Shown: piece after piece, positions 1-61,634 of the stretch
How the letters are laid out: every line of letters starts with the position of its first letter
Position numbering within the stretch: the stretch's first letter is position 1
From: Patescibacteria group bacterium
GTDB lineage: Bacteria; Patescibacteriota; Minisyncoccia; JAHIHE01
Reading direction: 5' to 3'
NCBI GenBank assembly: GCA_018896765.1
Contig: JAHILZ010000016.1
Span: 1 to 61,634 of the forward strand
Length of the DNA: 61,634 nt
Program-made: the position numbers and the translations under genes
The notes under the pieces: model-generated
The model's input: the letters and a program-made list of their open reading frames with translations, nothing else
The model's database searches: none
Told to the model about the DNA's origin: nothing

Positions 1-48
1 AGGAGGAATTTATTCCGATGACAACTTTGGGGCAGGCCTTTAAAGGAG

Positions 49-432
49 TTGAGAAAAGTGAAAACCAAAAGTAGTTTAGGAATATTAGCAGTGTTACTGC
101 TAATTGGATCGTTGTTGGCAACAGCAACACCGGTATCGGCAAATGTAAGGTATTACCCGTCTGATTGGAAAGTCATAGACTATTACCATATCGGTTTCGT
201 CTATAACTTACCCTATAACGCCGATCCTAATTATCGCCCCCGCATAGGCGGAGTCAATCAAGCGATAATTGATAAATACATGACAGATCATAAAGATCCG
301 CAAAAATGGGATTTGAGGTCGTATGGTACTGGTAAAACACTTTTGCTGGTTCCTAAAACTTATCTTTGGTATAATGGCTTCAGTAATTCCTACAGCCAGA
401 TATACCTGGAAATCTATTGGGAAAACCGGTAA
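49..432 (+). CDS. hypothetical secreted protein
   Basis: 127-aa ORF. The N-terminus KSSLGILAVLLLIGSLLATATPVSA looks like a Sec signal peptide. No catalytic motif recognised. Confidence 0.45.
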   Translation: MRKVKTKSSLGILAVLLLIGSLLATATPVSANVRYYPSDWKVIDYYHIGFVYNLPYNADPNYRPRIGGVNQAIIDKYMTDHKDPQKWDLRSYGTGKTLLLVPKTYLWYNGFSNSYSQIYLEIYWENR

Positions 433-531
433 CGAAACGAGACACAGCGGGGGTAGAAATATCCCTTTTTATTTTACTTTTTAGTTACAACGGTGTTATA
501 ATAATATTATTCCTATTATTAATTTTATTTT

Positions 532-957
532 ATGATCAATAAAGATGTATTAAAAAGAATTTTTGTTTATTTTCTTGTGATTTTTACCTTACTAATAAAT
601 TTGTCATATTTATTTTTTTCAATAAATTACGAAAAAGGTAATTACAGTGAATACAATACAAGCACAAGAATGGAGTTTTATAAGAATACTCCTTGGGAAA
701 AGATTAATTTTCAGGAACTCTGTTCTAGTTTAAAACCTAATTTATTTTTGCAAAATTACAATAAGATTGTTTTTTTGTCTTTATTGATGATAATAGTTTC
801 AATAGTGGCTATCCATATTTTATATAAAAGAAAGTTTTTATCTAAAAAACAAGGATGTCTGCTTATAACCGTTGTTATTTTGTCTTTTCTTGTTTTTTTT
901 AAAGCGTTTTTGATTGAAGCAGATTACGATTTTATCGGATGTGGAAAGTTTTGGTAA
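532..957 (+). CDS. hypothetical integral membrane protein
   Basis: 141-aa ORF with several hydrophobic helices. No recognisable family. Confidence 0.4.
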   Translation: MINKDVLKRIFVYFLVIFTLLINLSYLFFSINYEKGNYSEYNTSTRMEFYKNTPWEKINFQELCSSLKPNLFLQNYNKIVFLSLLMIIVSIVAIHILYKRKFLSKKQGCLLITVVILSFLVFFKAFLIEADYDFIGCGKFW

Positions 958-1088
958 TTATGAATATTTAAAATAACTTATAACCGGATTTAGTAAACCT
1001 AATTTCCGGTTATTTTTTTACCTTTACGAAAAGGATTTTTTGGAGTAAAATATAAAAATACAGGAAGTATTAAAAATTAAGCATTTTT

Positions 1089-2033
1089 ATGGATTTTTCC
1101 CGTTTTAATGTTAATATTTTTTTAACCGAAGCGATATTTTTTGCCGCTTCTTTTATTGCCGCGATACTCAGCACATTGCAGATTAATAAAATCTTGGCGG
1201 CACAGGCGGAAATTGCGAGATTGGCCGCTAAATTGCCGGAAGGCGCCAGTCTTATTCTGCCGCCTGAATTAGTAAATATTCAGCATTTGAATACGCCGGA
1301 ATTTATTACGATCAGCCAATTCTTAATTGCTTTTTTATTTGCGACATTGTTTTTTATTGTTTTGTTGAAAACCAAGTACGGAGCGGCGCTTTTTCGATTT
1401 ATTTTTTTTATCGCTTTATTTGCCGGAGCGCAGGTTATTTTTCGGGTTTGGCTAAGCCAGGAGTTATCGATTATTTTGGCGTTTTTAATGGTAATAGCGC
1501 GGTATGTTTATCCTCGCGTAGCAATCCACAATATCGCGATAATTACCGCTATTTGCGGCATTGCCATTAATCTGGGCATGAATATTAAGCCCAATGAAGC
1601 GATTTTAATTCTTATTGCTATTTCGGTTTATGATTGCTTGGCAGTTTATGTTACCGGGCATATGGTTCGGATGCTCAAGAATACAATTTCTTTAGGAACG
1701 ATTTTTGCCATGATCGTGCCGCAAAATTTTCACGATATGATAAAAACGGTTTCTGAAGTCGGGAAGGAAAAAAACATTGCCGGTGATAAAATTTCTCAAA
1801 GCGCGTATGTATATTTGGGCGGAGGGGATTTGGCTTTTCCTTTGATCATGGTGGTTGTTGCCTTGAAAATTGGCCTATATTCGGCTATAATTACAGCATC
1901 AGGAGCGTTGATTGGCTTGCTGGTTCTGAATATTATTTTCGCGGCGCAAAAAGAGCGGCGACCTATGGCCGCTCTGCCACCATTGGCGATATTTTCAATC
2001 TTGGGATTTTTAGCGAGTTTGATTAAATTTTAA
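1089..2033 (+). CDS. presenilin / signal-peptide-peptidase-like intramembrane aspartyl protease (A22-like)
   Basis: Polytopic membrane ORF with YD (SVYDCLAVY), GxGD (YLGGGDLAFPL) and a PAL-like PPL near the C-terminus. This order matches presenilin/SPP/archaeal PSH. Confidence 0.55.
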   Translation: MDFSRFNVNIFLTEAIFFAASFIAAILSTLQINKILAAQAEIARLAAKLPEGASLILPPELVNIQHLNTPEFITISQFLIAFLFATLFFIVLLKTKYGAALFRFIFFIALFAGAQVIFRVWLSQELSIILAFLMVIARYVYPRVAIHNIAIITAICGIAINLGMNIKPNEAILILIAISVYDCLAVYVTGHMVRMLKNTISLGTIFAMIVPQNFHDMIKTVSEVGKEKNIAGDKISQSAYVYLGGGDLAFPLIMVVVALKIGLYSAIITASGALIGLLVLNIIFAAQKERRPMAALPPLAIFSILGFLASLIKF

Positions 2034-2036
2034 AAT
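1988..2036 (+). repeat. direct repeat copy 1 (3' end of presenilin-like gene)
   Basis: gatattttcaatcttgggatttttagcgagtttgattaaattttaaaat recurs at roughly 80 percent identity at 2697-2745. Confidence 0.7.
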
Positions 2037-2052
2037 TATTCACTATGATAAT

Positions 2053-2598
2053 ATGTATTATCATAGTGGCAAGAAAAGTATGTATAAAAAAATAATAAAA
2101 AATTACGCATTTATTGACAGCCAGAATTTGAATATGGGTATCAAAAATTTAGGCTGGAAACTTGATTTTAAAAGATTTCGCGTATATTTAAAAGATAAAT
2201 ACAATATTTCGGTTGCTTATCTTTTTATCGGGTATGTTCCCATAAATCAAGATTTATATTCTTTCCTTCAGAAAGCCGGTTATGTGTTAATATTTAAGCC
2301 CACTATTCCTGATAAAGAAGGAAACTTAAAAGGCAATATTGATGCTGATTTGGTTTTACAAGCAATGATTGATTATAATGATTACGAAAAAGCCATGATT
2401 ATAACTAGTGACGGAGATTTTTATTCGCTGGTTAAATATTTTTATGAGCATAATAAACTTTTGGCGGTAATAAGTCCGTATGTAAAGACTTGCTCTATTT
2501 TACTTAAAAAATCGGCAAAAGAAAAAATTGTTTTTATGGATAATTTGAGAAAAAAGCTTGAATATATAAAAAAGCACCGCATAAGGACGAAACCTTAA
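2053..2598 (+). CDS. NYN-domain (LabA/DUF88-like) putative RNase
   Basis: AFIDSQNL...GNIDADLVLQAM...ITSDGDFYSLV matches the NYN acidic-residue pattern. The true start may be the internal Met at 2080. Confidence 0.7.
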   Translation: MYYHSGKKSMYKKIIKNYAFIDSQNLNMGIKNLGWKLDFKRFRVYLKDKYNISVAYLFIGYVPINQDLYSFLQKAGYVLIFKPTIPDKEGNLKGNIDADLVLQAMIDYNDYEKAMIITSDGDFYSLVKYFYEHNKLLAVISPYVKTCSILLKKSAKEKIVFMDNLRKKLEYIKKHRIRTKP

Positions 2599-2696
2599 GA
2601 GGTGCTTTTTCGTGTGAATTCTATAATTATTATAGCATTGTAAATTAGTTTGTCAATAGCGCTAATTTCATCCAGAATTCATATAAAAATTGTCTT

Positions 2697-2745
2697 GATA
2701 TTTTCGATTTTATGGTTTTTGGCGAGTTTGGTTAAATTTTAAAAT
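2697..2745 (+). repeat. direct repeat copy 2
   Basis: gatattttcgattttatggtttttggcgagtttggttaaattttaaaat. Together with copy 1 it brackets the NYN gene. Confidence 0.7.
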
Positions 2746-2748
2746 AAT

Positions 2749-3315
2749 ATGAAAAGTAATTTAGAATTAGAAAATTATTTAAATCAAACAGAAAAAGAAA
2801 AACAAAATATTTTTGACATAATCTCAAAAGAGAAAATTAATGAGTATAAAAAAGAAATAGAAGATAATAATAAGATAGATTTATCAGATATAAACATAAA
2901 TATATTACATCCCGGAGATAATCTTTATGATCATTATGAAATTCAACAGAAATTGTTTTTAAAATGTAATTCAGATTTTAGTAAAATGATTAATTTGATC
3001 AAAGAGTATAATTATGATCCGAATGATGTTACAATTGATGGATTTCGAGATATTGCTAAAAAAGAAGGTATAGTTTTAGAAGGTAAGTTTCCCTCTTTTG
3101 CTATGACAGATGGTGATAGTGATATTAATTTTATGGGTATAAAAGAAGAGAATGTTATTGAAATGGCAAAAAAATACGCCTTAAAAGAAAACGAACAACA
3201 AAGTGATTTTTCAAACATTGAAGAAGCAGAAAATTATTTAGAAAGCTTAGGGGAAAAATATTTTTTACATGAAGTTGGGCATACGGTTTATAAAAAATTG
3301 AAAATTTTTTTATAG
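2749..3315 (+). CDS. HExxH-motif hypothetical protein, probably 3'-disrupted
   Basis: LHEVGHTVY zinc-metalloprotease-type motif lies just before a TAG stop. Protein-like coding continues downstream (see findings). Confidence 0.4.
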   Translation: MKSNLELENYLNQTEKEKQNIFDIISKEKINEYKKEIEDNNKIDLSDININILHPGDNLYDHYEIQQKLFLKCNSDFSKMINLIKEYNYDPNDVTIDGFRDIAKKEGIVLEGKFPSFAMTDGDSDINFMGIKEENVIEMAKKYALKENEQQSDFSNIEEAENYLESLGEKYFLHEVGHTVYKKLKIFL

Positions 3316-3544
3316 GAAAAATGGAAAAAATTTATAGAAAATAATTTTGATCTTAAAAAAAGGTTACGAAAGTTCAGGAAGATAAATATAATGACGAGGA
3401 ACAAATTCCAATTGATCAGGAATCTTTCGCAGATTATTTTATTGATGTATCAAGCAATGGAAAATTAATTAGCAGATTAGGAGAAAATAATGAAGCAGTG
3501 GAAAAAATAAAATCATTATTAAATAAAAATAAAATTTAAATTTT

Positions 3545-4759
3545 ATGGATTCAATAACCTTAATTATCGGGGTAATCGCGGGAGCGATTTTGGGAATCGT
3601 AATTTTGAAAGCGTTTAAAAAAGAACCGAGTCAGGAAGAGCAATTGACTAAAATATTGCCGGAAATGGAAAATCTTTTTAATAAAGTATCGCAGGATGTT
3701 TTAAAAAATACCAGCGAACAGCTAACAACGCAATTTACCAATCAATCAACGCAATTTACAAATCAATTTCAGGAGCTGGCAAAAGAAAAACTTGACAATA
3801 CCGCCCAAAAAGTAAAAAGCGACCTGGAAGCGAAAAAAGATTCGATCGAGGTTTTGGTAAATGAAATACGAAAAGAAATCGGCAAGAATGAAGAACATCT
3901 GAAAAAAAGCGACAATGACAGAGTTTCGGCATTTTCCAGCCTTCAGGAAGAATTAAAAAATTACAAGCAGATTACTTCAGAGCTTAGAACCAGCACCGAT
4001 GATTTAAAAAAACTGCTTTCAAACAATCAGCTTCGCGGAAGGTTTGGCGAGCAGGTGGCGGAAAACTTGCTTAAAATGTGCGGTTTTGTAATTGGCACTG
4101 ATTATGTTTACAATAAAGAACAGGAAAAAATTGACACAAGGCCTGATTTTACGATTTATTTGCCCGATAAGACTAAAATTAATATTGACGTGAAATTTCC
4201 CTATTCAGCGCTGCTTGATTCTATCAAAACAGAAGATAAATTGGAAAAAGTAAGGTATACGAAGATTTTTGAAAGGGATATGAAGGATAAAATAAAACAA
4301 GTTACTACTCGCGATTATATTAATCCTGAGGAAAAAACGGTTGATTTTGTGATACTTTTTATTCCCAATGAAATGATTTTTAGTTTTGTTTACGAACACC
4401 TGAATGATGTATGGGAAGACGCTATGGCCAAGAAGGTGATTATGGCCGGCCCTTTCAGCTTTACGGCGATTTTGAGAATGGTCAAGCAGGCTTATTCAAA
4501 TTTTCGCTATCAGGAAAATTTGCATCATATTATCGGCTTAATCCAGAATTTCGACAAAGAATATCAAAAATACAATGAATCGGTTGATAAGCTGGGGGAT
4601 AATATTTCGCGCGCGTCAAAGCAATTCGAGGTAGTTTCCGGAACCAGGACAAGGATGCTTACGAGGATAGTTGATCAGATCAAGACCGAAAAAATTCCAG
4701 CCTCGCCGAGTCTAGGCGGGGATGATGCTAAAATTGACGAAAAGCTAAAATTAAGCTAA
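3545..4759 (+). CDS. rmuC: DNA recombination protein RmuC
   Basis: N-terminal TM helix, long coiled coil, then an RmuC nuclease-like core (RGRFGEQVAENLL, RPDFTIYLP, DVKFP, ILFIPNE). Confidence 0.8.
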   Translation: MDSITLIIGVIAGAILGIVILKAFKKEPSQEEQLTKILPEMENLFNKVSQDVLKNTSEQLTTQFTNQSTQFTNQFQELAKEKLDNTAQKVKSDLEAKKDSIEVLVNEIRKEIGKNEEHLKKSDNDRVSAFSSLQEELKNYKQITSELRTSTDDLKKLLSNNQLRGRFGEQVAENLLKMCGFVIGTDYVYNKEQEKIDTRPDFTIYLPDKTKINIDVKFPYSALLDSIKTEDKLEKVRYTKIFERDMKDKIKQVTTRDYINPEEKTVDFVILFIPNEMIFSFVYEHLNDVWEDAMAKKVIMAGPFSFTAILRMVKQAYSNFRYQENLHHIIGLIQNFDKEYQKYNESVDKLGDNISRASKQFEVVSGTRTRMLTRIVDQIKTEKIPASPSLGGDDAKIDEKLKLS

Positions 4760-4780
4760 GCTAAAAATATCGTAATAAAT

Positions 4781-6337
4781 ATGAACGCGCTTGATTTTCC
4801 CACACCGCGCACAACTAACGCGCGCGATTTTTATCTTCAAAGATTCGGAGAGGTTTTGCCGGGTTTTTTAACATGGTCGACATTTATCGGGGCCGTATTG
4901 GCGGCCATATATTATCCCGTGCATTTGGCGGTTTTTATGATTGTTTTTGATGTTTTTTGGCTGATCAAAGCCATATATGTTTCGATTCATCTCGTAGATG
5001 GATATGCTAAATTAAAAGAGAATCTTAAAATAGACTGGTTCAGCCGCGCAAGAAAAATAAAAGATTGGGAAAAAATTTATCATATCGTAATTTTTCCTGT
5101 TTACAAGGAGGGTTTGGAAATTATCCGTCCGTCAATTCAGTCTATAGTTGATTCTAATTATCCGAAAGATAAAGTAATCGTAGTTTTAACTTTTGAGGAG
5201 CGTTCAGGACGCGACCTGGTTAAAAAAAGAGTAGAAGCGGTGCGAAAAGAATTTTCTGATAAGTTTTTTATTTTTTTAGCCACCGTTCATCCTGACGGCA
5301 TACCCGGCGAGGCAAAAGTAAAAGGCGCTAACCTTACTTGGGCCGCTAAAAAAATCAAAAAAATAATCGATGAAAAGAAATTAAAATACGAGAATATAAC
5401 CGTCTCCACTCTTGATTGCGATAGCCGAGTCCATCCTCAGTATTTGGCGGCGCTATCCCATGCTTATTTGAATAATCCCAATCCCACTCGTTCAAGCTAT
5501 CAGCCTCTTCCGATGTTTTTCAATAATATTTGGGATACAACCTCGATCTCCCGGGTAATTATTACCGGTTCCGCTTTTTGGAATATGATTCAGGCTACTC
5601 GGCCTGAGCGCATAGTTACTTATACCAGCCATAGCATGAGTTTTAAGGCGGTTACCGATGTAAATTATTGGCCGGTAAATATGATTTCTGACGATTCAAT
5701 TATATTTTGGAAATGCTTTATTGTTTTTGGAATCGAATATGATATTAAGCCGATTTTTTTGCCTATTTATATGGATGCCGTTCAAGCTGAAACGGCTTGG
5801 CAAACGCTCGTCAATCAATATAAGCAATATCGCAGGTGGGCTTATGGCGCGGAAAATACCGCGATTATCTTGAGGGGATTTATTAAATACAAGAAAGTTC
5901 CTTTGAAGGAAAAAATTATAAGAATGTGGTCGGAAATTTACGGGAGGCATTCATGGGCCACCGCTTCAATTATGGTAGCAACCTTTGGCTGGCTGCCGTT
6001 TATTTTTGGAGGAGAAAACTTTAAAGGTTCGGTTCTGGCTTCTAATTTGCCTGTTACATTGAGAACATTGATGTTTGTCGCAATGTTTGGTCTTTTTGTT
6101 TCAGCTTTTCTTTCTGTTCTTATTGTTCCGCCTAATCCAAAGTTAAAAGGCAAGAAGGGCTATTTGCGGCTGATGCTGGAATGGATATTATTGCCATTCG
6201 TGGCTATTCCAATGGGTACATTGCCCGCAATTGACGCTCAGACCCGTTTAATGTTTGGAAAATATATGCAATTCTGGGTAACGCCGAAGATAAGAAAAGG
6301 AAATATTGAGACGGAAAAAGCTAAAATTGCAAATTAG
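4781..6337 (+). CDS. membrane-bound family 2 glycosyltransferase (processive synthase-like)
   Basis: GT2 core with a DCDS motif and a Q-x-x-RW-type motif (QYRRWAYGA), flanked by TM helices. Confidence 0.7.
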   Translation: MNALDFPTPRTTNARDFYLQRFGEVLPGFLTWSTFIGAVLAAIYYPVHLAVFMIVFDVFWLIKAIYVSIHLVDGYAKLKENLKIDWFSRARKIKDWEKIYHIVIFPVYKEGLEIIRPSIQSIVDSNYPKDKVIVVLTFEERSGRDLVKKRVEAVRKEFSDKFFIFLATVHPDGIPGEAKVKGANLTWAAKKIKKIIDEKKLKYENITVSTLDCDSRVHPQYLAALSHAYLNNPNPTRSSYQPLPMFFNNIWDTTSISRVIITGSAFWNMIQATRPERIVTYTSHSMSFKAVTDVNYWPVNMISDDSIIFWKCFIVFGIEYDIKPIFLPIYMDAVQAETAWQTLVNQYKQYRRWAYGAENTAIILRGFIKYKKVPLKEKIIRMWSEIYGRHSWATASIMVATFGWLPFIFGGENFKGSVLASNLPVTLRTLMFVAMFGLFVSAFLSVLIVPPNPKLKGKKGYLRLMLEWILLPFVAIPMGTLPAIDAQTRLMFGKYMQFWVTPKIRKGNIETEKAKIAN

Positions 6338-6377
6338 GTCATTGCCATAGCGCAGAATTATGAATCATGAATTAATG

Positions 6378-6486
6378 TCAAAGTTCAAATTACAAATGAC
6401 AAATCAATTCCAAATGCCTAAATGTTAAATTTTTGAAATTTAGGATTTGAGTTTGAATTGACATTTGACATTTGGATTTTGAAATT
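6378..6486. repeat. long imperfect intergenic hairpin built from caaatg/acaaat words
   Basis: The arm ttcaaattacaaatgacaaatcaattccaaatgcctaaat faces atttaggatttgagtttgaattgacatttgacatttggattttgaa. Confidence 0.6.
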
Positions 6487-6532
6487 AAACTTACAAATTA
6501 TATCTTAAATCAAAAATTGCATTTAAATCTTT

Positions 6533-7621
6533 ATGCTTTCACTTTATCTTACCCCTTTTATTATCAGCTTCGCTTTGTCTTTATTTTTAACTTTATTTTT
6601 AATCAAAATATCCGCCAAGCTCAAGATTTTTTTTCCGGCCGGCAAGCAGTATTTCTACGGCAATAATATTTCTCGAATCGGAGGCGCGGCTATAATCGCC
6701 GCTTTTTTATCGGCGATTTTTTTTACTGGTAATTTAGAGTTTGATAATTTAAAATGGGGGATGGCGATTTGTTCCGTTATAATACTTTTTTTTGGTTTTA
6801 TCGATGACATTAAAAAATTATCATGGAAAAAACAAATTTTCGCGCAAATAATTGTAGCGGCGGTAATGATATATTCGGGTTTGGGCGTTGAATACATTGC
6901 CAATCCGTTCGGCGGAGCAGAGTTTAGGATGGATACCGCCGCGTACCAAATAGCAGGCAAACAATATTATTTATTTAGCTCCGTATTTGTTTTGTTTTTA
7001 ATAGTCGGGTTTATGAATATTGTTAATTGGCTCGACGGGCTCGACGGCCTGGCGGGCGGAGTGGGAATTATCGGATTTTTAACATTATTTTTTTTAAGCA
7101 TTTCGAGCTTGGTAAATCAGCCTCCGATTGGAATAATTTCGATAGCCGCCGCAGGCGCGATTTTAGGTTTTTTGCTGTTTAATTTTTATCCGGCAAAAAT
7201 ATTCATGGGCACGAGCGGAGCGATGTTTATCGGGTTTTTGCTGGCAGTAGTTTCGGTTTTTAGCGGAGCAAAATTAGCGACGGTGGCGTTAGTTTTAACC
7301 ATTCCAATTTTAGACGCGGTTTGGGTGATTATTCGGCGCGTAAGAAAAAATTCTTCGATTTTTGCCGGAGATAAAAAAAACCACCTTCATTATCGGTTGT
7401 TAGAGCTCGGCTTTTCTCAAAACAAAATCGTGTTTTTTTATTATATTCTCAGTATTTTGTTTGGAATTATCGCGCTTAAACTGGGGGGTTTGGGAAAGTT
7501 TATCGCTTTTATTATCTTTACCTCGCTGGTTATATTGTTTGTAAATTTAATTGAGAATTATTACATTAATAATGCCAAAGTTCAAATGACAAATGCCAAA
7601 TCAAATCTAAAGCTCAAATGA
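6533..7621 (+). CDS. MraY/WecA-family (GT4) undecaprenyl-phosphate sugar-phosphate transferase
   Basis: Polytopic ORF with NIVNWLDGLDGLAGG and FMGTSGAMFIG motifs. The last 15 codons are encoded by word-repeat DNA. Confidence 0.8.
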   Translation: MLSLYLTPFIISFALSLFLTLFLIKISAKLKIFFPAGKQYFYGNNISRIGGAAIIAAFLSAIFFTGNLEFDNLKWGMAICSVIILFFGFIDDIKKLSWKKQIFAQIIVAAVMIYSGLGVEYIANPFGGAEFRMDTAAYQIAGKQYYLFSSVFVLFLIVGFMNIVNWLDGLDGLAGGVGIIGFLTLFFLSISSLVNQPPIGIISIAAAGAILGFLLFNFYPAKIFMGTSGAMFIGFLLAVVSVFSGAKLATVALVLTIPILDAVWVIIRRVRKNSSIFAGDKKNHLHYRLLELGFSQNKIVFFYYILSILFGIIALKLGGLGKFIAFIIFTSLVILFVNLIENYYINNAKVQMTNAKSNLKLK

Positions 7622-7838
7622 CAAAAATACATTTTATAATTTTAAATTTACAATTTACAATCAAATCTCAATAATTTAAAAATCACAAATCACAATAAAC
7701 AAATTACAAACAATCCCCAAGTCACAATCCCGAGTACTCGGGACAAATTACAAACCGTTTGTGTTTTATCTTATATTTTGTCGTCTGTGTTTTGTTTGTG
7801 ATTTGTAGTTTGGAATTTGGAATTTAAAAAAATATTCA

Positions 7839-7889
7839 TTGAAAATTCATTGTCTGGCTTCGCCAGATCCCGCATAGCGGGAAAAATTG
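7839..7889. repeat. dispersed double-hairpin element, copy A
   Basis: Reverse complement equals copy B (38121-38172) except for the inner hairpin, which differs but still pairs. Confidence 0.7.
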
Positions 7890-7979
7890 GTACTTGAAAA
7901 TTGAAAATTAGTCTTACCTTTCGTTTTTAAAGTATAAAAAAAGAATAGGGCTTGCGCGGAGCTATGGTGTAAAACAGCG

Positions 7980-9227
7980 TTAAATTATCCCTTTATACAT
8001 TAAAATAGCAATAATAACCAGCATTGCTCCGGTAACGCCGCGCAACGCCACTCTTTTATCTTTTCTGAATTCCTCCACTCTTTTTGGATTCATCCCAAAA
8101 GCAATTGCCGCGCCCAATATAAGCACGGGCAGCACTACGCCCAAATTATAAGACGCGAGATATATCATTCCCGTCCCCGTATCGTTTCTCATAGTATCAA
8201 GAATTACCAAATAAACCGCTCCGACACAGGGAGCTTTTATAAGCGAAAAAAGAGAGCCGATCAAAAACGCCGCCGGCAAGCTTACTTTTTTTGTCACACT
8301 TTCGGTCAGGCGGATAAATGCTCGGGGGGTATGAAAAGACGACTCGGTATTTTTTCGCAAATAATAAGCGTCATAAATATGCCATATCCCCAGGATTCCC
8401 ACTATGGCAACGAGAATATTTTTAATAGTGTCTTGCAAAGGAGCCGATTGCCCGATTATTTTATGAAGCCCCAATCCCGCTATAAGATACGTCACAAAAA
8501 TTCCAAGACTGAACATAATTACAATCATTAAGACATTGCGCCTTTTCCCCGTATTCGCAAGCGTGACCGATGCGATAAATGCCAATATCGCGAGAAGGCA
8601 AGGATTGAATCCCGCCAAGAATCCGACGGTAAAAACGGAAGGCACCGAAAGATTGATAGTTGGTTTTGTTTTAATATCCGGTTTATCGCCGATAGAGCCA
8701 ATACTGCAAAAATCCCGCGGCTCGGTCGCGTTGCAAACTCCTAAATCGAGGCCGTTTTCCGGGCGATTGCCGTTTTTCCAATCTTCCAAAAACTTATAGC
8801 AATCCAAAAGCAAGTTTTCATTTTTGGAAATTTTTTCGTCAATTTTCGAAGCTAAATTATTTTCAATATCATTCGCGCCCAAAAGATAATCCGCGCCCGC
8901 AAATATTACAGGAACGTTTGCTTTGCTTTCCGGCAAGCTGTAAATCTTAATAAACTGCAAAAACAGCTGAAGACACTCGTCTTTTTCTTTTACATCATGC
9001 TCTAAAAAGTCAATTTTATCTTTGTATCTTTCTTTAGTTTGTTCAATGAATGGTTTGATTTTCTGACAACTCGAACAATCTTTGGCGTAAAAATAAATTA
9101 CTCTGATATTTTGCCGCGGAGTTTCAAGAATTTCATTTGCAGTTGCCGCTTTTAGACTATTGGCGGGGAATAAAATAATTGCAGAAAATAAAGCGAGGAA
9201 AAATAATTTTAAAACTTTTCTAACCAT
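7980..9227 (-). CDS. thioredoxin-like domain fused to CcdA/DsbD-type thiol-disulfide transporter
   Basis: Signal peptide, CSSC redox motif in a Trx-like N-domain, then a CcdA membrane core with the conserved cysteines (GFNPCLLA, IKAPCVGAV). Confidence 0.7.
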   Translation of the reverse strand: MVRKVLKLFFLALFSAIILFPANSLKAATANEILETPRQNIRVIYFYAKDCSSCQKIKPFIEQTKERYKDKIDFLEHDVKEKDECLQLFLQFIKIYSLPESKANVPVIFAGADYLLGANDIENNLASKIDEKISKNENLLLDCYKFLEDWKNGNRPENGLDLGVCNATEPRDFCSIGSIGDKPDIKTKPTINLSVPSVFTVGFLAGFNPCLLAILAFIASVTLANTGKRRNVLMIVIMFSLGIFVTYLIAGLGLHKIIGQSAPLQDTIKNILVAIVGILGIWHIYDAYYLRKNTESSFHTPRAFIRLTESVTKKVSLPAAFLIGSLFSLIKAPCVGAVYLVILDTMRNDTGTGMIYLASYNLGVVLPVLILGAAIAFGMNPKRVEEFRKDKRVALRGVTGAMLVIIAILMYKGII

Positions 9228-9324
9228 AAAATTATCATATTTTAACGGATTCCATGTGTATATGATAGCAGAATGGCGGTATTTGTAAACTGCGATCGAT
9301 GGATAGAAAAGCTCTATAGCGATA

Positions 9325-9353
9325 TTGACACATATTTTTAAATAGGTTATAAT
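9325..9353 (+). promoter_or_regulatory. consensus sigma70-type promoter
   Basis: TTGACA, a 17-nt spacer, then TATAAT (both hexamers perfect). Followed by taaggagg and the ATG at 9380. Confidence 0.65.
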
Positions 9354-9379
9354 AGTGGCTCAGTAAGGAGGTTTTAATA

Positions 9380-9697
9380 ATGAAAACAAATCTAGATGAT
9401 CTTAAGAAGGTCATAAAAACATTAGGGATAAAAATAGAAAAAGAAACAGACAAAGTAATCGTTATTTTTGCCGGTAAAGGAGTTTATTTAAAAAGAATTC
9501 CGATAAAAAACGGTGTTAGAAAACGTGTTATATGCGTTTCCACAAAGCCAAAACCAGAGGAAGTTATTGATCCAGAGTTATTTGGGTGCGTGGCTGAATC
9601 AGGTATTGGCTTAAAAATTTTAATTCGGTCTTTGTCTAATATAAGTTCGGGAGACTCACAAAAGTCTCCTTCTTTTTGGAAAGTAAAGTATGGATAA
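9380..9697 (+). CDS. hypothetical protein (orphan)
   Basis: 105-aa ORF with a perfect promoter and a strong SD. No family recognised. Confidence 0.5.
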   Translation: MKTNLDDLKKVIKTLGIKIEKETDKVIVIFAGKGVYLKRIPIKNGVRKRVICVSTKPKPEEVIDPELFGCVAESGIGLKILIRSLSNISSGDSQKSPSFWKVKYG

Positions 9698-9702
9698 GAT
9701 AA

Positions 9703-10002
9703 TTATTTGCCAAGCGCGCCACGGGAAAAACACTTTATATTCTTGACGAGCCCACTACCGGCTTGCATTTTGACGATATTAAAAAATTATTGAATGTCTT
9801 GCACCGTTTGGTTGACGGCGGAAATTCGGTAATCGTGATCGAGCATAATCTTGATGTGATCAAGCAGGCGGATTGGATTATCGATATGAGGCCGGAAGGC
9901 GGGGAGAACGGCGGCCGGATCATTGCTCAAGGCCCGCCGGAAGAAATTATAAAATACAAAGAAAGCTATACTGGGCAGTTTCTTAAAAAAGCGCTGAAAT
10001 AA
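9703..10002 (+). pseudogene. uvrA: uvrA remnant (last ~99 codons only)
   Basis: [24 protein letters not shown]...[29 protein letters not shown] is the C-terminal ABC signature/Walker B region of UvrA. The frame opens right after a stop, and about 840 upstream codons are absent. Confidence 0.8.
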
Positions 10003-10031
10003 AAAAAGAGTAAGGATTTCCCTACTCGTAC

Positions 10032-10391
10032 TTAATTGACTACTATTTTAGATTCCTTGAGGAAGTCGTGCAGTGCATGTATTTCTTGGGTTTTTAATTC
10101 GCTAAATCCTTCATTCAAACCTCCATTTAATGCTTGATACATTAAATTGAAAATTTTATAATCCTGAATGTTGTTTGGTGAAGAATGTACTTTGCGGCAA
10201 ATAACTATATTGAGACATCCTTTGCCAACTTCTACTCTGAGTTCTTTACCAGATACGATAAATTTAGGGTAAAGCCTTAAAAGTTCCTTTATCTCGTATA
10301 TAGTTTCTCTTACCTCTATTGTTTTAGTCTCTTCAAGAAAACACGGGTTTGCTTTCAGTTTTCTTATCTGATTTGTTATATCCAGTGTCGT
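10032..10391 (-). CDS. orphan ORF with strong SD but no canonical start (ACG or CTG)
   Basis: 119 open codons checked by hand. AGGAGG lies 8 nt upstream of ACG (10391) and 14 nt upstream of CTG (10385). The first ATG is only 36 codons before the stop. Confidence 0.35.
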   Translation of the reverse strand, partial: TTLDITNQIRKLKANPCFLEETKTIEVRETIYEIKELLRLYPKFIVSGKELRVEVGKGCLNIVICRKVHSSPNNIQDYKIFNLMYQALNGGLNEGFSELKTQEIHALHDFLKESKIVVN

Positions 10392-10443
10392 TTGTTACTC
10401 CTCCTATATTTGATTAATTTAAGCATAAACTAAAATTTCTAAA

Positions 10444-11097
10444 ATGTCAAGTATTTGTTCGGTTCCAAAATCTACCCACTACTTACTACCTACTACTCAC
10501 TACGCAATCCTTCCTTCCTCGCCCGGCGTGTATTTTTTCCGCGATAAGGCCGGAAAGCTTTTGTATATTGGAAAAGCGATCAATCTTAAGCGGCGGGTGA
10601 GTTCGTATTTTCAAAAAAATCATTTTGATCCGCGAATTGATGCTTACGATATTTCCAATATTTTCGGCGAGTATGCGGTCGGCAGTATGGTGGTCTTTGA
10701 TGATGGGAAAATAGATAAAGACGAATATCGGCGCTTTAAAATAAAAAGCGTAAAAGGAATTTTTGATACGGAAATGCTCGCGGAAGTTTTGAACCGCCGA
10801 TTAAATCATAACGAATGGAAAATGCCGGATTTGATAATTATTGATGGGGGATTGGGGCAATTGAACGCCGTAAAAAAAGTTTTGGAAAATCGAAAATTTA
10901 AAATCCCTTTAATATCCATTGCCAAAGGCCCGACTCGAAAAGGCGAGAAAATGTTTATGACAAAAAATGTTTGCCTAGACTCGAAGAGGATGGCGCCTAA
11001 TTTGGATAGAAAAATGATTCTTGCCGCGCGCGACGAAGCGCATAGATTTGCCATTTTGTATCATCGGAAATTAAAAAAGGGAGGAATGTTTAATTAA
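10444..11097 (+). pseudogene. uvrC: internally deleted uvrC
   Basis: The first ~35 residues of the GIY-YIG domain (GVYFFRDKAGKLLYIGKAINLKRRVSSYF) join directly to the C-terminal endonuclease domain (IDAYDISN, IIIDGGLGQL, RDEAHRFAI). At 217 aa versus about 600, the UvrB-binding and HhH domains are absent. Confidence 0.65.
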
Positions 11098-11294
11098 AAT
11101 AGGGGTTTACTCCGCGCCAATTCTTTGGATATTCTTGTTTTTGAGATAAAGAAAGCTGAAGGCGATGCCGAGAGATTATTGTTTAAATTATAAATTATTC
11201 TCACTTCGGAATTTGGCGCGGGGCTATGCGGGAAGGTTATTAAGTGTTATAATTTTACTATAGATACTAATTTTTAACAGCATTAATTTTATGA

Positions 11295-11374
11295 AACCCG
11301 TTAGAAATACATAAGTTATTTTAATGAGGTTTTAATAATAAATATAAAGCAGATATGGCAATTTTTAACGGGTT
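11295..11374 (+). promoter_or_regulatory. start-codon-enclosing hairpin module, copy 1
   Basis: aacccgttagaaat (11295-11308) pairs with atttttaacgggtt (11361-11374): 13 Watson-Crick pairs plus 1 GU. The 52-nt loop contains the ATG at 11355. Homologous to 42299-42377. Confidence 0.55.
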
Positions 11375-11816
11375 GAATGCCGATGTATTGGTGAAAAATA
11401 AATCGTTTTTACAGTTTGGCAAGTTTTTTATCGTAGGAATTTTAAACACAGGCCTTGATTTTGGCATTTTAAATTTATTGATGTGGTCGACGAATACTTA
11501 CGAAGGGCAATCGATAGTGATTTTTAATACAATATCATTTGCCATAGCGGTAACCAATAGCTATATTTTGAATAAATATTGGACTTTTGGCGATAAAAGT
11601 AAAGAGCAAGCTCCTCAACAATTTGCGAAATTTATTGGCGTTTCAGGGGTTGGCTGGGGTTTGAATACGGGAATTGTTTATTCGGTAACTACTTTAATAA
11701 GCCCGATTTTCGGCTTAGGCCCGGCGCTGTGGGCGAATATCGCCAAAGCAATGGCCACAGGGGTGGTTCTTGCGTGGAATTTCGCGGGATATAAGTTATT
11801 TGTGTTTAAAAAGTAG
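11355..11816 (+). CDS. GtrA-family membrane protein
   Basis: Four TM helices and GtrA-like motifs (FGKFFIVGILNTGLDFGILN, NKYWTF). Confidence 0.75.
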   Translation: MAIFNGLNADVLVKNKSFLQFGKFFIVGILNTGLDFGILNLLMWSTNTYEGQSIVIFNTISFAIAVTNSYILNKYWTFGDKSKEQAPQQFAKFIGVSGVGWGLNTGIVYSVTTLISPIFGLGPALWANIAKAMATGVVLAWNFAGYKLFVFKK

Positions 11817-11820
11817 GAAA

Positions 11821-11907
11821 AGTATCAAGTATTAAGTATCAGGTATTAAGTATAAAATAAGGCAAAATTAGATTTATACATAATACTTAATACATAATAC
11901 TTAATAC
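11821..11907. repeat. intergenic hairpin built from gtattaagtat words
   Basis: agtatcaagtattaagtatcaggtattaagtata faces tatacataatacttaatacataatacttaatac. Confidence 0.65.
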
Positions 11908-11976
11908 AAAAAAGCGGATTATGTTAATGATTTTTTATTATTAATAAAACTTGTAATTAGAAAAAAAACAATTATT

Positions 11977-13686
11977 ATGAGCCTTGTTCTATATCGCAAA
12001 TACCGGCCAAAAAATTTCAGCGAGATTATCGGCCAAGAAAAAATAGTAAAAATTTTGACCTCTGCGGTTAGCTCCGGAAGAGTGGCTCACGCGTATCTTT
12101 TTACCGGTCCGCGCGGCACGGGAAAAACCACCATTGCCAGAATTTTGGCTAAAGTCATAAATTGTACGGGAAGAAAGGGAGGTGAACCTTGCAATGAATG
12201 CGCGAACTGCATTGCTTTAAATACCGGAAGAACTTTTGATGTTGTTGAAATTGACGCGGCTTCCAATACAGGAGTGGATAATATCAGGGATCTTAAGGAG
12301 AGCATCGGTTTTTCTCCGGCGCTTTTGAAATACAAAGTTTTTATTATTGATGAAGCGCATATGTTAAGCAAGGGCGCTTTTAACGCTTTGCTTAAAATGC
12401 TGGAAGAGCCGCCGGAACACGCTATTTTTATTTTGGCTACTACTGAAATTCACAAAATCCCGCCGACAATTATTTCTCGCGCGCAGAGATTTGATTTTAG
12501 AAAATTCCGCCTTGACGAAATGATAGAAAGATTAAAAGAAATAGCCAAGCAGGAAAAAGTAAAGATCGAAAAAGGCGTGATGGAAGTGATTGCTTTGTCC
12601 GCCGATGGGGGAATGAGGGATGCCGAGAGCATGCTTGGGCAGATAATTTCGCTTGAGGCGCCGGGAGAGGAAATAAAACTCGCGGAAGTAAAAATGGTTT
12701 TAGGGCTGACCGACACGGAGTCTGTTTTGAAATTTGTCGGATTTATGTCAAAAAATCAGTTTAAGGAAGCGATAATTTTTTTGAATGATATAACTTTTGA
12801 AGGGCAGGACTTGGAGCAGTTTGCCGGTTCGCTTATAGATATTTTGAGGAAAATTACGATTTTGAAAACGAATAGGGATTTGAAAAAATATGTAATAAGC
12901 GATTCTACCGAAGAGCAGGCGGAAAGATTATTAAAACTCGCCGATGTTTTTAGCGAGCAAGAATTGCTTTGGATATTTAAAAAAATGATTACGGCGAAAA
13001 ATGAAATTAAATCAGCAGTCTTGCCTCAAATACCTTTTGAAATAGCTTTGATCGAATATGATATGTTTAAAAATAATCGCGGCGCGCTATTTGGTAAAAA
13101 AATTGAAAATGTGCCCGAGATCAAAAAAGAGCCGAAAGCGGAGGTTGTGGCTAAAAAAAAATTAAATGATAGCGATTCCGAATTAAAAACTAAAGAAATA
13201 ATTCAAGCGAAAGAAACTGTTAAAGAAAAAAAAATGTGGAAAACAGAGAAGATTCAGCAAAAAAATGAGGTGGAAACAGAAAAAGAACCGGAAATAATTG
13301 AGGTTGCGGAAAATTCAGACACGGAATCAGGTAGGGTTGGGATTGAAGAAGTAAAGGCGAACTGGAATCAAATATTGAGAACCGCCAAGAAATATAATCA
13401 TTCTATCAGCGCGTTTTTAAAATTATCGGCGCCTCAAGAATTTAAAAAAGATATGCTGATGCTTGCAACACCGTATAAATTTCACGCGGAAAAACTCAAT
13501 GATTCTTCCAATCGAAAAATAATCGATAAGGTTTTGCTTGAAGTGTTTCCGGCTTCTAAAAATATCAAAGTTACGGTTATTCAAGATGAAAATGTAAAAG
13601 TGGTCAAACTGCCCGAAGCGCCAAAAAAAATAGGGGATGAAAGAGTAGACGCCGCGCTGGATGTTTTTGGAGGAGAATTGGAATAA
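11977..13686 (+). CDS. dnaX: DNA polymerase III subunit gamma/tau
   Basis: AAA+ clamp-loader motifs: GPRGTGKTT, a zinc module CNECANC, IIDEAHML and SRAQRF. Confidence 0.9.
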   Translation: MSLVLYRKYRPKNFSEIIGQEKIVKILTSAVSSGRVAHAYLFTGPRGTGKTTIARILAKVINCTGRKGGEPCNECANCIALNTGRTFDVVEIDAASNTGVDNIRDLKESIGFSPALLKYKVFIIDEAHMLSKGAFNALLKMLEEPPEHAIFILATTEIHKIPPTIISRAQRFDFRKFRLDEMIERLKEIAKQEKVKIEKGVMEVIALSADGGMRDAESMLGQIISLEAPGEEIKLAEVKMVLGLTDTESVLKFVGFMSKNQFKEAIIFLNDITFEGQDLEQFAGSLIDILRKITILKTNRDLKKYVISDSTEEQAERLLKLADVFSEQELLWIFKKMITAKNEIKSAVLPQIPFEIALIEYDMFKNNRGALFGKKIENVPEIKKEPKAEVVAKKKLNDSDSELKTKEIIQAKETVKEKKMWKTEKIQQKNEVETEKEPEIIEVAENSDTESGRVGIEEVKANWNQILRTAKKYNHSISAFLKLSAPQEFKKDMLMLATPYKFHAEKLNDSSNRKIIDKVLLEVFPASKNIKVTVIQDENVKVVKLPEAPKKIGDERVDAALDVFGGELE

Positions 13687-13797
13687 GAAAAGAAGAAGGC
13701 TTGATTTTTTTGTTATTTTACGCTAGAATACATAAGAATTTAAGCTTTATGCTTAAATTGTTTTGTTATTGCGGGATTCGCGTAGATTTATAATAAT

Positions 13798-13869
13798 TGG
13801 GGAGTAGCCAAGTGGTAAGGCAACGGGCTTTGAACCCGTCATTCGTAGGTTCGAACCCTACCTCCCCAG
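13798..13869 (+). tRNA. tRNA-Gln (anticodon UUG)
   Basis: Hand-folded cloverleaf with acceptor tggggag/ctcccca, anticodon loop ctTTGaa and T-loop ttcgaac. CCA is not encoded. Confidence 0.85.
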
Positions 13870-13884
13870 CATTGTTTCAATTTT

Positions 13885-14496
13885 ATGAAAATATTTCTCG
13901 CCACAAACAACGGAGGAAAAATAGAGCGATTTAAAAATCTTCTAAAACAAGTTGATAAAGATTTAAAAGTTTTTACTCAAGCGGATTTAAATATCGAGGC
14001 GATAGATGTTATAGAAAATGGAAAAACTCTGGTAGAGAACGCAAAACTAAAAGCTATGGCGTACTTGGGCAAGGTTGATATGCCAATTCTTGCGAATGAC
14101 ACGGGATTTTATGTGAAAGGAGATGGGTTTGTTGATGCGCCAAAAAGAAAAGCTTTGGGAGAAGCAAATGAGAATACTTTATCAAAAGAGGAAATTTCCA
14201 AAAAACTTTTAAATTTTTGGAAAGAAGTTGCGACTAGGCATGGCGGGAAAGTAGACGCGGCCTGGGTTGAGGCTTTTGCGGTTGTATATCCAAATGGCGA
14301 GACAAAAGAAGCTGAATCCCGAAGAGAAATACTTTTGACTAATCAAGAATTTGGAATTCCGCATATGCAAATGCCGGTTCGCGCTCTTTATTATTCAAAA
14401 ATTACGAACAAGCCCGCAATTCAACATACCCAAGAGGAAGAGATTTTGGAAATGAAGCCTGTCATAGACGCTTTGATTAAGGTTTTGGGATACTGA
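13885..14496 (+). CDS. Ham1/RdgB-like non-canonical NTP pyrophosphatase
   Basis: The N-terminus KIFLATNNGGKIERF, ENAKLKA and LANDTGFYV resemble the Ham1 family pattern. Confidence 0.55.
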   Translation: MKIFLATNNGGKIERFKNLLKQVDKDLKVFTQADLNIEAIDVIENGKTLVENAKLKAMAYLGKVDMPILANDTGFYVKGDGFVDAPKRKALGEANENTLSKEEISKKLLNFWKEVATRHGGKVDAAWVEAFAVVYPNGETKEAESRREILLTNQEFGIPHMQMPVRALYYSKITNKPAIQHTQEEEILEMKPVIDALIKVLGY

Positions 14497-14622
14497 AATA
14501 AATTACAATATTGTTCTGCAAAGACAACAACTTAAAAACCCTTTTTGGGGATTTTTATTTGATTTATTGGGGGATTTTGGTATACTTAAATTATAAACAA
14601 GAAAACAAATATTTATTATTCT

Positions 14623-15561
14623 ATGCAAAGTCAAACAGATCTTAAGCAAAAACTAGAAAATATCAGTAAGGTATTTAAAATTGAAGATGTTTTGAGTATA
14701 AAAACAAGCAATGAATATACACAAAAATATTATCAAGTAAATAAAATTCCTTATTCTTTATTTCATACAAAAACTGATTTAATATATATGGGAGTAAGCA
14801 GGGATGGTATTTACAAAGAAAAAGATTTACTTGAAGCGGCAAAAACAGTAGAAAAATATTTAAAAAATCTAAATGGAAATAAGGTTTTAGAACTAGCAAC
14901 AGGCAGAGGAGCAAATTCATTTTATTTAGCTCAAAAATTCCCTGCAGCAAAATTCTATGGGGTAGATATATCTAGAGGTCAATTGGATTTTGCTTTTAAA
15001 AAAGCAAAGGGAATTAATAATTATTTTCCTAATTTTGGAGATTATCATGACTTGAGCAAGTTTGAAAGTGGAACATTTGATATTGTTTTTGTTGTTGAAG
15101 CATTATGTTATAGTATGGATAATGACAAAGTTTTGGCGGAAGTTTATCGTGTTTTGAAAAAAAATGGTGTTTTTATTATATTTGACGGGTATTTAAATAA
15201 AAAAATAAATCAATTAACTAGCGATGAAAAAATTGCTTCAGGATTAACGGAAAAAGGTATGGCGGTAGAAAAATTTGAACTTTATGATAGTTTAATTAGT
15301 AAAGCGAAAGAAAACAACTTTAAGATAGAATTTGAAGAAAATGTTTCACAATTCGTAATTCCTACCATGGAACGTTTTGAAAGAAAAGCTGCTTTGTTTT
15401 TTAAATTTCCAAAATTAGCAAAACTATCTTTGTATGTTTTTCCAAAAGAATTTCTTTACAACGCGATATCGGGATATTTATCCGCTACACTGATGAAAAT
15501 TAATGTTTGTAGTTATATGATAACTGTACTGAAGAAAGATAATTTTTTAAATAATGACTAA
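14623..15561 (+). CDS. class I SAM-dependent methyltransferase
   Basis: Motif I VLELATGRGANS, GVDIS and the post-I/II pattern. Confidence 0.75.
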   Translation: MQSQTDLKQKLENISKVFKIEDVLSIKTSNEYTQKYYQVNKIPYSLFHTKTDLIYMGVSRDGIYKEKDLLEAAKTVEKYLKNLNGNKVLELATGRGANSFYLAQKFPAAKFYGVDISRGQLDFAFKKAKGINNYFPNFGDYHDLSKFESGTFDIVFVVEALCYSMDNDKVLAEVYRVLKKNGVFIIFDGYLNKKINQLTSDEKIASGLTEKGMAVEKFELYDSLISKAKENNFKIEFEENVSQFVIPTMERFERKAALFFKFPKLAKLSLYVFPKEFLYNAISGYLSATLMKINVCSYMITVLKKDNFLNND

Positions 15562-15642
15562 TTCAAGCTTATTCTTTATCAAATAAATTCCAACATCGTC
15601 CCACAAGGCCAGCAAGTAAATAAAATTAGATCATTGTTCCAA

Positions 15643-15667
15643 AAAGCGCTATCCACACGCTTTTTTG
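15643..15667 (+). terminator. intrinsic terminator
   Basis: aaagcg / cgcttt stem followed by a T-run. Confidence 0.5.
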
Positions 15668-15792
15668 TTTAAGATAAGCCAAAAATTTTTTATTAGTCTT
15701 TACGGGCGACTTAAAATATGCTACTATATCGTTATGTGAATATTGGGCGAAGCTGGTAAAAGAACGGGAAATATTAAATATTTAAGCAAAAC

Positions 15793-17406
15793 ATGAAAAA
15801 AAATCTTCAATTGAGGGAGCCTGTAACTATCTATATTGAAAAAATCAAAAAAATTAATAGAAAATCTCTGGAAAAGCAGTCGATGGATCGCATTAAGGTA
15901 AGCTACGCGGCAAGCACCATTTCTTTTTTATACGAAAAAATAAGAAACACCGTTGATTATAAAGAAGAGTTTTTACTCCGCAAGTACGCGATTGAACGCA
16001 TTTTGAATCGCCTTATTTTCATTGAAAATAAAAAAAATGGAATAGGCGAAGCGCTGTTGTCGGATCTTATCAGGGGCAGATATTTTTTAAACGATACTAT
16101 CAGCATTGATAAAATTGCCGAAACAGACCAAATTATCAAAAAATATCTTACTTTTTTTGACAAGCCAAGCTTCGCTGATATAAAAAAAGGAGATGCCAAT
16201 AAGATCATTGATTGGTTTATTGGAATAGCGGCTTTTGAAATTGAAAAAAATTTGGTATCGTATGACAAAGAAGAAGCGCTTTGCGAATTTATCTATAATA
16301 TTGTGTGCAAGGATATTATAATCAAAGACGGATTTTTAAACGAAAGGCAGGAAATTACTCAGACTTATTTGGCAATTTTAAGAGCCGCTTTGCGGGCGGA
16401 CAGATCAATTCTTTCTTATTATTTAATGAAAGCTTATTGGCCGGATTGGTTTGGCGAGAATTGGATCTTGGTGAGCGATGAATTGGCTAAGAATATTCTT
16501 TCGACAAAAAGCATCATCGACAAAGAGATTAATCATCCTGTTGCTGAAAGGTTTTTAAGATTTTTTAAGCGCCGCGCCGTAGTTTATTTTATTATTTCCG
16601 ATTTGATAGTAAAAAACGCCTCGGAAACCGAAGAAAAAATGCTATCCTCGAAACTTAATTTTCTTGAAGACATACAAGAAGCCTGCGCGTTCAGGTATGA
16701 AAAAGCGAGAGAAGTTTTATCCAGAACATTCAAGCGAAGCGTTGCTTATATTTTTGCGACCAAGATCGCTTTGGCTTTTATAATCGAGGTGCCGTATGAA
16801 ATGTTTACGATGGCAAAAATTAATTATACATCATTGAGCATTAATGTTATTTTTCACCCCTCTTTGATGTATGTGGTCGGCTCATCGATTAAAATGCCGA
16901 AGGAAAAAAATACGGCGCAGATTATTCGCGAGGCAGAATATGTGGTATATAAGAAGAAAAAATCAGAGACCCCCCCTTATATCAATAAATTTTCTTTTTC
17001 CCAATCATCTTTTTCGGGCGGATTATTTTTTATATTCTACGCCGCGATGTTTATAATTACTTTTGGGCTTATTATTGCCGTATTGAAAAAATTGGAATTT
17101 AATTTTGTCAGCGGAGCGCTTTTCATATTTTTTATAAGCGTGGTTAGTTTTTTCGCTTTCAAGATCAGCCGGCCGGTCAGAGAGCTTATTGTAATTGATA
17201 AAAATGACAGCTTGGTTGATATTGTGCTTGATTTTTTCTTTATTCCCGTAATGCATTTTGGCCGCTGGCTGTCTGAGAGTTTTTCTCAAATAAATATATT
17301 CGTTTTTGCTTTGGATTTTATTATTGAAGCTCCTTTTAAAACGCTTATTAAGATTTTTGACGATTGGGTGAAATATTTGAAAGAGAAAAGAGAAGAGATG
17401 ATGTAG
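15793..17406 (+). CDS. large hypothetical membrane protein
   Basis: 537-aa ORF with a soluble N-terminal two-thirds and several C-terminal TM helices. No family recognised. Confidence 0.5.
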   Translation: MKKNLQLREPVTIYIEKIKKINRKSLEKQSMDRIKVSYAASTISFLYEKIRNTVDYKEEFLLRKYAIERILNRLIFIENKKNGIGEALLSDLIRGRYFLNDTISIDKIAETDQIIKKYLTFFDKPSFADIKKGDANKIIDWFIGIAAFEIEKNLVSYDKEEALCEFIYNIVCKDIIIKDGFLNERQEITQTYLAILRAALRADRSILSYYLMKAYWPDWFGENWILVSDELAKNILSTKSIIDKEINHPVAERFLRFFKRRAVVYFIISDLIVKNASETEEKMLSSKLNFLEDIQEACAFRYEKAREVLSRTFKRSVAYIFATKIALAFIIEVPYEMFTMAKINYTSLSINVIFHPSLMYVVGSSIKMPKEKNTAQIIREAEYVVYKKKKSETPPYINKFSFSQSSFSGGLFFIFYAAMFIITFGLIIAVLKKLEFNFVSGALFIFFISVVSFFAFKISRPVRELIVIDKNDSLVDIVLDFFFIPVMHFGRWLSESFSQINIFVFALDFIIEAPFKTLIKIFDDWVKYLKEKREEMM

Positions 17407-17515
17407 CGCAAGTTAAAAGTTGTTGATTTTTATTTAATTATTTGATATAATTGGCTATATTCCGCTTTCGCGGATAAATTAATTAAACTAATATAAAATA
17501 ATTAAGAAATAAAAT

Positions 17516-17842
<327 letters not shown>

Positions 17843-17914
17843 AATTACATGGATAAAATAAAACAATTATAATGCGCTGCCATTATAATTGTTTTACAAC
17901 AGAAGAATAAAACA

Positions 17915-18553
17915 ATGGTTTTAAATAGGATAATTAAATATTTGACAATTTCTGACCTTGCTTTGCTTTCCGGGTTTTCTTTTATTTCGCCGATTTTTCC
18001 TCTTTTTATAGTTGATAAAATTCAAGGTGGGAATATGGAGGTAGTGGGTTTTGCCATAGGAATAAATGTTTTGGTGCGGGCGGTTTTACAGCTTCCGATC
18101 GCGAAATATTTGGATAAAAAACGGGGAGATTTGGATGAATATTATTTTACGATAATAAGCACCGTAATGCTGGCCGTAACACCACTTCTTTATTTAGTAA
18201 TTTCAACGCCCGCTGAACTCTATGTAGTTCAAATTATTTATGCTGTTGGATTTGCAATGAATTATCCGGCATGGATGTCTCTTTTTACGCGGCACGCCGA
18301 GCGAGAGCGGGAAGGTTCTCAATGGGCGGTTTGGTCGGCTGTAACCGGAATAGGCGCGGCAGTAGCCGCGGCAGTAGGCGGTGTAATCGGGGAAAGATAT
18401 GGTTTTTCTACTGTATTATGGCTGGTTTTTATTGTTACGATTTTCGGGGCGATCAGCCTTTTTAAAATTTACGAACCTCTTAAGGCGCCTCACGAGCATC
18501 ATAAAATAAAACAAAAAGAAGCTTTTGAAATAAAAGAAGGGGAGATGAAGTAA
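17915..18553 (+). CDS. half-size MFS-like membrane protein
   Basis: About 6 TM helices with an MFS-like loop (KYLDKKRGD). Only about half the length of a normal MFS transporter. Confidence 0.4.
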   Translation: MVLNRIIKYLTISDLALLSGFSFISPIFPLFIVDKIQGGNMEVVGFAIGINVLVRAVLQLPIAKYLDKKRGDLDEYYFTIISTVMLAVTPLLYLVISTPAELYVVQIIYAVGFAMNYPAWMSLFTRHAEREREGSQWAVWSAVTGIGAAVAAAVGGVIGERYGFSTVLWLVFIVTIFGAISLFKIYEPLKAPHEHHKIKQKEAFEIKEGEMK

Positions 18554-18608
18554 AATCATATATGTTTAAATGCTAAAATGATTTATGCTAATATGCTAAA
18601 ATGAATTT

Positions 18609-19529
18609 ATGATTTACGATTTAATCATTCTCGGCGCCGGGCCGGCGGGTTTAGCGGCTTCAATTTATGCTTCTTATCACAAGCTTAGCCATTTGGTGAT
18701 CGGCGATATAATTGGCGGCACTGCCACGGAAGCCGTAAAAATCAAAAATTGGCCCGGAACCGAAATGATTAGCGGCGTCGAATTAATGCAAAAGTTCCAA
18801 TATCACGCGGAAGGATTGGGAGGAAAAATAGTTCAGGCAAAAATCGCGGGGCTGAAAAAAGGCGAAGAATATTTTGAAATCAATACCAATTCTGAAAATT
18901 ATCAAGCCAAAGCGATTTTAGTCGCTTTGGGCACTCGCAGGCGAAAAATGAATATTCCGGGCGAGGATAAATTTTTAGGCAAAGGAGTAAGTTATTGCGC
19001 GACTTGCGATTCGATGTTTTTCAAAAATAAAACAGTATCGGTGGTTGGAGGAGGAAATTCAGCCGCTATGGCTGCCTCGCTTTTGGCTGAACATGCCAGT
19101 AAGGTATTTTTAATCTATCGCGGCGCTGAACTGAGATGCGAACCTGCTACTGTTGATCAATTGAAGGCGAATTCTAAAATAAGCATAATTTACAATACAA
19201 ATGTTTTGGAAGTAAACGGGGATAAAAAAGTGGAAAGTATTATCCTTGATAATGATTATCAAGACAGCAAGATACTTAAAGTTGATGGGATATTTGTGGA
19301 AATAGGCGCAATGCCAAGTTCGGATTTGCTGAATGAGCTTGGCGTAAAATTAAACGAACAGGGGTATGTGGCGGTAGATCAATGGGGGAAAACTAATGTT
19401 TCCGGCGTTTACGCGGCAGGGGATATAATCAGCAATACGCCCGGTTTTAATCAGATTATTACCGCCTCTGCCGACGGCGCCACGGCAATAAACGCGGTTT
19501 ATAAGTATTTGAAAGAAGTGAGAAAATAG
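18609..19529 (+). CDS. trxB: thioredoxin-disulfide reductase
   Basis: GAGPAG FAD motif, CATCD redox centre, GGGNSA NADPH motif. Confidence 0.85.
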   Translation: MIYDLIILGAGPAGLAASIYASYHKLSHLVIGDIIGGTATEAVKIKNWPGTEMISGVELMQKFQYHAEGLGGKIVQAKIAGLKKGEEYFEINTNSENYQAKAILVALGTRRRKMNIPGEDKFLGKGVSYCATCDSMFFKNKTVSVVGGGNSAAMAASLLAEHASKVFLIYRGAELRCEPATVDQLKANSKISIIYNTNVLEVNGDKKVESIILDNDYQDSKILKVDGIFVEIGAMPSSDLLNELGVKLNEQGYVAVDQWGKTNVSGVYAAGDIISNTPGFNQIITASADGATAINAVYKYLKEVRK

Positions 19530-19640
19530 ATTTTATTTTAATTAACCCGATTTCTAATTGATCTAATTAACCTAATTAAATCTTAATGATTAATTTCTAA
19601 TGATTTTTTGTCATTAGAAATTTGAGAATTGGACATTGAT

Positions 19641-19668
19641 TAGAAATTAGAAATTAGAAATTAGAAAT
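19641..19668 (+). repeat. tandem 7-mer (tagaaat x4) abutting the gdh start codon
   Basis: tagaaattagaaattagaaattagaaat, preceded by the hairpin atttctaatga/tcattagaaat. Confidence 0.8.
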
Positions 19669-19669
19669 T

Positions 19670-20953
19670 ATGTCCAGTAATTCCAACCCTTATCAAAACG
19701 CATTAACTCAGCTGGAAATCGCCGCCGGAGTTTTGAAAATAAACAAAGATATTTTGGAAATTTTAAAAGTTCCCAAAAGAATTTTAAAAGTATATATTCC
19801 GGTGCGGATGGATGACGGAAGCATTAAAAATTTCGAAGGATTCAGAGTCCAGCACAATGACGCGCGCGGGCCTTTTAAAGGCGGAATTCGGTTTTCGCCG
19901 GAAGTTTCAATGGATGAAGTGATGGCGCTTTCAATGTGGATGACATGGAAGACGGCGGTAGTCGGAGTTCCTTATGGCGGAGCCAAAGGCGGAGTGATTG
20001 TGGATACCAAGAAATTATCAAAAGGGGAGCTGGAAAGATTATCCCGCGGCTATGCGCGCGCGGTGCATAAATTTATCGGGCCCAATATTGACGTGCCGGC
20101 GCCGGATATGTACACCACGCCGGAAATTATGGCTTGGATGGCGAATGAATATTCAAGAATTGTCGGCGAAAACACCCCGGCATCTTTTACCGGGAAACCA
20201 GTTGAAGTCGGCGGATCGCTTGGCCGGGCGAACTCAACATCAGTTGGCGGAATTTATGTTTTGGAGGAAGCGCTGAAAAAAATTGGAAAAGAAAAACGGC
20301 ATATTACTGTAGCAATACAAGGAATGGGAAATGTTGGCGCTAATGCGGCGAAAATTTTATATAATGAAGATTGCAATATTGTGGCGGTTTCGGATTCTAG
20401 AGGCGGAATAATTTTAAAAGACCAAAGACCAAAGACCAAAGACCAAAAATTAAACATGGAGGGTTTAAATATTTTGAAAGTTTTGGAATATAAAGAAAAA
20501 AATGGCTCGGTTGCCGGATTTCATGGAACAAAAACAATTACCAATGAAGAATTGCTGGTTTTGCCGGTTGATGTTTTGATTCCGGCGGCGCTGGAAAATC
20601 AAATTACTATAAAAAATGCCCATGATATCAAGGCAAAAATAATTCTTGAGTTAGCTAATGGTCCGACTACGCCGGAAGCGGATAAAATTTTAGACGCGAA
20701 AGGAATTTTGGTTGTGCCGGATATTCTGGCCAATGCCGGCGGAGTGCTGGTGAGCTACTTTGAATGGGCGCAGAATCGAATGGGTTATTATTGGGATGAG
20801 CAAGAAGTTAATGAAAAATTAAAAAAGCAAATGATCCGATCATTTAATGATGTTTGGGCGGTTAAAGAAAAATATAAGGTTGATACCCGCGTCGCGGCGA
20901 ATATTCTGGCGCTGGAAAGAGTGGTTAAAGCGATGAAATTGAGAGGGGTGTAG
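19670..20953 (+). CDS. gdhA: Glu/Leu/Phe/Val-family dehydrogenase, probably glutamate dehydrogenase
   Basis: FKGGIRF with the catalytic Lys region, GMGNVG NAD(P) motif, C-terminal YFEWAQN. Confidence 0.85.
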   Translation: MSSNSNPYQNALTQLEIAAGVLKINKDILEILKVPKRILKVYIPVRMDDGSIKNFEGFRVQHNDARGPFKGGIRFSPEVSMDEVMALSMWMTWKTAVVGVPYGGAKGGVIVDTKKLSKGELERLSRGYARAVHKFIGPNIDVPAPDMYTTPEIMAWMANEYSRIVGENTPASFTGKPVEVGGSLGRANSTSVGGIYVLEEALKKIGKEKRHITVAIQGMGNVGANAAKILYNEDCNIVAVSDSRGGIILKDQRPKTKDQKLNMEGLNILKVLEYKEKNGSVAGFHGTKTITNEELLVLPVDVLIPAALENQITIKNAHDIKAKIILELANGPTTPEADKILDAKGILVVPDILANAGGVLVSYFEWAQNRMGYYWDEQEVNEKLKKQMIRSFNDVWAVKEKYKVDTRVAANILALERVVKAMKLRGV

Positions 20954-21193
20954 AAAAAGTTAAAAGTTAAAAGTTAAAAGTTCAAAGTTTTGGGCATTCG
21001 TTTTCAATTTTACTTGGATAATTGGGATAATCCAAGTGGAGTTTATGAAGTCAGAAAGTTAAATTTTTTGTCATTGCTTGCCCCGTTAGATAGTAATATT
21101 CTGCTTATAAGTGTTTGATATAAATTATCTAATGGAGCGAGGAGTCAGCAGACGACGAAGCAATCTCGTGCTTGGGGAAAAATTAAATGAAAT

Positions 21194-21230
21194 AAAAAAA
21201 TGACCGTATGATTTTTAATCAGTGACGGTC
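21194..21230 (-). terminator. intrinsic terminator of the small Cys-containing ORF
   Basis: On the minus strand, a gaccgt...acggtc stem is followed by tttttttatt. Confidence 0.55.
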
Positions 21231-21243
21231 TTTTAAAATACAC

Positions 21244-21384
21244 TTAGTCGTCATCTCTATCCGCCTCTTGGCAAGCGGCGAAACGTTCCGGAGTTTTTCT
21301 TTTGCATTTCTTGGCAGTTTCACATTGGGGTTCTTCGGGTTCGGGTTTGGGTTTGGGTTTGAATATATTAAATATGTTGAACAT
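21244..21384 (-). CDS. 46-aa small protein, KP/EP-rich with 3 Cys
   Basis: GGAGG sits 7 nt before the ATG. Reads MFNIFNIFKPKPKPEPEEPQCETAKKCKRKTPERFAACQEADRDDD. A terminator lies 14 nt after the stop. Below the ORF-track size cutoff. Confidence 0.45.
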   Translation of the reverse strand: MFNIFNIFKPKPKPEPEEPQCETAKKCKRKTPERFAACQEADRDDD

Positions 21385-21483
21385 ATTTACCTCCTTTTTG
21401 TTTTATTCATAATATTTTAACATTTTGGATTTGTCAAGAAGCGATATTTTTGCTACACTAAAGATAGAAAATAAGCGTAAATT

Positions 21484-21592
21484 CCAAATGACAAATTCCA
21501 AATGACAAATCAAGCTCAAAATCCAAATGACAAAGTTTTTGACATTGCGCATTTGATATTGAATTGACATTTGAGCTTTGACATTTGACATT
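21484..21592. repeat. intergenic hairpin of ccaaatgacaaat words
   Basis: The arms pair around 21540 (caagctcaaa with tttgagctttg). The element occupies a divergent promoter region. Confidence 0.6.
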
Positions 21593-21601
21593 AGTAATAT
21601 T

Positions 21602-22819
21602 ATGCTAAAAAAACGAATATATTTAGACAATGCCGCCACCACTCCGGTGGATCCGGCGGTTTTAAAAGAAATGATGCCGTATTTTATGAAAAAATTCGGC
21701 AATCCTTTTAGCGCGCATTTTTTCGGCCAAGAAGCGAAAGTGGCGATAGATAATGCCAGGGAACAGGTGGCGAATTTTTTAGGCGCAAGTTCGGAGGAGG
21801 TATTTTTTACCAGCGGCGCCACCGAATCAAATAATTGGACAGTTTTCGGAGTTTTAAAAAGCGTAAAAACAAGCGCGGCGGCGGAAAAACCGGGCAGCAT
21901 TTTTGTCCCGCATATTATTACTTCAGCATTTGAACATCATTGTGTTTTGAATTCTTCTTTGGCTAGTGAAAAAGCTGGCGCAAAATTAAGCTTGATCAAG
22001 CCGAATGTGGATGGCGTTATTGACGCGCAAGATATTGCAAAAGAAATTACCGACCAAACAATTTTGATTTCAATAATGTACGTGAATAACGAAGTTGGCA
22101 CAATACAGCCGATTAAAGAAATAGGCGAGATTATAAAAAATGCCAAAGCTGATCGTCTGGCAAAAGGAAATAAAATGCCTTTGTATTTTCATACTGACGC
22201 GGTGCAAGCGGCTAATTATTTGAAGTGCGATGTTGATTATTTGGGGGTTGATCTTTTAACATTGTCAGCTCATAAAATTTACGGTCCCAAAGGCGCGGGT
22301 TGTCTTTATGTCCGCCGCGGTACGCGGATCGCGCCGAGCCAATACGGCGGCGAGCAAGAAAGCAATTTGCGCGCCGGGACTCATAATGTGCCGGGAATTG
22401 TGGGCATGGGCAAGGCCGTGAGTTTGATCGAAAAGCATAAAAAAGGCCTGCCGAAAATGAAAAAACTCCGCGACAAATTGTTCGCGGAAATTATGAAAAT
22501 TAGCGGAACTCAAATTAATGGTTCTCGGGAGTTTCGCGCGCCCAATAATGCTAATTTTAGTTTTAGGGGCATAGAAGGGGAGAGCTTGATTATATCTCTC
22601 GATATGGCCGGCATTGCCGCTTCTACGGGCTCTGCTTGCTCTTCCGCGAGTCTCGCGCCATCTCATGTTTTGACTTCAATGGGAATTTCTCCGGAGGTTG
22701 CTCACGCGAGTCTCCGTCTTACTCTGGGGAAAGACGCTACCGAGCAAGAAATAAATTATGTGATAAAAGAATTGCCACCTATTATTGAGCGGTTAAGGAA
22801 AATATCAGGGAGAAGATAG
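21602..22819 (+). CDS. cysteine desulfurase (NifS/IscS family)
   Basis: LDNAATTPVD, PLP-lysine SAHKIYGPKG, active-site GSACSS. Start moved to the ATG at 21602 because upstream codons are repeat DNA. Confidence 0.85.
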   Translation: MLKKRIYLDNAATTPVDPAVLKEMMPYFMKKFGNPFSAHFFGQEAKVAIDNAREQVANFLGASSEEVFFTSGATESNNWTVFGVLKSVKTSAAAEKPGSIFVPHIITSAFEHHCVLNSSLASEKAGAKLSLIKPNVDGVIDAQDIAKEITDQTILISIMYVNNEVGTIQPIKEIGEIIKNAKADRLAKGNKMPLYFHTDAVQAANYLKCDVDYLGVDLLTLSAHKIYGPKGAGCLYVRRGTRIAPSQYGGEQESNLRAGTHNVPGIVGMGKAVSLIEKHKKGLPKMKKLRDKLFAEIMKISGTQINGSREFRAPNNANFSFRGIEGESLIISLDMAGIAASTGSACSSASLAPSHVLTSMGISPEVAHASLRLTLGKDATEQEINYVIKELPPIIERLRKISGRR

Positions 22820-22822
22820 GGC

Positions 22823-22937
22823 TAGTGAGTAGGTTGTAGTGAGTAGTGAGTAGAAATAATATTAGGTTATAGTGAGCAATAAGCAGAAAAAGTATTTTAA
22901 ATTTTTCTACTTACTACCAACTACTTACCACCCACTG
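22823..22937. repeat. intergenic hairpin of tagtgag words
   Basis: agtgagtaggttgtagtgagtagtgagtagaaa faces tttctacttactaccaactacttaccacccact. Confidence 0.65.
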
Positions 22938-22939
22938 AT

Positions 22940-23035
22940 TTACAGGTATGGCACAAACAAAAATCCGACCATGCTGAATATTATTATAATGGATGCGATT
23001 ATCCAAAATATTTTAATAATTTTTTTATGTTTCAT
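22940..23035 (-). CDS. 31-aa hydrophobic mini-protein (speculative)
   Basis: MKHKKIIKIFWIIASIIIIFSMVGFLFVPYL is one TM helix. It lies between two hairpin elements and has no SD. Confidence 0.25.
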   Translation of the reverse strand: MKHKKIIKIFWIIASIIIIFSMVGFLFVPYL

Positions 23036-23044
23036 TGTTGGAGT

Positions 23045-23124
23045 GTAGAAGGTGGAAGGTGGAATGTAGTTTAATACAATTTTGAATTAATTTGCTACTT
23101 TCCACTTTCTACTTTCCACTTTCT
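23045..23124. repeat. intergenic hairpin of ggtggaa words
   Basis: gtagaaggtggaaggtggaatgtag faces ctactttccactttctactttccactttct. Confidence 0.65.
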
Positions 23125-23128
23125 GTGT

Positions 23129-23617
23129 ATGTTGTTTGATTTAAGTTATAAATTAAATTCCGGTGAAAAGCTCGTTGGCATTGCGCGAAAGCACTGGTTT
23201 TTAATTGTTCCGAGGCTGATAGAATTTTTAATCATTATATCACTATTGATTATTTTTGCAAATAAACTTGGCAATTCAAGAGAAAGTTTTGCAATTACCG
23301 TTATTTTAATTGCTTGTTTTATTGCTTATTTTATTTATACTTGGATTCTAACGCGCGTAGATTATTTTATTATTACCAGCGAGCGCATTATTAGAATAAA
23401 GCAGAAAGGGGTTTGGGACAGGGATTTGAATGAGATTTCGATTTTAGATATTAGCAATATCACGCTGAACGAAAAAGGAATCGCGGCGGCATTTTTGAAA
23501 TTCGGTTCGATTAAAATAACTTTAAAAAATTCAGCATTGTTTAATATGGCAAATATTGCCGACTGCGCGAAAATTTATCAAGGATTAATAAAATTAAAAG
23601 GAATTAAAAAAGCATGA
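23129..23617 (+). CDS. membrane protein with bacterial PH (YdbT/DUF304-like) domain
   Basis: Two TM helices followed by a region resembling bPH domains. The assignment is weak. Confidence 0.45.
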   Translation: MLFDLSYKLNSGEKLVGIARKHWFLIVPRLIEFLIIISLLIIFANKLGNSRESFAITVILIACFIAYFIYTWILTRVDYFIITSERIIRIKQKGVWDRDLNEISILDISNITLNEKGIAAAFLKFGSIKITLKNSALFNMANIADCAKIYQGLIKLKGIKKA

Positions 23618-24033
23618 GGCGTTTTTTAAAACGGCAGTTTTCCGGCAAAAAAAATTTCAAGCTTATGATTTTGAATTCACCCTTTTGGCTGGTAATAGGG
23701 TTTATTATTTTTATTTTTGCTTTTTCCGCCTTTTTAAAGATTACCTGGCAGAAAATAGAGATTCAGGGACAAATCGATAAATTAAAAAAAGAAGCCGAAA
23801 TGCTTGAAACAGATAATAAATATTTGATCGACTCCTTGGATTTTTTTGCGTCGGAAAGTTTTAAAGAGCGGGAGATGCGGCTAAAATTAAATTTGCAAAA
23901 ACCGGATGAGCGGGTAATAATTATTTCTCGGGATGAAAATAGGTCAAAAGAGGAAATACCCGCCTCGGCGGACGATAAATCTCAGATGCTAGCCAATATA
24001 AAAAAATGGCGGGAATATTTTTTTAGGAAATAG
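23614..24033 (+). CDS. FtsB/DivIC-like septum formation initiator
   Basis: One TM helix, then a coiled coil (DKLKKEAEMLETDNKYL). Start overlaps the upstream stop (ATGA). Confidence 0.5.
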   Translation: MRRFLKRQFSGKKNFKLMILNSPFWLVIGFIIFIFAFSAFLKITWQKIEIQGQIDKLKKEAEMLETDNKYLIDSLDFFASESFKEREMRLKLNLQKPDERVIIISRDENRSKEEIPASADDKSQMLANIKKWREYFFRK

Positions 24034-24094
24034 AAAATTGATTTTTATATCGGAATAATATATTAAAATAAAAATGGCCATTAAAATTATTCGC

Positions 24095-24165
24095 GCGGGT
24101 ATAGTATAACGGTATTATGTGTCCTTCCCAAGGATAAGACACGGGTCCGACTCCCGTTACCCGCT
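24095..24165 (+). tRNA. tRNA-Gly (anticodon CCC)
   Basis: Hand-folded with acceptor gcgggta/tacccgc, anticodon stem tgtcc/ggata, loop ttCCCaa and T-arm acggg-tccgact-cccgt. Confidence 0.8.
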
Positions 24166-24253
24166 CAATAATATAAATGTCCACAATATCCTCGCGCAAT
24201 TGCTTGACTTTAGCGGAACAATGATATATTATAAACGCAACAATGTTGCAACT

Positions 24254-24676
24254 ATGAATTTGGATACTGTTTTTCAAAATATACATTCAAAGGGCGGGCG
24301 GATTACAAAAATCCGCAAGGAGATCGCGCGGACACTATTTGAAAAAAACTGTTTGATGTCTCAAGCGGATATTTTAACTGTATTGAAAAAGCGGCAAATC
24401 TGCCCTAATCGTTCAACTATTTTTCGCGAGCTGTTTTTCTTTGCTAAAAATAATATTATTATAAAAAATACTATTTTAGACATTGATTATTACGAAATCC
24501 CGCAAGATCACCATCATCATCTTGTTTGCTTAAGCTGTAATTCAATTATCAAAGTTGAAATCGGCAGCCATTTAGTAAAACAAGAAAAACAAATCGCCAA
24601 ACAAAACAAATTTAATATTATTAACCATTCGTTGGAGTTTTATGGTATATGTAAATTTTGTCAAAATTTGGATTAG
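24254..24676 (+). CDS. zur: Fur-family regulator, probably Zur
   Basis: Winged-helix N-domain, HHHH then CLSC...CKFC metal sites, directly upstream of znuABC-like genes. Start set at 24254 because upstream codons overlap tRNA-Gly. Confidence 0.75.
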   Translation: MNLDTVFQNIHSKGGRITKIRKEIARTLFEKNCLMSQADILTVLKKRQICPNRSTIFRELFFFAKNNIIIKNTILDIDYYEIPQDHHHHLVCLSCNSIIKVEIGSHLVKQEKQIAKQNKFNIINHSLEFYGICKFCQNLD

Positions 24677-24829
24677 AATGATTTTTTAATAAAAATATGC
24701 GCATGTTTTGTAAAAATAGATGTGGAGGAATAATTGATTATGTGATCATACTATCCCCTGTGTTTATTCCCTACTTCTTTTTAAAAATAAAGAAATTTTT
24801 TAAAAAATAATTATTATCTAAACGGTCTT

Positions 24830-25792
24830 ATGAAAAAAATACTATTCGCTATCGGGGTTGTCACAATTATTGTTTTGGGGATTTACGCGGTATCAAATAT
24901 TGCCCAAAAGTCCAAAAACGATTCTCAAAAAATCACAATTGTCGCGACACTTTTTCCATTATATGATTTTGTCAAAAATGTCGGCCAAGATAAAGTAGAA
25001 GTTTTACTGCTCCTTCCGCCGGGCATCGAAGCGCATAGTTTTGAGCCAAAACCAAGCGATATTGTCAGAATCAACGAAGCAGACTTATTAGTTTATACCG
25101 GAAAATTTATGGAACCATGGGCCGAAGATATTATTAATGGGATATCCGGAAAAAATGTAAAAGTCGTTGACGCGAGCTCGGAAATAGAATTAATGAAAGA
25201 GGGCGAAGAACATGAAGAAGAACACGAGGAAGCGGAAGAACATAGACATGAACATAACGGGATCGACCCGCACATCTGGCTTGATTTTGACAACGCTAAG
25301 ATCATGGTTGACAACATCGCCAAAGCCATGGCGGAAAAAGACGCTGCTAACGCCGATTATTATCAAAAAAACGCAACCGAGTATAAAAACCAATTGACAA
25401 AATTGGATAATGAATACGAAACAGCCCTTTTTGAATGTAAAACCAAAAAAATTATTTATGGCGGTCATTACGCTTTCGGATATTTGGCTCATCGCTACGG
25501 ACTTGAGCATATAGCCGCGCAGGGATTTTCGCCGGATGCCGAACCAACCGCCCCAGATCTCATAAATTTGGTCGAACAAATAAAAAAAGACAATATTGGA
25601 TATGTTTTTTACGAAGAATTAACCAGCCCCAAAATTGCCGAAATCATAGCTGTTGAAACAAAAGCAAAAATGCTTCTTTTGAACGCCGCGCATAATCTGG
25701 CTAAAGAAGATTTTGAAAACAATGTTTCATTCCTTTCAATTATGGAAAATAATCTAAAAAATCTTTCTATCGGGCTTCAATGCAACAATTAA
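24830..25792 (+). CDS. znuA: metal ABC transporter substrate-binding protein (ZnuA-like)
   Basis: Cluster-9 SBP fold motifs and an acidic His-rich loop EGEEHEEEHEEAEEHRHEHNGIDPHIW typical of zinc-specific ZnuA. Confidence 0.8.
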   Translation: MKKILFAIGVVTIIVLGIYAVSNIAQKSKNDSQKITIVATLFPLYDFVKNVGQDKVEVLLLLPPGIEAHSFEPKPSDIVRINEADLLVYTGKFMEPWAEDIINGISGKNVKVVDASSEIELMKEGEEHEEEHEEAEEHRHEHNGIDPHIWLDFDNAKIMVDNIAKAMAEKDAANADYYQKNATEYKNQLTKLDNEYETALFECKTKKIIYGGHYAFGYLAHRYGLEHIAAQGFSPDAEPTAPDLINLVEQIKKDNIGYVFYEELTSPKIAEIIAVETKAKMLLLNAAHNLAKEDFENNVSFLSIMENNLKNLSIGLQCNN

Positions 25793-25803
25793 ATTAAACA
25801 ATT

Positions 25804-26556
25804 ATGAAAGCAATTATTGAAGCAGACAACTTGACAGTGTGTTATGGCTCAAGCGAAGCTATAAAAGACATTACTTTCTCTGTATATTCCGGCGATTTTG
25901 TCGGTTTGACAGGACCCAACGGTTCCGGAAAAACAACGGTTATAAAAGCGCTGCTCGGACTTTTACCGATAACAAAAGGAAAGATATCTCTTTTTGGACA
26001 AACGCAAAAATCTTTTACCGACTGGGGGAAAATCGGCTACTTGCCTCAAAAATTATCAAGCTTAAACCCTCTTTTTCCCGCTTCGGTGGAAGAAGTTGTT
26101 TTTCTTGGACTTTTATCTAAGAAAAAAATGCTTAAAATTATTACCAAAGATGATAAAGAAAAAGTTCAAAAGATATTAAATGCTCTGGAAATTTCCGATT
26201 TAAAAAATAAAACATTGTCCGAGCTTTCGGGCGGACAGCAACAGCGAGTCATGCTGGCTCGCTCGCTTGTGGCAGAGCCGGATGTTTTGATTTTTGACGA
26301 GCCCTCAACCGCGCTTGATCCGGAATCGCGCGAAGCGTTTTTCGCTCTTATTCAAAAGCTGAATAAAGAGAATGGGATTGCCATAATTTTGATTACGCAT
26401 GACATCGGCTGTATCGGGCGTTTTGCCAATAAGCTTATGTATCTGGACAAAAATTTGATTTACTTTGGGAGTTTCAGCGAATTTTGCCGGTCAGGGAAAA
26501 TGAGTTCGTATTTCGGCCCCGATAGCCAGCACATTATTTGCCATCAACACAACTAA
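25804..26556 (+). CDS. znuC: metal ABC transporter ATP-binding protein
   Basis: Walker A GPNGSGKTT, signature LSGGQQQR, Walker B LIFDEP. Confidence 0.85.
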   Translation: MKAIIEADNLTVCYGSSEAIKDITFSVYSGDFVGLTGPNGSGKTTVIKALLGLLPITKGKISLFGQTQKSFTDWGKIGYLPQKLSSLNPLFPASVEEVVFLGLLSKKKMLKIITKDDKEKVQKILNALEISDLKNKTLSELSGGQQQRVMLARSLVAEPDVLIFDEPSTALDPESREAFFALIQKLNKENGIAIILITHDIGCIGRFANKLMYLDKNLIYFGSFSEFCRSGKMSSYFGPDSQHIICHQHN

Positions 26557-26557
26557 T

Positions 26558-27364
26558 ATGGACATAGTTAATTTTCTACAATATTCATTCATTCAAAAAG
26601 CTTTTTTTGCCGGTTCGTTTGTCGCTATTACCTGCGCGGTGTTGGGAATGTTTTTAGTGCTTCGTAAAATGTCATTGATCGGCGACGGACTTTCCCATGT
26701 AAGTTTTGGCGCGATCGCTTTGGGTCTGTTTTTTGGCGTGTATCCGTTTTATGTGGCTGTGCCTGTCGTGATGCTTGGGTCGCTTGCGATACTAAAAATT
26801 ACTGAAAAAGCAAAAGTTTATGGCGACGCGGCGATTGGCATCGTATCGGCAATCGGCATTGCCGGCGGAGTTATTTTAGCAAGCTTGTCAAAAGGATTTA
26901 ATGTTGATCTTTTCAGCTATCTTTTTGGAAATATCTTGGCTATCAGCGCCACAGAAGTTATTCTCTCTATAATTCTTTCTTTTTTAATGTTAGCTGTGTT
27001 GTTTTTTTTCTATTGGGATTTATTCTCCGCGACTTTTGACGAAGAATACGCCAAAACAACAGGCATAAAAACGAATTTTATAAATACGCTTTTGGCGCTG
27101 CTTACGGCAGTTACCGTTGTCTTATCGGTAAAAGTGGTTGGCGTAATGCTCGTGTCCGCGCTTCTTATTTTGCCGGCTGTAACCGCTTTGCAACTGGCAA
27201 AAGGATTTAAAACAGCAATCATACTTGCCGTTATAATATCACTTGCGTCTGTTGTTTCGGGAATAACTTTATCCTTTTTTCTTGATTTGCCGACAGGAGC
27301 GACGATTGTGATGATAAACGCTGTTTTTTTCGGTTTCGCGCTGATTTATAAAAAAATAAGATAA
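26558..27364 (+). CDS. znuB: metal ABC transporter permease
   Basis: ABC-3 family permease pattern with about 8 TM helices, in operon position after znuC. Confidence 0.85.
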   Translation: MDIVNFLQYSFIQKAFFAGSFVAITCAVLGMFLVLRKMSLIGDGLSHVSFGAIALGLFFGVYPFYVAVPVVMLGSLAILKITEKAKVYGDAAIGIVSAIGIAGGVILASLSKGFNVDLFSYLFGNILAISATEVILSIILSFLMLAVLFFFYWDLFSATFDEEYAKTTGIKTNFINTLLALLTAVTVVLSVKVVGVMLVSALLILPAVTALQLAKGFKTAIILAVIISLASVVSGITLSFFLDLPTGATIVMINAVFFGFALIYKKIR

Positions 27365-27377
27365 TTTATGAATTATC

Positions 27378-28580
27378 TTATTTTTTTACCGCTTTGGCTA
27401 CCGCTTTGGCTACCGCTTTGGCTACCGCTTTGGCTACCGCTTTGGCTACCGCTTTGGCTACCGCTTTGGCTACGCGCTTATCCAGCGCCGAAGGAATAAT
27501 ATAATTTGGCGCGAGTTTATTTTTTGGCACAAGATTGGCGATGGCATATGCGGCGGCAATTTTTGTTTTATCGGTTATTTCCTTGACGCGCGCGTCAAGA
27601 ATTCCGCGGAATAATCCCGGAAATACAAGCAGGTTATTAATTTGATTGGGATAATCAGAGCGGCCGGCGCCGATAATTTTGGCGCCGGCTTTTTTTGCTT
27701 CTTCGGGAGTAATTTCCCCGATTGGATTAGCAAGAGCGAAAATAATCGGATTTTTCGCCATTGCGCGAATCATTTCACGGGTTAGGATTTTTGGCGCGGA
27801 TACGCCGATAAATACATCAGCGTTTATTAGCGCTTCAGCCATAGTGCCTTGGAAATTTTTTGGATTTGTCAGCGAGGCAAGCTCCGTTTTGTATTTATCA
27901 TTGCCAACCCTTGAATTATATATTGCGCCTTTGGAATCGCAAACTATTAAATTTTTTGCTCCGGCAGCGGTTAAAAGCTTAGCGGTGGCGTTTCCCGCCG
28001 CACCCGCGCCGCACAGAATTATTTTCGCGCCGGCAATTTTTCTTCTGGATAATTTTAAGCCGTTGATGAGTCCGGCAAGAATTGCGATGGCTGTTCCTTC
28101 CTGATCGTCGTGAAAAACAGGAATATCCAGTTCTTTTTTTAATCGCTTTTCTATTTCAAAGCATTTAGGCGAGGCGATATCTTCAAGATTGATCGCTCCA
28201 AAAACCGGCGCGATATTTTTTACGGTTTTAATTATTTCTTCCGTATCCTGAGTGGCGAGGCAAATTGGAATAGCGTCCACATTGCCGAATTTCTTGAAAA
28301 GAATAGCTTTACCTTCCATGACAGGGAGCGCCGCCTCGGGGCCGATATTTCCCAAACCTAAAACTCGCGAGCCGTCAGTGACGATGGCAATCAAATTATT
28401 GCGCGAGGTGTAATCATAAACAGTTTTTTTATCTTTGGCGATTGCGAGGCATACCTCCGCTACGCCCGGCGTATAAGCGCAAGCGAGGTCGTTTTTTGTT
28501 TTGAGAGAAATCTTGCTTTTAATTTCGATTTTGCCTTTATTTTTGAAATGCAATTTTAAGGATTTTTTTCCGTAATTCAT
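27378..28580 (-). CDS. NAD(P)-dependent malic enzyme with (AKAV)x7 C-terminal tail
   Basis: YTPGVA, VVTDGSRVLGLGNIG-type and GAGAAG motifs. The C-terminus is a 12-nt tandem array. Confidence 0.85.
   Translation of the reverse strand: MNYGKKSLKLHFKNKGKIEIKSKISLKTKNDLACAYTPGVAEVCLAIAKDKKTVYDYTSRNNLIAIVTDGSRVLGLGNIGPEAALPVMEGKAILFKKFGNVDAIPICLATQDTEEIIKTVKNIAPVFGAINLEDIASPKCFEIEKRLKKELDIPVFHDDQEGTAIAILAGLINGLKLSRRKIAGAKIILCGAGAAGNATAKLLTAAGAKNLIVCDSKGAIYNSRVGNDKYKTELASLTNPKNFQGTMAEALINADVFIGVSAPKILTREMIRAMAKNPIIFALANPIGEITPEEAKKAGAKIIGAGRSDYPNQINNLLVFPGLFRGILDARVKEITDKTKIAAAYAIANLVPKNKLAPNYIIPSALDKRVAKAVAKAVAKAVAKAVAKAVAKAVAKAVKK
27387..27470. repeat. perfect 12-nt tandem repeat x7 (taccgctttggc)
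   Basis: Seven identical units. They encode AKAV x7 on the minus strand. Confidence 0.95.
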
Positions 28581-28671
28581 ATGGATATTTTTTGAGTTTA
28601 AATTTTACGCGTGCTTATATTCTAACATTTTTTTAGTGAAAATGTAAGTATTGTATATTGTTCATCGAATA

Positions 28672-28705
28672 TAAAAAACTACCGCCATAAAAATTCAGGC
28701 GATAG
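28672..28705 (-). terminator. intrinsic terminator downstream of SOD
   Basis: On the minus strand, an 8-bp stem ctatcgcc...ggcggtag is followed by ttttttat. Confidence 0.6.
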
Positions 28706-28722
28706 TTAATTAAAATCTATGA

Positions 28723-29322
28723 TCATTTTTTTGATATCGCGCTATCAAACCTCCGAGAGACAATTTTCCAATCGATAATTTTGATAAAAGCTTCGATGTA
28801 ATCGGCTTTTTTTATTCCATAATCGAGCATATAAGCATGTTCAAAAACATCCATGATTAAAATCGGTTTCAGTCCGGCCAAATGACCGTGGTCATGCTCA
28901 TTTATCCAAATATTAAGCAGTCTTTTCGCGCTTGGTTCGTAATAGGCGATCGTCCAGCCGACTCCGCGCATTGCGCCGGTAGCTTTGAAATTTTTTTCCC
29001 AAGTTTCCAGCGAGCCGAAATTTTCCGCGGCTTTTTTGGCGAACGGAGAATTTTTATCCAAAGGCGAGCTATTTTTTGCCAAATTTTCAAAATACAATTC
29101 ATGAAGCCGCATGCCGTTCCACTCCCAGCCGAACCGTCGCTTCATTTCTGCGAATTCCGGAGTCGCGAGATCGCCGGTTTTCGTCAATTCCAGCAATTTT
29201 TCCAAAAGTTTATTGGTATTGGCAATATAACCCTGATAAAGCGTAAAATGCGTTTTTAGCAAGTTTTCGCTTAACCCTTCAATACCTAAAAGATGTTCGA
29301 AATTTTTCGCTTCATAAGCCAT
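28723..29322 (-). CDS. Fe/Mn superoxide dismutase
   Basis: Fe/Mn SOD signature DVFEHAYMLDY plus N-terminal His ligand regions. Confidence 0.9.
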   Translation of the reverse strand: MAYEAKNFEHLLGIEGLSENLLKTHFTLYQGYIANTNKLLEKLLELTKTGDLATPEFAEMKRRFGWEWNGMRLHELYFENLAKNSSPLDKNSPFAKKAAENFGSLETWEKNFKATGAMRGVGWTIAYYEPSAKRLLNIWINEHDHGHLAGLKPILIMDVFEHAYMLDYGIKKADYIEAFIKIIDWKIVSRRFDSAISKK

Positions 29323-29481
29323 ATATTTTGTTTCCTTTCCGTAATTACAATTAATTATACAGCAATTATATTATAAATACAAAAGGTGAATAAAAAATGA
29401 AGAAAAGACTGGCGTGCGTTTTTAATTTTACTGAATTTATGCTATAATATTAAAATGTTTTAATATTAATTATTTTCAAAT

Positions 29482-29859
29482 ATGCCAAGCATTCAAGAAT
29501 CATTTGATCGCATTAATCAGATAAAAAAAGAGCAAAAAAACGCCAAAGGCGCCTATAGAGACGCTTTGGAAAATTCGGATAATCATCGAAAAATTTCGGA
29601 AGAAATGAAATCTTTAAGAGAGAAGAAAAAGCAAATCGAAACTATTATCCAAAAAGATTTGGGCGATATGTACCAAAAAATCGAGGATTTGGATCTTGAA
29701 CTCAAAGGGCAGAAAGAAATGATCGGCGATATTGCGATCGCGTCTTTAATGAAAGGGAACACGGTGGAAGTGAAAGATGAATACGGCAATTTTTACGAGC
29801 CGGTATGGTCGGTGAAATTCAAGAAAAATGAAAGCAAACATCCGGAAGGTGAATTATAA
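29482..29859 (+). CDS. hypothetical coiled-coil protein
   Basis: 125-aa charged helical ORF. No family recognised. Confidence 0.45.
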   Translation: MPSIQESFDRINQIKKEQKNAKGAYRDALENSDNHRKISEEMKSLREKKKQIETIIQKDLGDMYQKIEDLDLELKGQKEMIGDIAIASLMKGNTVEVKDEYGNFYEPVWSVKFKKNESKHPEGEL

Positions 29860-29938
29860 AATAATAAATAAATGAAATTAAAAGACAACATGGAATTTCA
29901 GTTGTTTTTTTAATTTAAAATATAATCGTATAAGGCGT

Positions 29939-30370
29939 CTAATTTTTAAGTATTTCGAAATCAATTTTTTTACCGTGGCAGTCTTTGAGTTCCGCCCAGA
30001 CTAAAACAATTTTGATATTTGGATATTTTTTCAAAATCGCGCTCTGCGATTTTTTCATATCTTCGATTTGTTTTTCTTTTTCTTCGGATGGAGAGTTGAA
30101 ACGGTAGCTTTGGGCATAAGCGCCGCAATCGCTATGGTGGCAAATTATAACTTTTTCCGCCTGGTGAAGTTCGGTGGAAACCGCAACATTGCTAAGAAGA
30201 TTATTTTTTAATTCTTCGCTGCCATCGGCAAGCACTTTGCTCGATCCGGCCAAAGAAATTACATCATGTCCGCCTTCAAAAAGGCCGGATTTATCAACCC
30301 ATTCATCTATCGCATTATTTAGTCTGAAATCCATACAACGGATCAATAAATTTTTACAAGTGTGAGACAT
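29939..30370 (-). CDS. small beta-carbonic-anhydrase-like metal-site protein
   Basis: CxDxR (RCMDFRL) and HxxCG (HHSDCGAY) signatures. Start moved to the Met at 30370 because upstream codons are repeat DNA. Confidence 0.45.
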   Translation of the reverse strand: MSHTCKNLLIRCMDFRLNNAIDEWVDKSGLFEGGHDVISLAGSSKVLADGSEELKNNLLSNVAVSTELHQAEKVIICHHSDCGAYAQSYRFNSPSEEKEKQIEDMKKSQSAILKKYPNIKIVLVWAELKDCHGKKIDFEILKN

Positions 30371-30479
30371 ATAAAAATAAGTTAAAAGTTTAAAGTAGAA
30401 AGTAAAAAGTTTTAGAAAACAATACAAGTATAGGAAATTTTCAGCAAAATGTCAAAAAAAATAGGGACAAGCCCTATGT

Positions 30480-31070
30480 TTAAAAATCAAGCATTATTGG
30501 TGGTGGGTGCTGCTCATTAGAGCGAGGCGGGAAAATTATACCTCTAATGGGTAAGTTATATGACCCGAAGTACTTTTCTGCAAGCGGCATTGCTCTTTCT
30601 ATATATTCGACAAGAGCTTCGGTTTCTTCGACTTCATTTTTAAAAGAATTTCCTTTCTTAGCAATCCATTTGCAATTTCCATGGACTGATAATAAAATTT
30701 CTTCTATAGAAGTTGAAAAAATTTTAAGCCGTTCTTTTGTTTGATATGCTACGCTTCGAATCCTGTGCTTGTCAGTTTCTATAAAGACAAATGCTCCGCC
30801 TAAAGACGGGACAATGCTTGGACTTTTAAAATTAAGACTGAACATTGCTCTCTTGTAAGCTTCTTTAAAACCTTGGTCTGGACATTCTATGACCAGAACA
30901 TCCGGAGTTCGTTTAGAAGCCGGGCAAGATGCATTTTGCAATATTCTTCTTGTTGATTTTTTTCTTTCTTCCTGAATTTTAATCCTCTCCTTCTGTTTAT
31001 TTGATAGCTTGATTCGTTTATTTTTAATTCTAATTACTCCATTATTAGAATTAAAAATAAAAAAAGCCAT
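30480..31070 (-). CDS. hypothetical protein, distant paralogue of 29939-30370
   Basis: Same motif order in degenerate form (IECPDQG ... SLGG ... VHGNCKW), after a basic N-terminal extension. Confidence 0.4.
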   Translation of the reverse strand: MAFFIFNSNNGVIRIKNKRIKLSNKQKERIKIQEERKKSTRRILQNASCPASKRTPDVLVIECPDQGFKEAYKRAMFSLNFKSPSIVPSLGGAFVFIETDKHRIRSVAYQTKERLKIFSTSIEEILLSVHGNCKWIAKKGNSFKNEVEETEALVEYIERAMPLAEKYFGSYNLPIRGIIFPPRSNEQHPPPIMLDF

Positions 31071-31252
31071 CTTTAATGCGCTGTTATTATTATAATATCA
31101 TTTTTAAATTTGTCAAGGGTGGCAGGTCACTATTTTTTTATTTTAAATTTTGCAGGTCTGATTTTATAACAAAGCAATGTGGTTTTTGTTTCTAAATAAG
31201 TCTTGATTTAGCGGGAAATATAAGGTATAATGTAAAAATAAGAAATAAATTT

Positions 31253-31328
31253 GCCGAAGTAGCTCAGTTGGTAGAGCAATGCTTTCGTAAAGCAGAGGTC
31301 GCGAGTTCGACTCTCGCCTTCGGCTCCA
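31253..31328 (+). tRNA. tRNA-Thr (anticodon CGU)
   Basis: Acceptor gccgaag/cttcggc, anticodon loop ttCGTaa, T-loop ttcgact. CCA is encoded. Confidence 0.85.
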
Positions 31329-31367
31329 GAAAATTAATTTTTAAATAATTAATTAACAAATAAAACT

Positions 31368-31793
31368 ATGGAAAAACCAAATGTAAGAGTTTTGTATCTT
31401 TACGCGTTCGCATTGGTCGGGTTGGCGTTGGTGGTCTCCGGATCTGTTCGGCTTCTGGACTTAGGTCTTAAAATGTATGTTTTTAAAAAAGCGGATCAGC
31501 CGCAAGATTATAGAAATATGCCGCCCTATCCGCCGATTACGATCAATCAAAAAACAGACGAAGTGAAATATTCAGAAACGATAACTCCGGAGCAGAAAAT
31601 TGCGCTTGATAACTGGATTACGGAGTTCAAATATTGGAACGAAAATCAAAAAAATATTGACTATCTCGCGAGCAGCCGCCAGAGCACTGCGTCAAACTCT
31701 TTCGCGATGATCTTGATCGGTTTGCCGCTTTATCTTTATCATTGGAGGATCGTGAGAAAAGAGGCGAGAGAGAATAACAATAATATCCAATAA
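31368..31793 (+). CDS. hypothetical membrane protein
   Basis: Two TM helices flanking a soluble loop. Confidence 0.45.
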   Translation: MEKPNVRVLYLYAFALVGLALVVSGSVRLLDLGLKMYVFKKADQPQDYRNMPPYPPITINQKTDEVKYSETITPEQKIALDNWITEFKYWNENQKNIDYLASSRQSTASNSFAMILIGLPLYLYHWRIVRKEARENNNNIQ

Positions 31794-31885
31794 ATTTTTA
31801 GATATACTGAGAAGAAACGAATATGGCGATATTGTTAAATTTTACGTCTTGTGTTAGCATTTTGATATATAAATTAAGGTAAATT

Positions 31886-32536
31886 ATGATCAGCGATAAA
31901 ATATCATCATCAAAAATAATATTAGCCATAGTTGTTTTGGCTGCTTTGGGCGCAATAGCTTATTCTGTCGCGCTTAAAAAAGTTCCGCCGGTTGCAGTTC
32001 AGCCGACGGTTAGTCCGATAATAACGCCACAACCGACAGCAATGGAGCCGACATTAACACCGACGCCTGTTATAACAACAGAGCCGACACCCAATATTGA
32101 TATTTCCGACTGGAAGATTTACAGGAATGATAAATATGGGTTTGAAATAAAATATCCAAGTGGTTGGATAGTTAGAGAAGAAACGGAGTTTGACTTGTCT
32201 AAATTAGGAAATGATAACATTATTAAAGCATCCGGTACAGAATTTTGGCTAGGGCTTGGGACTAAAAATCCACCAGCGGAATTTTTTTCATTACAGGTTA
32301 TGAATAAAAGTATTGATGAAGCGATAGCTTTTGATTGGACTTCTTTTGGTAAAAGAACAGGCAAGTCTATAATTATTGGCGGCACAGAAGGGGAAAAATT
32401 AAATGGCGCTTTTTATGGAACAGAATACGTTTTTTATAACGGAAAAACATATTTTTTTAAGCAGTTTGATTCTATTGATGAAACAGATTGGGAGAAATAC
32501 GATAGAGTTATTTCAACATTTAAATTTATAAAATAA
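31886..32536 (+). CDS. hypothetical membrane-anchored secreted protein
   Basis: N-terminal anchor, a Pro/Thr-rich linker, then a globular domain. Confidence 0.45.
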   Translation: MISDKISSSKIILAIVVLAALGAIAYSVALKKVPPVAVQPTVSPIITPQPTAMEPTLTPTPVITTEPTPNIDISDWKIYRNDKYGFEIKYPSGWIVREETEFDLSKLGNDNIIKASGTEFWLGLGTKNPPAEFFSLQVMNKSIDEAIAFDWTSFGKRTGKSIIIGGTEGEKLNGAFYGTEYVFYNGKTYFFKQFDSIDETDWEKYDRVISTFKFIK

Positions 32537-32772
32537 GTTTCATTCGCTATTAAGTTCTATCGACTAAAAAAAACGAGTATTTTCTCGTTTTTTTATAATT
32601 TTGTTGACAAAATAAGGGTTTGTGATATGATTTTAGTATTGCTTTAAACAAAAAGCGACAAATAGGAGTACAGGTAAAAATGCACACTACAAAAGAAATC
32701 AAAAAAACGGAAATCCTACGGGGTTTCAAGGCATCAATGGATGAACAAACAGACAAGACAGGAGTGATGTAA

Positions 32773-33762
32773 ATGCTAGGAAAGAAAATAATCGAAAAGA
32801 TATCTGTAATAATGGCTATGGCTTTGCTGACTTTAGTATTAACCTCAGGTGTAGCAGTGGCAGTAGATAAAAATGACGGAGATGTTATTGGTGAATATAA
32901 AACTGTAGTTGCTTTGTCAAATGGAGCAAATTGGGGAACTGAATATGGACTGCTAGAGTATCAATGTGTTGCTTATGCAAAACGTTTCTACACCAAGTTA
33001 TTGGATACGAGCAAATGGACAGGACTTGCTTCTGCTTATCAGTATTATACAAATGCTGAAGCAAGGGGACTAACGCCTTATCCTAACGGCGGATCTATGT
33101 CGCCTCAGCCAGATGATATTCTCAGTTTTAGAGGTGGTACAAATGGCCATGTGGCGATAATTACAGAAGTAGGTGAAAACTATGTTAATGTCATTGAGCA
33201 AAACGTGAAAAGAAATGATGCAATGGGTCCTCCTAATCATCAAATTCCATACAATAAAGCCACAAACATGATTGGCGATGAAAATGGACTTAGGACTGAT
33301 ATTGGGCTCTATGTTCAAGGCTGGATTCGCAAAGATGCTTGGTCATTTAATGATGGCAAGATGGATAATCTTAATATGGCCGAACGCTGGGAAGCTCACT
33401 ATGTCGAATCTTCCTCAGTCGGCACCGACGGAAAATATCGTATCGATCCGGGAATTGATCCGTGGATACAGCACGACGGACTTTCCCTCGATTCAAACAA
33501 TTATAATGCCATAGAAATTAATATGGCCTCGAATGCGCCGGACGGAATGGGAAAGATATATTTTACGACATCAGGCTCGTCTACCTACGACGAAAATAAG
33601 CACATAGATTTCTATGCGACCAATGACGGCAACTGGCGAACCTATACCGTCTATATGAAAAATCACCCTTGGTGGTCTGGCACGATAATCGGCATCAGAA
33701 TAGATCCGGCCACTACAGGAAAACCTGGAACAGACAATACGGATATTATCGGTTTTGACTGA
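32773..33762 (+). CDS. CHAP-domain (cysteine/histidine amidohydrolase) secreted protein, N-part of a split gene
   Basis: Signal peptide, catalytic Cys context EYQCVAYAKRFY and His context NGHVAIITEV. Ends at a TGA that is in frame with the next ORF. Confidence 0.65.
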   Translation: MLGKKIIEKISVIMAMALLTLVLTSGVAVAVDKNDGDVIGEYKTVVALSNGANWGTEYGLLEYQCVAYAKRFYTKLLDTSKWTGLASAYQYYTNAEARGLTPYPNGGSMSPQPDDILSFRGGTNGHVAIITEVGENYVNVIEQNVKRNDAMGPPNHQIPYNKATNMIGDENGLRTDIGLYVQGWIRKDAWSFNDGKMDNLNMAERWEAHYVESSSVGTDGKYRIDPGIDPWIQHDGLSLDSNNYNAIEINMASNAPDGMGKIYFTTSGSSTYDENKHIDFYATNDGNWRTYTVYMKNHPWWSGTIIGIRIDPATTGKPGTDNTDIIGFD

Positions 33763-33846
33763 ATCAAGGTCATCAAAACTGACAAGAAGCCAAGAATCGT
33801 TTCGGTAACAACTGACTCTTCAGTCTATTTTCCAGGGAGTACAACC

Positions 33847-34995
33847 GTGATCTTTAATTATCTGATCAATAATCCGTTTGATAATCAGATAACCGATACC
33901 AAGCTTTATGCCGCGCTTCAGCCTTCAGGTTCAGGTACGAGTAATGGATGGGTGACAGATAATTATTGGGTATATAATAATTATCCGACGACGCTCTATA
34001 GCGGGAGAACATATGGATACGAAAAACGATATCGTTTGTCGGAATCATTCCCATTCGTTGAGGGAAGCTTTGACGCCTATTTGCGGATTTATAACGAAAA
34101 CACCAATGAAGAGTATGACTATAAATATTTGTTGCCTGCTTTCACGGTAAGTTCAAGCATTACGCCAACACCGACTTCAACGCCGACAGTCTTGCCGACA
34201 TCCACCGCGGTAACTCCCATGCCGACGATACCGGAATCGACAGCAACGCCAATGCCAACATTGAACCCAATACCGACGAGCACACCGACACCTCCGCCTT
34301 ATGAAGCGATATACGAAAAATCGGTAGTGACCAATGGCACAGCCAATTCGCCGAACTGGTGGCTGGAAAATGGTTTCAGGAGAAAAGTCGCGGACGACGC
34401 AACCCTCCAAAGCATCTTTAGCTCGAATGGAAACAAATATTGGATCTTCAGCGACAGCGATATAAACAAGATACTCCAAGGATTAGATATATTGATATCG
34501 CCGCCATCAACCCCAACTCCGACGCCCACTGTAGTACCGACTAGCACTCAACCGCCCACTCCGCCGCCGGAAGCAACACCGTTACCAACGCCAACTCCGA
34601 CAATTCCACCACTAAGCACAGCTTCGCCGATACCGGCCGATGTTTTCAGTCAGGAAGGTGAGAATTATTTGAAAGCTTTGGCTGACGCTTTTATCGCGGA
34701 AAACAAAACTTACGAAGAGTTCAAGCTGTATGTGCTCAATGGAACAACTCAAGACAAAGCTCTGGTAGAGATAGTTCTGGAACAAGTGATCAAACAAAGA
34801 TTTCCTGTGCTAGTATCGAATCCGGTTGCAAAGATCGATTTTAACAGTGATGGCATCATAACTTCGGAAGATCTAATAATAGTCGCAAGCTATTTCGGAG
34901 AAATGAACCAAACGTTATATTCACGCTATGACGTAAACCAAGACAACGCAATAGATATTTACGACCTAGTGCTTGTCAGTATTAATATCGAATGA
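33847..34995 (+). CDS. Pro/Thr-linker surface protein with C-terminal dockerin-like repeats, C-part of the split gene
   Basis: DFNSDGIITSEDLIIV and YDVNQDNAIDIYDLVLV are paired EF-hand-like dockerin repeats. Long TP-rich linkers. Confidence 0.55.
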   Translation: MIFNYLINNPFDNQITDTKLYAALQPSGSGTSNGWVTDNYWVYNNYPTTLYSGRTYGYEKRYRLSESFPFVEGSFDAYLRIYNENTNEEYDYKYLLPAFTVSSSITPTPTSTPTVLPTSTAVTPMPTIPESTATPMPTLNPIPTSTPTPPPYEAIYEKSVVTNGTANSPNWWLENGFRRKVADDATLQSIFSSNGNKYWIFSDSDINKILQGLDILISPPSTPTPTPTVVPTSTQPPTPPPEATPLPTPTPTIPPLSTASPIPADVFSQEGENYLKALADAFIAENKTYEEFKLYVLNGTTQDKALVEIVLEQVIKQRFPVLVSNPVAKIDFNSDGIITSEDLIIVASYFGEMNQTLYSRYDVNQDNAIDIYDLVLVSINIE

Positions 34996-35004
34996 ACAAA
35001 TTTT

Positions 35005-35035
35005 ACCAGATTTAATTTTTACTCTGGTTTTTTTA
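35005..35035 (+). terminator. intrinsic terminator
   Basis: accaga / tctggt stem followed by ttttttt. Confidence 0.55.
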
Positions 35036-35067
35036 TTTATAGCTTTATTTCCCTATTTTATTTTTTG

Positions 35068-35076
35068 TGGTATAAT
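35068..35076 (+). promoter_or_regulatory. extended -10 promoter upstream of prfB
   Basis: TGgTATAAT. It implies a 5' leader of about 140 nt. Confidence 0.4.
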
Positions 35077-35221
35077 CATATTGTTTTGAAGATCAGTGGT
35101 TTATTGAATTTAGCTAGAGAGCTCGCCTCGGTTCGAGTCGCCCGCCTAGACTTTTACCTTGATTCAATTTGATTGAAGCGGGCGATGATCTAGTCGAGGC
35201 TGGAAGCGGGAAAGCACATAT

Positions 35222-36319
35222 ATGGAAGAAATTTTATCTCAGATTAAGGCATTTCAAAAAAGACTTGGCGATTTGGCGATTATTCTTAATCTTCCTAAAC
35301 TAAAAGCGGAAATCGTCGGATTAGGATTGGATACGGAGGATCAGGGTTTTTGGCAAGACCAGGCAAAAGCGAAAGAAACATTGAAAAAAATCGAATTTTA
35401 TAAAAAAGAAATAAGCGGTTTTGAAAATTTAAAAACAGAGCTCGGAGAGCTTGAAGAGTTGGTCGGCTTGATCAAAGAAACGCCGGATAAAGATTTGGAA
35501 AAAGATATCAAAAAACGTTTCGTGAGCGTTCAAAAAGAATTTCAAGCTTTTGAATTTAAGACATTGTTCAAAGAAAAATACGATCCTTCCTCGGCGATTA
35601 TGGCGATTCACGCCGGCGCCGGAGGGTCGGACGCGCAGGATTGGGCCGAAATACTGACCAGGATGTATTTGAGATTTTTTGAAAAAATGGGCTTCCGCGC
35701 GAAAATTATTGACGAAAGCAAGGGAAAAGAAGCGGGGATTAAAAGCGCGGTAATTGATGTTAGCGGATCTTATGCTTATGGATATTTGCGTTCTGAGGCC
35801 GGAGTGCATCGCTTGGTGCGAATTTCTCCTTTTAACGCGGACGCGTTGCGGCATACATCGTTTGCTCTGGTTGAAGTTTTGCCGGAAATCGGAGAAATCG
35901 CGGAAGTAAAAATCGATCCCAAAGATCTTAAAATAGATACATTTAAATCTTCCGGTCCGGGCGGACAGTATGTAAATAAAACTGAATCGGCGATTCGGCT
36001 TACGCATATTCCCAGCGGTTTGGCAGTTGCTTCACAAAGCGAGAGAAGCCAGGCGCAGAACAGAGAAGTGGCTATGAAAATCTTGCGCGCCAAATTACAC
36101 CAAAAATATCTGGAGGACCGGCAGGCGGAAAAGAAAAAAATTCGCGGAGAGTTTAAATCCGCTGAGTGGGGAAATCAGATTCGAAGCTATGTTTTGCATC
36201 CTTATAAAATGGTTAAGGATCATCGCACCGGATATGAAACATCAAATGCCGAACGCGTTCTTGACGGTGATATAATAGATTTTATCGAATCGTATCTAAG
36301 AAAGAGCGGTAAAAAATAA
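35222..36319 (+). CDS. prfB: peptide chain release factor 2 (single uninterrupted frame)
   Basis: SPF tripeptide (RISPFNA) and GGQ (SGPGGQ). There is no internal in-frame stop or +1 frameshift site. Confidence 0.9.
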   Translation: MEEILSQIKAFQKRLGDLAIILNLPKLKAEIVGLGLDTEDQGFWQDQAKAKETLKKIEFYKKEISGFENLKTELGELEELVGLIKETPDKDLEKDIKKRFVSVQKEFQAFEFKTLFKEKYDPSSAIMAIHAGAGGSDAQDWAEILTRMYLRFFEKMGFRAKIIDESKGKEAGIKSAVIDVSGSYAYGYLRSEAGVHRLVRISPFNADALRHTSFALVEVLPEIGEIAEVKIDPKDLKIDTFKSSGPGGQYVNKTESAIRLTHIPSGLAVASQSERSQAQNREVAMKILRAKLHQKYLEDRQAEKKKIRGEFKSAEWGNQIRSYVLHPYKMVKDHRTGYETSNAERVLDGDIIDFIESYLRKSGKK

Positions 36320-36321
36320 GC

Positions 36322-36402
36322 GGGTAGGTTGTAGTGAGTAATTTGTAGTATTAATTTCTACCCACTACTCACTACTCACTACTCACTACTCACTACTCAC
36401 TA
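36322..36402. repeat. intergenic hairpin; 3' arm is tactcac x6
   Basis: ggtaggttgtagtgagtaatttgtag faces ctacccactactcactactcac... It fills the whole prfB-ftsE spacer. Confidence 0.65.
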
Positions 36403-36406
36403 ACTT

Positions 36407-37090
36407 ATGATTATTTTTCAAGCGGTTAGCAAGAATTATATAAATAATATTTCATCCCTTGAGGATATTAATCTCGTGATTAATCGCGGGGAGTTTGTTT
36501 CAATTGTCGGCCAATCCGGGGCGGGAAAAACCACGCTTCTTAAATTGATGATTATGGAAGAAAAGCCGACAAAAGGAGAGATTTTTTTTGACAAGCTAAT
36601 GCTAAGCAAAATCAAAAAATCTTCTTTGCCGACATTGAGGCGCAATATCGGGATGGTTTTTCAAGATTTTAAATTGATAAATACGAAGACCGTATTTGAA
36701 AATGTGGCGTTTGTGCTGGAGGTTCTCGGCAAAACGCAAATAGAAATAAACAAAAGCGTTACAGCGGCTCTCGATATTGTCGGCATAAAAGATAAAGATA
36801 GCTGTTTTCCCTATCAATTGTCAGGAGGCGAACAGCAAAGAGTGGCGATTGCCAGGGCGATTGTCCATCATCCGATTATTTTGATTGTTGATGAACCGAC
36901 AGGAAATCTCGACTTGCTGAATGGATGGGAAATAGTTAAACTTTTAGTTAAAATTAACGAACTTGGAACGACTGTTATTCTTGCTACGCATAATCGGGAG
37001 ATAGTAAATTCTTTGAATAAGCGAGTGGTTACTTTGGATAAAGGAAGAATTGTGCAAGATCAAGCGACAAACGGGAAATACATTATCTAA
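36407..37090 (+). CDS. ftsE: cell division ATP-binding protein FtsE
   Basis: Walker A GQSGAGKTT, LSGGEQQR, Walker B IVDEPTGNLD. Followed by ftsX. Confidence 0.85.
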   Translation: MIIFQAVSKNYINNISSLEDINLVINRGEFVSIVGQSGAGKTTLLKLMIMEEKPTKGEIFFDKLMLSKIKKSSLPTLRRNIGMVFQDFKLINTKTVFENVAFVLEVLGKTQIEINKSVTAALDIVGIKDKDSCFPYQLSGGEQQRVAIARAIVHHPIILIVDEPTGNLDLLNGWEIVKLLVKINELGTTVILATHNREIVNSLNKRVVTLDKGRIVQDQATNGKYII

Positions 37091-37153
37091 TCCATTTTAA
37101 CATATTAACATTTTAATCCCGAGCACTCGGGACTAAAATGCTAGAATGATTTT

Positions 37154-38095
37154 ATGTTTCTTACGAAATTAAAAAGAATTTTTAAAACAGCCATTGTTAA
37201 TTTTTGGCGCAACGGTTCTATAAATATCGCTACGACCGGCATTATGACCGTCACTCTTTTGTCGATTAGCATTTTAGTTATTTTGACATTCTTGGGAAAT
37301 AGCTTGATTGAAAATTTTAAAACCAAAATCGATATCAGCGTTTATTTTTTTTCTGAAGCTTCGGAGGAAGATATTTTAAAAGTCAGGGATGAAGTAGTTG
37401 CTTTGCCGGAGGTCCGGGAGATTTTGTATATTTCAAAAGAACAAGCTTGGGAGCGCTTTAAGGTTCAATATTCCGATAATCCCGTTATCAGCCAAGGCAT
37501 TGGAGAGCTGGATGAAAATCCGCTTTTTGCCACATTAAGCATTAAGGCAAAAAATATGGATCAATATTCAAAAATTAACGAATTTCTGTCCAATGCGCGT
37601 TTTAAAGATACAATTCAAAAAGTCAGTTTTGATGATAATAAGACACAGATTGCCAAGTTATCATTAATTACTAAAACTGCTCAAAAAGACGGGGCGATAG
37701 TTATTTTAGTTTTTGTTATTATTTCGCTTTTCGTAATTTTTAACGCCGTCAGGCTCACAATGTACAATTATAAGCAAGAGGTAAAAATTATGAATTTAGT
37801 GGGAGCGGGAAAGTGGTATATTCAGCTTCCTTTTATAATTGAGGGGGCTCTTTATGGCATAATAGGAAGTATTTTTTCCATATCAATTCTCGCGGGCATG
37901 ATTTTTTTGACTAAAGACGCGCAGAATATTGAAAGCTTTCTTTATGGCGGTTCATCGGCGGGGGTTTTTAAGGGTTCGTTAACCGAATATTTCAAGAATA
38001 ATTTTTTGCTTATTTTTGGGGTACAGCTTGCGGCGGGTATTTTTATTGGCGTTTTGAGCAGTTTGATTGCCATTAGGAAATATATGAAAATATAA
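37154..38095 (+). CDS. ftsX: cell division permease FtsX
   Basis: FtsX topology: one TM helix, a periplasmic domain, then three TM helices. Operon partner of ftsE. Confidence 0.8.
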   Translation: MFLTKLKRIFKTAIVNFWRNGSINIATTGIMTVTLLSISILVILTFLGNSLIENFKTKIDISVYFFSEASEEDILKVRDEVVALPEVREILYISKEQAWERFKVQYSDNPVISQGIGELDENPLFATLSIKAKNMDQYSKINEFLSNARFKDTIQKVSFDDNKTQIAKLSLITKTAQKDGAIVILVFVIISLFVIFNAVRLTMYNYKQEVKIMNLVGAGKWYIQLPFIIEGALYGIIGSIFSISILAGMIFLTKDAQNIESFLYGGSSAGVFKGSLTEYFKNNFLLIFGVQLAAGIFIGVLSSLIAIRKYMKI

Positions 38096-38120
38096 AACCA
38101 TGAAGAAAATTTATATTTAT

Positions 38121-38172
38121 CAATTTTTCCCGCTATGCGGGATCCCGATGAGGCGGGACAATGAATTTTCAA
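38121..38172. repeat. dispersed double-hairpin element, copy B
   Basis: caatttttcccgctatgcgggatcccgatgaggcgggacaatgaattttcaa. See copy A. Confidence 0.7.
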
Positions 38173-38249
38173 TTCCCAATGAAATAATTTTCAAACGAAT
38201 TAAAAAAACTCTCCTGAAAAGCGAGTTTTTTATTTTTCATGTAACTAAT

Positions 38250-38831
38250 TTACAAAATAGATTTTTTTTGTTTATTTCTAAAATACGCGAAATAGATTGT
38301 TATCATTACGATATAGTTTAGCGCCAAAAACCATGGAGTGCCCCATGAAAGCCCATCAAATTTTATATCAGAAATCGGCCAAAGAAACGGGGTTGAATAG
38401 AATGCCGAAGAATGGGTTGGAATATCAATTAAAATATGGACGAGCCACCCGCCAAGCTCCCAAGAAATTATTGATTTAACTGCTCCCTGCGATATTTTGC
38501 GTTTTAAGAAAAGCAAAGCCGTAATAATTATAAATACGGCAAAAAAAATGACAAAGCTGTGGCCTATGGCGTAAAGTGTTGAAACAATTTGCAAGACAGG
38601 ATAGAAATTTTGCCGGGGCGGTTCGATTTTTTCCGGGCCCGGCAAATCCGACATTGAAATTTTTCCGAGCATTAGCTCAATTAAAATCCAGGCGATGGGA
38701 ATAGCAAAAGCAAAGAGATCGGGAAATACTCCCCAGAATATCGCTAATTTCATATTCAGCGGTTTTTTAATTTTTTCTTTTAAAATTTTAAATGCCGCCC
38801 AAGTCCAAAATACGTGCGAGAAAAAATCCAT
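38250..38831 (-). CDS. hypothetical polytopic membrane protein (possibly DUF457/YdjM-like hydrolase)
   Basis: N-terminal MDFFSH and a later DIPTH His/Asp pattern. The assignment is weak. Confidence 0.4.
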   Translation of the reverse strand: MDFFSHVFWTWAAFKILKEKIKKPLNMKLAIFWGVFPDLFAFAIPIAWILIELMLGKISMSDLPGPEKIEPPRQNFYPVLQIVSTLYAIGHSFVIFFAVFIIITALLFLKRKISQGAVKSIISWELGGWLVHILIDIPTHSSAFYSTPFLWPISDIKFDGLSWGTPWFLALNYIVMITIYFAYFRNKQKKSIL

Positions 38832-38971
38832 AATATTAAAATTGATTATTTTAGAAAATAATATTATCAGTATACCATTTTAAGTAAAATTTATCAAAAA
38901 AATTTTTATGATTCAAGGCTTGATTTTTTCGCGTTTTTTGGGTAGAATGAATAAGAATTTAAAGTATTTAG

Positions 38972-39451
38972 ATGAAAACAATTTTTGACTTAAAAAAAGT
39001 AAATTTTCGAAAGGCTTTCGTTTCTGACCTGAAAGATCTCTTTGAAATTGGCAAAATGGATTTCGGAGATGAGAAATGGCTGACCGCCAAATTTTTGGAA
39101 GATTCGCTTTTGGAGATCGGATATCATTATATTGCCGAATATGACAGTAAAACGGTTGGCGGCATAATAGTCACTAAATATGATTTTCCTAAAAACTGGA
39201 TTTATTACCTGGTCGTTCACCCTGATTATCAGAGGAAAGGCATAGGAAGCGCGATCTTAAATCTTGTGGAAAAAGATGTGATCAATAATCTACCCAAAAA
39301 AGATTCTCTTTATGTTGATGTCGGAACAGAGCCGGAAGATTTAGCTGCCAGAAAATTTTATTTTAAAAATGGATTCAAGAGCGAAGGCCGGGTGGAGAAT
39401 TGGTTTGACGATGGAATGCCGGCATTGGTTTTAAGGAAAAGTTTGAGATAA
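38972..39451 (+). CDS. GNAT-family N-acetyltransferase
   Basis: Acetyl-CoA motif A: LVVHPDYQRKGIGSAIL. Confidence 0.8.
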   Translation: MKTIFDLKKVNFRKAFVSDLKDLFEIGKMDFGDEKWLTAKFLEDSLLEIGYHYIAEYDSKTVGGIIVTKYDFPKNWIYYLVVHPDYQRKGIGSAILNLVEKDVINNLPKKDSLYVDVGTEPEDLAARKFYFKNGFKSEGRVENWFDDGMPALVLRKSLR

Positions 39452-39495
39452 AATAGCGCGCATATTTCATTATCGTCTATTGGTAGGAAAATTTC

Positions 39496-39524
39496 TTGAT
39501 TTATTTCCGAAAAAATGCTAAAAT
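39496..39524 (+). promoter_or_regulatory. promoter placing the TSS at or near the LAGLIDADG start codon
   Basis: TTGATT, a 17-nt spacer, then an extended -10 TGcTAAAAT ending 6 nt before the ATG at 39531. Confidence 0.45.
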
Positions 39525-39530
39525 TATTAT

Positions 39531-40244
39531 ATGGTTGCAAAATTACAAAAAAGCCCGTGGAATAAGGGTTTTACAAAAGAGAATCATTCGTCAGTCCTGA
39601 AGATTTCCCAGACAATGAAGGAAAAGAAAATAGATAATTTTGCCGGTTGGAGAAAAAAGTGCATAGAGAAAGGCCTGTTAAAAAGCAAATATCCTGATTT
39701 TAAAAAAAACGAGGATTTGGCGGAGCTTATTGGAGTTGTTTTAGGCGATGGGCACATACAATCATTTCCAAGGACTGAGCGACTAACCATATCATCACAT
39801 TCAAAAAATAGAGGTTTTATCAATAGATATGCCTGCCTTATCGAAAAAGTAATCAAGAAAAAACCTTATTGCGAGAAAATTAAAAATGCAAATTGCGTGC
39901 GAATAAGCATTTACGAGAAATTCATCAGCAAAAGACTAAAAATACCGGCAGGAAATCGCAAAGATTTAGTCGCTAAAATTCCTGAATGGATAAGCGCCGA
40001 CAAAAAGATTTTAACAAGATATTTACGAGGATTATATGAAGCTGAAGGTTCTTTCTGTGTTCATAAGCCGACCTATACTTATAAATTTTTATTTAGCAAC
40101 AAGAATAAAACATTATTGGATAATGTTTACGGCGCATTAAAAATTTTTGGTTTTCATCCCCACAGAGGCGCATACCGGATTCAAATTTCAAAAAAAGAAG
40201 AAGTTTATAAAATTAAAGACTTGATAAAATTCAGGAAATATTAA
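39531..40244 (+). CDS. free-standing double-motif LAGLIDADG homing-endonuclease-like protein
   Basis: Two LAGLIDADG motifs: LAELIGVVLGDGHI and YLRGLYEAEGSF. Confidence 0.75.
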   Translation: MVAKLQKSPWNKGFTKENHSSVLKISQTMKEKKIDNFAGWRKKCIEKGLLKSKYPDFKKNEDLAELIGVVLGDGHIQSFPRTERLTISSHSKNRGFINRYACLIEKVIKKKPYCEKIKNANCVRISIYEKFISKRLKIPAGNRKDLVAKIPEWISADKKILTRYLRGLYEAEGSFCVHKPTYTYKFLFSNKNKTLLDNVYGALKIFGFHPHRGAYRIQISKKEEVYKIKDLIKFRKY

Positions 40245-40248
40245 TTAT

Positions 40249-40319
40249 TGGGAGATCTGCTAAAGGTAGGCAAGTGGGCTCTGAACCCATTAATCTAGGT
40301 TCGATTCCTAGTCTCCCAG
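40249..40319 (+). tRNA. tRNA-Gln (anticodon CUG)
   Basis: Acceptor tgggaga/tctccca, anticodon loop ctCTGaa, T-loop ttcgatt. Starts 4 nt after the LAGLIDADG stop. Confidence 0.85.
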
Positions 40320-40366
40320 CAATTTATAAAATTTAGAAATAATAAGTAGAATATTAAATTTATTCT

Positions 40367-40939
40367 ATGAATCAAAAACGAATTTTTATAATTCACGGCT
40401 GGGAAGGAGCGCCGGAGTCTAATTGGTTTCCGTGGCTGAAAAAGCAATTGGAAAAGCAAGGATTTGAAGCAATAGTTCCAGTGATGCCGAATACTGATAA
40501 TCCGATTTCTTCTGAATGGCTGGCGTATATGCAAAAAATCATCAGCAAGCCCGATAAAAATACTTATTTAGTCGGCCATAGTCTTGGAGTTATCGCTATT
40601 CTCAGGTTTCTTGAATCGCTTTTGCCAGAGCAAAAAATCGGCGGGGCGGTGTTTGTCGCGGGATTTTCGGAATCAGTGGGCATTAATGAAACAGAAAGTT
40701 TTTTTGCCGCGCCTCTTGATTACGAAAAAATTAAAAATTCCGCGGAAAAATTTATTGCCATCAATTCCGATAATGATCCCTATGTGCCGCTTAAGAAAGG
40801 CGAGATATTAAGAGATAAATTAGGAGCAGAACTTATTATAGTGCAAAAAGGCAGCCATTTCCACGAAGGCGCGGGATTTACAGAATTACCAATAGTTTTA
40901 GAAAGTTTATTAAAAATCTATGCCAAAAGAAAGATTTAA
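40367..40939 (+). CDS. YdeN/RBBP9-family serine hydrolase
   Basis: IIHGWEGAPESNWFPWL, nucleophile elbow GHSLG, a late Asp/His region. Confidence 0.7.
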   Translation: MNQKRIFIIHGWEGAPESNWFPWLKKQLEKQGFEAIVPVMPNTDNPISSEWLAYMQKIISKPDKNTYLVGHSLGVIAILRFLESLLPEQKIGGAVFVAGFSESVGINETESFFAAPLDYEKIKNSAEKFIAINSDNDPYVPLKKGEILRDKLGAELIIVQKGSHFHEGAGFTELPIVLESLLKIYAKRKI

Positions 40940-41357
40940 AATAATACCCGTATCACTTCTAATCTTAATTAAGGATGGCAATATCCTTCTTTCAAGGCGC
41001 TTTAATACCGGGTATGAAGATGGAAATTATGGTGTTGTATCCGGCCATTTGGACGGCAATGAAACATTCATGGAAGCGATGGCGCGGGAAGCGAAAGAAG
41101 AAGCGGGCATTGATATAGCCGCAAAAGATTTAGAAGTGGCGCATGTAATGCACCGAAAATCTCCGCCGGATGAGCGAATTGATTTTTATATCAGAGCGAA
41201 CAATTGGCAAGGCGAGCTGAGAATTATGGAGCCGAATAAATGCGATGATTTAAAATGGTTTTCAATTGATAATCTACCTGCCAATACAATTCCTTACATA
41301 AGGCAGGCGATTGAAAAAATCAGAAAGAAAATTTTTTACAGCGAATTCGGGTGGTAA
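40920..41357 (+). CDS. NUDIX hydrolase
   Basis: Nudix box GHLDGNETFMEAMAREAKEEAGI. Confidence 0.8.
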   Translation: MPKERFKIIPVSLLILIKDGNILLSRRFNTGYEDGNYGVVSGHLDGNETFMEAMAREAKEEAGIDIAAKDLEVAHVMHRKSPPDERIDFYIRANNWQGELRIMEPNKCDDLKWFSIDNLPANTIPYIRQAIEKIRKKIFYSEFGW

Positions 41358-42166
41358 AATATTTTTATAAAACTATGCGCCAAATAAAACTCATAGAATT
41401 TGCAAACAAAGCAGATGATTTATTGCGAGGTATTTTAGTGTCAAGCGGCGATAGCGCCAAAGTAGTTTTAATGTGTGGGGGATTTGAGCGGTCGGCTACC
41501 ACTGAAAAGAAGTTTAAGGCATTAGCAGACAGATTGATTGAAAATAATATTTCTTCCTTGCGATTTGATTGCGCCGGTTGCGGTTTGTCGGACGGAGATT
41601 TTTCAAAAACAACCGTAAAAAGAATGACTGACGATTTACGAAGCGCCGTTGAATTTTTAAAAGAAGAAGCTGAGACTGAAAATATTTCTTTGGTTTGCCA
41701 TAGTTTATCGGCTTGCGCGGCAGGGAGAGTATTGGATGAGGCGAATTTTAAAAAAATTGTATTAATAGCGCCGGCCTTAAATCAAAAAGATTTATTAAGA
41801 TATTGGTTCACGAAGCAAGAGGAAGAAAGCAAAAAAATAAATATTAAAATTAATTGGAATAATTTTAAAAATTATTTGGATGAGAAGCGGTTTCGGAAAG
41901 ATTGTCTTAGAACCGATAAAATGACAAAAGCAAATTACATTTCGTCCGCTTATTTTTTGGAAAATAAAGACAAGGATTATTCCGCTTTATTTAAAAAGAA
42001 TGATAATGTTTTTCTTGCGCGCGGAGATAAAGATGATAAAGTTCCTTTAGAGAGTTTGAATATTAAATTCAAAAATGAAATTATTGTTAAAGGCGGAGAT
42101 CATGACATAGAAAGGCCGGATATGTTTGAGCAATGGATAGAAAAAACAGTTGATTTTCTAAAATAA
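41351..42166 (+). CDS. alpha/beta-fold hydrolase
   Basis: Nucleophile-elbow-like VCHSLSA and C-terminal GGDHD. The start may be the Met at 41376. Confidence 0.55.
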   Translation: MVKYFYKTMRQIKLIEFANKADDLLRGILVSSGDSAKVVLMCGGFERSATTEKKFKALADRLIENNISSLRFDCAGCGLSDGDFSKTTVKRMTDDLRSAVEFLKEEAETENISLVCHSLSACAAGRVLDEANFKKIVLIAPALNQKDLLRYWFTKQEEESKKINIKINWNNFKNYLDEKRFRKDCLRTDKMTKANYISSAYFLENKDKDYSALFKKNDNVFLARGDKDDKVPLESLNIKFKNEIIVKGGDHDIERPDMFEQWIEKTVDFLK

Positions 42167-42298
42167 GTTTTATTATCGCTTTATAAAGCCGGTTGGTTAA
42201 AAAGAATTCTCAAAGATTCTTTTTTTTGCTTTTTTGGCCAAAAAATAGTAAAATTAAGATAAGAAAAAGAGCTTTTTAATTACAGTAAAACATTATTT

Positions 42299-42377
42299 AA
42301 CCCGTTAGAAATAAAAAAATATTTTTAATGCGGCGTGTAATAAATAAAACTATTGATATGACAATTTCTAATGGGTT
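42299..42377 (+). promoter_or_regulatory. start-codon-enclosing hairpin module, copy 2
   Basis: aacccgttagaaat (42299-42312) pairs with atttctaatgggtt (42364-42377). The 51-nt loop contains the ATGs at 42328 and 42358. Confidence 0.55.
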
Positions 42378-44943
42378 GAATAGAAGAGAGGAAGATATAG
42401 AATCGACGCCGATAGCCAGCTATGCGAAATATTCAAATGAAGATTTACTGGATGAACTTAAAACCTCTTTTAAAGGTCTTGCGGATAAAGAGGCGAAAAG
42501 ACGGCTTTTAAGATATGGCCTCAATATTCCGGCGCAGAAAAAAAAGATTTCAGCCGCTGTTTTATTATTCTCAAAGTTTCGCAATCCTTTAATCCTCACG
42601 CTTCTGGTTATAGCGCTTCTCTCGCTTTTTTTTGGCGAAGAAATAAACGCGATTTTTGTAGCGCTGATGATCTTGGTTAGCGTCGCGCTGGAATTTTCCT
42701 TGGAGTATCGGTCGGGCAAGGCGGTAGAAAAATTAAGCGATTTGGTTCGCACGAAAGTAGCTGTTTTTAGAGATGGCGCGCAAAAAGAAATAGATCTTTT
42801 TGATATTGTTCCGGGCGATATTATTGATCTTTATGCCGGAGATATGATTCCGGCAGACTTAAGGATCATTCAGGCAAAAGATTTATTTATTAATCAATCA
42901 TCTTTTACAGGAGAGTCTTTTCCAGTTGAAAAAACCGCCGCATTTGATAAAACTAAAAAAGAGGCGATAGAGAAATTGGAAAATATAGCTTTTATGGGTT
43001 CTAGCGTGGTTAGCGGGACAGGGCTTGGCGTGGCGGTTAAGACCGGAAAATATACTCAATTCGGGGAAATTTCCAGTTCGCTTGTCCGCATCGAGGAAGA
43101 AACCAGTTTTGACAGAGGCATCAAACAATTCACTATGCTGATGATTCATTTGATGCTTATTCTTGTAGTTTTTATTTTTTTTGCGATAGTGGTTTTAAAG
43201 CAAGGAATTTTTAAAGATGCCTTGCTTTTTTCTCTAGCGGTCGCGGTTGGGATTACTCCGGAAATGCTTCCTATGCTGGTTAGCATAAATTTATCGCGCG
43301 GCGCGGCCGATATGGCTAAGAAAAAAGTTATAGTCAAGCGCTTGAATTCCATTCAGAATTTCGGCGCTATGGATATTTTATGCACCGACAAAACAGGCAC
43401 TCTTACGCTCGACAAGATTGTCATGGTGAACCACTATGATGTTGAGGGCGATGAGGATAAAGAAGTTATGGAGTACGCGTATCTCAACAGTTCTTTTCAA
43501 ACCGGATTAAAAAATCTTTTAGACAAGGCAATTATCAGCCATGAAAAAATAACGATGGCGGGTTATCAAAAAGTGGATGAAATGCCTTTTGATTTTTCCC
43601 GAAGAATAATGTCCGTAGTGGTGGAAAAAGGCGGAAAGCATATTTTAATCGCCAAAGGCGCTCCTGAAGATATTTTTAACCATTCAAGCCATTATTATCT
43701 CAATGGCGAGATTCATAAAATTCACGATAAAATATTTTCTAAAGTGCAGGAAGAATACGATAAATTAAGCGGCCAAGGATTCCGCGTGCTGGCGGTAGCT
43801 TATAAAAATATTGAAAGCCCCAAAGCGATTTATTCCAAGAAAGATGAAAGCGGCCTTGTGCTTCGGGGATATCTTGCTTTTCTTGATCCTGCCAAGCCTA
43901 CCGTCAAAGAATCCCTTGGCGCGCTTGAAGAGCTTGGCATTGAGATAAAAGTTCTTACCGGAGATAACGAAATTATCACTGATAAAATATGCCGCGATGT
44001 CTCGCTTCACGTAAAGGGAGTTATTACCGGTTTTCAAATGGAAAATATCCAGGATGCCGAGCTTGAGCGCCTGGTAGAAAAAACTACTATTTTCGCGCGT
44101 TTGAATCCGATTCAAAAAGAGCGAGTAATCAAGGCGCTTCATAAAAATAATCATACGGTGGGTTATTTGGGGGATGGCATTAATGACGCGCCGTCGCTCA
44201 AGGCCGCGGATATTGGAATTTCCGTGAATAACGCCGTTGACATTGCCAAGGAATCGGCTGATATTATTTTGCTTCAAAAAAGCTTGATGGCGCTGAAAGA
44301 CGGCGTTTTGGACGGCAGGAAAGTTTTTGGCAATATTATTAAATATATTAAGATGAGCGCGAGTTCTAATTTTGGAAATATGATCAGTTTGACAGGAGCG
44401 ACTTTATTCTTGCCTTTTCTGCCAATGACGCCCTTGCAAATCCTTTTTAATAACTTTCTTTATGATATGGGCCAGCTTGCTTTGCCTAATGACGCGGTAG
44501 ATAAGGAATATCTTGCCAAGCCACGGCCGTGGAATATAAATTATATTAAAAAATTTATACTTTTTATCGGCCCTTTGAGTTCGATTTATGATTTTTTGAC
44601 TTTCGGAATAATGCTTTATATTTTCAATGCCGCGCAAAATCAGGAGTTTTTTCATACGGGCTGGTTTATCGAATCTTTGTTTACTCAGATTCTGGTTATT
44701 TATGTAATCAGGACTAATAAAATTCCATTCATTGAAAGCGCGCCGAATAAATTTCTTATTTTTAACACTCTTTTAGTTCTCGCGGTAGCGCTTGGCGTAG
44801 TTTTTTCATCATTCGCGGAATTATTCGGTTTTGTCGCGATGCCGCCGCTTTATTTCATTATTCTTTTTGTCTTGTTGGTCACATATCTTTCGCTGGTTCA
44901 AATTGTTAAAACATGGGTTGTGAGAAAGTATGGATATCAATAA
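42328..44943 (+). CDS. mgtA: P-type ATPase, MgtA-like (Mg2+ importing type)
   Basis: DKTGTLT phosphorylation site, TGES, GDGINDAPSLK, 10-TM layout. The true start may be the Met at 42358. Confidence 0.8.
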   Translation: MRRVINKTIDMTISNGLNRREEDIESTPIASYAKYSNEDLLDELKTSFKGLADKEAKRRLLRYGLNIPAQKKKISAAVLLFSKFRNPLILTLLVIALLSLFFGEEINAIFVALMILVSVALEFSLEYRSGKAVEKLSDLVRTKVAVFRDGAQKEIDLFDIVPGDIIDLYAGDMIPADLRIIQAKDLFINQSSFTGESFPVEKTAAFDKTKKEAIEKLENIAFMGSSVVSGTGLGVAVKTGKYTQFGEISSSLVRIEEETSFDRGIKQFTMLMIHLMLILVVFIFFAIVVLKQGIFKDALLFSLAVAVGITPEMLPMLVSINLSRGAADMAKKKVIVKRLNSIQNFGAMDILCTDKTGTLTLDKIVMVNHYDVEGDEDKEVMEYAYLNSSFQTGLKNLLDKAIISHEKITMAGYQKVDEMPFDFSRRIMSVVVEKGGKHILIAKGAPEDIFNHSSHYYLNGEIHKIHDKIFSKVQEEYDKLSGQGFRVLAVAYKNIESPKAIYSKKDESGLVLRGYLAFLDPAKPTVKESLGALEELGIEIKVLTGDNEIITDKICRDVSLHVKGVITGFQMENIQDAELERLVEKTTIFARLNPIQKERVIKALHKNNHTVGYLGDGINDAPSLKAADIGISVNNAVDIAKESADIILLQKSLMALKDGVLDGRKVFGNIIKYIKMSASSNFGNMISLTGATLFLPFLPMTPLQILFNNFLYDMGQLALPNDAVDKEYLAKPRPWNINYIKKFILFIGPLSSIYDFLTFGIMLYIFNAAQNQEFFHTGWFIESLFTQILVIYVIRTNKIPFIESAPNKFLIFNTLLVLAVALGVVFSSFAELFGFVAMPPLYFIILFVLLVTYLSLVQIVKTWVVRKYGYQ

Positions 44944-45192
44944 TAAAAAAACCGCCAAAAGCGGCAGTATTAGCCATTGTTGTTTATAAGAAAAAAAAGA
45001 AGAAGCAGCGGTGAGATTGTTTAAAATGTCCTTTTCTCGCCGCCGCTACGGCATATTTTTATGCCGTAATAAAGTTTATATCAAAGGTTTTGTTTTGTCA
45101 AGAGTCGCGCATCGGCGGCTTGAGTTTTTAAGAAATTATGCTACCGTTAAATAATGTTTTAATGTTAATATGCTTAAATGTTTAAATGATCT

Positions 45193-46077
45193 ATGCCTGA
45201 ATTACCGGAAGTTGAAACAATTAAAAATGATTTAGCGGCAAAAATTAAAGGCAAAGAAATAAGCGATGTTAAAATTTTATGGAGAGGCGCTCTCAATATT
45301 TCGGCTAAAAAATTTGTTCAATTGATAAAAAATGCCAAGATATTGAATATTTCGCGGCGCGCCAAGATTTTAATTTTAACTTTGTCCAATAATTATTCGC
45401 TTTTCGTTCATTTGAAAATGACAGGCCAGCTTTTGTACGAATCAGTAATTAAGAATTATTCCTCCTTCGCTAAAGCTACGGCGGACAAGAAATTAAGGAT
45501 AATAATTAAAAACCCTCTTTATAAATACACGCGAGTAATATTTTTTTTCACTGATAAAAGTATTTTGGCATTTAATGATTTGAGAAAATTCGGTTATGTC
45601 AAAATTATTCCGCAAAGCAAAGTTCAAAATTTTATAAATAGTGAAAAATTCGGTCCGGAGCCGCTTGATAAAGATTTTACTTTGGAAAAATTCAAGGAGA
45701 TTTTAAAAAAATATCCAAGGCGACGAATTAAGCAGGATTTAATGGATCCGGCGGCAATTGCCGGCATTGGCAATATTTACGCGGATGAAATTTGCTTTTA
45801 CGCGAAAGCCAAACCAACTAAGCAAATAAACAATTTAACAACTAAACAAACCGAATTATTATTTAAGGGTATCAAAAAGATATTAAGCCGCGCTATTGAG
45901 TTAAGGGGATCGTCAATAGAAAATTATGTGGATGCCGGCGGGCGGAAAGGCGATTATGTAAAAGAGTTAAAAGTTTATGGCCGTGAAAACGAAAAATGCT
46001 TCCGTTGCAAGGGGAAAATTAAGCGCGTAAAATTGGGCGGCCGAAGCTCGTATTTTTGTCCGCACTGCCAGAAGTAA
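45193..46077 (+). CDS. mutM: formamidopyrimidine-DNA glycosylase
   Basis: N-terminal MPELPEVE, H2TH region, C-terminal zinc finger CFRCKG...FCPHCQ. Confidence 0.9.
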   Translation: MPELPEVETIKNDLAAKIKGKEISDVKILWRGALNISAKKFVQLIKNAKILNISRRAKILILTLSNNYSLFVHLKMTGQLLYESVIKNYSSFAKATADKKLRIIIKNPLYKYTRVIFFFTDKSILAFNDLRKFGYVKIIPQSKVQNFINSEKFGPEPLDKDFTLEKFKEILKKYPRRRIKQDLMDPAAIAGIGNIYADEICFYAKAKPTKQINNLTTKQTELLFKGIKKILSRAIELRGSSIENYVDAGGRKGDYVKELKVYGRENEKCFRCKGKIKRVKLGGRSSYFCPHCQK

Positions 46078-46084
46078 ATATAAA

Positions 46085-46175
46085 TCACGAATCAAACTCG
46101 AATTTTATCACTAATAATCGCAAACTATAAATGCTAAATTTAGTGATAATTCGAGATAAAATTCGCGATTGATTA
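46085..46175. repeat. intergenic hairpin
   Basis: aatcacgaatcaaactcgaattttatcactaa faces ttagtgataattcgagataaaattcgcgatt. Confidence 0.65.
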
Positions 46176-46181
46176 GCGACT

Positions 46182-47441
46182 ATGAAAAACATAATCATTA
46201 TACATTATGCCGAGATCGCGCTAAAAGGCGAAAATCGGCGTAATTTTGAGAAAAAATTGGTTGAGAATATAAAGCTTGGACTGAAAAATCTGTCTTGTGA
46301 AAAAATAAGCCGCATTTCTGGCCGAATTTTAATTTATCCAAAAGATAATGCGGAAATAAAGAAGTTTAAAACCGCCCTGAACTATGTTTTTGGCATTTCG
46401 CATTTTTCTTTTGGCTGGGAGATAAGCGCGGATTTGGAGGAAATTAAAATAACTTTAGCAGAAATGCTGAAAAAAAGAATAGCGGGAAATTCTTCAATTT
46501 CGTTATGCGGAGATTATTTTGAGCAATGTCGAAATGCTCAGGATGGCAATTTTATTAAAAAAAAGATTGTTACTTTTCGCATTACCGCGCGGCGCGCTGA
46601 AAAAAATTTTCCAAAAACATCGGAAGAAATTAATCGTGAAATAGGCGAGTATGTACTGGAAAAGTTAAAAGTTAAAAGTGAAAAGTTAAAAGTGAAATTG
46701 AAAAATCCGGATATAAATTGCTTTATTGAAATCGTTGAAGGAAAAGCTTTAATATATTTTGAAAAAATAAAAGGGCAGGGCGGGTTGCCGGTGGGAACAA
46801 GCGGAAAAGTTTTATCATTAATTTCCAGCGGATTTGATTCGCCGGTTGCCGCTTGGCGCTTGATGAAAAGGGGAGCGCGAGTTGATTTTATTCACTTTCA
46901 CAGCTATCCTCGCACAGGTAAAGCATCCATCAATAACGTTAAAAATTTGATAAAAATACTGAATAAATATCAATTCAATTCAACATTATATTTAGCGCCG
47001 CTTTTGGATATTCAGCGGGAAATTTTTTCAAAATGCGAAGAGCGATTGAGAATTATTTTATATCGCCGGTTTATGTTTCGCATTGCCGAAGCTCTAGCTT
47101 GGAAAATCGGCGCCGGCGCGCTTGTGACAGGGGAGAGCTTGGGTCAAGTCGCTTCGCAAACATTGGAAAATATCGGCGTGGCAAACAACGCAGTGTCTAT
47201 TCCGATTTTCCGGCCGTTCATCGGCGCTGACAAAATCGAGATTATCGATGAAGCTAAAAAAATCGGCACCTATGAATTTTCCAGCCAGCCGTACGAAGAT
47301 TGCTGTTCGCTTTTTACTCCGCGCCATCCGGCGACTAAAGCAAGATTGGGACAAGTGGAATTCGAGGAATCGAAATTGGATTCGGAAAAATTGATTAAAG
47401 AGGCGATAGAGAAGATGGAAAAAGTCGAATTCAAAAATTAA
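46182..47441 (+). CDS. thiI: tRNA 4-thiouridine(8) synthase ThiI
   Basis: THUMP region and PP-loop SSGFDSPVAAW. Confidence 0.85.
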   Translation: MKNIIIIHYAEIALKGENRRNFEKKLVENIKLGLKNLSCEKISRISGRILIYPKDNAEIKKFKTALNYVFGISHFSFGWEISADLEEIKITLAEMLKKRIAGNSSISLCGDYFEQCRNAQDGNFIKKKIVTFRITARRAEKNFPKTSEEINREIGEYVLEKLKVKSEKLKVKLKNPDINCFIEIVEGKALIYFEKIKGQGGLPVGTSGKVLSLISSGFDSPVAAWRLMKRGARVDFIHFHSYPRTGKASINNVKNLIKILNKYQFNSTLYLAPLLDIQREIFSKCEERLRIILYRRFMFRIAEALAWKIGAGALVTGESLGQVASQTLENIGVANNAVSIPIFRPFIGADKIEIIDEAKKIGTYEFSSQPYEDCCSLFTPRHPATKARLGQVEFEESKLDSEKLIKEAIEKMEKVEFKN

Positions 47442-47563
47442 CTTTTTTAATTTAATTTTATTAGCATTACAAATTACATTATTAATTGTTGTATTGACTT
47501 TTTTTTAATTATCGTCTAGTATAAATTTAAGAGGGGGAGTCCGGCTGAAAAGCTTGGCTTTGT

Positions 47564-48733
47564 TTGTACCCTCAAAATATAAGTGTAATTGGAGGAATCG
47601 ATATAAACAAAAAACCAAAAAATAAAAGAAGAGATATTGAATCTTTGCTGGAAGGTTATGATATAAATAATCTTTCTCACGGAACTTGCGGAAGCCATTC
47701 CGCGCTGGATGTTTGCAGCGGCGCGCAACAGGAAGGACTGGCAAATTTCGTACTTGCCAAAGAAGGAAGGCATAGAACCTATACTGAGATGTTTCGCGAA
47801 CGAGAACACGGAATTCGTAAAATAGGCTGCGTTCAAGAGGTTTGCGTCGTGGAAAACTGGAATGAAATACTGAGTAAAAAAGTCACTGACTGGATAAGGG
47901 AAAGAAACGGAGTAATTAACCTGAACAGATCTTGGGCAGTATACTTGAGAGATAAACAAACTGGCTATGATCCAATTTTCGAAATGAATGTTCCATACTT
48001 TGGAAATCCTTATCTTGTCCAAGCGGAAGAGAGAGCTGATCCATATAAAATAGAGTACAACCAAGACTTCCTGGCAAAAAAAGCCAATTTGCCTGTTCCT
48101 GATACATTTTCGACGCCGGAAGCGATAGATCGTCCTGCCTTGATCAAGGCATCTCAATTCTCGGAAAAAAGAGATTTTGCGCGAAACTTTATTATCGTGA
48201 ATTCTCCTGAAGAATATTACGAGAAATTGAAAATGGTTGTAAATAATGCTCCGGCAAGCGAGAAAGTATTCGTTGAATCAGCTTTCCGAAGCGCGCCTAT
48301 ACAAGAATATATCTCCGGCGACCTACTGATCAATTTGAATTATTTCCGTTCTCCAACATGGGATGATTTAGAATTTTTAGGCGCTGACACAAGAAGGCAG
48401 TTTGGAAACGGCGAAGAAGCCACGCATATACCCATAAGCTTGAGAGAGTCACTGCTGGAACAGGTAGTCAATATGGGCTGGGATCTTGTTGAAACAGTCG
48501 CGAAATATTATCCTCAAGGACTGGTTGGACCATTTGCCATACAGTGTATGGGAGATGCGAAAGAAAAATTAAGACCCATAGACTTGAGCCTAAGAATGCC
48601 AGGATCTCCGGACGCGGGAGCCACGCCTTATCCAATCTATTTTTATGGCGAAAGAGTGGATTTCGGAAGAAGATGCGCGATGGAGATCAATGACGCCGTC
48701 AAGGAAGGAACTCTTGAAATGGTATTAGGTTAA
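47564..48733 (+). CDS. purP: archaeal-type FAICAR synthetase PurP (ATP-grasp)
   Basis: From my recall of Methanocaldococcus PurP, it aligns along the whole length (GSHSAL, VPYFGN, IQEYISG, IPISLRESLL, GPFAIQC). The exact start is uncertain because there is no ATG near the expected N-terminus. Confidence 0.65.
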   Translation: MYPQNISVIGGIDINKKPKNKRRDIESLLEGYDINNLSHGTCGSHSALDVCSGAQQEGLANFVLAKEGRHRTYTEMFREREHGIRKIGCVQEVCVVENWNEILSKKVTDWIRERNGVINLNRSWAVYLRDKQTGYDPIFEMNVPYFGNPYLVQAEERADPYKIEYNQDFLAKKANLPVPDTFSTPEAIDRPALIKASQFSEKRDFARNFIIVNSPEEYYEKLKMVVNNAPASEKVFVESAFRSAPIQEYISGDLLINLNYFRSPTWDDLEFLGADTRRQFGNGEEATHIPISLRESLLEQVVNMGWDLVETVAKYYPQGLVGPFAIQCMGDAKEKLRPIDLSLRMPGSPDAGATPYPIYFYGERVDFGRRCAMEINDAVKEGTLEMVLG

Positions 48734-48879
48734 ATGGTATTAGGTTAAAATCGATAAATTTTACCCGCGGATAATCTATTTTGAATATGATATTCCGCGG
48801 GATTTTTTTATTTTATACCGCCATTGACATTTTTAAAATATTTTGCTACTATTAGAATTACAAACAGGAGGTAATTTTA

Positions 48880-49125
48880 ATGGAGGAAATAGAAAATTTA
48901 ATCATAAAAGCGGAATGGGACGTAACAAAGAAAGCATGGAAAATATACGATATTGATCATGATGGAATAAGTTGTATATATTTTGACACGAGGACATCGC
49001 TTTTGAATCATTTTGGCCAAAAACCTGGCTGTTGGGTTCTTGGATCGGCTATCAAAATGTTCGCCGCATCGGATGTGAGAACAGAAGTATATGAATATTA
49101 CTTCTGGCGACCGAAACAAAAATAA
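48880..49125 (+). CDS. hypothetical small protein
   Basis: 81-aa ORF with AGGAGG 8 nt upstream and a terminator directly after the stop. Confidence 0.5.
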   Translation: MEEIENLIIKAEWDVTKKAWKIYDIDHDGISCIYFDTRTSLLNHFGQKPGCWVLGSAIKMFAASDVRTEVYEYYFWRPKQK

Positions 49126-49126
49126 A

Positions 49127-49149
49127 AAGGCAATATGCCTTCTTTTTTT
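49127..49149 (+). terminator. intrinsic terminator
   Basis: aaggc / gcctt stem followed by cttttttt. Confidence 0.6.
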
Positions 49150-49381
49150 ATTACAAAACCCGCCGGAGAAGCGGGACCTGAGAAATCCATATCACGTCGC
49201 ATAATGTAGGTTATGCGACGTGATAGAGTATCGGAAATTCTTATTTATCGTTATTTATACCGCTTAGCGGTAATCCTCCGTTTTTGCGATTAAAAACGCT
49301 CATAACTCAATTTTAAGCGTTTTTTTATTGTTTGGGCGGATTTTCTTTGCCATCTTTTTATCTATTAATCAAATAATCAAA

Positions 49382-50569
49382 CTATTCAATTAAGTATTTT
49401 TTTATTAGACCTCGAGCTTTTTTAATCTTTTTTAGGTGTTTTTTCGGACAATATACTCCGATAAGCCAATGATTCCACTCAGCTTCATTTAATGCTTTGA
49501 CCATTGGCGAGGCTTTTTCCAAATTTTTGCCTGACGGCGCTATTAAAATTTCACTTTCGCTGATTTTTGGAAAGTTTAAAATATTTATCAAAATTTCATA
49601 ATTTTTAATTTCGAGCCGATCTGCGATTATTTTTTCTATTTTTGAAATATTTTTTATATTTTTTATATTTTTAAAATTCGGCAAATCTTCTTTTTTAAAA
49701 ATAATCGCTTCTTGATAAAGATCTCGATTGCTAATTTGATTGATTAAATTTTTGGCCGCGGTTTTAGAAGACCGTAATTTGGCGATGAAGTCAATATCAT
49801 CGAATTTAGCAATTTCATCGGGTAAAATTTCCCCTGCCAATATGGCTTTTTCAAAAGCCGCGCGAAGCATATTATTGGCGATAAGAGTTTTTCGATGCAT
49901 ATATACCATCGAATACATTAAATATCTTGAGATTAATATTGATTCAAACGCGGGCAAGTATTTTTCGTCGACAAAATATTTTTTTCCAACGACCTCCATG
50001 CTTTTTATGATCACATCGACTTCTATTACGCCATAAGCCACTCCGGTATAATACGAATCTCTTTTAAGATAATCCAATCTGTCCACATCGATTTGTCCGG
50101 AAATCAATTTTCCGAATTTCCCCCCGCCTTTGATAAAATCACAAATTATGCCGATATTTAATTTTGATTTTTTAATAACCTCGGCTATTTTGCCCCGGCG
50201 AATAATATTTATGGTTTGCTGTTCGTGCGAGGCGCCGTTGAGCAATCCAATTGATTTTTCAATCGCGTGCGAGAAAGGATAATGTCCGATGTCATGCAAT
50301 AGCGCCGCTGCCATAAATTCTTTGCCGTACGGGATTTTATCTTTTCGAATTGCTTTTTCCGTGGAAATTTTTTCAATAATTTTTTGCGCCAAATAAAAAG
50401 CGCCGATAGAATGTTCGAACCGGCTGTGATGCGCCGAAGGGTAAATTAAATAGCTTAAGCCCAGTTGCTTGATGTTCCGCAATCTTTGAAACTGTTCTGT
50501 TTCAATCAAGCTTTTAAACGGCTCTTCCAAGCTGATAAAGCCGTATAAGGGATCTTTGAGAATTATCAT
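49382..50569 (-). CDS. HD-domain phosphohydrolase (dNTP triphosphohydrolase-like)
   Basis: RFEHSIGAF and LLHDIGHYPFSH motifs. Confidence 0.8.
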   Translation of the reverse strand: MIILKDPLYGFISLEEPFKSLIETEQFQRLRNIKQLGLSYLIYPSAHHSRFEHSIGAFYLAQKIIEKISTEKAIRKDKIPYGKEFMAAALLHDIGHYPFSHAIEKSIGLLNGASHEQQTINIIRRGKIAEVIKKSKLNIGIICDFIKGGGKFGKLISGQIDVDRLDYLKRDSYYTGVAYGVIEVDVIIKSMEVVGKKYFVDEKYLPAFESILISRYLMYSMVYMHRKTLIANNMLRAAFEKAILAGEILPDEIAKFDDIDFIAKLRSSKTAAKNLINQISNRDLYQEAIIFKKEDLPNFKNIKNIKNISKIEKIIADRLEIKNYEILINILNFPKISESEILIAPSGKNLEKASPMVKALNEAEWNHWLIGVYCPKKHLKKIKKARGLIKKYLIE

Positions 50570-50571
50570 GG

Positions 50572-50638
50572 GTTTGGAATGTAGAATGTAGTGGGTGGAA
50601 AGTGGTAAATGTTTAATTACTACCTTCCACTTTCTATT
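50572..50638. repeat. intergenic hairpin of ggtggaa/gtag words
   Basis: ggaatgtagaatgtagtgggtggaaagtggta faces tactaccttccactttcta. Confidence 0.6.
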
Positions 50639-51956
50639 TATATAATATCATTTGTTCCACTGAAGTGGTTGTTTCATAAAGAGTAGCGATATTTTCACGG
50701 GTTGAATCCAAATAAATATTGCTCCCCCACATCGGATCATTAACTATGTATCCGCGCGAGTCTTTGGCAAAGACCACGACATAGTGGCCTCCGCTTTTTC
50801 CCACAGCTCGTATAAAAACAATTACAGGAAAGCCGTCTTTTAAGTTTGCGTCAATTTTACTCCAATTTACTTTTTGCCGCGTTTCGTTTGCTATAAGGCT
50901 GATACTTCGCCAGTTAGCCGGCCACTTGATCAAGTCAAAAGAAAATAACGGCTGTTTCGCAAGACTGCCTGGAGTAATATTTTCATTGTGATATTTAAAA
51001 AGCATGGCCAGTGACGTGACGGCGCATCCGTAATTTTTCATTGTTGAGCTGGAATTACCGATAGTCGCATCGCCCCAGCGAGGGTCGGTTTGATAATAAT
51101 GCCATAGCGCGGCTACGGGATTTGGCGCCGGCAATAATTGCGCCGCTCGAATTTTATCAAGTTCTTGAGCTTTGGCTTTTTGAAGTTCTTCAATATTTCC
51201 AAGAATTTCTTGTCTTTGCTCTTCAACTCTTTTAAGCAGGTTTTCATAACGTCCCTGCTCGCCTTTTGTTATATCAAAAAGATTTTTTTTGGAAGCGCGC
51301 GCGGAATTTAATGATTCTTTTTCTTGAATGAGTCCGATTTTTAATATATCAATTTCCGCTTTTTTGGAAATCTCTTCTTTTCTATTCCACTCCAATTTTT
51401 CTTTTAGATTTTTTAAATCGATAACCGAAGCGCTGATTTTCCCTTGTATCGATTCCAAACTGTAGTAATTAGTCAAAAAATCAGAAAGGTTATTATTTTT
51501 AAGAAGATTGCTCAATAAATCTTCATTTCCGGAATTATAAATTTCTCTCAGCAGGCTTGCCAAAAATTCTTTTTGTCTGGTTATGTCCTGCCCTTTTCCG
51601 CGAATTTCAGCATTAAGTTTTTCTATTTCAAAAGAAACCTGTTCCAGCTTAATTTCCGTTTGTTTGATTTTTGTTTCGGCGAATTTTATCTCTCCGTCTA
51701 AAAGCGCCATCTGGTTTTCCAAATTAGCCGCCGCGGTTCTTTTTATTTTTACCGAAATCAGATATTCCTGCCTTTGATCTTCCAAAACTTGCCATTGTTT
51801 TTGCCATTCGGAGATTTTGGAATCAAGTTCATCGAGAGTATCGGCTTTGATGGCAAAAGGAAGCAATAAAAGTCCCAGCATTGTCATTGCGAGGAGCGAT
51901 CTTAAAGAGTGACGAAGCAATCTCAGATTAATTTTTTGTAAAATAAATCTTGACAT
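50634..51956 (-). CDS. secreted coiled-coil protein with C-terminal C39-like cysteine peptidase domain
   Basis: Long coiled coil, then NYGCAVTSLAML ... GGHYVVVF. The real start is probably Met 51887 or 51881, since upstream codons are repeat DNA. Confidence 0.55.
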   Translation of the reverse strand: MSRFILQKINLRLLRHSLRSLLAMTMLGLLLLPFAIKADTLDELDSKISEWQKQWQVLEDQRQEYLISVKIKRTAAANLENQMALLDGEIKFAETKIKQTEIKLEQVSFEIEKLNAEIRGKGQDITRQKEFLASLLREIYNSGNEDLLSNLLKNNNLSDFLTNYYSLESIQGKISASVIDLKNLKEKLEWNRKEEISKKAEIDILKIGLIQEKESLNSARASKKNLFDITKGEQGRYENLLKRVEEQRQEILGNIEELQKAKAQELDKIRAAQLLPAPNPVAALWHYYQTDPRWGDATIGNSSSTMKNYGCAVTSLAMLFKYHNENITPGSLAKQPLFSFDLIKWPANWRSISLIANETRQKVNWSKIDANLKDGFPVIVFIRAVGKSGGHYVVVFAKDSRGYIVNDPMWGSNIYLDSTRENIATLYETTTSVEQMILYK

Positions 51957-53752
51957 TTTGATAAAAGTATACTAAACTGGTTAAACCATAAAGGAGGTAA
52001 AATAATGGCAATGATGTCTGAAGAAGAAATAAAAAAGTATTTAAAGGAATGAAAGCAAAGCTTAAAGGATAGCAGGCAAGAAGAGGAAGGTTGGATTTTG
52101 TCATTGATTTGACATTTGGAATTTGTCATTTGACATTTTTTCTCAATCCCTGCCTCAATTCTTTTTAAAACTTTTTCTTTTCCCAGAACTTCGGCAATCT
52201 CAAAAGGGCTGGGCGAGAATTTAACGCCGCTTAATGCGACTCTCAAAGGCCAAAGCGTATCCCCTACTCCCAATTTTTCCATAAGTGAGTTTATGGCGAT
52301 TTCTAAATCTTTTTTATTAAACTTTTCTTCCGGCAAATTTTCTAATATTTTCGCGGTTTCCGCCAGATTTTCTTTGGCTTTTTCCAGTGTTGATTTTTTC
52401 CATTTCAAAAGCGCGGTGTCGTATTGTGGAATGTCAACAAAAAAATATTTTGTCGTTTCCGCGATGTCGGATAATTTTTTCATCCTCTCCTGTTCCAGCG
52501 CTACTACTTTTTTAAGCCAGTCAAAACTAATTTCCTCGCCCGTTTCTTTAACTTTAAATTTTGAACTGTAACTTTTCACTTTTAACTTTTCACTTTTAAC
52601 TTCTTCTATCATTCCAGCTTTAATCAAGTACGGCAAGCATAACTCTGTTAATTTTTCCAATTCCATTTTTCTAATATAATTCCCATTCATCCAATCCAAT
52701 TTTTTCAAATCGAAAATCGCGCCGGATTTCCCAACCTTGTCTAAAGTGAATTCTTTAATCATTTCTTCTCTGGTAAAAATTTCTTTTTCAGTCCCCGGAT
52801 TCCAGCCGAGAAGCAGTATAAAGTTAATGAGGGCTTCAGATAAGTATCCTTTTTCGATATATTGTCCTACCGCCGCATCGCCGGCGCGTTTGGAAAGCTT
52901 TTTCTTGTCCGCGCCGAGAATATTCGGCAGATGAGCGAATAAAGGCGGCTGCCAGCCAAAGGCGCCGTAAAGCATCAAATGAATTGGCGCGCTGGAAAGC
53001 CACTCTTCTCCGCGTATAACATGGCTTATTTCCATTAAATGATCGTCAATTACGCTTGCCAAGTGATATGTGGGAAAACCATCTGATTTTTGAAGAATAT
53101 AATCGTCAATTAAAGAATTATTGAATTGTACGGTGCCGCGTATAAGATCATTAAATTCTGTATTGCCGGTAACTGGAGTTTTAAAGCGAATTACGTATCG
53201 CGCGCCTGATTTTATTTTTTCCTCGATTTCTTTTGCGGATAATTCTCGGCATAGTCTATCGTAGCGAGTCGGATGTTTCTTGGCATTTTGCTCGGCGCGC
53301 ATTTTTTCCAGCCGTTCCGGCGCGCAAAAGCAATAATAAGCTTTTTCCGCATCAATAAGCGCTTGGGCATACTTTTTATAAATATCCAAGCGCTCGGACT
53401 GAATATACGGTCCGTAGTTTCCTAAACTTTGAACTTTGAACTTTGAACTTTGAACTTTCGTCATTGCCGGTCCTTCGTCCCAATCCAACCCAGCCCACTG
53501 AAGCATCTCAAGGATGTTTTCCAAAGCGCCTGGCAATATTCTTGCCATGTCCGTATCTTCGATACGCAATAAAAATTTTCCGCTATAATGTTTCGCGGTC
53601 AAATAACCGTAAAGCGCGGTGCGCAAACTGCCGATATGAAGATAGCCCGTGGGACTCGGCGCGAAACGGGTGCGGACTTCTTGCGGCAATAATTTGCCGA
53701 TTAAAATATTTGGTTGAACAATAGTTTTTGTTTCATCTAAAATCGAAATCAT
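51923..53752 (-). CDS. gltX: glutamate--tRNA ligase with repeat-derived insertions and C-terminal extension
   Basis: HIGSLRTA (HIGH) and KLSKR (KMSKS) motifs. At 609 aa, it has about 70 extra C-terminal residues plus two K/V/S/Q-rich inserts. Confidence 0.9.
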   Translation of the reverse strand: MISILDETKTIVQPNILIGKLLPQEVRTRFAPSPTGYLHIGSLRTALYGYLTAKHYSGKFLLRIEDTDMARILPGALENILEMLQWAGLDWDEGPAMTKVQSSKFKVQSLGNYGPYIQSERLDIYKKYAQALIDAEKAYYCFCAPERLEKMRAEQNAKKHPTRYDRLCRELSAKEIEEKIKSGARYVIRFKTPVTGNTEFNDLIRGTVQFNNSLIDDYILQKSDGFPTYHLASVIDDHLMEISHVIRGEEWLSSAPIHLMLYGAFGWQPPLFAHLPNILGADKKKLSKRAGDAAVGQYIEKGYLSEALINFILLLGWNPGTEKEIFTREEMIKEFTLDKVGKSGAIFDLKKLDWMNGNYIRKMELEKLTELCLPYLIKAGMIEEVKSEKLKVKSYSSKFKVKETGEEISFDWLKKVVALEQERMKKLSDIAETTKYFFVDIPQYDTALLKWKKSTLEKAKENLAETAKILENLPEEKFNKKDLEIAINSLMEKLGVGDTLWPLRVALSGVKFSPSPFEIAEVLGKEKVLKRIEAGIEKKCQMTNSKCQINDKIQPSSSCLLSFKLCFHSFKYFFISSSDIIAIILPPLWFNQFSILLSKCQDLFYKKLI

Positions 53753-53756
53753 AAGC

Positions 53757-53815
53757 TGATATTAGATATTAGATATTAGATGCTAAGACAAAATATCTAA
53801 TATTCAGTATCAAAT
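53757..53815. repeat. intergenic hairpin of gatatta words
   Basis: gatattagatattagatattagatgc faces atatctaatattcagtatc. Confidence 0.6.
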
Positions 53816-53872
53816 ATTTATATTTATAGTCTATCCTTTTTTTGCTTAAAAGTCTATAAGTATTGACAAATC

Positions 53873-54724
53873 TTATAAAATTGCTAAAATTTTAACTTTT
53901 TTTGTCAAAACCAGCCAGCTAAATTTTATTGTCGCGTTATAAATTCTGCCAATGCGTCGCGGTTCCTGAGCTAACCTCCACAGCCATTCCAGTCCGGCAT
54001 TTCTCATCCATCGCGGAGCGCGCTTGATGCGTCCGCTGATAATCTCAAACGCTCCGCCTACGCCCATTGCCAGCCGCACGGTTGGCAATTTTTTTAGATT
54101 TCGGGCAATCCATTTTTCCTGGCGCGGTGCGCCGTAAGCCGCAAACAAAATATCGGGTCTTGCTTGATTAATAATTGAAACCGCGACCCTGTCCCCTTCC
54201 TCGAGCGCGTCTCCGCCAAAAAATCCGGCGATTTCAATATGAGGAAAATTTTTTTTGATTTTTTGCGCGGCTAATTTCGCGCCTTCTTGGCGCGCGCCAA
54301 GAAAAAAAAACCGTTTTTTTCCGATCGGATTATTAAAATTATTAGCTATTCGATAAATTAAATCCACGCCCGCGATTCTTTCTTTCAAACCGCCGCTTTT
54401 GGAAAATATTCTTGAAGCTAAAATCGGCCCGAATCCATCAGGAAGCGCCAAATCCGCTTGATTGATAATTTCGCGAAATTTCCTGTCCTTTTGAGCCGCC
54501 ACGATAATTTCCGCGTTAGCGGTAATAATATAATGTTGACTTTCTGAATTAAGAAAACCATCGATTTTCTCCATCGCTTCCCTGCCGGTAATTTTATCAA
54601 TTTTAATTCCAAGGATATCAACTTTTCCATTTTGACAAAAATTTATATTCGCATTATGTTTTTTCGCTTCTTGCGGGCATTTGGTCGCAATTTGATCAAC
54701 CATAGACATTCTTTCTGAGTTCAT
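53873..54724 (-). CDS. WecB/TagA/CpsF-family glycosyltransferase
   Basis: Family pattern: IITANAEIIV, ADLALPDGFGP, APRQEKW. Confidence 0.8.
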   Translation of the reverse strand: MNSERMSMVDQIATKCPQEAKKHNANINFCQNGKVDILGIKIDKITGREAMEKIDGFLNSESQHYIITANAEIIVAAQKDRKFREIINQADLALPDGFGPILASRIFSKSGGLKERIAGVDLIYRIANNFNNPIGKKRFFFLGARQEGAKLAAQKIKKNFPHIEIAGFFGGDALEEGDRVAVSIINQARPDILFAAYGAPRQEKWIARNLKKLPTVRLAMGVGGAFEIISGRIKRAPRWMRNAGLEWLWRLAQEPRRIGRIYNATIKFSWLVLTKKVKILAIL

Positions 54725-54871
54725 AAATAGTTTACAGTTAATTTATCGTTAAGGAGTTTCAATATTCCGCGATCCTTCTGCGTTAATTCCGCGAGATTCC
54801 GCGAAATTAGCGCCAGCAGGCCTAATTTATCGCTAATATTATATCATTTTACCCATAAAATGACAAATTTT

Positions 54872-54900
54872 TTGCTTAAGAACAGAAAAAGTGGTATAAT
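54872..54900 (+). promoter_or_regulatory. promoter of the radical SAM gene
   Basis: TTGCTT, a 17-nt spacer, then an extended -10 TGgTATAAT. Confidence 0.5.
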
Positions 54901-54964
54901 AAAATTAGTTTGTAGCTGGTAGGTTGTAGTTTGTAGAAAAAATAAAAATAATTTAAATAAATTT

Positions 54965-55984
54965 ATGCCTAAAATTTGCCATAAAAAACTTTGGGAAAAG
55001 CTGGAGGGAAATAAAGCGCGCTGCAAGACTTGTTCGCACTACTGCTTAATTCATGAAGGCAGACGCGGAATTTGCGGAGTGCGGGAAAATAAAAAAGGCA
55101 AACTTTATTCTATGGTTTATGGAAAAGCTATCGCGGTAAATATAGATCCAATCGAAAAAAAGCCTTTTTTTCATTTTTTGCCCGGCACAAAAAGTCTTTC
55201 AATAGCAACGGTTGGCTGTAATTTTCGCTGCAACAATTGCCAAAATTGGTCAATTTCTCAAGCGCCTAAAATAGGAAAAAAAGAAATTACGGGAGAAGAC
55301 TGGCCGCCTTCAAAAGTCGTTAAAATGGCAATGGATAATAAATGCCCAAGCATTTCTTATACCTACACCGAACCGACTATTTTTATTGAATATGCTTTGG
55401 ACACGATGAAGCTGGCTAAAAATTACAAGCTAAAAAATATATGGGTTTCCAACGGGTATATGAGCGCTGAATGCATTGAAGTTATTTCTCCGTATTTGGA
55501 TGCGGCGAATATTGATTTGAAATCTTTTTCCGATAAATTTTACAGGACCAATTGCGGCGGAACGCTCGCGCCGGTGCTAGAGGCGTTAAAACTTTTGAAA
55601 AAAAAGAATATATGGGTCGAAATTACTACGCTTGTTATCCCGGGACTTAGCGATGACATGAAAATGCTTGAAAAAATCGCTAAATTCATTTATCGCGATT
55701 TAGGCGCTGAAACTCCGTGGCATGTATCGCAATTTATGCCGGCGTATAAATTGCCGCATCTTGAAATGACTCCGGCAGAAGCTATTAAAAGAATTTGCGA
55801 GATGGGCCATAAGGTAGGCTTAAAATATGTTTACGCGGGAAATATTCCCGGCACCTATCTTGAAGATACATATTGCTCAAAATGCCGACAGCTGATGATT
55901 GACCGGGAATTATACAGCGTAATGCGGTTCGACAAAGCAGGCAAATGCGCCAATTGCGGGGAAAATTTAAATTTGATTCTTTAA
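54965..55984 (+). CDS. AmmeMemoRadiSam-system radical SAM enzyme
   Basis: N-terminal Cys cluster CKTCSHYC...GICG, DPIEKKPFFHF, CNFRCNNCQNW (CX3CX2C). No AMMECR1 or Memo partner is in the window. Confidence 0.8.
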   Translation: MPKICHKKLWEKLEGNKARCKTCSHYCLIHEGRRGICGVRENKKGKLYSMVYGKAIAVNIDPIEKKPFFHFLPGTKSLSIATVGCNFRCNNCQNWSISQAPKIGKKEITGEDWPPSKVVKMAMDNKCPSISYTYTEPTIFIEYALDTMKLAKNYKLKNIWVSNGYMSAECIEVISPYLDAANIDLKSFSDKFYRTNCGGTLAPVLEALKLLKKKNIWVEITTLVIPGLSDDMKMLEKIAKFIYRDLGAETPWHVSQFMPAYKLPHLEMTPAEAIKRICEMGHKVGLKYVYAGNIPGTYLEDTYCSKCRQLMIDRELYSVMRFDKAGKCANCGENLNLIL

Positions 55985-56120
55985 ATCACCCGTGTTATAA
56001 TTTTTAGAGGAGGTGAAATAAATATGAGATGTAAGCAGTCAGGTCGCGGCAATCTCATTCTTAAGTTAAAAGTTCAAAGTGAAAAGTTAAAAGTCGAATT
56101 TAAAATTAAAAGTTTGTAAA

Positions 56121-56260
56121 GATTCAGTAACTTTAAACTTTTAGCTTTACCCTGTTAAATTTGTCTTGCAACTATTTAACAAGGCGCAACTTTGAATTTT
56201 GCATTTTGAACTTTGAACTATTTATAGATTGCTTCGTCGCTTCGGCTCCTCGCAATGACA
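56121..56260. repeat. left arm of perfect 140-bp inverted repeat
   Basis: Exact reverse complement of 61495-61634, verified base by base. Confidence 0.95.
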
Positions 56261-56279
56261 GAAAATTAACTATAATTTT

Positions 56280-56663
56280 ATGCTAAAACCGGATTTTCAA
56301 AAATTAAAAAAGTTTTTAATCGAAAAGGAAGATAAAATCATCCTATTGATCGGATTTGCTCTTGTCGCTTTTTTATCATACGGCGCCGGAAAATTATCCG
56401 TAGCATATCGCCCGCAAACGCCGATTATTTTTAAAGATGTTCCTGATTGCTCTGTACTAAAAGCGTCTGGTGATGCTACCACGGTTGGTTCAAGTGATAT
56501 TGCCATTACTACCGCTCAAGGCAAGATAATCGGGAACAAAAATTCTAAAATTTATCATACTCCCGGAAGCGCTTCATATAATAAGATCAACGAGGAAAAT
56601 CGGGTTTATTTCAATACGGAAGCCGATGCCCAGAAAGCGGGATATAGAAAAACTAAAATGTAG
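56280..56663 (+). CDS. membrane-anchored protein with C-terminal YH-x-PG...AGYR motif domain
   Basis: One TM helix. The C-terminus KIYHTPGSASYNKINEENRVYFNTEADAQKAGYRKTK resembles the small DNA/metal-binding 'sunset'/Ada-like module, but without the Cys ligands. Confidence 0.45.
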   Translation: MLKPDFQKLKKFLIEKEDKIILLIGFALVAFLSYGAGKLSVAYRPQTPIIFKDVPDCSVLKASGDATTVGSSDIAITTAQGKIIGNKNSKIYHTPGSASYNKINEENRVYFNTEADAQKAGYRKTKM

Positions 56664-56881
56664 TTTACCTTGTTAAATAATCCCGAATTTTCGGGATTCC
56701 GGCTTTACCGGATTTAACAGGGTCAATCTCGAAGTTATAAAGTTATAAAGTTTATTTGCATACCTCGACTTCTTCTCCGATTTTCTCTTTTAAGTATTCT
56801 TTTACTTCATTTATTCCGCCGATAATGACATAATTTTGAGTTAATTTAATTGAAATTTAAAATTATTTCCGCTAGCCGTTT

Positions 56882-61634: not shown

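Follow-up and report, generated by a model that had tools for sequence, protein, structure and literature searches.

The window analysed here is a stretch of 61,634 nucleotides from a Patescibacteria group bacterium. Two of its genes, a GtrA-family gene and a P-type ATPase gene that is called magnesium-translocating in the sources consulted (MgtA), begin inside matching hairpin modules. Pfam backs the gtrA-like and mgtA-like calls of the first-pass annotation (GtrA_DPMS_TM and P-type cation ATPase, respectively). The stems comprise 14 pairs, each with one G.U pair at a position that differs between the copies, and the loops measure 52 nt in the GtrA copy and 51 nt in the MgtA copy. In both modules an ATG (11355 and 42358) stands 6 nt 5' of the 3' arm, and both ORFs open with M-[AT]-I-[FS]-N-G-L-N. 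Across ~80 nt the two modules are 76% identical. The stems, loops, ATG positions and N-termini agree with what the first-pass annotation had claimed, and the shorter relative that it placed at 21082-21135 is present as well. The predicted fold has an energy of -18.5 kcal/mol (z -2.2) for the GtrA module and of -23.5 kcal/mol (z -4.6) for the MgtA module. The GtrA-family gene displays the following features:

11291..11314, forward strand: mini-ORF MKPVRNT-stop, which opens at the displaced original ATG, covers the 5' arm and has its stop codon within the loop
11292..11295, forward strand: left TGAA target-site duplication, which with A11291 keeps the original ATG (11291-11293)
11295-11308: 5' arm of the GtrA module, aacccgttagaaat
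11296..11373, forward strand: copy 1 of a palindromic element, 78 bp, inserted where the GtrA-family gene starts; from 5' to 3' it consists of A, the CCCGTTAGAAAT arm, the loop, the ATTTTTAACGGG arm and T
11318..11330, forward strand: internal degenerate copy of the 3' arm, ATTTTAATGAGGT, which can pair locally with the 5' arm
11355..11816, forward strand: GtrA-family gene from the element-borne ATG, 153 aa (Pfam PF04138, orthologue alignment)
11361-11374: 3' arm of the GtrA module, atttttaacgggtt
11374..11377, forward strand: right TGAA target-site duplication

The empty site at the GtrA gene is tgtATGAATATC, and the filled site reads ATGAA[element]TGAAT. The element is absent from three orthologues at 84-87% amino acid identity (L010, L223, L224), which read ...ATGAAT/ATGGAT... 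at this position. L010 and L223 represent empty sites showing that TGAA was duplicated, and L224 is also empty but carries ATGGAT. GtrA orthologues are mostly 147 aa long and start with MN... at the position of the healed codon; 11373-11816 is equivalent to the ancestral gene. The healed codon, TTG (11373-11375), consists of the terminal T11373 of the element and the following TG, and replaces the ancestral ATG. The mini-ORF that opens at the displaced ATG may be translated. The P-type ATPase gene and the intergenic relative display a comparable set of features:

21081..21137, no strand assigned: copy 3, a shorter, decaying family member, with the 3' arm TCTAATGGA instead of TCTAACGGG
42296..42299, forward strand: degenerate left duplication, TTTA in place of TGAA; no upstream ATG is left here, and the stem is longer, at 19 pairs
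42299-42312 and 42364-42377: arms of the MgtA module (atttctaatgggtt)
42300..42376, forward strand: copy 2 of the element, 77 bp, inside the start of the Mg2+-type P-type ATPase gene
42321..42333, forward strand: internal degenerate copy of the 3' arm, ATTTTTAATGCGG, in copy 2
42358..44943, forward strand: P-type ATPase gene from the element-borne ATG, 861 aa, with 42376 as the counterpart of the ancestral start
42377..42380, forward strand: right duplication TGAA, with the healed codon TTG at 42376-42378

Comparison with the empty site suggests that the left TTTA of copy 2 derives from TGAA. Two ATPase orthologues (P0098 and P0099) open with MNR..., and their DNA (...cattATGAATAGA / ...ttttATGAATAGA) is without the element; the orthologous MgtA loci L131 (89% identity) and L132 (86%) read ...ATGAATAGA. 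Copy 2 contains a second in-frame loop ATG at 42328. Copy 3 is not at a gene start: it lies between convergent genes, and its flanks (CTTGC...GCGAG) are the same as those of two family members, L014 and L041.

Because close orthologues of both genes have empty ...ATGAAT... sites, the element must have entered A/TGAA/T, the ancestral Met-Asn start. Insertion duplicated TGAA, moved the old ATG 5' of the hairpin and made T plus TG, that is TTG, the first codon of what was the ancestral gene. An ATG in the loop lies 18 nt upstream and in frame with this TTG, and both window genes now most probably start there, giving M-x-I-x-N-G-L-N.

The similarity of the two modules is not due to chance, since the same arm pair recurs in at least 120 loci of species-representative genomes (pattern scan, with ~13 chance matches estimated) and, as an A:T-ended subfamily, in 87 metagenome loci (second scan). 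Within the window three sites stand out (GtrA, MgtA and 21081-21137), and a relaxed arm-pair pattern yields 6 sites in all, versus ~7 expected from shuffling. The ends of family members hardly vary, N-CCCGTTAGA...TCTAACGGG-N', and their outermost bases can pair with each other in 94% (131-140 copies). Further inward the stem bases differ between copies but stay complementary; of the first 16 stem positions, 13 are paired on average. The loop ranges from 5 to more than 100 nt and is unrelated between family members; the whole element measures 27-130 bp and is without coding capacity. According to the titles of the MAG records, the matches listed represent at least eight phylum-level lineages, with Patescibacteria, Planctomycetota, Deltaproteobacteria, Gammaproteobacteria, Nitrospirae, Nitrospinota, Omnitrophota, WOR-3 and KSB1 among the titles. 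Up to 4-5 copies occur in 8 kb (L076), and some elements are nested inside others. At two loci (L205 and L202) the upstream flank and the 5' half of the element are identical, followed by divergence. Such nesting and recombination are typical features of repeats. The pattern was seen in only 3 contigs among viral sequences, and BLAST gave no match in plasmids and cultured phages.

Most copies are flanked by a direct repeat. The target-site duplication has the form YNNR and is 4 bp, sometimes 3 bp, long; in the flanking hexamers, positions 2-5 are identical in 69-79% (131-140 copies). All four nucleotides match in 80 of 140 copies, and three of the four positions match in 19 more; a perfect duplication is thus present in only 57% of the copies, and the left one at MgtA is degenerate. 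A six-base duplication was rejected, as positions 1 and 6 of the hexamers match in 49% and 38%, near the level predicted from composition.

The first-pass annotation had proposed a mobile 5' module that donates the first 8 codons. Mobility is supported by the TGAA-flanked insertion, by its absence from the same site in close orthologues and by the large dispersed family. Strictly, only 6 codons are donated; the original Met codon has become Leu, and the 'L-N' at the end of the shared peptide is the old M-N. Terminal inverted repeats, a duplication verified against empty sites, small size, lack of coding sequence and many dispersed copies are all in line with a MITE. We consider it very probable that the modules are insertions of a small, non-autonomous, MITE-like palindromic transposable element. 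The long-range hairpin would then primarily be the pair of terminal inverted repeats.

Two other readings of the paired arms were weighed against transposition. A single event in this genome, in which a 5' leader was copied between the two genes by duplication or gene conversion, would fit the 76% identity and the common reading frame of the copies. It is refuted by the family-wide data and has a negligible probability: hundreds of related copies with the same ends and their own duplications exist in other genomes, and copies of the same subfamily stand at other gene starts (L136, L138, L183) in a metagenome that also holds the GtrA copy of the window. It is also very unlikely that the arms serve a recombinase that flips a promoter (inverton), or that they are paired operators of a DNA-binding regulator. 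Short inverted repeats around an AT-rich segment just 5' of genes, TATAAT-like boxes in some loops and pattern matches on both strands would suit this reading, but known invertases would require longer segments than the 5-100 nt seen here, invertons are characterised neither by flanking direct repeats nor by exact empty sites, and copies also occur inside ORFs. Furthermore, no recombinase or regulator gene recurs nearby, and no alleles of opposite orientation were seen in contigs of four metagenomes or in seven identical contigs.

As to how the putative transposable element would move, no transposase was found in ~220 loci (~1.5 Mb of flanks), a search that covered arm pairs 250-5000 bp apart, solo arms and recurrent neighbours. 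Genes between two inverted copies encode LysM and YceD proteins and no transposase, and all recurrent clusters of neighbouring proteins are housekeeping. Since neither an autonomous element nor a transposase with matching ends was found, mobility is deduced from anatomy and from presence and absence. A piggyBac/IS1380-like DDE transposase acting in trans would be a candidate for the mobilising enzyme; CCC ends, the 4-bp duplication and exact empty sites point in this direction, as a lead and not as a result.

A positional relation to start codons, the absence of which would have indicated a randomly dispersed palindrome, is clearly present. Of 140 copies, 57 (41%) abut an ATG, GTG or TTG that is followed by at least 80 open codons, while the same test is passed by 1.6% of random positions and 4.7% of RYNNRY sites. 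Among the copies flanked by TGRA/TYCA, 45 of 52 are at starts. The presence of an in-frame ATG inside the element depends on the healed codon: such an ATG is found with TTG in 10/10 cases, with GTG in 9/14 and with ATG in 2/43. The contrast between 10/10 for TTG and 2/43 for ATG makes the loop ATG appear to be under selection. Insertion into a start codon would be 'self-healing', in that the duplicated TG and the last base of the element would remake ATG, GTG or TTG; where the healed codon is weak, only elements that bring an in-frame ATG would be found. Because insertion regenerates a start codon, the pattern, if confirmed, represents an unusual target choice or survivorship. The 42 downstream ORFs map to 60 Pfam families, none of which occurs in more than two ORFs, and they represent diverse, real housekeeping genes. 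No recurrent insertion into orthologous genes was seen across species, and the 43 start-abutted ORFs are all different genes.

A hairpin over the first codons may also suggest a primary role as cis-regulatory RNA, such as a translational operator, a thermosensor or a riboswitch-like leader that sequesters these codons, is kept by selection and puts the genes under common control. Stable long-range stems surround the start region (-18.5 and -23.5 kcal/mol), and the 5' arm can alternatively pair with the internal arm copy in a mutually exclusive local hairpin (-12.3 kcal/mol, z -5.1 for copy 1; -9.9 kcal/mol, z -3.0 for copy 2), an attenuator-like layout. Stem position 10 is G.U in the window, G-C in L008 and A-U in L009, two relatives that carry the same element at the same site as copy 1. 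Shine-Dalgarno sequences precede only 2 of 36 genes of this organism, so the accessibility of the start site should matter. Across the family, the internal arm copies have a polarity of 25:1 relative to the gene; a bias of this kind in how composite elements are oriented suggests that expression is under selection.

The same-site copies are also better conserved than a decaying insertion would be. Copy 1 is identical in six contigs of the same species, and its identity is 95% between the window and L008 and 90% between the window and L009. Third codon positions, as a neutral comparison, are 68% (L008) and 52% (L009) identical, and the upstream sequence 56% (L009). The same-site copies thus exceed both neutral sites and the window's own pair (76%), which a purely selfish, decaying insertion does not predict. 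A transferred recombination tract was rejected as the source of this identity, since the adjacent coding sequence is without raised identity. In the gene tree, the GtrA genes that bear the element form part of two separate clades, and genes with empty sites come between these, which counts against a simple insertion account. No excision alleles were seen in the window's own population, in contigs from four groundwater metagenomes.

Against a primary regulatory function, which is clearly unlikely, the downstream genes tabulated across the family have no common function, the loops are wholly different between members, the same element lies inside ORFs and between convergent genes, and close orthologues lack it. 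Mismatches on the sense strand (18 G.U versus 14 A.C) show no strand asymmetry. Rfam, searched at gathering score with the whole window and 24 related loci, returned only tRNA, rRNA and one group I intron; at permissive E-values, the two sites, scanned as 300-nt stretches, gave nothing beyond chance (E about 1 or more). A riboswitch was rejected after Pfam annotation of the 42 downstream ORFs, which form no coherent gene set. The modules are very probably not a gene-specific regulatory leader, and the 'common translational control element' of the first-pass annotation receives no support as a description of their primary nature. Given the 25:1 orientation bias and the alternative local hairpin, translation control may be a secondary effect of the element.

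Based on this dataset, one may speculate that the family is more than junk that genomes put up with, and that it forms a cross-phylum 'portable start-site cassette', aimed at first codons by a piggyBac/IS1380-like, possibly host-encoded enzyme and then selected; we regard this wider proposal as possible but rather doubtful. The competing hairpins, in which the 5' arm pairs with either the internal or the 3' arm, would set the exposure of the donated start codon, and exact excision would bring back the ancestral start. If true, insertion and excision would form a reversible translation switch on housekeeping and envelope genes in Shine-Dalgarno-poor, leaderless-prone bacteria.

Copies inside ORFs are a second informative class. 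At least 15 copies lie in frame within conserved Pfam domains of housekeeping genes (hosts include GatB, PurM, Mur ligase, a class II aminoacyl-tRNA synthetase and Fe-ADH); their lengths are multiples of 3, and they contain no stop. They read as PVR[NK]...[ILV]SNG and are presumably translated; in GatB and Fe-ADH the insert amounts to 20-22 residues. No frame-breaking intragenic copies were found. It could also be imagined that the element is removed after transcription as a tiny hairpin intron, or skipped in translation by a bypass of the T4 gene-60 or 'byp' type, with take-off and landing at the flanking direct repeats. Direct repeats do flank the hairpin, copies do occur inside conserved domains of essential genes, and in one metatranscriptome contig the two sides of an intragenic copy are joined, with exactly 69 nt skipped. 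This copy belongs to a Phycisphaerae MAG (L084), and the same 69 nt, consisting of the 63-nt element and a 6-nt flanking repeat, are absent from a DNA metagenome contig of a related strain (run X34). The joined form in DNA identifies an empty allele and not splicing. In another RNA contig the element is contiguous with the gene, and neither splicing nor bypass would need the intragenic copies to keep the frame, avoid stops and have lengths in multiples of 3. Intron and bypass are largely refuted by the DNA counterpart of the joined RNA contig and by the lack of frame-breaking copies, and they are highly improbable.

For mobile-DNA biology, the nearly invariant ends across candidate-phyla-radiation bacteria, Planctomycetota, Deltaproteobacteria, Nitrospirae, Omnitrophota and others are of interest, and the family points to a widely shared candidate transposase. 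For genome annotation, the first 6-25 residues of many predicted proteins in these genomes are element-derived (MAIFNG and MTISNG in the two window proteins), as are some internal segments of ~20-30 residues elsewhere, and start calls of gene finders differ between close relatives because of element insertion alone. With regard to gene expression, the family is an experiment done by nature, which can show how genes that lack a Shine-Dalgarno sequence or a leader cope with a stem of ~20 kcal/mol at their start. With regard to genome evolution, sugar-metabolism and glycosyltransferase genes recombine at copies of the element, as in the L205/L202 pair.

The family is apparently undescribed. Literature searches with motif strings retrieved only unrelated eukaryote, virus and primer papers, and keyword searches (MITEs, start codons, Patescibacteria, palindromic elements) found no description of it. 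In a 2024 review of prokaryotic MITEs, the phrase 'start codon' and the word 'phyla' are absent.

Several known systems invite comparison. The core sites of integron attC are arranged 5'-RYYYAAC ... GTTRRRY-3'; the element has the order 5'-GTTAGAA ... TTCTAAC-3', which is the opposite arrangement, and attC was rejected. REP/REPIN sequences mobilised by RAYT are also short palindromic repeats, some of them paired into ~100-bp hairpins and spread in trans by a single-copy, host-encoded enzyme. REPs are extragenic and are not known to duplicate their target. The title of one study (PMC3733652) names a GTAG or CGTC tag for them. The arms of the present element are without such a tag, a duplication is present, the sites are genic and no RAYT-like gene recurs nearby, and this system was set aside.

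Translation-control hairpins, such as RNA thermometers and start-codon-sequestering leaders, resemble the modules in having a stem over codons 2-6 of the new frame and an alternative upstream pairing. Such hairpins are gene- or regulon-specific and vertically conserved, whereas copies of the element are scattered, vary in presence among close relatives, and also occur in ORFs and in non-promoter intergenic DNA.

The element resembles piggyBac and IS1380 in its CCC(G) ends, in a 4-bp duplication with T...A ends, and in its exact empty sites, which would fit footprint-free excision. Its arm, CCCGTTAGAAAG/T, is similar to the piggyBac end, CCCTAGAAAGATA, and the duplication of IS1380 is 4-5 bp long. 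piggyBac has CCC ends and duplicates TTAA or a variant of it (TAAA and TCAA are examples), and IS1380 is its prokaryotic relative and outgroup (PMC10813416). In contrast to piggyBac, TTAA is rare in the present family (4/131 left flanks), an extra variable base pair lies outside CCCG, and no transposase was found in the loci searched. Membership in piggyBac/IS1380 is a lead only, drawn from these likenesses.

Rickettsia palindromic elements (RPEs) are ~100-150 bp long and restricted to Rickettsia; to our knowledge, neither a preference for the first two codons nor regeneration of a start codon has been described for them. They are in-frame palindromic repeats in housekeeping genes, translated as an extra peptide (PMC10969869). 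The present family shares in-frame palindromic insertion into unrelated housekeeping ORFs, with probable translation. In contrast to RPEs, compared here by description and not by sequence, the window copies are N-terminal fusions and not internal ones.

The Correia/NEMIS elements of Neisseria are likewise short and without coding sequence, and occur in many copies; their terminal inverted repeats form a hairpin, and their target-site duplication is short. They also insert next to genes, are co-transcribed with them, and display nesting and recombination. Correia elements are known from a single genus, have a TA duplication, and are found mainly 5' of genes or between them. The present family, on the other hand, keeps its 9-11 bp ends over many phyla, duplicates YNNR, and has 41% of its copies exactly on a start codon.

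Two genes of the window, assigned by Pfam to GtrA_DPMS_TM and to the cation P-type ATPases (relatives of the latter are named magnesium-translocating in the source databases), begin within hairpin modules that are 76% identical to each other:

11295-11308 with 11361-11374, stem at the GtrA-family gene: aacccgttagaaat / atttttaacgggtt, loop 52 nt
42299-42312 with 42364-42377, stem at the P-type ATPase gene: aacccgttagaaat / atttctaatgggtt, loop 51 nt

Both stems comprise 14 pairs including one G.U, an ATG (11355 and 42358) begins 6 nt 5' of the 3' arm in each, and the two open reading frames share the N-terminus M-[AT]-I-[FS]-N-G-L-N, all as the first-pass annotation had described. Predicted folding energies are -18.5 kcal/mol (z -2.2) for the GtrA module and -23.5 kcal/mol (z -4.6) for the ATPase module, and an Rfam search of both returned no family match. 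The groundwater metagenome run X7 displays an A>T exchange at 11367 in the 3' arm of the GtrA copy, which would disrupt one stem pair, and a second difference from the window at 11450.

The source organism is a groundwater MAG of Patescibacteria type. Its GtrA orthologues are mostly 147 aa long, with an MN... start that aligns with L7-N8 of the window protein; among the orthologues compared, the extension MAI[FS]NG is found only in the window protein, P0006 (83% identity) and P0011 (77%). The starts of genes with and without the element read as follows:

GtrA, empty site, locus L010: uninterrupted start ...cataattgtATGAATATC
GtrA, empty site, locus L223: uninterrupted start ...cattattttATGAATACT
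GtrA, empty site, locus L224: uninterrupted start ...tatttatATGGATACT
GtrA, filled site, window: ...tttATGAA[A CCCG...CGGG T]TGAATGCC
ATPase, empty sites, DNA of orthologues P0098 and P0099 (proteins beginning MNR...): ...cattATGAATAGA and ...ttttATGAATAGA
ATPase, filled site, window: ...tatTTA[A CCCG...TGGG T]TGAATAGA

Comparison of filled and empty GtrA sites identifies a duplication of TGAA; the ancestral ATG (11291) now lies 5' of the hairpin, and T+TG heads the gene. At the ATPase copy the left duplicate appears to have drifted to TTTA, by which the upstream ATG would have been lost and the stem extended to 19 pairs. In both genes, each originally starting ATGAAT, the element entered A|TGAA|T, and this explains the L-N common to both proteins. 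The duplication and the element-free orthologous starts of both genes bear out the mobile 5' module suspected in the first-pass annotation.

The arm pair, proposed there as a search query, is widespread. A scan of one genome per species with the pattern CCCGTTARAAA-N38-66-TTTYTAAYGGG matched at least 120 loci, with about 13 expected by chance on our own estimate. Record titles among the matches listed name many lineages of Patescibacteria and, in addition, Pirellulales, Phycisphaerae, other Planctomycetota, Deltaproteobacteria, one Gammaproteobacterium, Nitrospirae, Nitrospinota, Omnitrophota, WOR-3 and KSB1; these labels are titles of MAG records, in which binning errors are possible. The flanks nevertheless vary from AT-rich to GC-rich. 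The core, CCCGTTAGA / TCTAACGGG, is invariant, and the stem beyond it varies and stays complementary; loops span 5 to over 100 nt, with no relation from one member to another. Retrieval by exact pattern over-represents intact copies and under-samples diverged or one-armed ones. Across 131 copies, the pair immediately outside the core is complementary in 94% (C:G 67, T:A 54), and the four bases outside that pair form a direct repeat of YNNR form with 69-79% identity per position. This repeat, most commonly TGAA, TTTA, TTCA or TAAA, is identical in 80 of 140 copies and alike at three of four positions in 19 more; related copies are non-independent observations, and ORF calls are mechanical. Elements may be nested within elements, and several copies may lie inside 8 kb. 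Three copies lie in the window; the third (21081-21137), noticed earlier as a shorter relative, is intergenic and decaying.

A subfamily with GC-rich loops (L134 5608-5676 and 7320-7387; L159 284-350 and 1930-1996; many Ga0315xxx sediment contigs) is always nested, with CCCG as the duplication, in another element that is partly degenerate; this composite unit is itself multi-copy and has a 90-nt variant with a duplicated 5' arm. rRNA genes occur no more than a few kb from several members (L040 3154-3454; L048 1-1671; L047 1-777; L052 7497-7609), and L040 also contains a group I intron. The metagenome contigs L205 (2300-2720) and L202 (1350-1770, reverse strand) are 100% identical across the flank 5' of an element and the first half of the element itself, diverge within the loop and run on into different genes, a putative glycosyltransferase in one and a putative RmlD-like reductase in the other. 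Two element copies seem to have recombined here, reshuffling a sugar-pathway cluster.

Of the 140 copies, 57 adjoin an ATG, GTG or TTG that opens a stop-free stretch of at least 80 codons. In the same loci this holds for 1.6% of random positions and for 4.7% of RYNNRY sites, so the family is not a dispersed palindrome lacking any positional relation to start codons. Among copies flanked by TGRA/TYCA, 45 of 52 are at such starts. The left flank usually retains a duplicate of the start (ATGRAY|CCCG...CGGG|ATGRAN), and a TATAAT-like box often lies a few bases 5' of it. At some starts (L050 453-513; L138, reverse strand, 3' of the element), a complete short hairpin is followed by ATGAAG, a solo 3' arm and ATGAA again, and the L138 coding sequence past the element repeats AAATTTCTAATGGG, which suggests repeated insertions or partial duplications at one start codon.

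Insertion into a start codon would be self-repairing, as the last base of the element and the duplicated TG would rebuild a start codon. This healed codon is ATG with element ends T:A, GTG with C:G and TTG with A:T, as in the window copies. An in-frame, element-borne ATG open into the gene occurs in 10 of 10 TTG cases (about four loop types, hence partly dependent), 9 of 14 GTG cases and 2 of 43 ATG cases, a trend indicating tolerance of a weak regenerated codon only if the element carries its own ATG. Because the in-frame ATG tracks weak healed codons, the ATGs at 11355 and 42358 are probably the working starts of the window genes. A Shine-Dalgarno-like motif precedes only 2 of 36 long-ORF genes in the window, and many starts fit TGnTAnAAT-N6-ATG, an extended -10 box 6 nt 5' of the ATG (e.g. 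18609, 37154, 39531). This suggests that leaderless transcripts are common in this organism, and an exposed AUG in an AU-rich context would plausibly be sufficient for initiation.

The window also contains short tandem arrays of 7-nt period, mostly intergenic and often directly 5' of a start codon, at 19613-19670 and at more than 20 other places (e.g. 11820-11853, 11876-11908, 20955-20989, 36358-36402, 52547-52602, 53425-53458). The first of these, ATTAGAA x8.6 (19613-19670), extends to the ATG of glutamate dehydrogenase (19670), with a unit similar to the inner part of the element arm, TTAGAAA. Abundant intergenic heptamer repeats in Beggiatoaceae are described as a possible regulatory system (PMC4679880). 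A near-perfect tandem array of a 12-nt unit (TACCGCTTTGGC x7.7, 98% matches, 27387-27479) inside a 400-aa minus-strand ORF (27378-28580) encodes a four-residue protein repeat. A 1.3-kb segment (9707-11020), holding a UvrA-like fragment read from its motif and a 217-aa GIY-YIG/UvrC-C-terminal ORF (10444-11097), is missing from the same-species contig L001, and gene tables suggest that L002 also lacks it and that L003 has it; it looks like decaying repair genes, polymorphic in the population.

At least 15 more copies lie within long ORFs, in conserved domains of PurM-like, GatB, Mur ligase, class II synthetase, Fe-ADH and other proteins. Their frame is always CCC GTT AGA ... TCT AAC GGG and their length always a multiple of three; no frame-breaking copy was found among them. 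Removal as an intron or translational bypass was assessed on the copy at L084 5692-5754, which lies within Fe-ADH in a Phycisphaerae MAG from lake sediment. In one metatranscriptome contig, position 5685 is followed directly by 5755, so that 69 nt are missing (the 63-nt element and the 6-nt flanking repeat ACTCAT); in another RNA contig the element is contiguous with the gene, and DNA contigs from four runs span it. The identical skip is present in DNA run X34, which makes both explanations very improbable: the joined form is an empty allele and no splice product. It constitutes a fourth empty site, intragenic and in another phylum. A further RNA contig, from a relative about 92% identical to locus L059, appears, from its loose end, to run through an empty site.

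The hairpin may alternatively be a dedicated RNA element with a primarily cis-regulatory role. Copies at the same site are far better conserved than neutral sites: the window GtrA element shares 95% identity with the L008 copy and 90% with the L009 copy, versus 68% and 52% at third codon positions and 56% upstream in L009, and the element 5' of an RmlD-like gene displays 85% versus 50% at third positions. Stem position 10 is G.U, G-C and A-U in three GtrA copies. In composite elements a degenerate 3'-arm copy lies internally, towards the 5' side with respect to the gene in 25 cases and towards the opposite side in 1; its predicted local fold with the 5' arm (-12.3 kcal/mol for GtrA, -9.9 for ATPase) would compete with the long-range stem over the start region. 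A 7-codon mini-ORF runs from the displaced ATG through the 5' arm in the GtrA copy, where its translation could be coupled to stem unfolding; other copies lack it. However, the genes downstream of elements are ordinary and share nothing in the 42 ORFs tested (nucleotidyl transferase, Mur ligases, DnaA, CorA, pyruvate kinase, ribosomal protein L13, NDK and aminoacyl-tRNA synthetase among them), which speaks against the common translational control element also considered in the first-pass annotation. Loops vary across the family, copies also occur within ORFs and between convergent genes, and sense-strand stem mismatches display no G.U excess (G.U 18 versus A.C 14). Hence, we regard a primarily regulatory RNA as improbable, and favor insertion of a mobile element.

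We infer this mobility from sequence. No transposase was found next to solo arms, between distant arm pairs, between two inverted copies (which enclose genes for LysM and YceD proteins) or among protein clusters recurring near elements, all of which are housekeeping. Viral contigs yielded nearly no matches (0 and 3 hits), and the element is absent from plasmid and cultured-phage collections. The family is a MITE in kind by its inverted ends, the verified duplication, its small size and its copy number; an autonomous partner was not found in the loci examined. REP/REPIN, attC site, inverton, riboswitch and intron were each rejected on the features tested. No published description of the family was found, the motif occurring in no paper of relevant context; Rfam has no corresponding family, and a 2024 review of prokaryotic MITEs does not mention start-codon insertion.

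The ends of the element resemble the piggyBac end sequence. Its CCC ends, 4-bp T..A-type duplication and exact empty sites recall piggyBac and IS1380, the latter family being prokaryotic relatives of piggyBac (PMC10813416). By this analogy, a piggyBac/IS1380-like origin may serve as a lead only. Inside ORFs, the copies behave similarly to Rickettsia palindromic elements. The family is unusual in that its ends are near-invariant across phyla, its copies concentrate at start codons and a replacement ATG is supplied.

Follow-up and report, generated by a model that had tools for sequence, protein, structure and literature searches.

A 30-nt in-frame insert in fpg of a groundwater Patescibacteria genome is probably a copy of a short stem-loop repeat found across bacterial phyla

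Several families of short repeats in bacterial and other microbial genomes, some of which reach into coding sequences, are the closest described systems to the locus presented here. The Rickettsia palindromic elements (RPEs; Ogata et al., 2000) are about 150 bp long, are grouped in ten families with 44 copies in R. conorii, occur in Rickettsia only and have a CGTC end (PMC10969869, PMC3733652). The REPs are tagged with GTAG/CGTC, have a loop of 2–3 nt in many families, are imperfect palindromes of 20–40 nt with a stem of 6–13 bp, reach a high copy number, mostly outside genes and often as inverted dimers, and are associated with RAYT; some REP families are common to distant taxa, including the PVC group, and REPs are occasionally intragenic, often in repair genes (PMC3733652). 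Bacterial MITEs measure 70–300 bp and are characterized by terminal inverted repeats (TIRs) of 15–30 bp and by target-site duplications (PMC10969869). PARCELs are tandem units of 25 residues in ORFs of unknown function, many of which have membrane-targeting sequences (PMC2996958). Repeats with a period of seven nucleotides are represented by the TAACTGA repeats of Beggiatoaceae (PMC4679880), and an enrichment of heptamers in bacteria has been reported as well (PMC4692102).

The window, which is the whole stretch of DNA analysed here (61,634 nt, or 61.6 kb), comes from the genome of a groundwater member of Patescibacteria (CPR) with a G+C content of about 36%. It contains a complete mutM/fpg gene (45193..46077, forward strand) that encodes a protein of 294 aa with the Pfam domains Fapy_DNA_glyco (3.5e-29), H2TH (7.7e-24) and zf-FPG_IleRS (2.5e-09), and its alignments to crystallised Fpg proteins reach E ~1e-48. 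In the homologue alignment, the residues P2, E3, K58, R131 and F133, along with the zinc-finger cysteines Cys269/272/289/292, are invariant or nearly so; the three domains, the N-terminal Pro2/Glu3 and the four zinc-finger cysteines assign the product to Fpg/MutM. The AlphaFold2 model, built with 59 homologues, reached a mean pLDDT of 92.7, and its comparison with the complexes of L. lactis Fpg (1pm5) and MutM (2f5q, 1r2y) gave a target-normalised TM of 0.93. The host gene is intact despite the insert that it carries.

The insert is placed in an expanded loop (45430..45528, forward strand) that connects strands E78-83 and E113-119 of the N-terminal beta-sandwich. Between HLKMTGQ and the RVIFFF strand, the window Fpg has 20–23 residues more than the crystallised Fpg proteins. 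The about 25 extra residues claimed by the first-pass annotation of this DNA hold approximately for this comparison, but only 10 of them are lineage-specific in relation to the closest orthologues. In the model, the pLDDT of residues 81–110 amounts to 63–80 (means of the ten-residue blocks 73, 63 and 80, the middle value belonging to residues 91–100), as opposed to values above 90 elsewhere. Of the 120 homologues listed, 117 were motif-matched, and their loops measure between 13 and 73 aa. It is 13 aa in the shortest Fpg proteins of Patescibacteria and 26 aa in a clade of 284-aa Fpg proteins that are 55–79% identical to the window protein; among the 120 homologues compared, a loop of 36 aa is present only in the window protein and its 99% identical twin P0001, and P0002 has a longer one. 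The nearest orthologues have 284 aa and are 73–79% identical to the window protein, and about 13 of the window's extra loop residues, which are encoded by AT-rich flanks, are common to the whole 284-aa clade.

Other GC-rich inserts are found in relatives at different points of the same loop. The loop of P0009/P0016 contains the insert PQKKTAGQAG, and its DNA has, at the 5′ edge of the array, a 27-nt sequence composed of a perfect hairpin plus CAAG (CCCCGCA-N9-TGCGGGG-CAAG, −12.3 kcal/mol). In L140, an insert of this length and of the hairpin+CAAG type, different from the window unit, occupies another point of the loop. Further inserts are TPPAGG in P0021/P0025, motifs of the VIPA..AGIQ..GMT type in P0043/70/77, RHPELVSGS in P0106 and, in P0110, a GC-rich composite of 48 aa that includes the palindrome TCCGCCAGCTGGCGGA and a ACGGAGGATAAA tail. 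The Fpg loop is an insertion hot spot in Patescibacteria and is permissive to inserts, and the insert in the window marks a loop in which 13 to 73 residues are tolerated.

The lineage-specific part of the loop is a GC-rich unit of 30 nt, TCCTCCTTCGCTAAAGCTACGGCGGACAAG (45460..45489, forward strand), which stands in codon phase 0 and encodes S90-K99, SSFAKATADK; compared with the nearest orthologues, these are the only residues of this kind in the protein. The unit has 57% G+C, as against about 36% in the genome. It adds only ten residues because it is 30 nt long and free of stop codons in this frame, and the preservation of the reading frame, already noticed in the first-pass annotation, is confirmed by an intact ORF with ten codons in phase 0. 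When the DNA was aligned with that of five to six orthologous loci, the positions 45460–45489 corresponded to a clean gap of 30 nt, and the orthologues without these nucleotides are L184, L185, L002, L004 and L005. The filled site was observed in four assemblies, three of which belong to the same species (NCBI MAG, ENA and JGI) and one to the close relative L001. An empty allele was found neither among proteins at least 90% identical nor in the five sequencing runs examined. The locus of L001, which encodes P0002, has a mosaic relation to the window, with 96–98% nucleotide identity around the insert versus 55–73% at 45801–46000. Moreover, its unit includes 33 further nucleotides after unit position 11, which start as a copy of the first 10 nt of the unit, and this piece is a recent change. 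The idea that the 33-nt piece forms a separate family was rejected, as a metagenome scan with TCCTCCTTCGTCAAN{3,8}CGAACG gave 43 matches, all of which were due to chance or to ordinary coding sequence.

In four metagenome runs, the contig depth was increased 5- to 20-fold over 45440–45499, on the unit, and many contigs diverged from the window exactly at 45459/45460 and 45492. Both the depth spikes and the break points independently confirm that a discrete, multi-copy unit is present in metagenomes. A single metatranscriptome run (n = 1) contained fpg contigs on either side with a break at the unit and none that spanned the insert. The insert is most likely translated and is probably neutral for Fpg.

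The AT-rich sequences that surround the unit have a separate history. The 5′ flank, CAGTAAT TAAGAAT TAT (45443..45459, forward strand), and the 3′ flank, AAAT TAAGGAT AATAATT (45490..45507, forward strand), are remnants of a heptamer array that belong to an older, clade-wide extension of the loop, as the empty-site orthologues indicate for both. At the corresponding place, L184/L185 read CAGGAAT TAAGAAT CAGGAAT TAGGAAT and L002 reads (GAATTAT)x3. The 7-nt periodicity for which the flanks were tested was detected: after removal of the unit, the window loop shows an identity of 0.55 at lag 7 and of 0.61 at lag 14 (shuffle p = 0.012), and the loop of L002 an identity of 0.60 at lag 7 (p < 0.0005), with no such signal in L004/L005. 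The flanks form a direct repeat, AGTAATTAAGAATTAT / AGAAATTAAGGATAAT (45444–45459 / 45488–45503), which is 81% identical and has a spacing of 44 nt (30 + 14) that is explained by a decayed heptamer array, and excision of 45460–45489 restores the heptamer phase. The flanks are a decayed 7-nt tandem array that is older than the unit.

These observations bear directly on the reading of the first-pass annotation, according to which an RPE-like palindromic element of about 90 nt, with AT-rich arms around a GC core, was inserted as a whole and is akin to the intergenic repeats of the window. The insertion is in frame, a weak complementarity of the arms can be read (10 nt with a 2-nt indel), and flank-like heptamer arrays do occur between genes and within gdh, gltX and thiI. 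However, the proposed inverted arms, aattattcct and aaggataataatt, were not reported by a gapless repeat search, the flanks being direct and not inverted repeats, and the fold of the 111-nt region is no more stable than those of its shuffles (z = 0.19, with 117 of 200 shuffles folding at least as well). Both arms occur in orthologues without the core, and nothing related to the core was found elsewhere in the window. An element of this size is refuted by the empty-site orthologues, and we attribute hardly any probability to it. What survives of the claim that repeat-type sequence lies in frame in an essential enzyme is the 30-nt core, which belongs to a dispersed cross-phylum family, and not a palindromic element of about 90 nt.

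Heptamer arrays are located in the window between genes and, in frame, within gdh, gltX and thiI, and they often face each other as inverted arrays. The in-frame repeats that the annotation had listed for these three genes are real, but they are heptamer arrays without relation to the fpg core. Around the 30-nt unit in other genomes, heptamer arrays were present within 120 nt of 12 of the 107 matches, compared with 13 of 535 control positions. This proximity was not counted as a link between array and unit, because an enrichment of about this size would already follow from the intergenic position of approximately half of the units. The heptamer arrays are unrelated to the 30-nt unit.

The copy number of the unit in the window and in its genome was determined in several ways. 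No second copy of the core was present in the 61.6-kb window at up to 3 mismatches, with either the 26-mer or the 15-mer. The window was also searched by nhmmer with a profile of 121 units taken from other genomes, which gave a single match, at 45460–45489, covering model positions 1–30 with 41.4 bits (E = 6.4e-12), and nothing else in the window was better than E = 7. The supposed kinship of the core with the intergenic repeats of the window accordingly did not stand, since no match at 3 mismatches and no second profile match were obtained; the core occurs once in the window and, as it appears, once in the genome, and by the annotation's own criterion its reading fails. In run X1, the contig of this genome had a depth of 50.8 and the four other unit-bearing contigs had depths of 2.5, 3.7, 4.2 and 28, so that no other unit-bearing contig was seen at the depth of this genome. 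The unit is probably single-copy in the genome. With one copy in 61.6 kb, there is no sign that it has proliferated there.

Beyond this genome, the unit has many relatives. Species-representative genomes (GTDB r232, one per species) were scanned with the 21-nt pattern GCNNAAGCTACGGMGGACAAG. At least 120 stretches contain a 30-mer with the consensus TCCKCCTTCGCTRAAGCTACGGMGGACAAG, whose ends are constant and whose flanks are unrelated, about 9 being expected by chance according to our own arithmetic. Its hosts include Nomura-, Magasaniki-, Doudna- and Saccharibacteria and Paceibacterota; Opitutaceae and other Verrucomicrobiota; Kiritimatiellia and Lentisphaeria; Pirellulales and Sedimentisphaerales; Acidobacteriota; Chitinophagales and Ignavibacteria; and alpha- and gammaproteobacterial MAGs, among others. 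All the genome matches listed are MAGs or uncultured bacteria. The 9 nt on the 5′ side of the search pattern, which had not been part of the search, are also conserved (TCC K CC T Y C), with seven positions at 1.2–1.9 bits and two variable ones at 0.4 and 0.7, and the information is about zero at positions −30 to −3 and from +31 on. This sharp drop at both ends indicates a discrete unit of 30 nt with unrelated flanks. The first 9 nt of the window insert match the consensus of the family and the ends of the insert coincide with its information boundaries; the window copy thus agrees with the family over all 30 positions, in its sharp ends and in its unrelated flanks. The window insert belongs to this cross-phylum family, with exact boundaries and in an in-frame position.

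Ordinary lineage-specific growth of the loop, through local slippage or duplication and without any relation to sequences elsewhere, would be in agreement with the variation of the loop from 13 to 73 aa among relatives, with the slippage-prone heptamer array of the flanks and with the uniqueness of the core in the window. However, such growth does not account for the match of all 30 nt, including the 9 unsearched ones, to a unit in at least 120 unrelated contexts, nor for 57% G+C in a genome of about 36% G+C, and the flanks hold no possible template for the insert. This explanation, which is largely refuted by the cross-genome matches, the conservation of the ends and the profile match, is considered very improbable. 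An assembly or chimera artefact of metagenomic contigs might be suspected from the fact that all listed genome matches are MAGs or uncultured bacteria and that Logan contigs break at the unit. Nevertheless, the same in-frame insert was recovered in four other assemblies from different sources and assemblers, reading frames run through the unit into homologous protein on both sides, and natural sequence variants of the unit exist, which leaves an artefact with a negligible probability.

The family has a characteristic architecture, which comprises a 6-bp stem TCCKCC/GGMGGA, a loop of 14 nt and a CAAG tail. The consensus stems TCCGCC/GGCGGA or TCCTCC/GGAGGA give −11.6 or −10.3 kcal/mol, and the window copy mixes both stem versions, with a T:C mismatch and −5.8 kcal/mol. 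At stem position 4 versus 23, the pairs G-C (45) and T-A (31) occur together with T-C (28), A-C (12) and others (5); the covariation of the stem is partial and could be equally explained by the existence of two subfamilies. In L050, L076, L067 and L121, the unit is found in arrays that iterate its left 18 nt and its right 12 nt separately. Around the seeds, 8 extra copies were detected in 821 kb, 5 of them within about 150 nt of a seed, and the copy number of the unit per genome appears low.

Four of the six reading frames of the unit are open. Genic and intergenic copies were counted in low-GC loci only, because long ORFs seldom arise there spuriously; of the 44 copies, 20 fall outside any ORF of 120 codons or more, and 18 of the 24 genic copies use frame +0 (the SSFAKATADK frame), while frame +1 is used by none. 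A clean gap of 10 residues relative to E. coli YchF, right after the P-loop helix, marks the copy in L023, and the TGT (tgt) of L055 carries an insert that contains the unit. Other unit-bearing ORFs, assigned by inspection, are RlmN-, AlaRS-, LeuRS-, RluD-, GrpE-, L7/L12-, S1-, E2- and trigger-factor-like. The possibility that the unit is kept for a function, with SSFAKATADK as a linker or interaction tag or with the RNA hairpin as a regulatory or stability element, draws on its near-identity across phyla, synonymous positions included, on the strong bias for one frame and one strand in genes, on the covarying stem positions and, as a reading of the sequence, on the resemblance of the TCCTCC/GGAGGA subfamily to an anti-SD/SD pair. 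On the other hand, the host proteins and the insertion points are unrelated, nearly half of the copies are intergenic, the stem of the window copy is broken, close orthologues do without the unit, and residues 91–100 have a mean pLDDT of 63. A maintained function is therefore regarded as unlikely.

Searches in collections of mobile elements and in the literature were also carried out. The unit was detected in 10 stretches of 9 IMG/VR viral contigs. BLAST of PLSDB plasmids with both subfamily consensuses and of GenBank phages with the window unit gave no real match, the sole match being a chance one of 23 nt in Sinorhizobium, and an Rfam scan of 45400–45550 at E <= 10 returned nothing. The unit sequence on both strands and four peptides from its reading frames were found in no paper searched, the unit sequence is absent from the supplements of the REP survey, and the literature on palindromic or in-frame repeats in Patescibacteria yielded only work on RPEs, REPs, MITEs and PARCELs. 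The cross-phylum 30-mer appears not to have been described before.

Taken together, the sequence at 45460–45489 is probably the fossil copy of a GC-rich stem-loop repeat that is short, low in copy number and distributed over many phyla. One copy of the unit would have entered fpg in an ancestor shared by the L001 lineage and the window species, and its landing site would have been AT-rich sequence that stemmed from a heptamer array and already lengthened the hairpin loop of the N-terminal beta-sandwich. The copy may have been retained as an addition of ten hydrophilic residues at a place where the fold tolerates inserts; since then the stem would have decayed, as the T:C mismatch suggests, and the insert would now be passively inherited. 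An alternative explanation is that the unit has not moved inside this genome at all and that the filled allele, or a short patch bearing the unit, came by recombination from another lineage, or that a foreign template was copied during repair. It would be consistent with the mosaic relation between the window and L001 (96–98% around the insert versus 55–73% at 45801–46000), with the single copy in the genome and with the occurrence of the unit on the IMG/VR viral contigs (10 stretches on 9 contigs). However, it leaves the first entry of the unit into fpg unexplained, and the flanks on both sides are the native heptamer array common to orthologues; we consider it rather unlikely.

On the reading of the insert as a fossil repeat copy, the family may have spread as mobile DNA, and the most plausible route would be one of the REP/RAYT or IS200/IS605 type, in which a hairpin is recognised in single-strand DNA and only copies in the tolerated frame are left by selection. 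This route is favoured because the unit has sharp ends, a hairpin and a strand bias but lacks both TIRs and a target duplication. Neither a target-site duplication nor terminal inverted repeats were found at the fpg unit, and no transposase was seen in association with it. An IS200-like Y1_Tnp gene located 7 kb upstream of fpg in L140 was considered and dismissed, as its flanking hairpins are different and it has no link to the unit.

A broader and more tentative proposal, which we regard as possible but do not favour over its negation, is that the 30-mer represents an undescribed class of low-copy stem-loop ‘mini-inserts’ exchanged among uncultured bacteria of many phyla, which would enter genes in one preferred frame and strand and for which AT-rich heptamer arrays may be landing pads. 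The phyla named for it are Patescibacteria, the PVC group, Acidobacteriota, Bacteroidota and Proteobacteria. Such a class would imply a broad-host-range machinery acting on a substrate of 30 nt, or a conserved process of templated insertion. Near-identity across phyla and few copies per genome are the two unusual traits of the unit. Provided that the family is real and mobile, tiny repeats that settle in frame in essential genes would be widespread among uncultured bacteria and not confined to Rickettsia; 30 nt that remain nearly unchanged between phyla would be a marker of DNA exchange, and the unit would offer a handle on a new mobilisation mechanism. Units of this kind would also account for many unusual stretches of low complexity in the proteins of MAGs (SSFAKATADK, PPSLKLRRT, LVRRSFSEGG), as well as for spurious small ORFs.

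The comparison with the described systems shows partial similarity to each of them. Heptanucleotide tandem repeats are also known from cyanobacteria, as STRR. The window flanks and the intergenic repeats resemble such repeats in that tandem arrays with a 7-nt unit predominate among the repeats, but differ from them in that the window arrays are placed in frame in genes as well (the fpg loop, gdh, gltX and thiI). The analogy with RPEs, drawn in the first-pass annotation, is valid in part. Like RPEs, the unit is a dispersed repeat with dyad symmetry that often lies in frame in housekeeping genes and adds a peptide while leaving the gene intact, and the window copy, with ten codons in phase 0 of an intact host gene, has the in-frame character of an RPE. 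The analogy fails in length, copy number and tag: the lineage-specific insert has 30 nt and not about 100–150 bp, the span of about 90 nt including flanks shared with orthologues; there is one copy in 61.6 kb, and the family extends over many phyla; and CGTC is present on neither strand of the 30-mer. In comparison with MITEs, the unit is likewise small, interspersed, of no coding capacity and able to create in-frame fusions, but it has neither their TIRs nor their duplication nor their size, and the direct repeat that flanks it is the pre-existing heptamer array. The similarity to REPs consists in a length in the range of 20–40 nt, a GC-rich 6-bp stem and an intragenic position in a repair gene. 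The 6-bp stem reaches −11.6 kcal/mol in the consensus and has a mismatch in the window copy (−5.8), and one of its pairs covaries only partly. Unlike REPs, the unit has a loop of 14 nt, a low copy number, and the ends TCC... and ...CAAG, GTAG being found only within the loop on the reverse strand. Inverted dimers of the REPIN type were absent from 122 contexts, and no RAYT came up in an unsystematic inspection. Low copy number combined with near-identity across phyla is untypical of REPs. With PARCELs, the unit shares dyad-symmetric coding sequence, a sporadic distribution across distant microbes and a probable horizontal transfer, but in place of tandem repetition it forms a single insert of 10 residues in conserved enzymes.

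Three housekeeping genes of the window contain in-frame arrays of tandem 7-nt repeats. The array in gdh (20414-20454; plus-strand ORF 19658-20953, Pfam ELFV_dehydrog), the two in gltX (52569-52602 and 53421-53462; minus-strand ORF 51923-53761, Pfam tRNA-synt_1c) and the one in thiI (46658-46697; plus-strand ORF 46182-47441, Pfam ThiI) are read as peptides with a periodicity of seven residues, as exemplified by EKLKVKSEKLKVKLKN in thiI. The window ThiI is 419 aa long, four close relatives have 394-407 aa, and L140, a relative carrying a different, 27-nt insert in the Fpg loop, has 417 aa. The first-pass annotation had placed in-frame repeat elements in these genes; the repeats are indeed present, but they are of the heptamer type and not the 30-nt GC-rich unit found in fpg. 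Heptamer arrays are by far the dominant class of tandem repeat in the window, with 12 runs (440 nt in total) against 0-1 runs for each of periods 5, 6, 8 and 9. Besides these four arrays, runs lie at 11876-11908, 19635-19673, 20952-20991, 23095-23124, 36356-36405, 53754-53786, 56191-56219 and 61536-61564, and the repeated heptamers include AAAGTTA, ACTACTC, AATTAGA and AAGACCA. Many arrays form long hairpins with a neighbouring reverse-complement array, for example 22823-22857 with 22905-22935 and 23037-23066 with 23095-23128.

Repeats of other kinds were also observed. A perfect 12-nt tandem repeat of about 8 copies (TACCGCTTTGGC) occupies 27375-27497 and, if coding, would give (AKAV)n on the reverse strand. 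The arms of a 144-nt inverted repeat, 99% complementary, lie at 56121-56264 and 61491-61634, the second ending on the last base of the window; the 5.2 kb between them could be a mobile or invertible segment bounded by these arms. The cumulative GC skew climbs until about 50 kb and declines thereafter; replication could start or end at this peak (about 48-52 kb).

Nucleotide identity between the window and L001, a close relative with a filled fpg site, is 91-98%, but only 55-73% over the 3' portion of fpg (45801-46000); within thiI it falls again, to 49% at 46301-46385. Such mosaicism suggests that lineages have recombined. Between fpg and thiI, the stretch from stop to start codon (46085-46179) is filled by a long imperfect hairpin (arms of 45 nt, 76% complementary, loop of 5 nt). 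In L140, an IS200-like Y1 transposase gene flanked by its own hairpins lies at 2873-3343, and a phage-like block (RecT, NinG, Acb2/Tad1 hairpin domain) at 14.4-20.9 kb, downstream of thiI plus one more gene.

In other genomes, the 30-nt unit was seen near ychF or ychF-like sequence. At locus L103, in a region of about 250 nt, it sits within a GC-rich array, with copies of a ychF-like 5' end, ATGAGTTTATC[T/A]AT[T/C]GGTAT..., on either side. About 33-42 nt of the target thus appear to have been duplicated. At locus L023 the unit is likewise close to the ychF 5' end.

The Fpg loop of further Patescibacteria (homologues P0043, P0070, P0077 and P0106) carries other GC-rich motifs, VIPAKAGIQ...SGSRVKPGMT and RHPELVSGS. 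Since these motifs are recurrent among hypothetical proteins of metagenomes, the loop is probably used by other short repeat families too.
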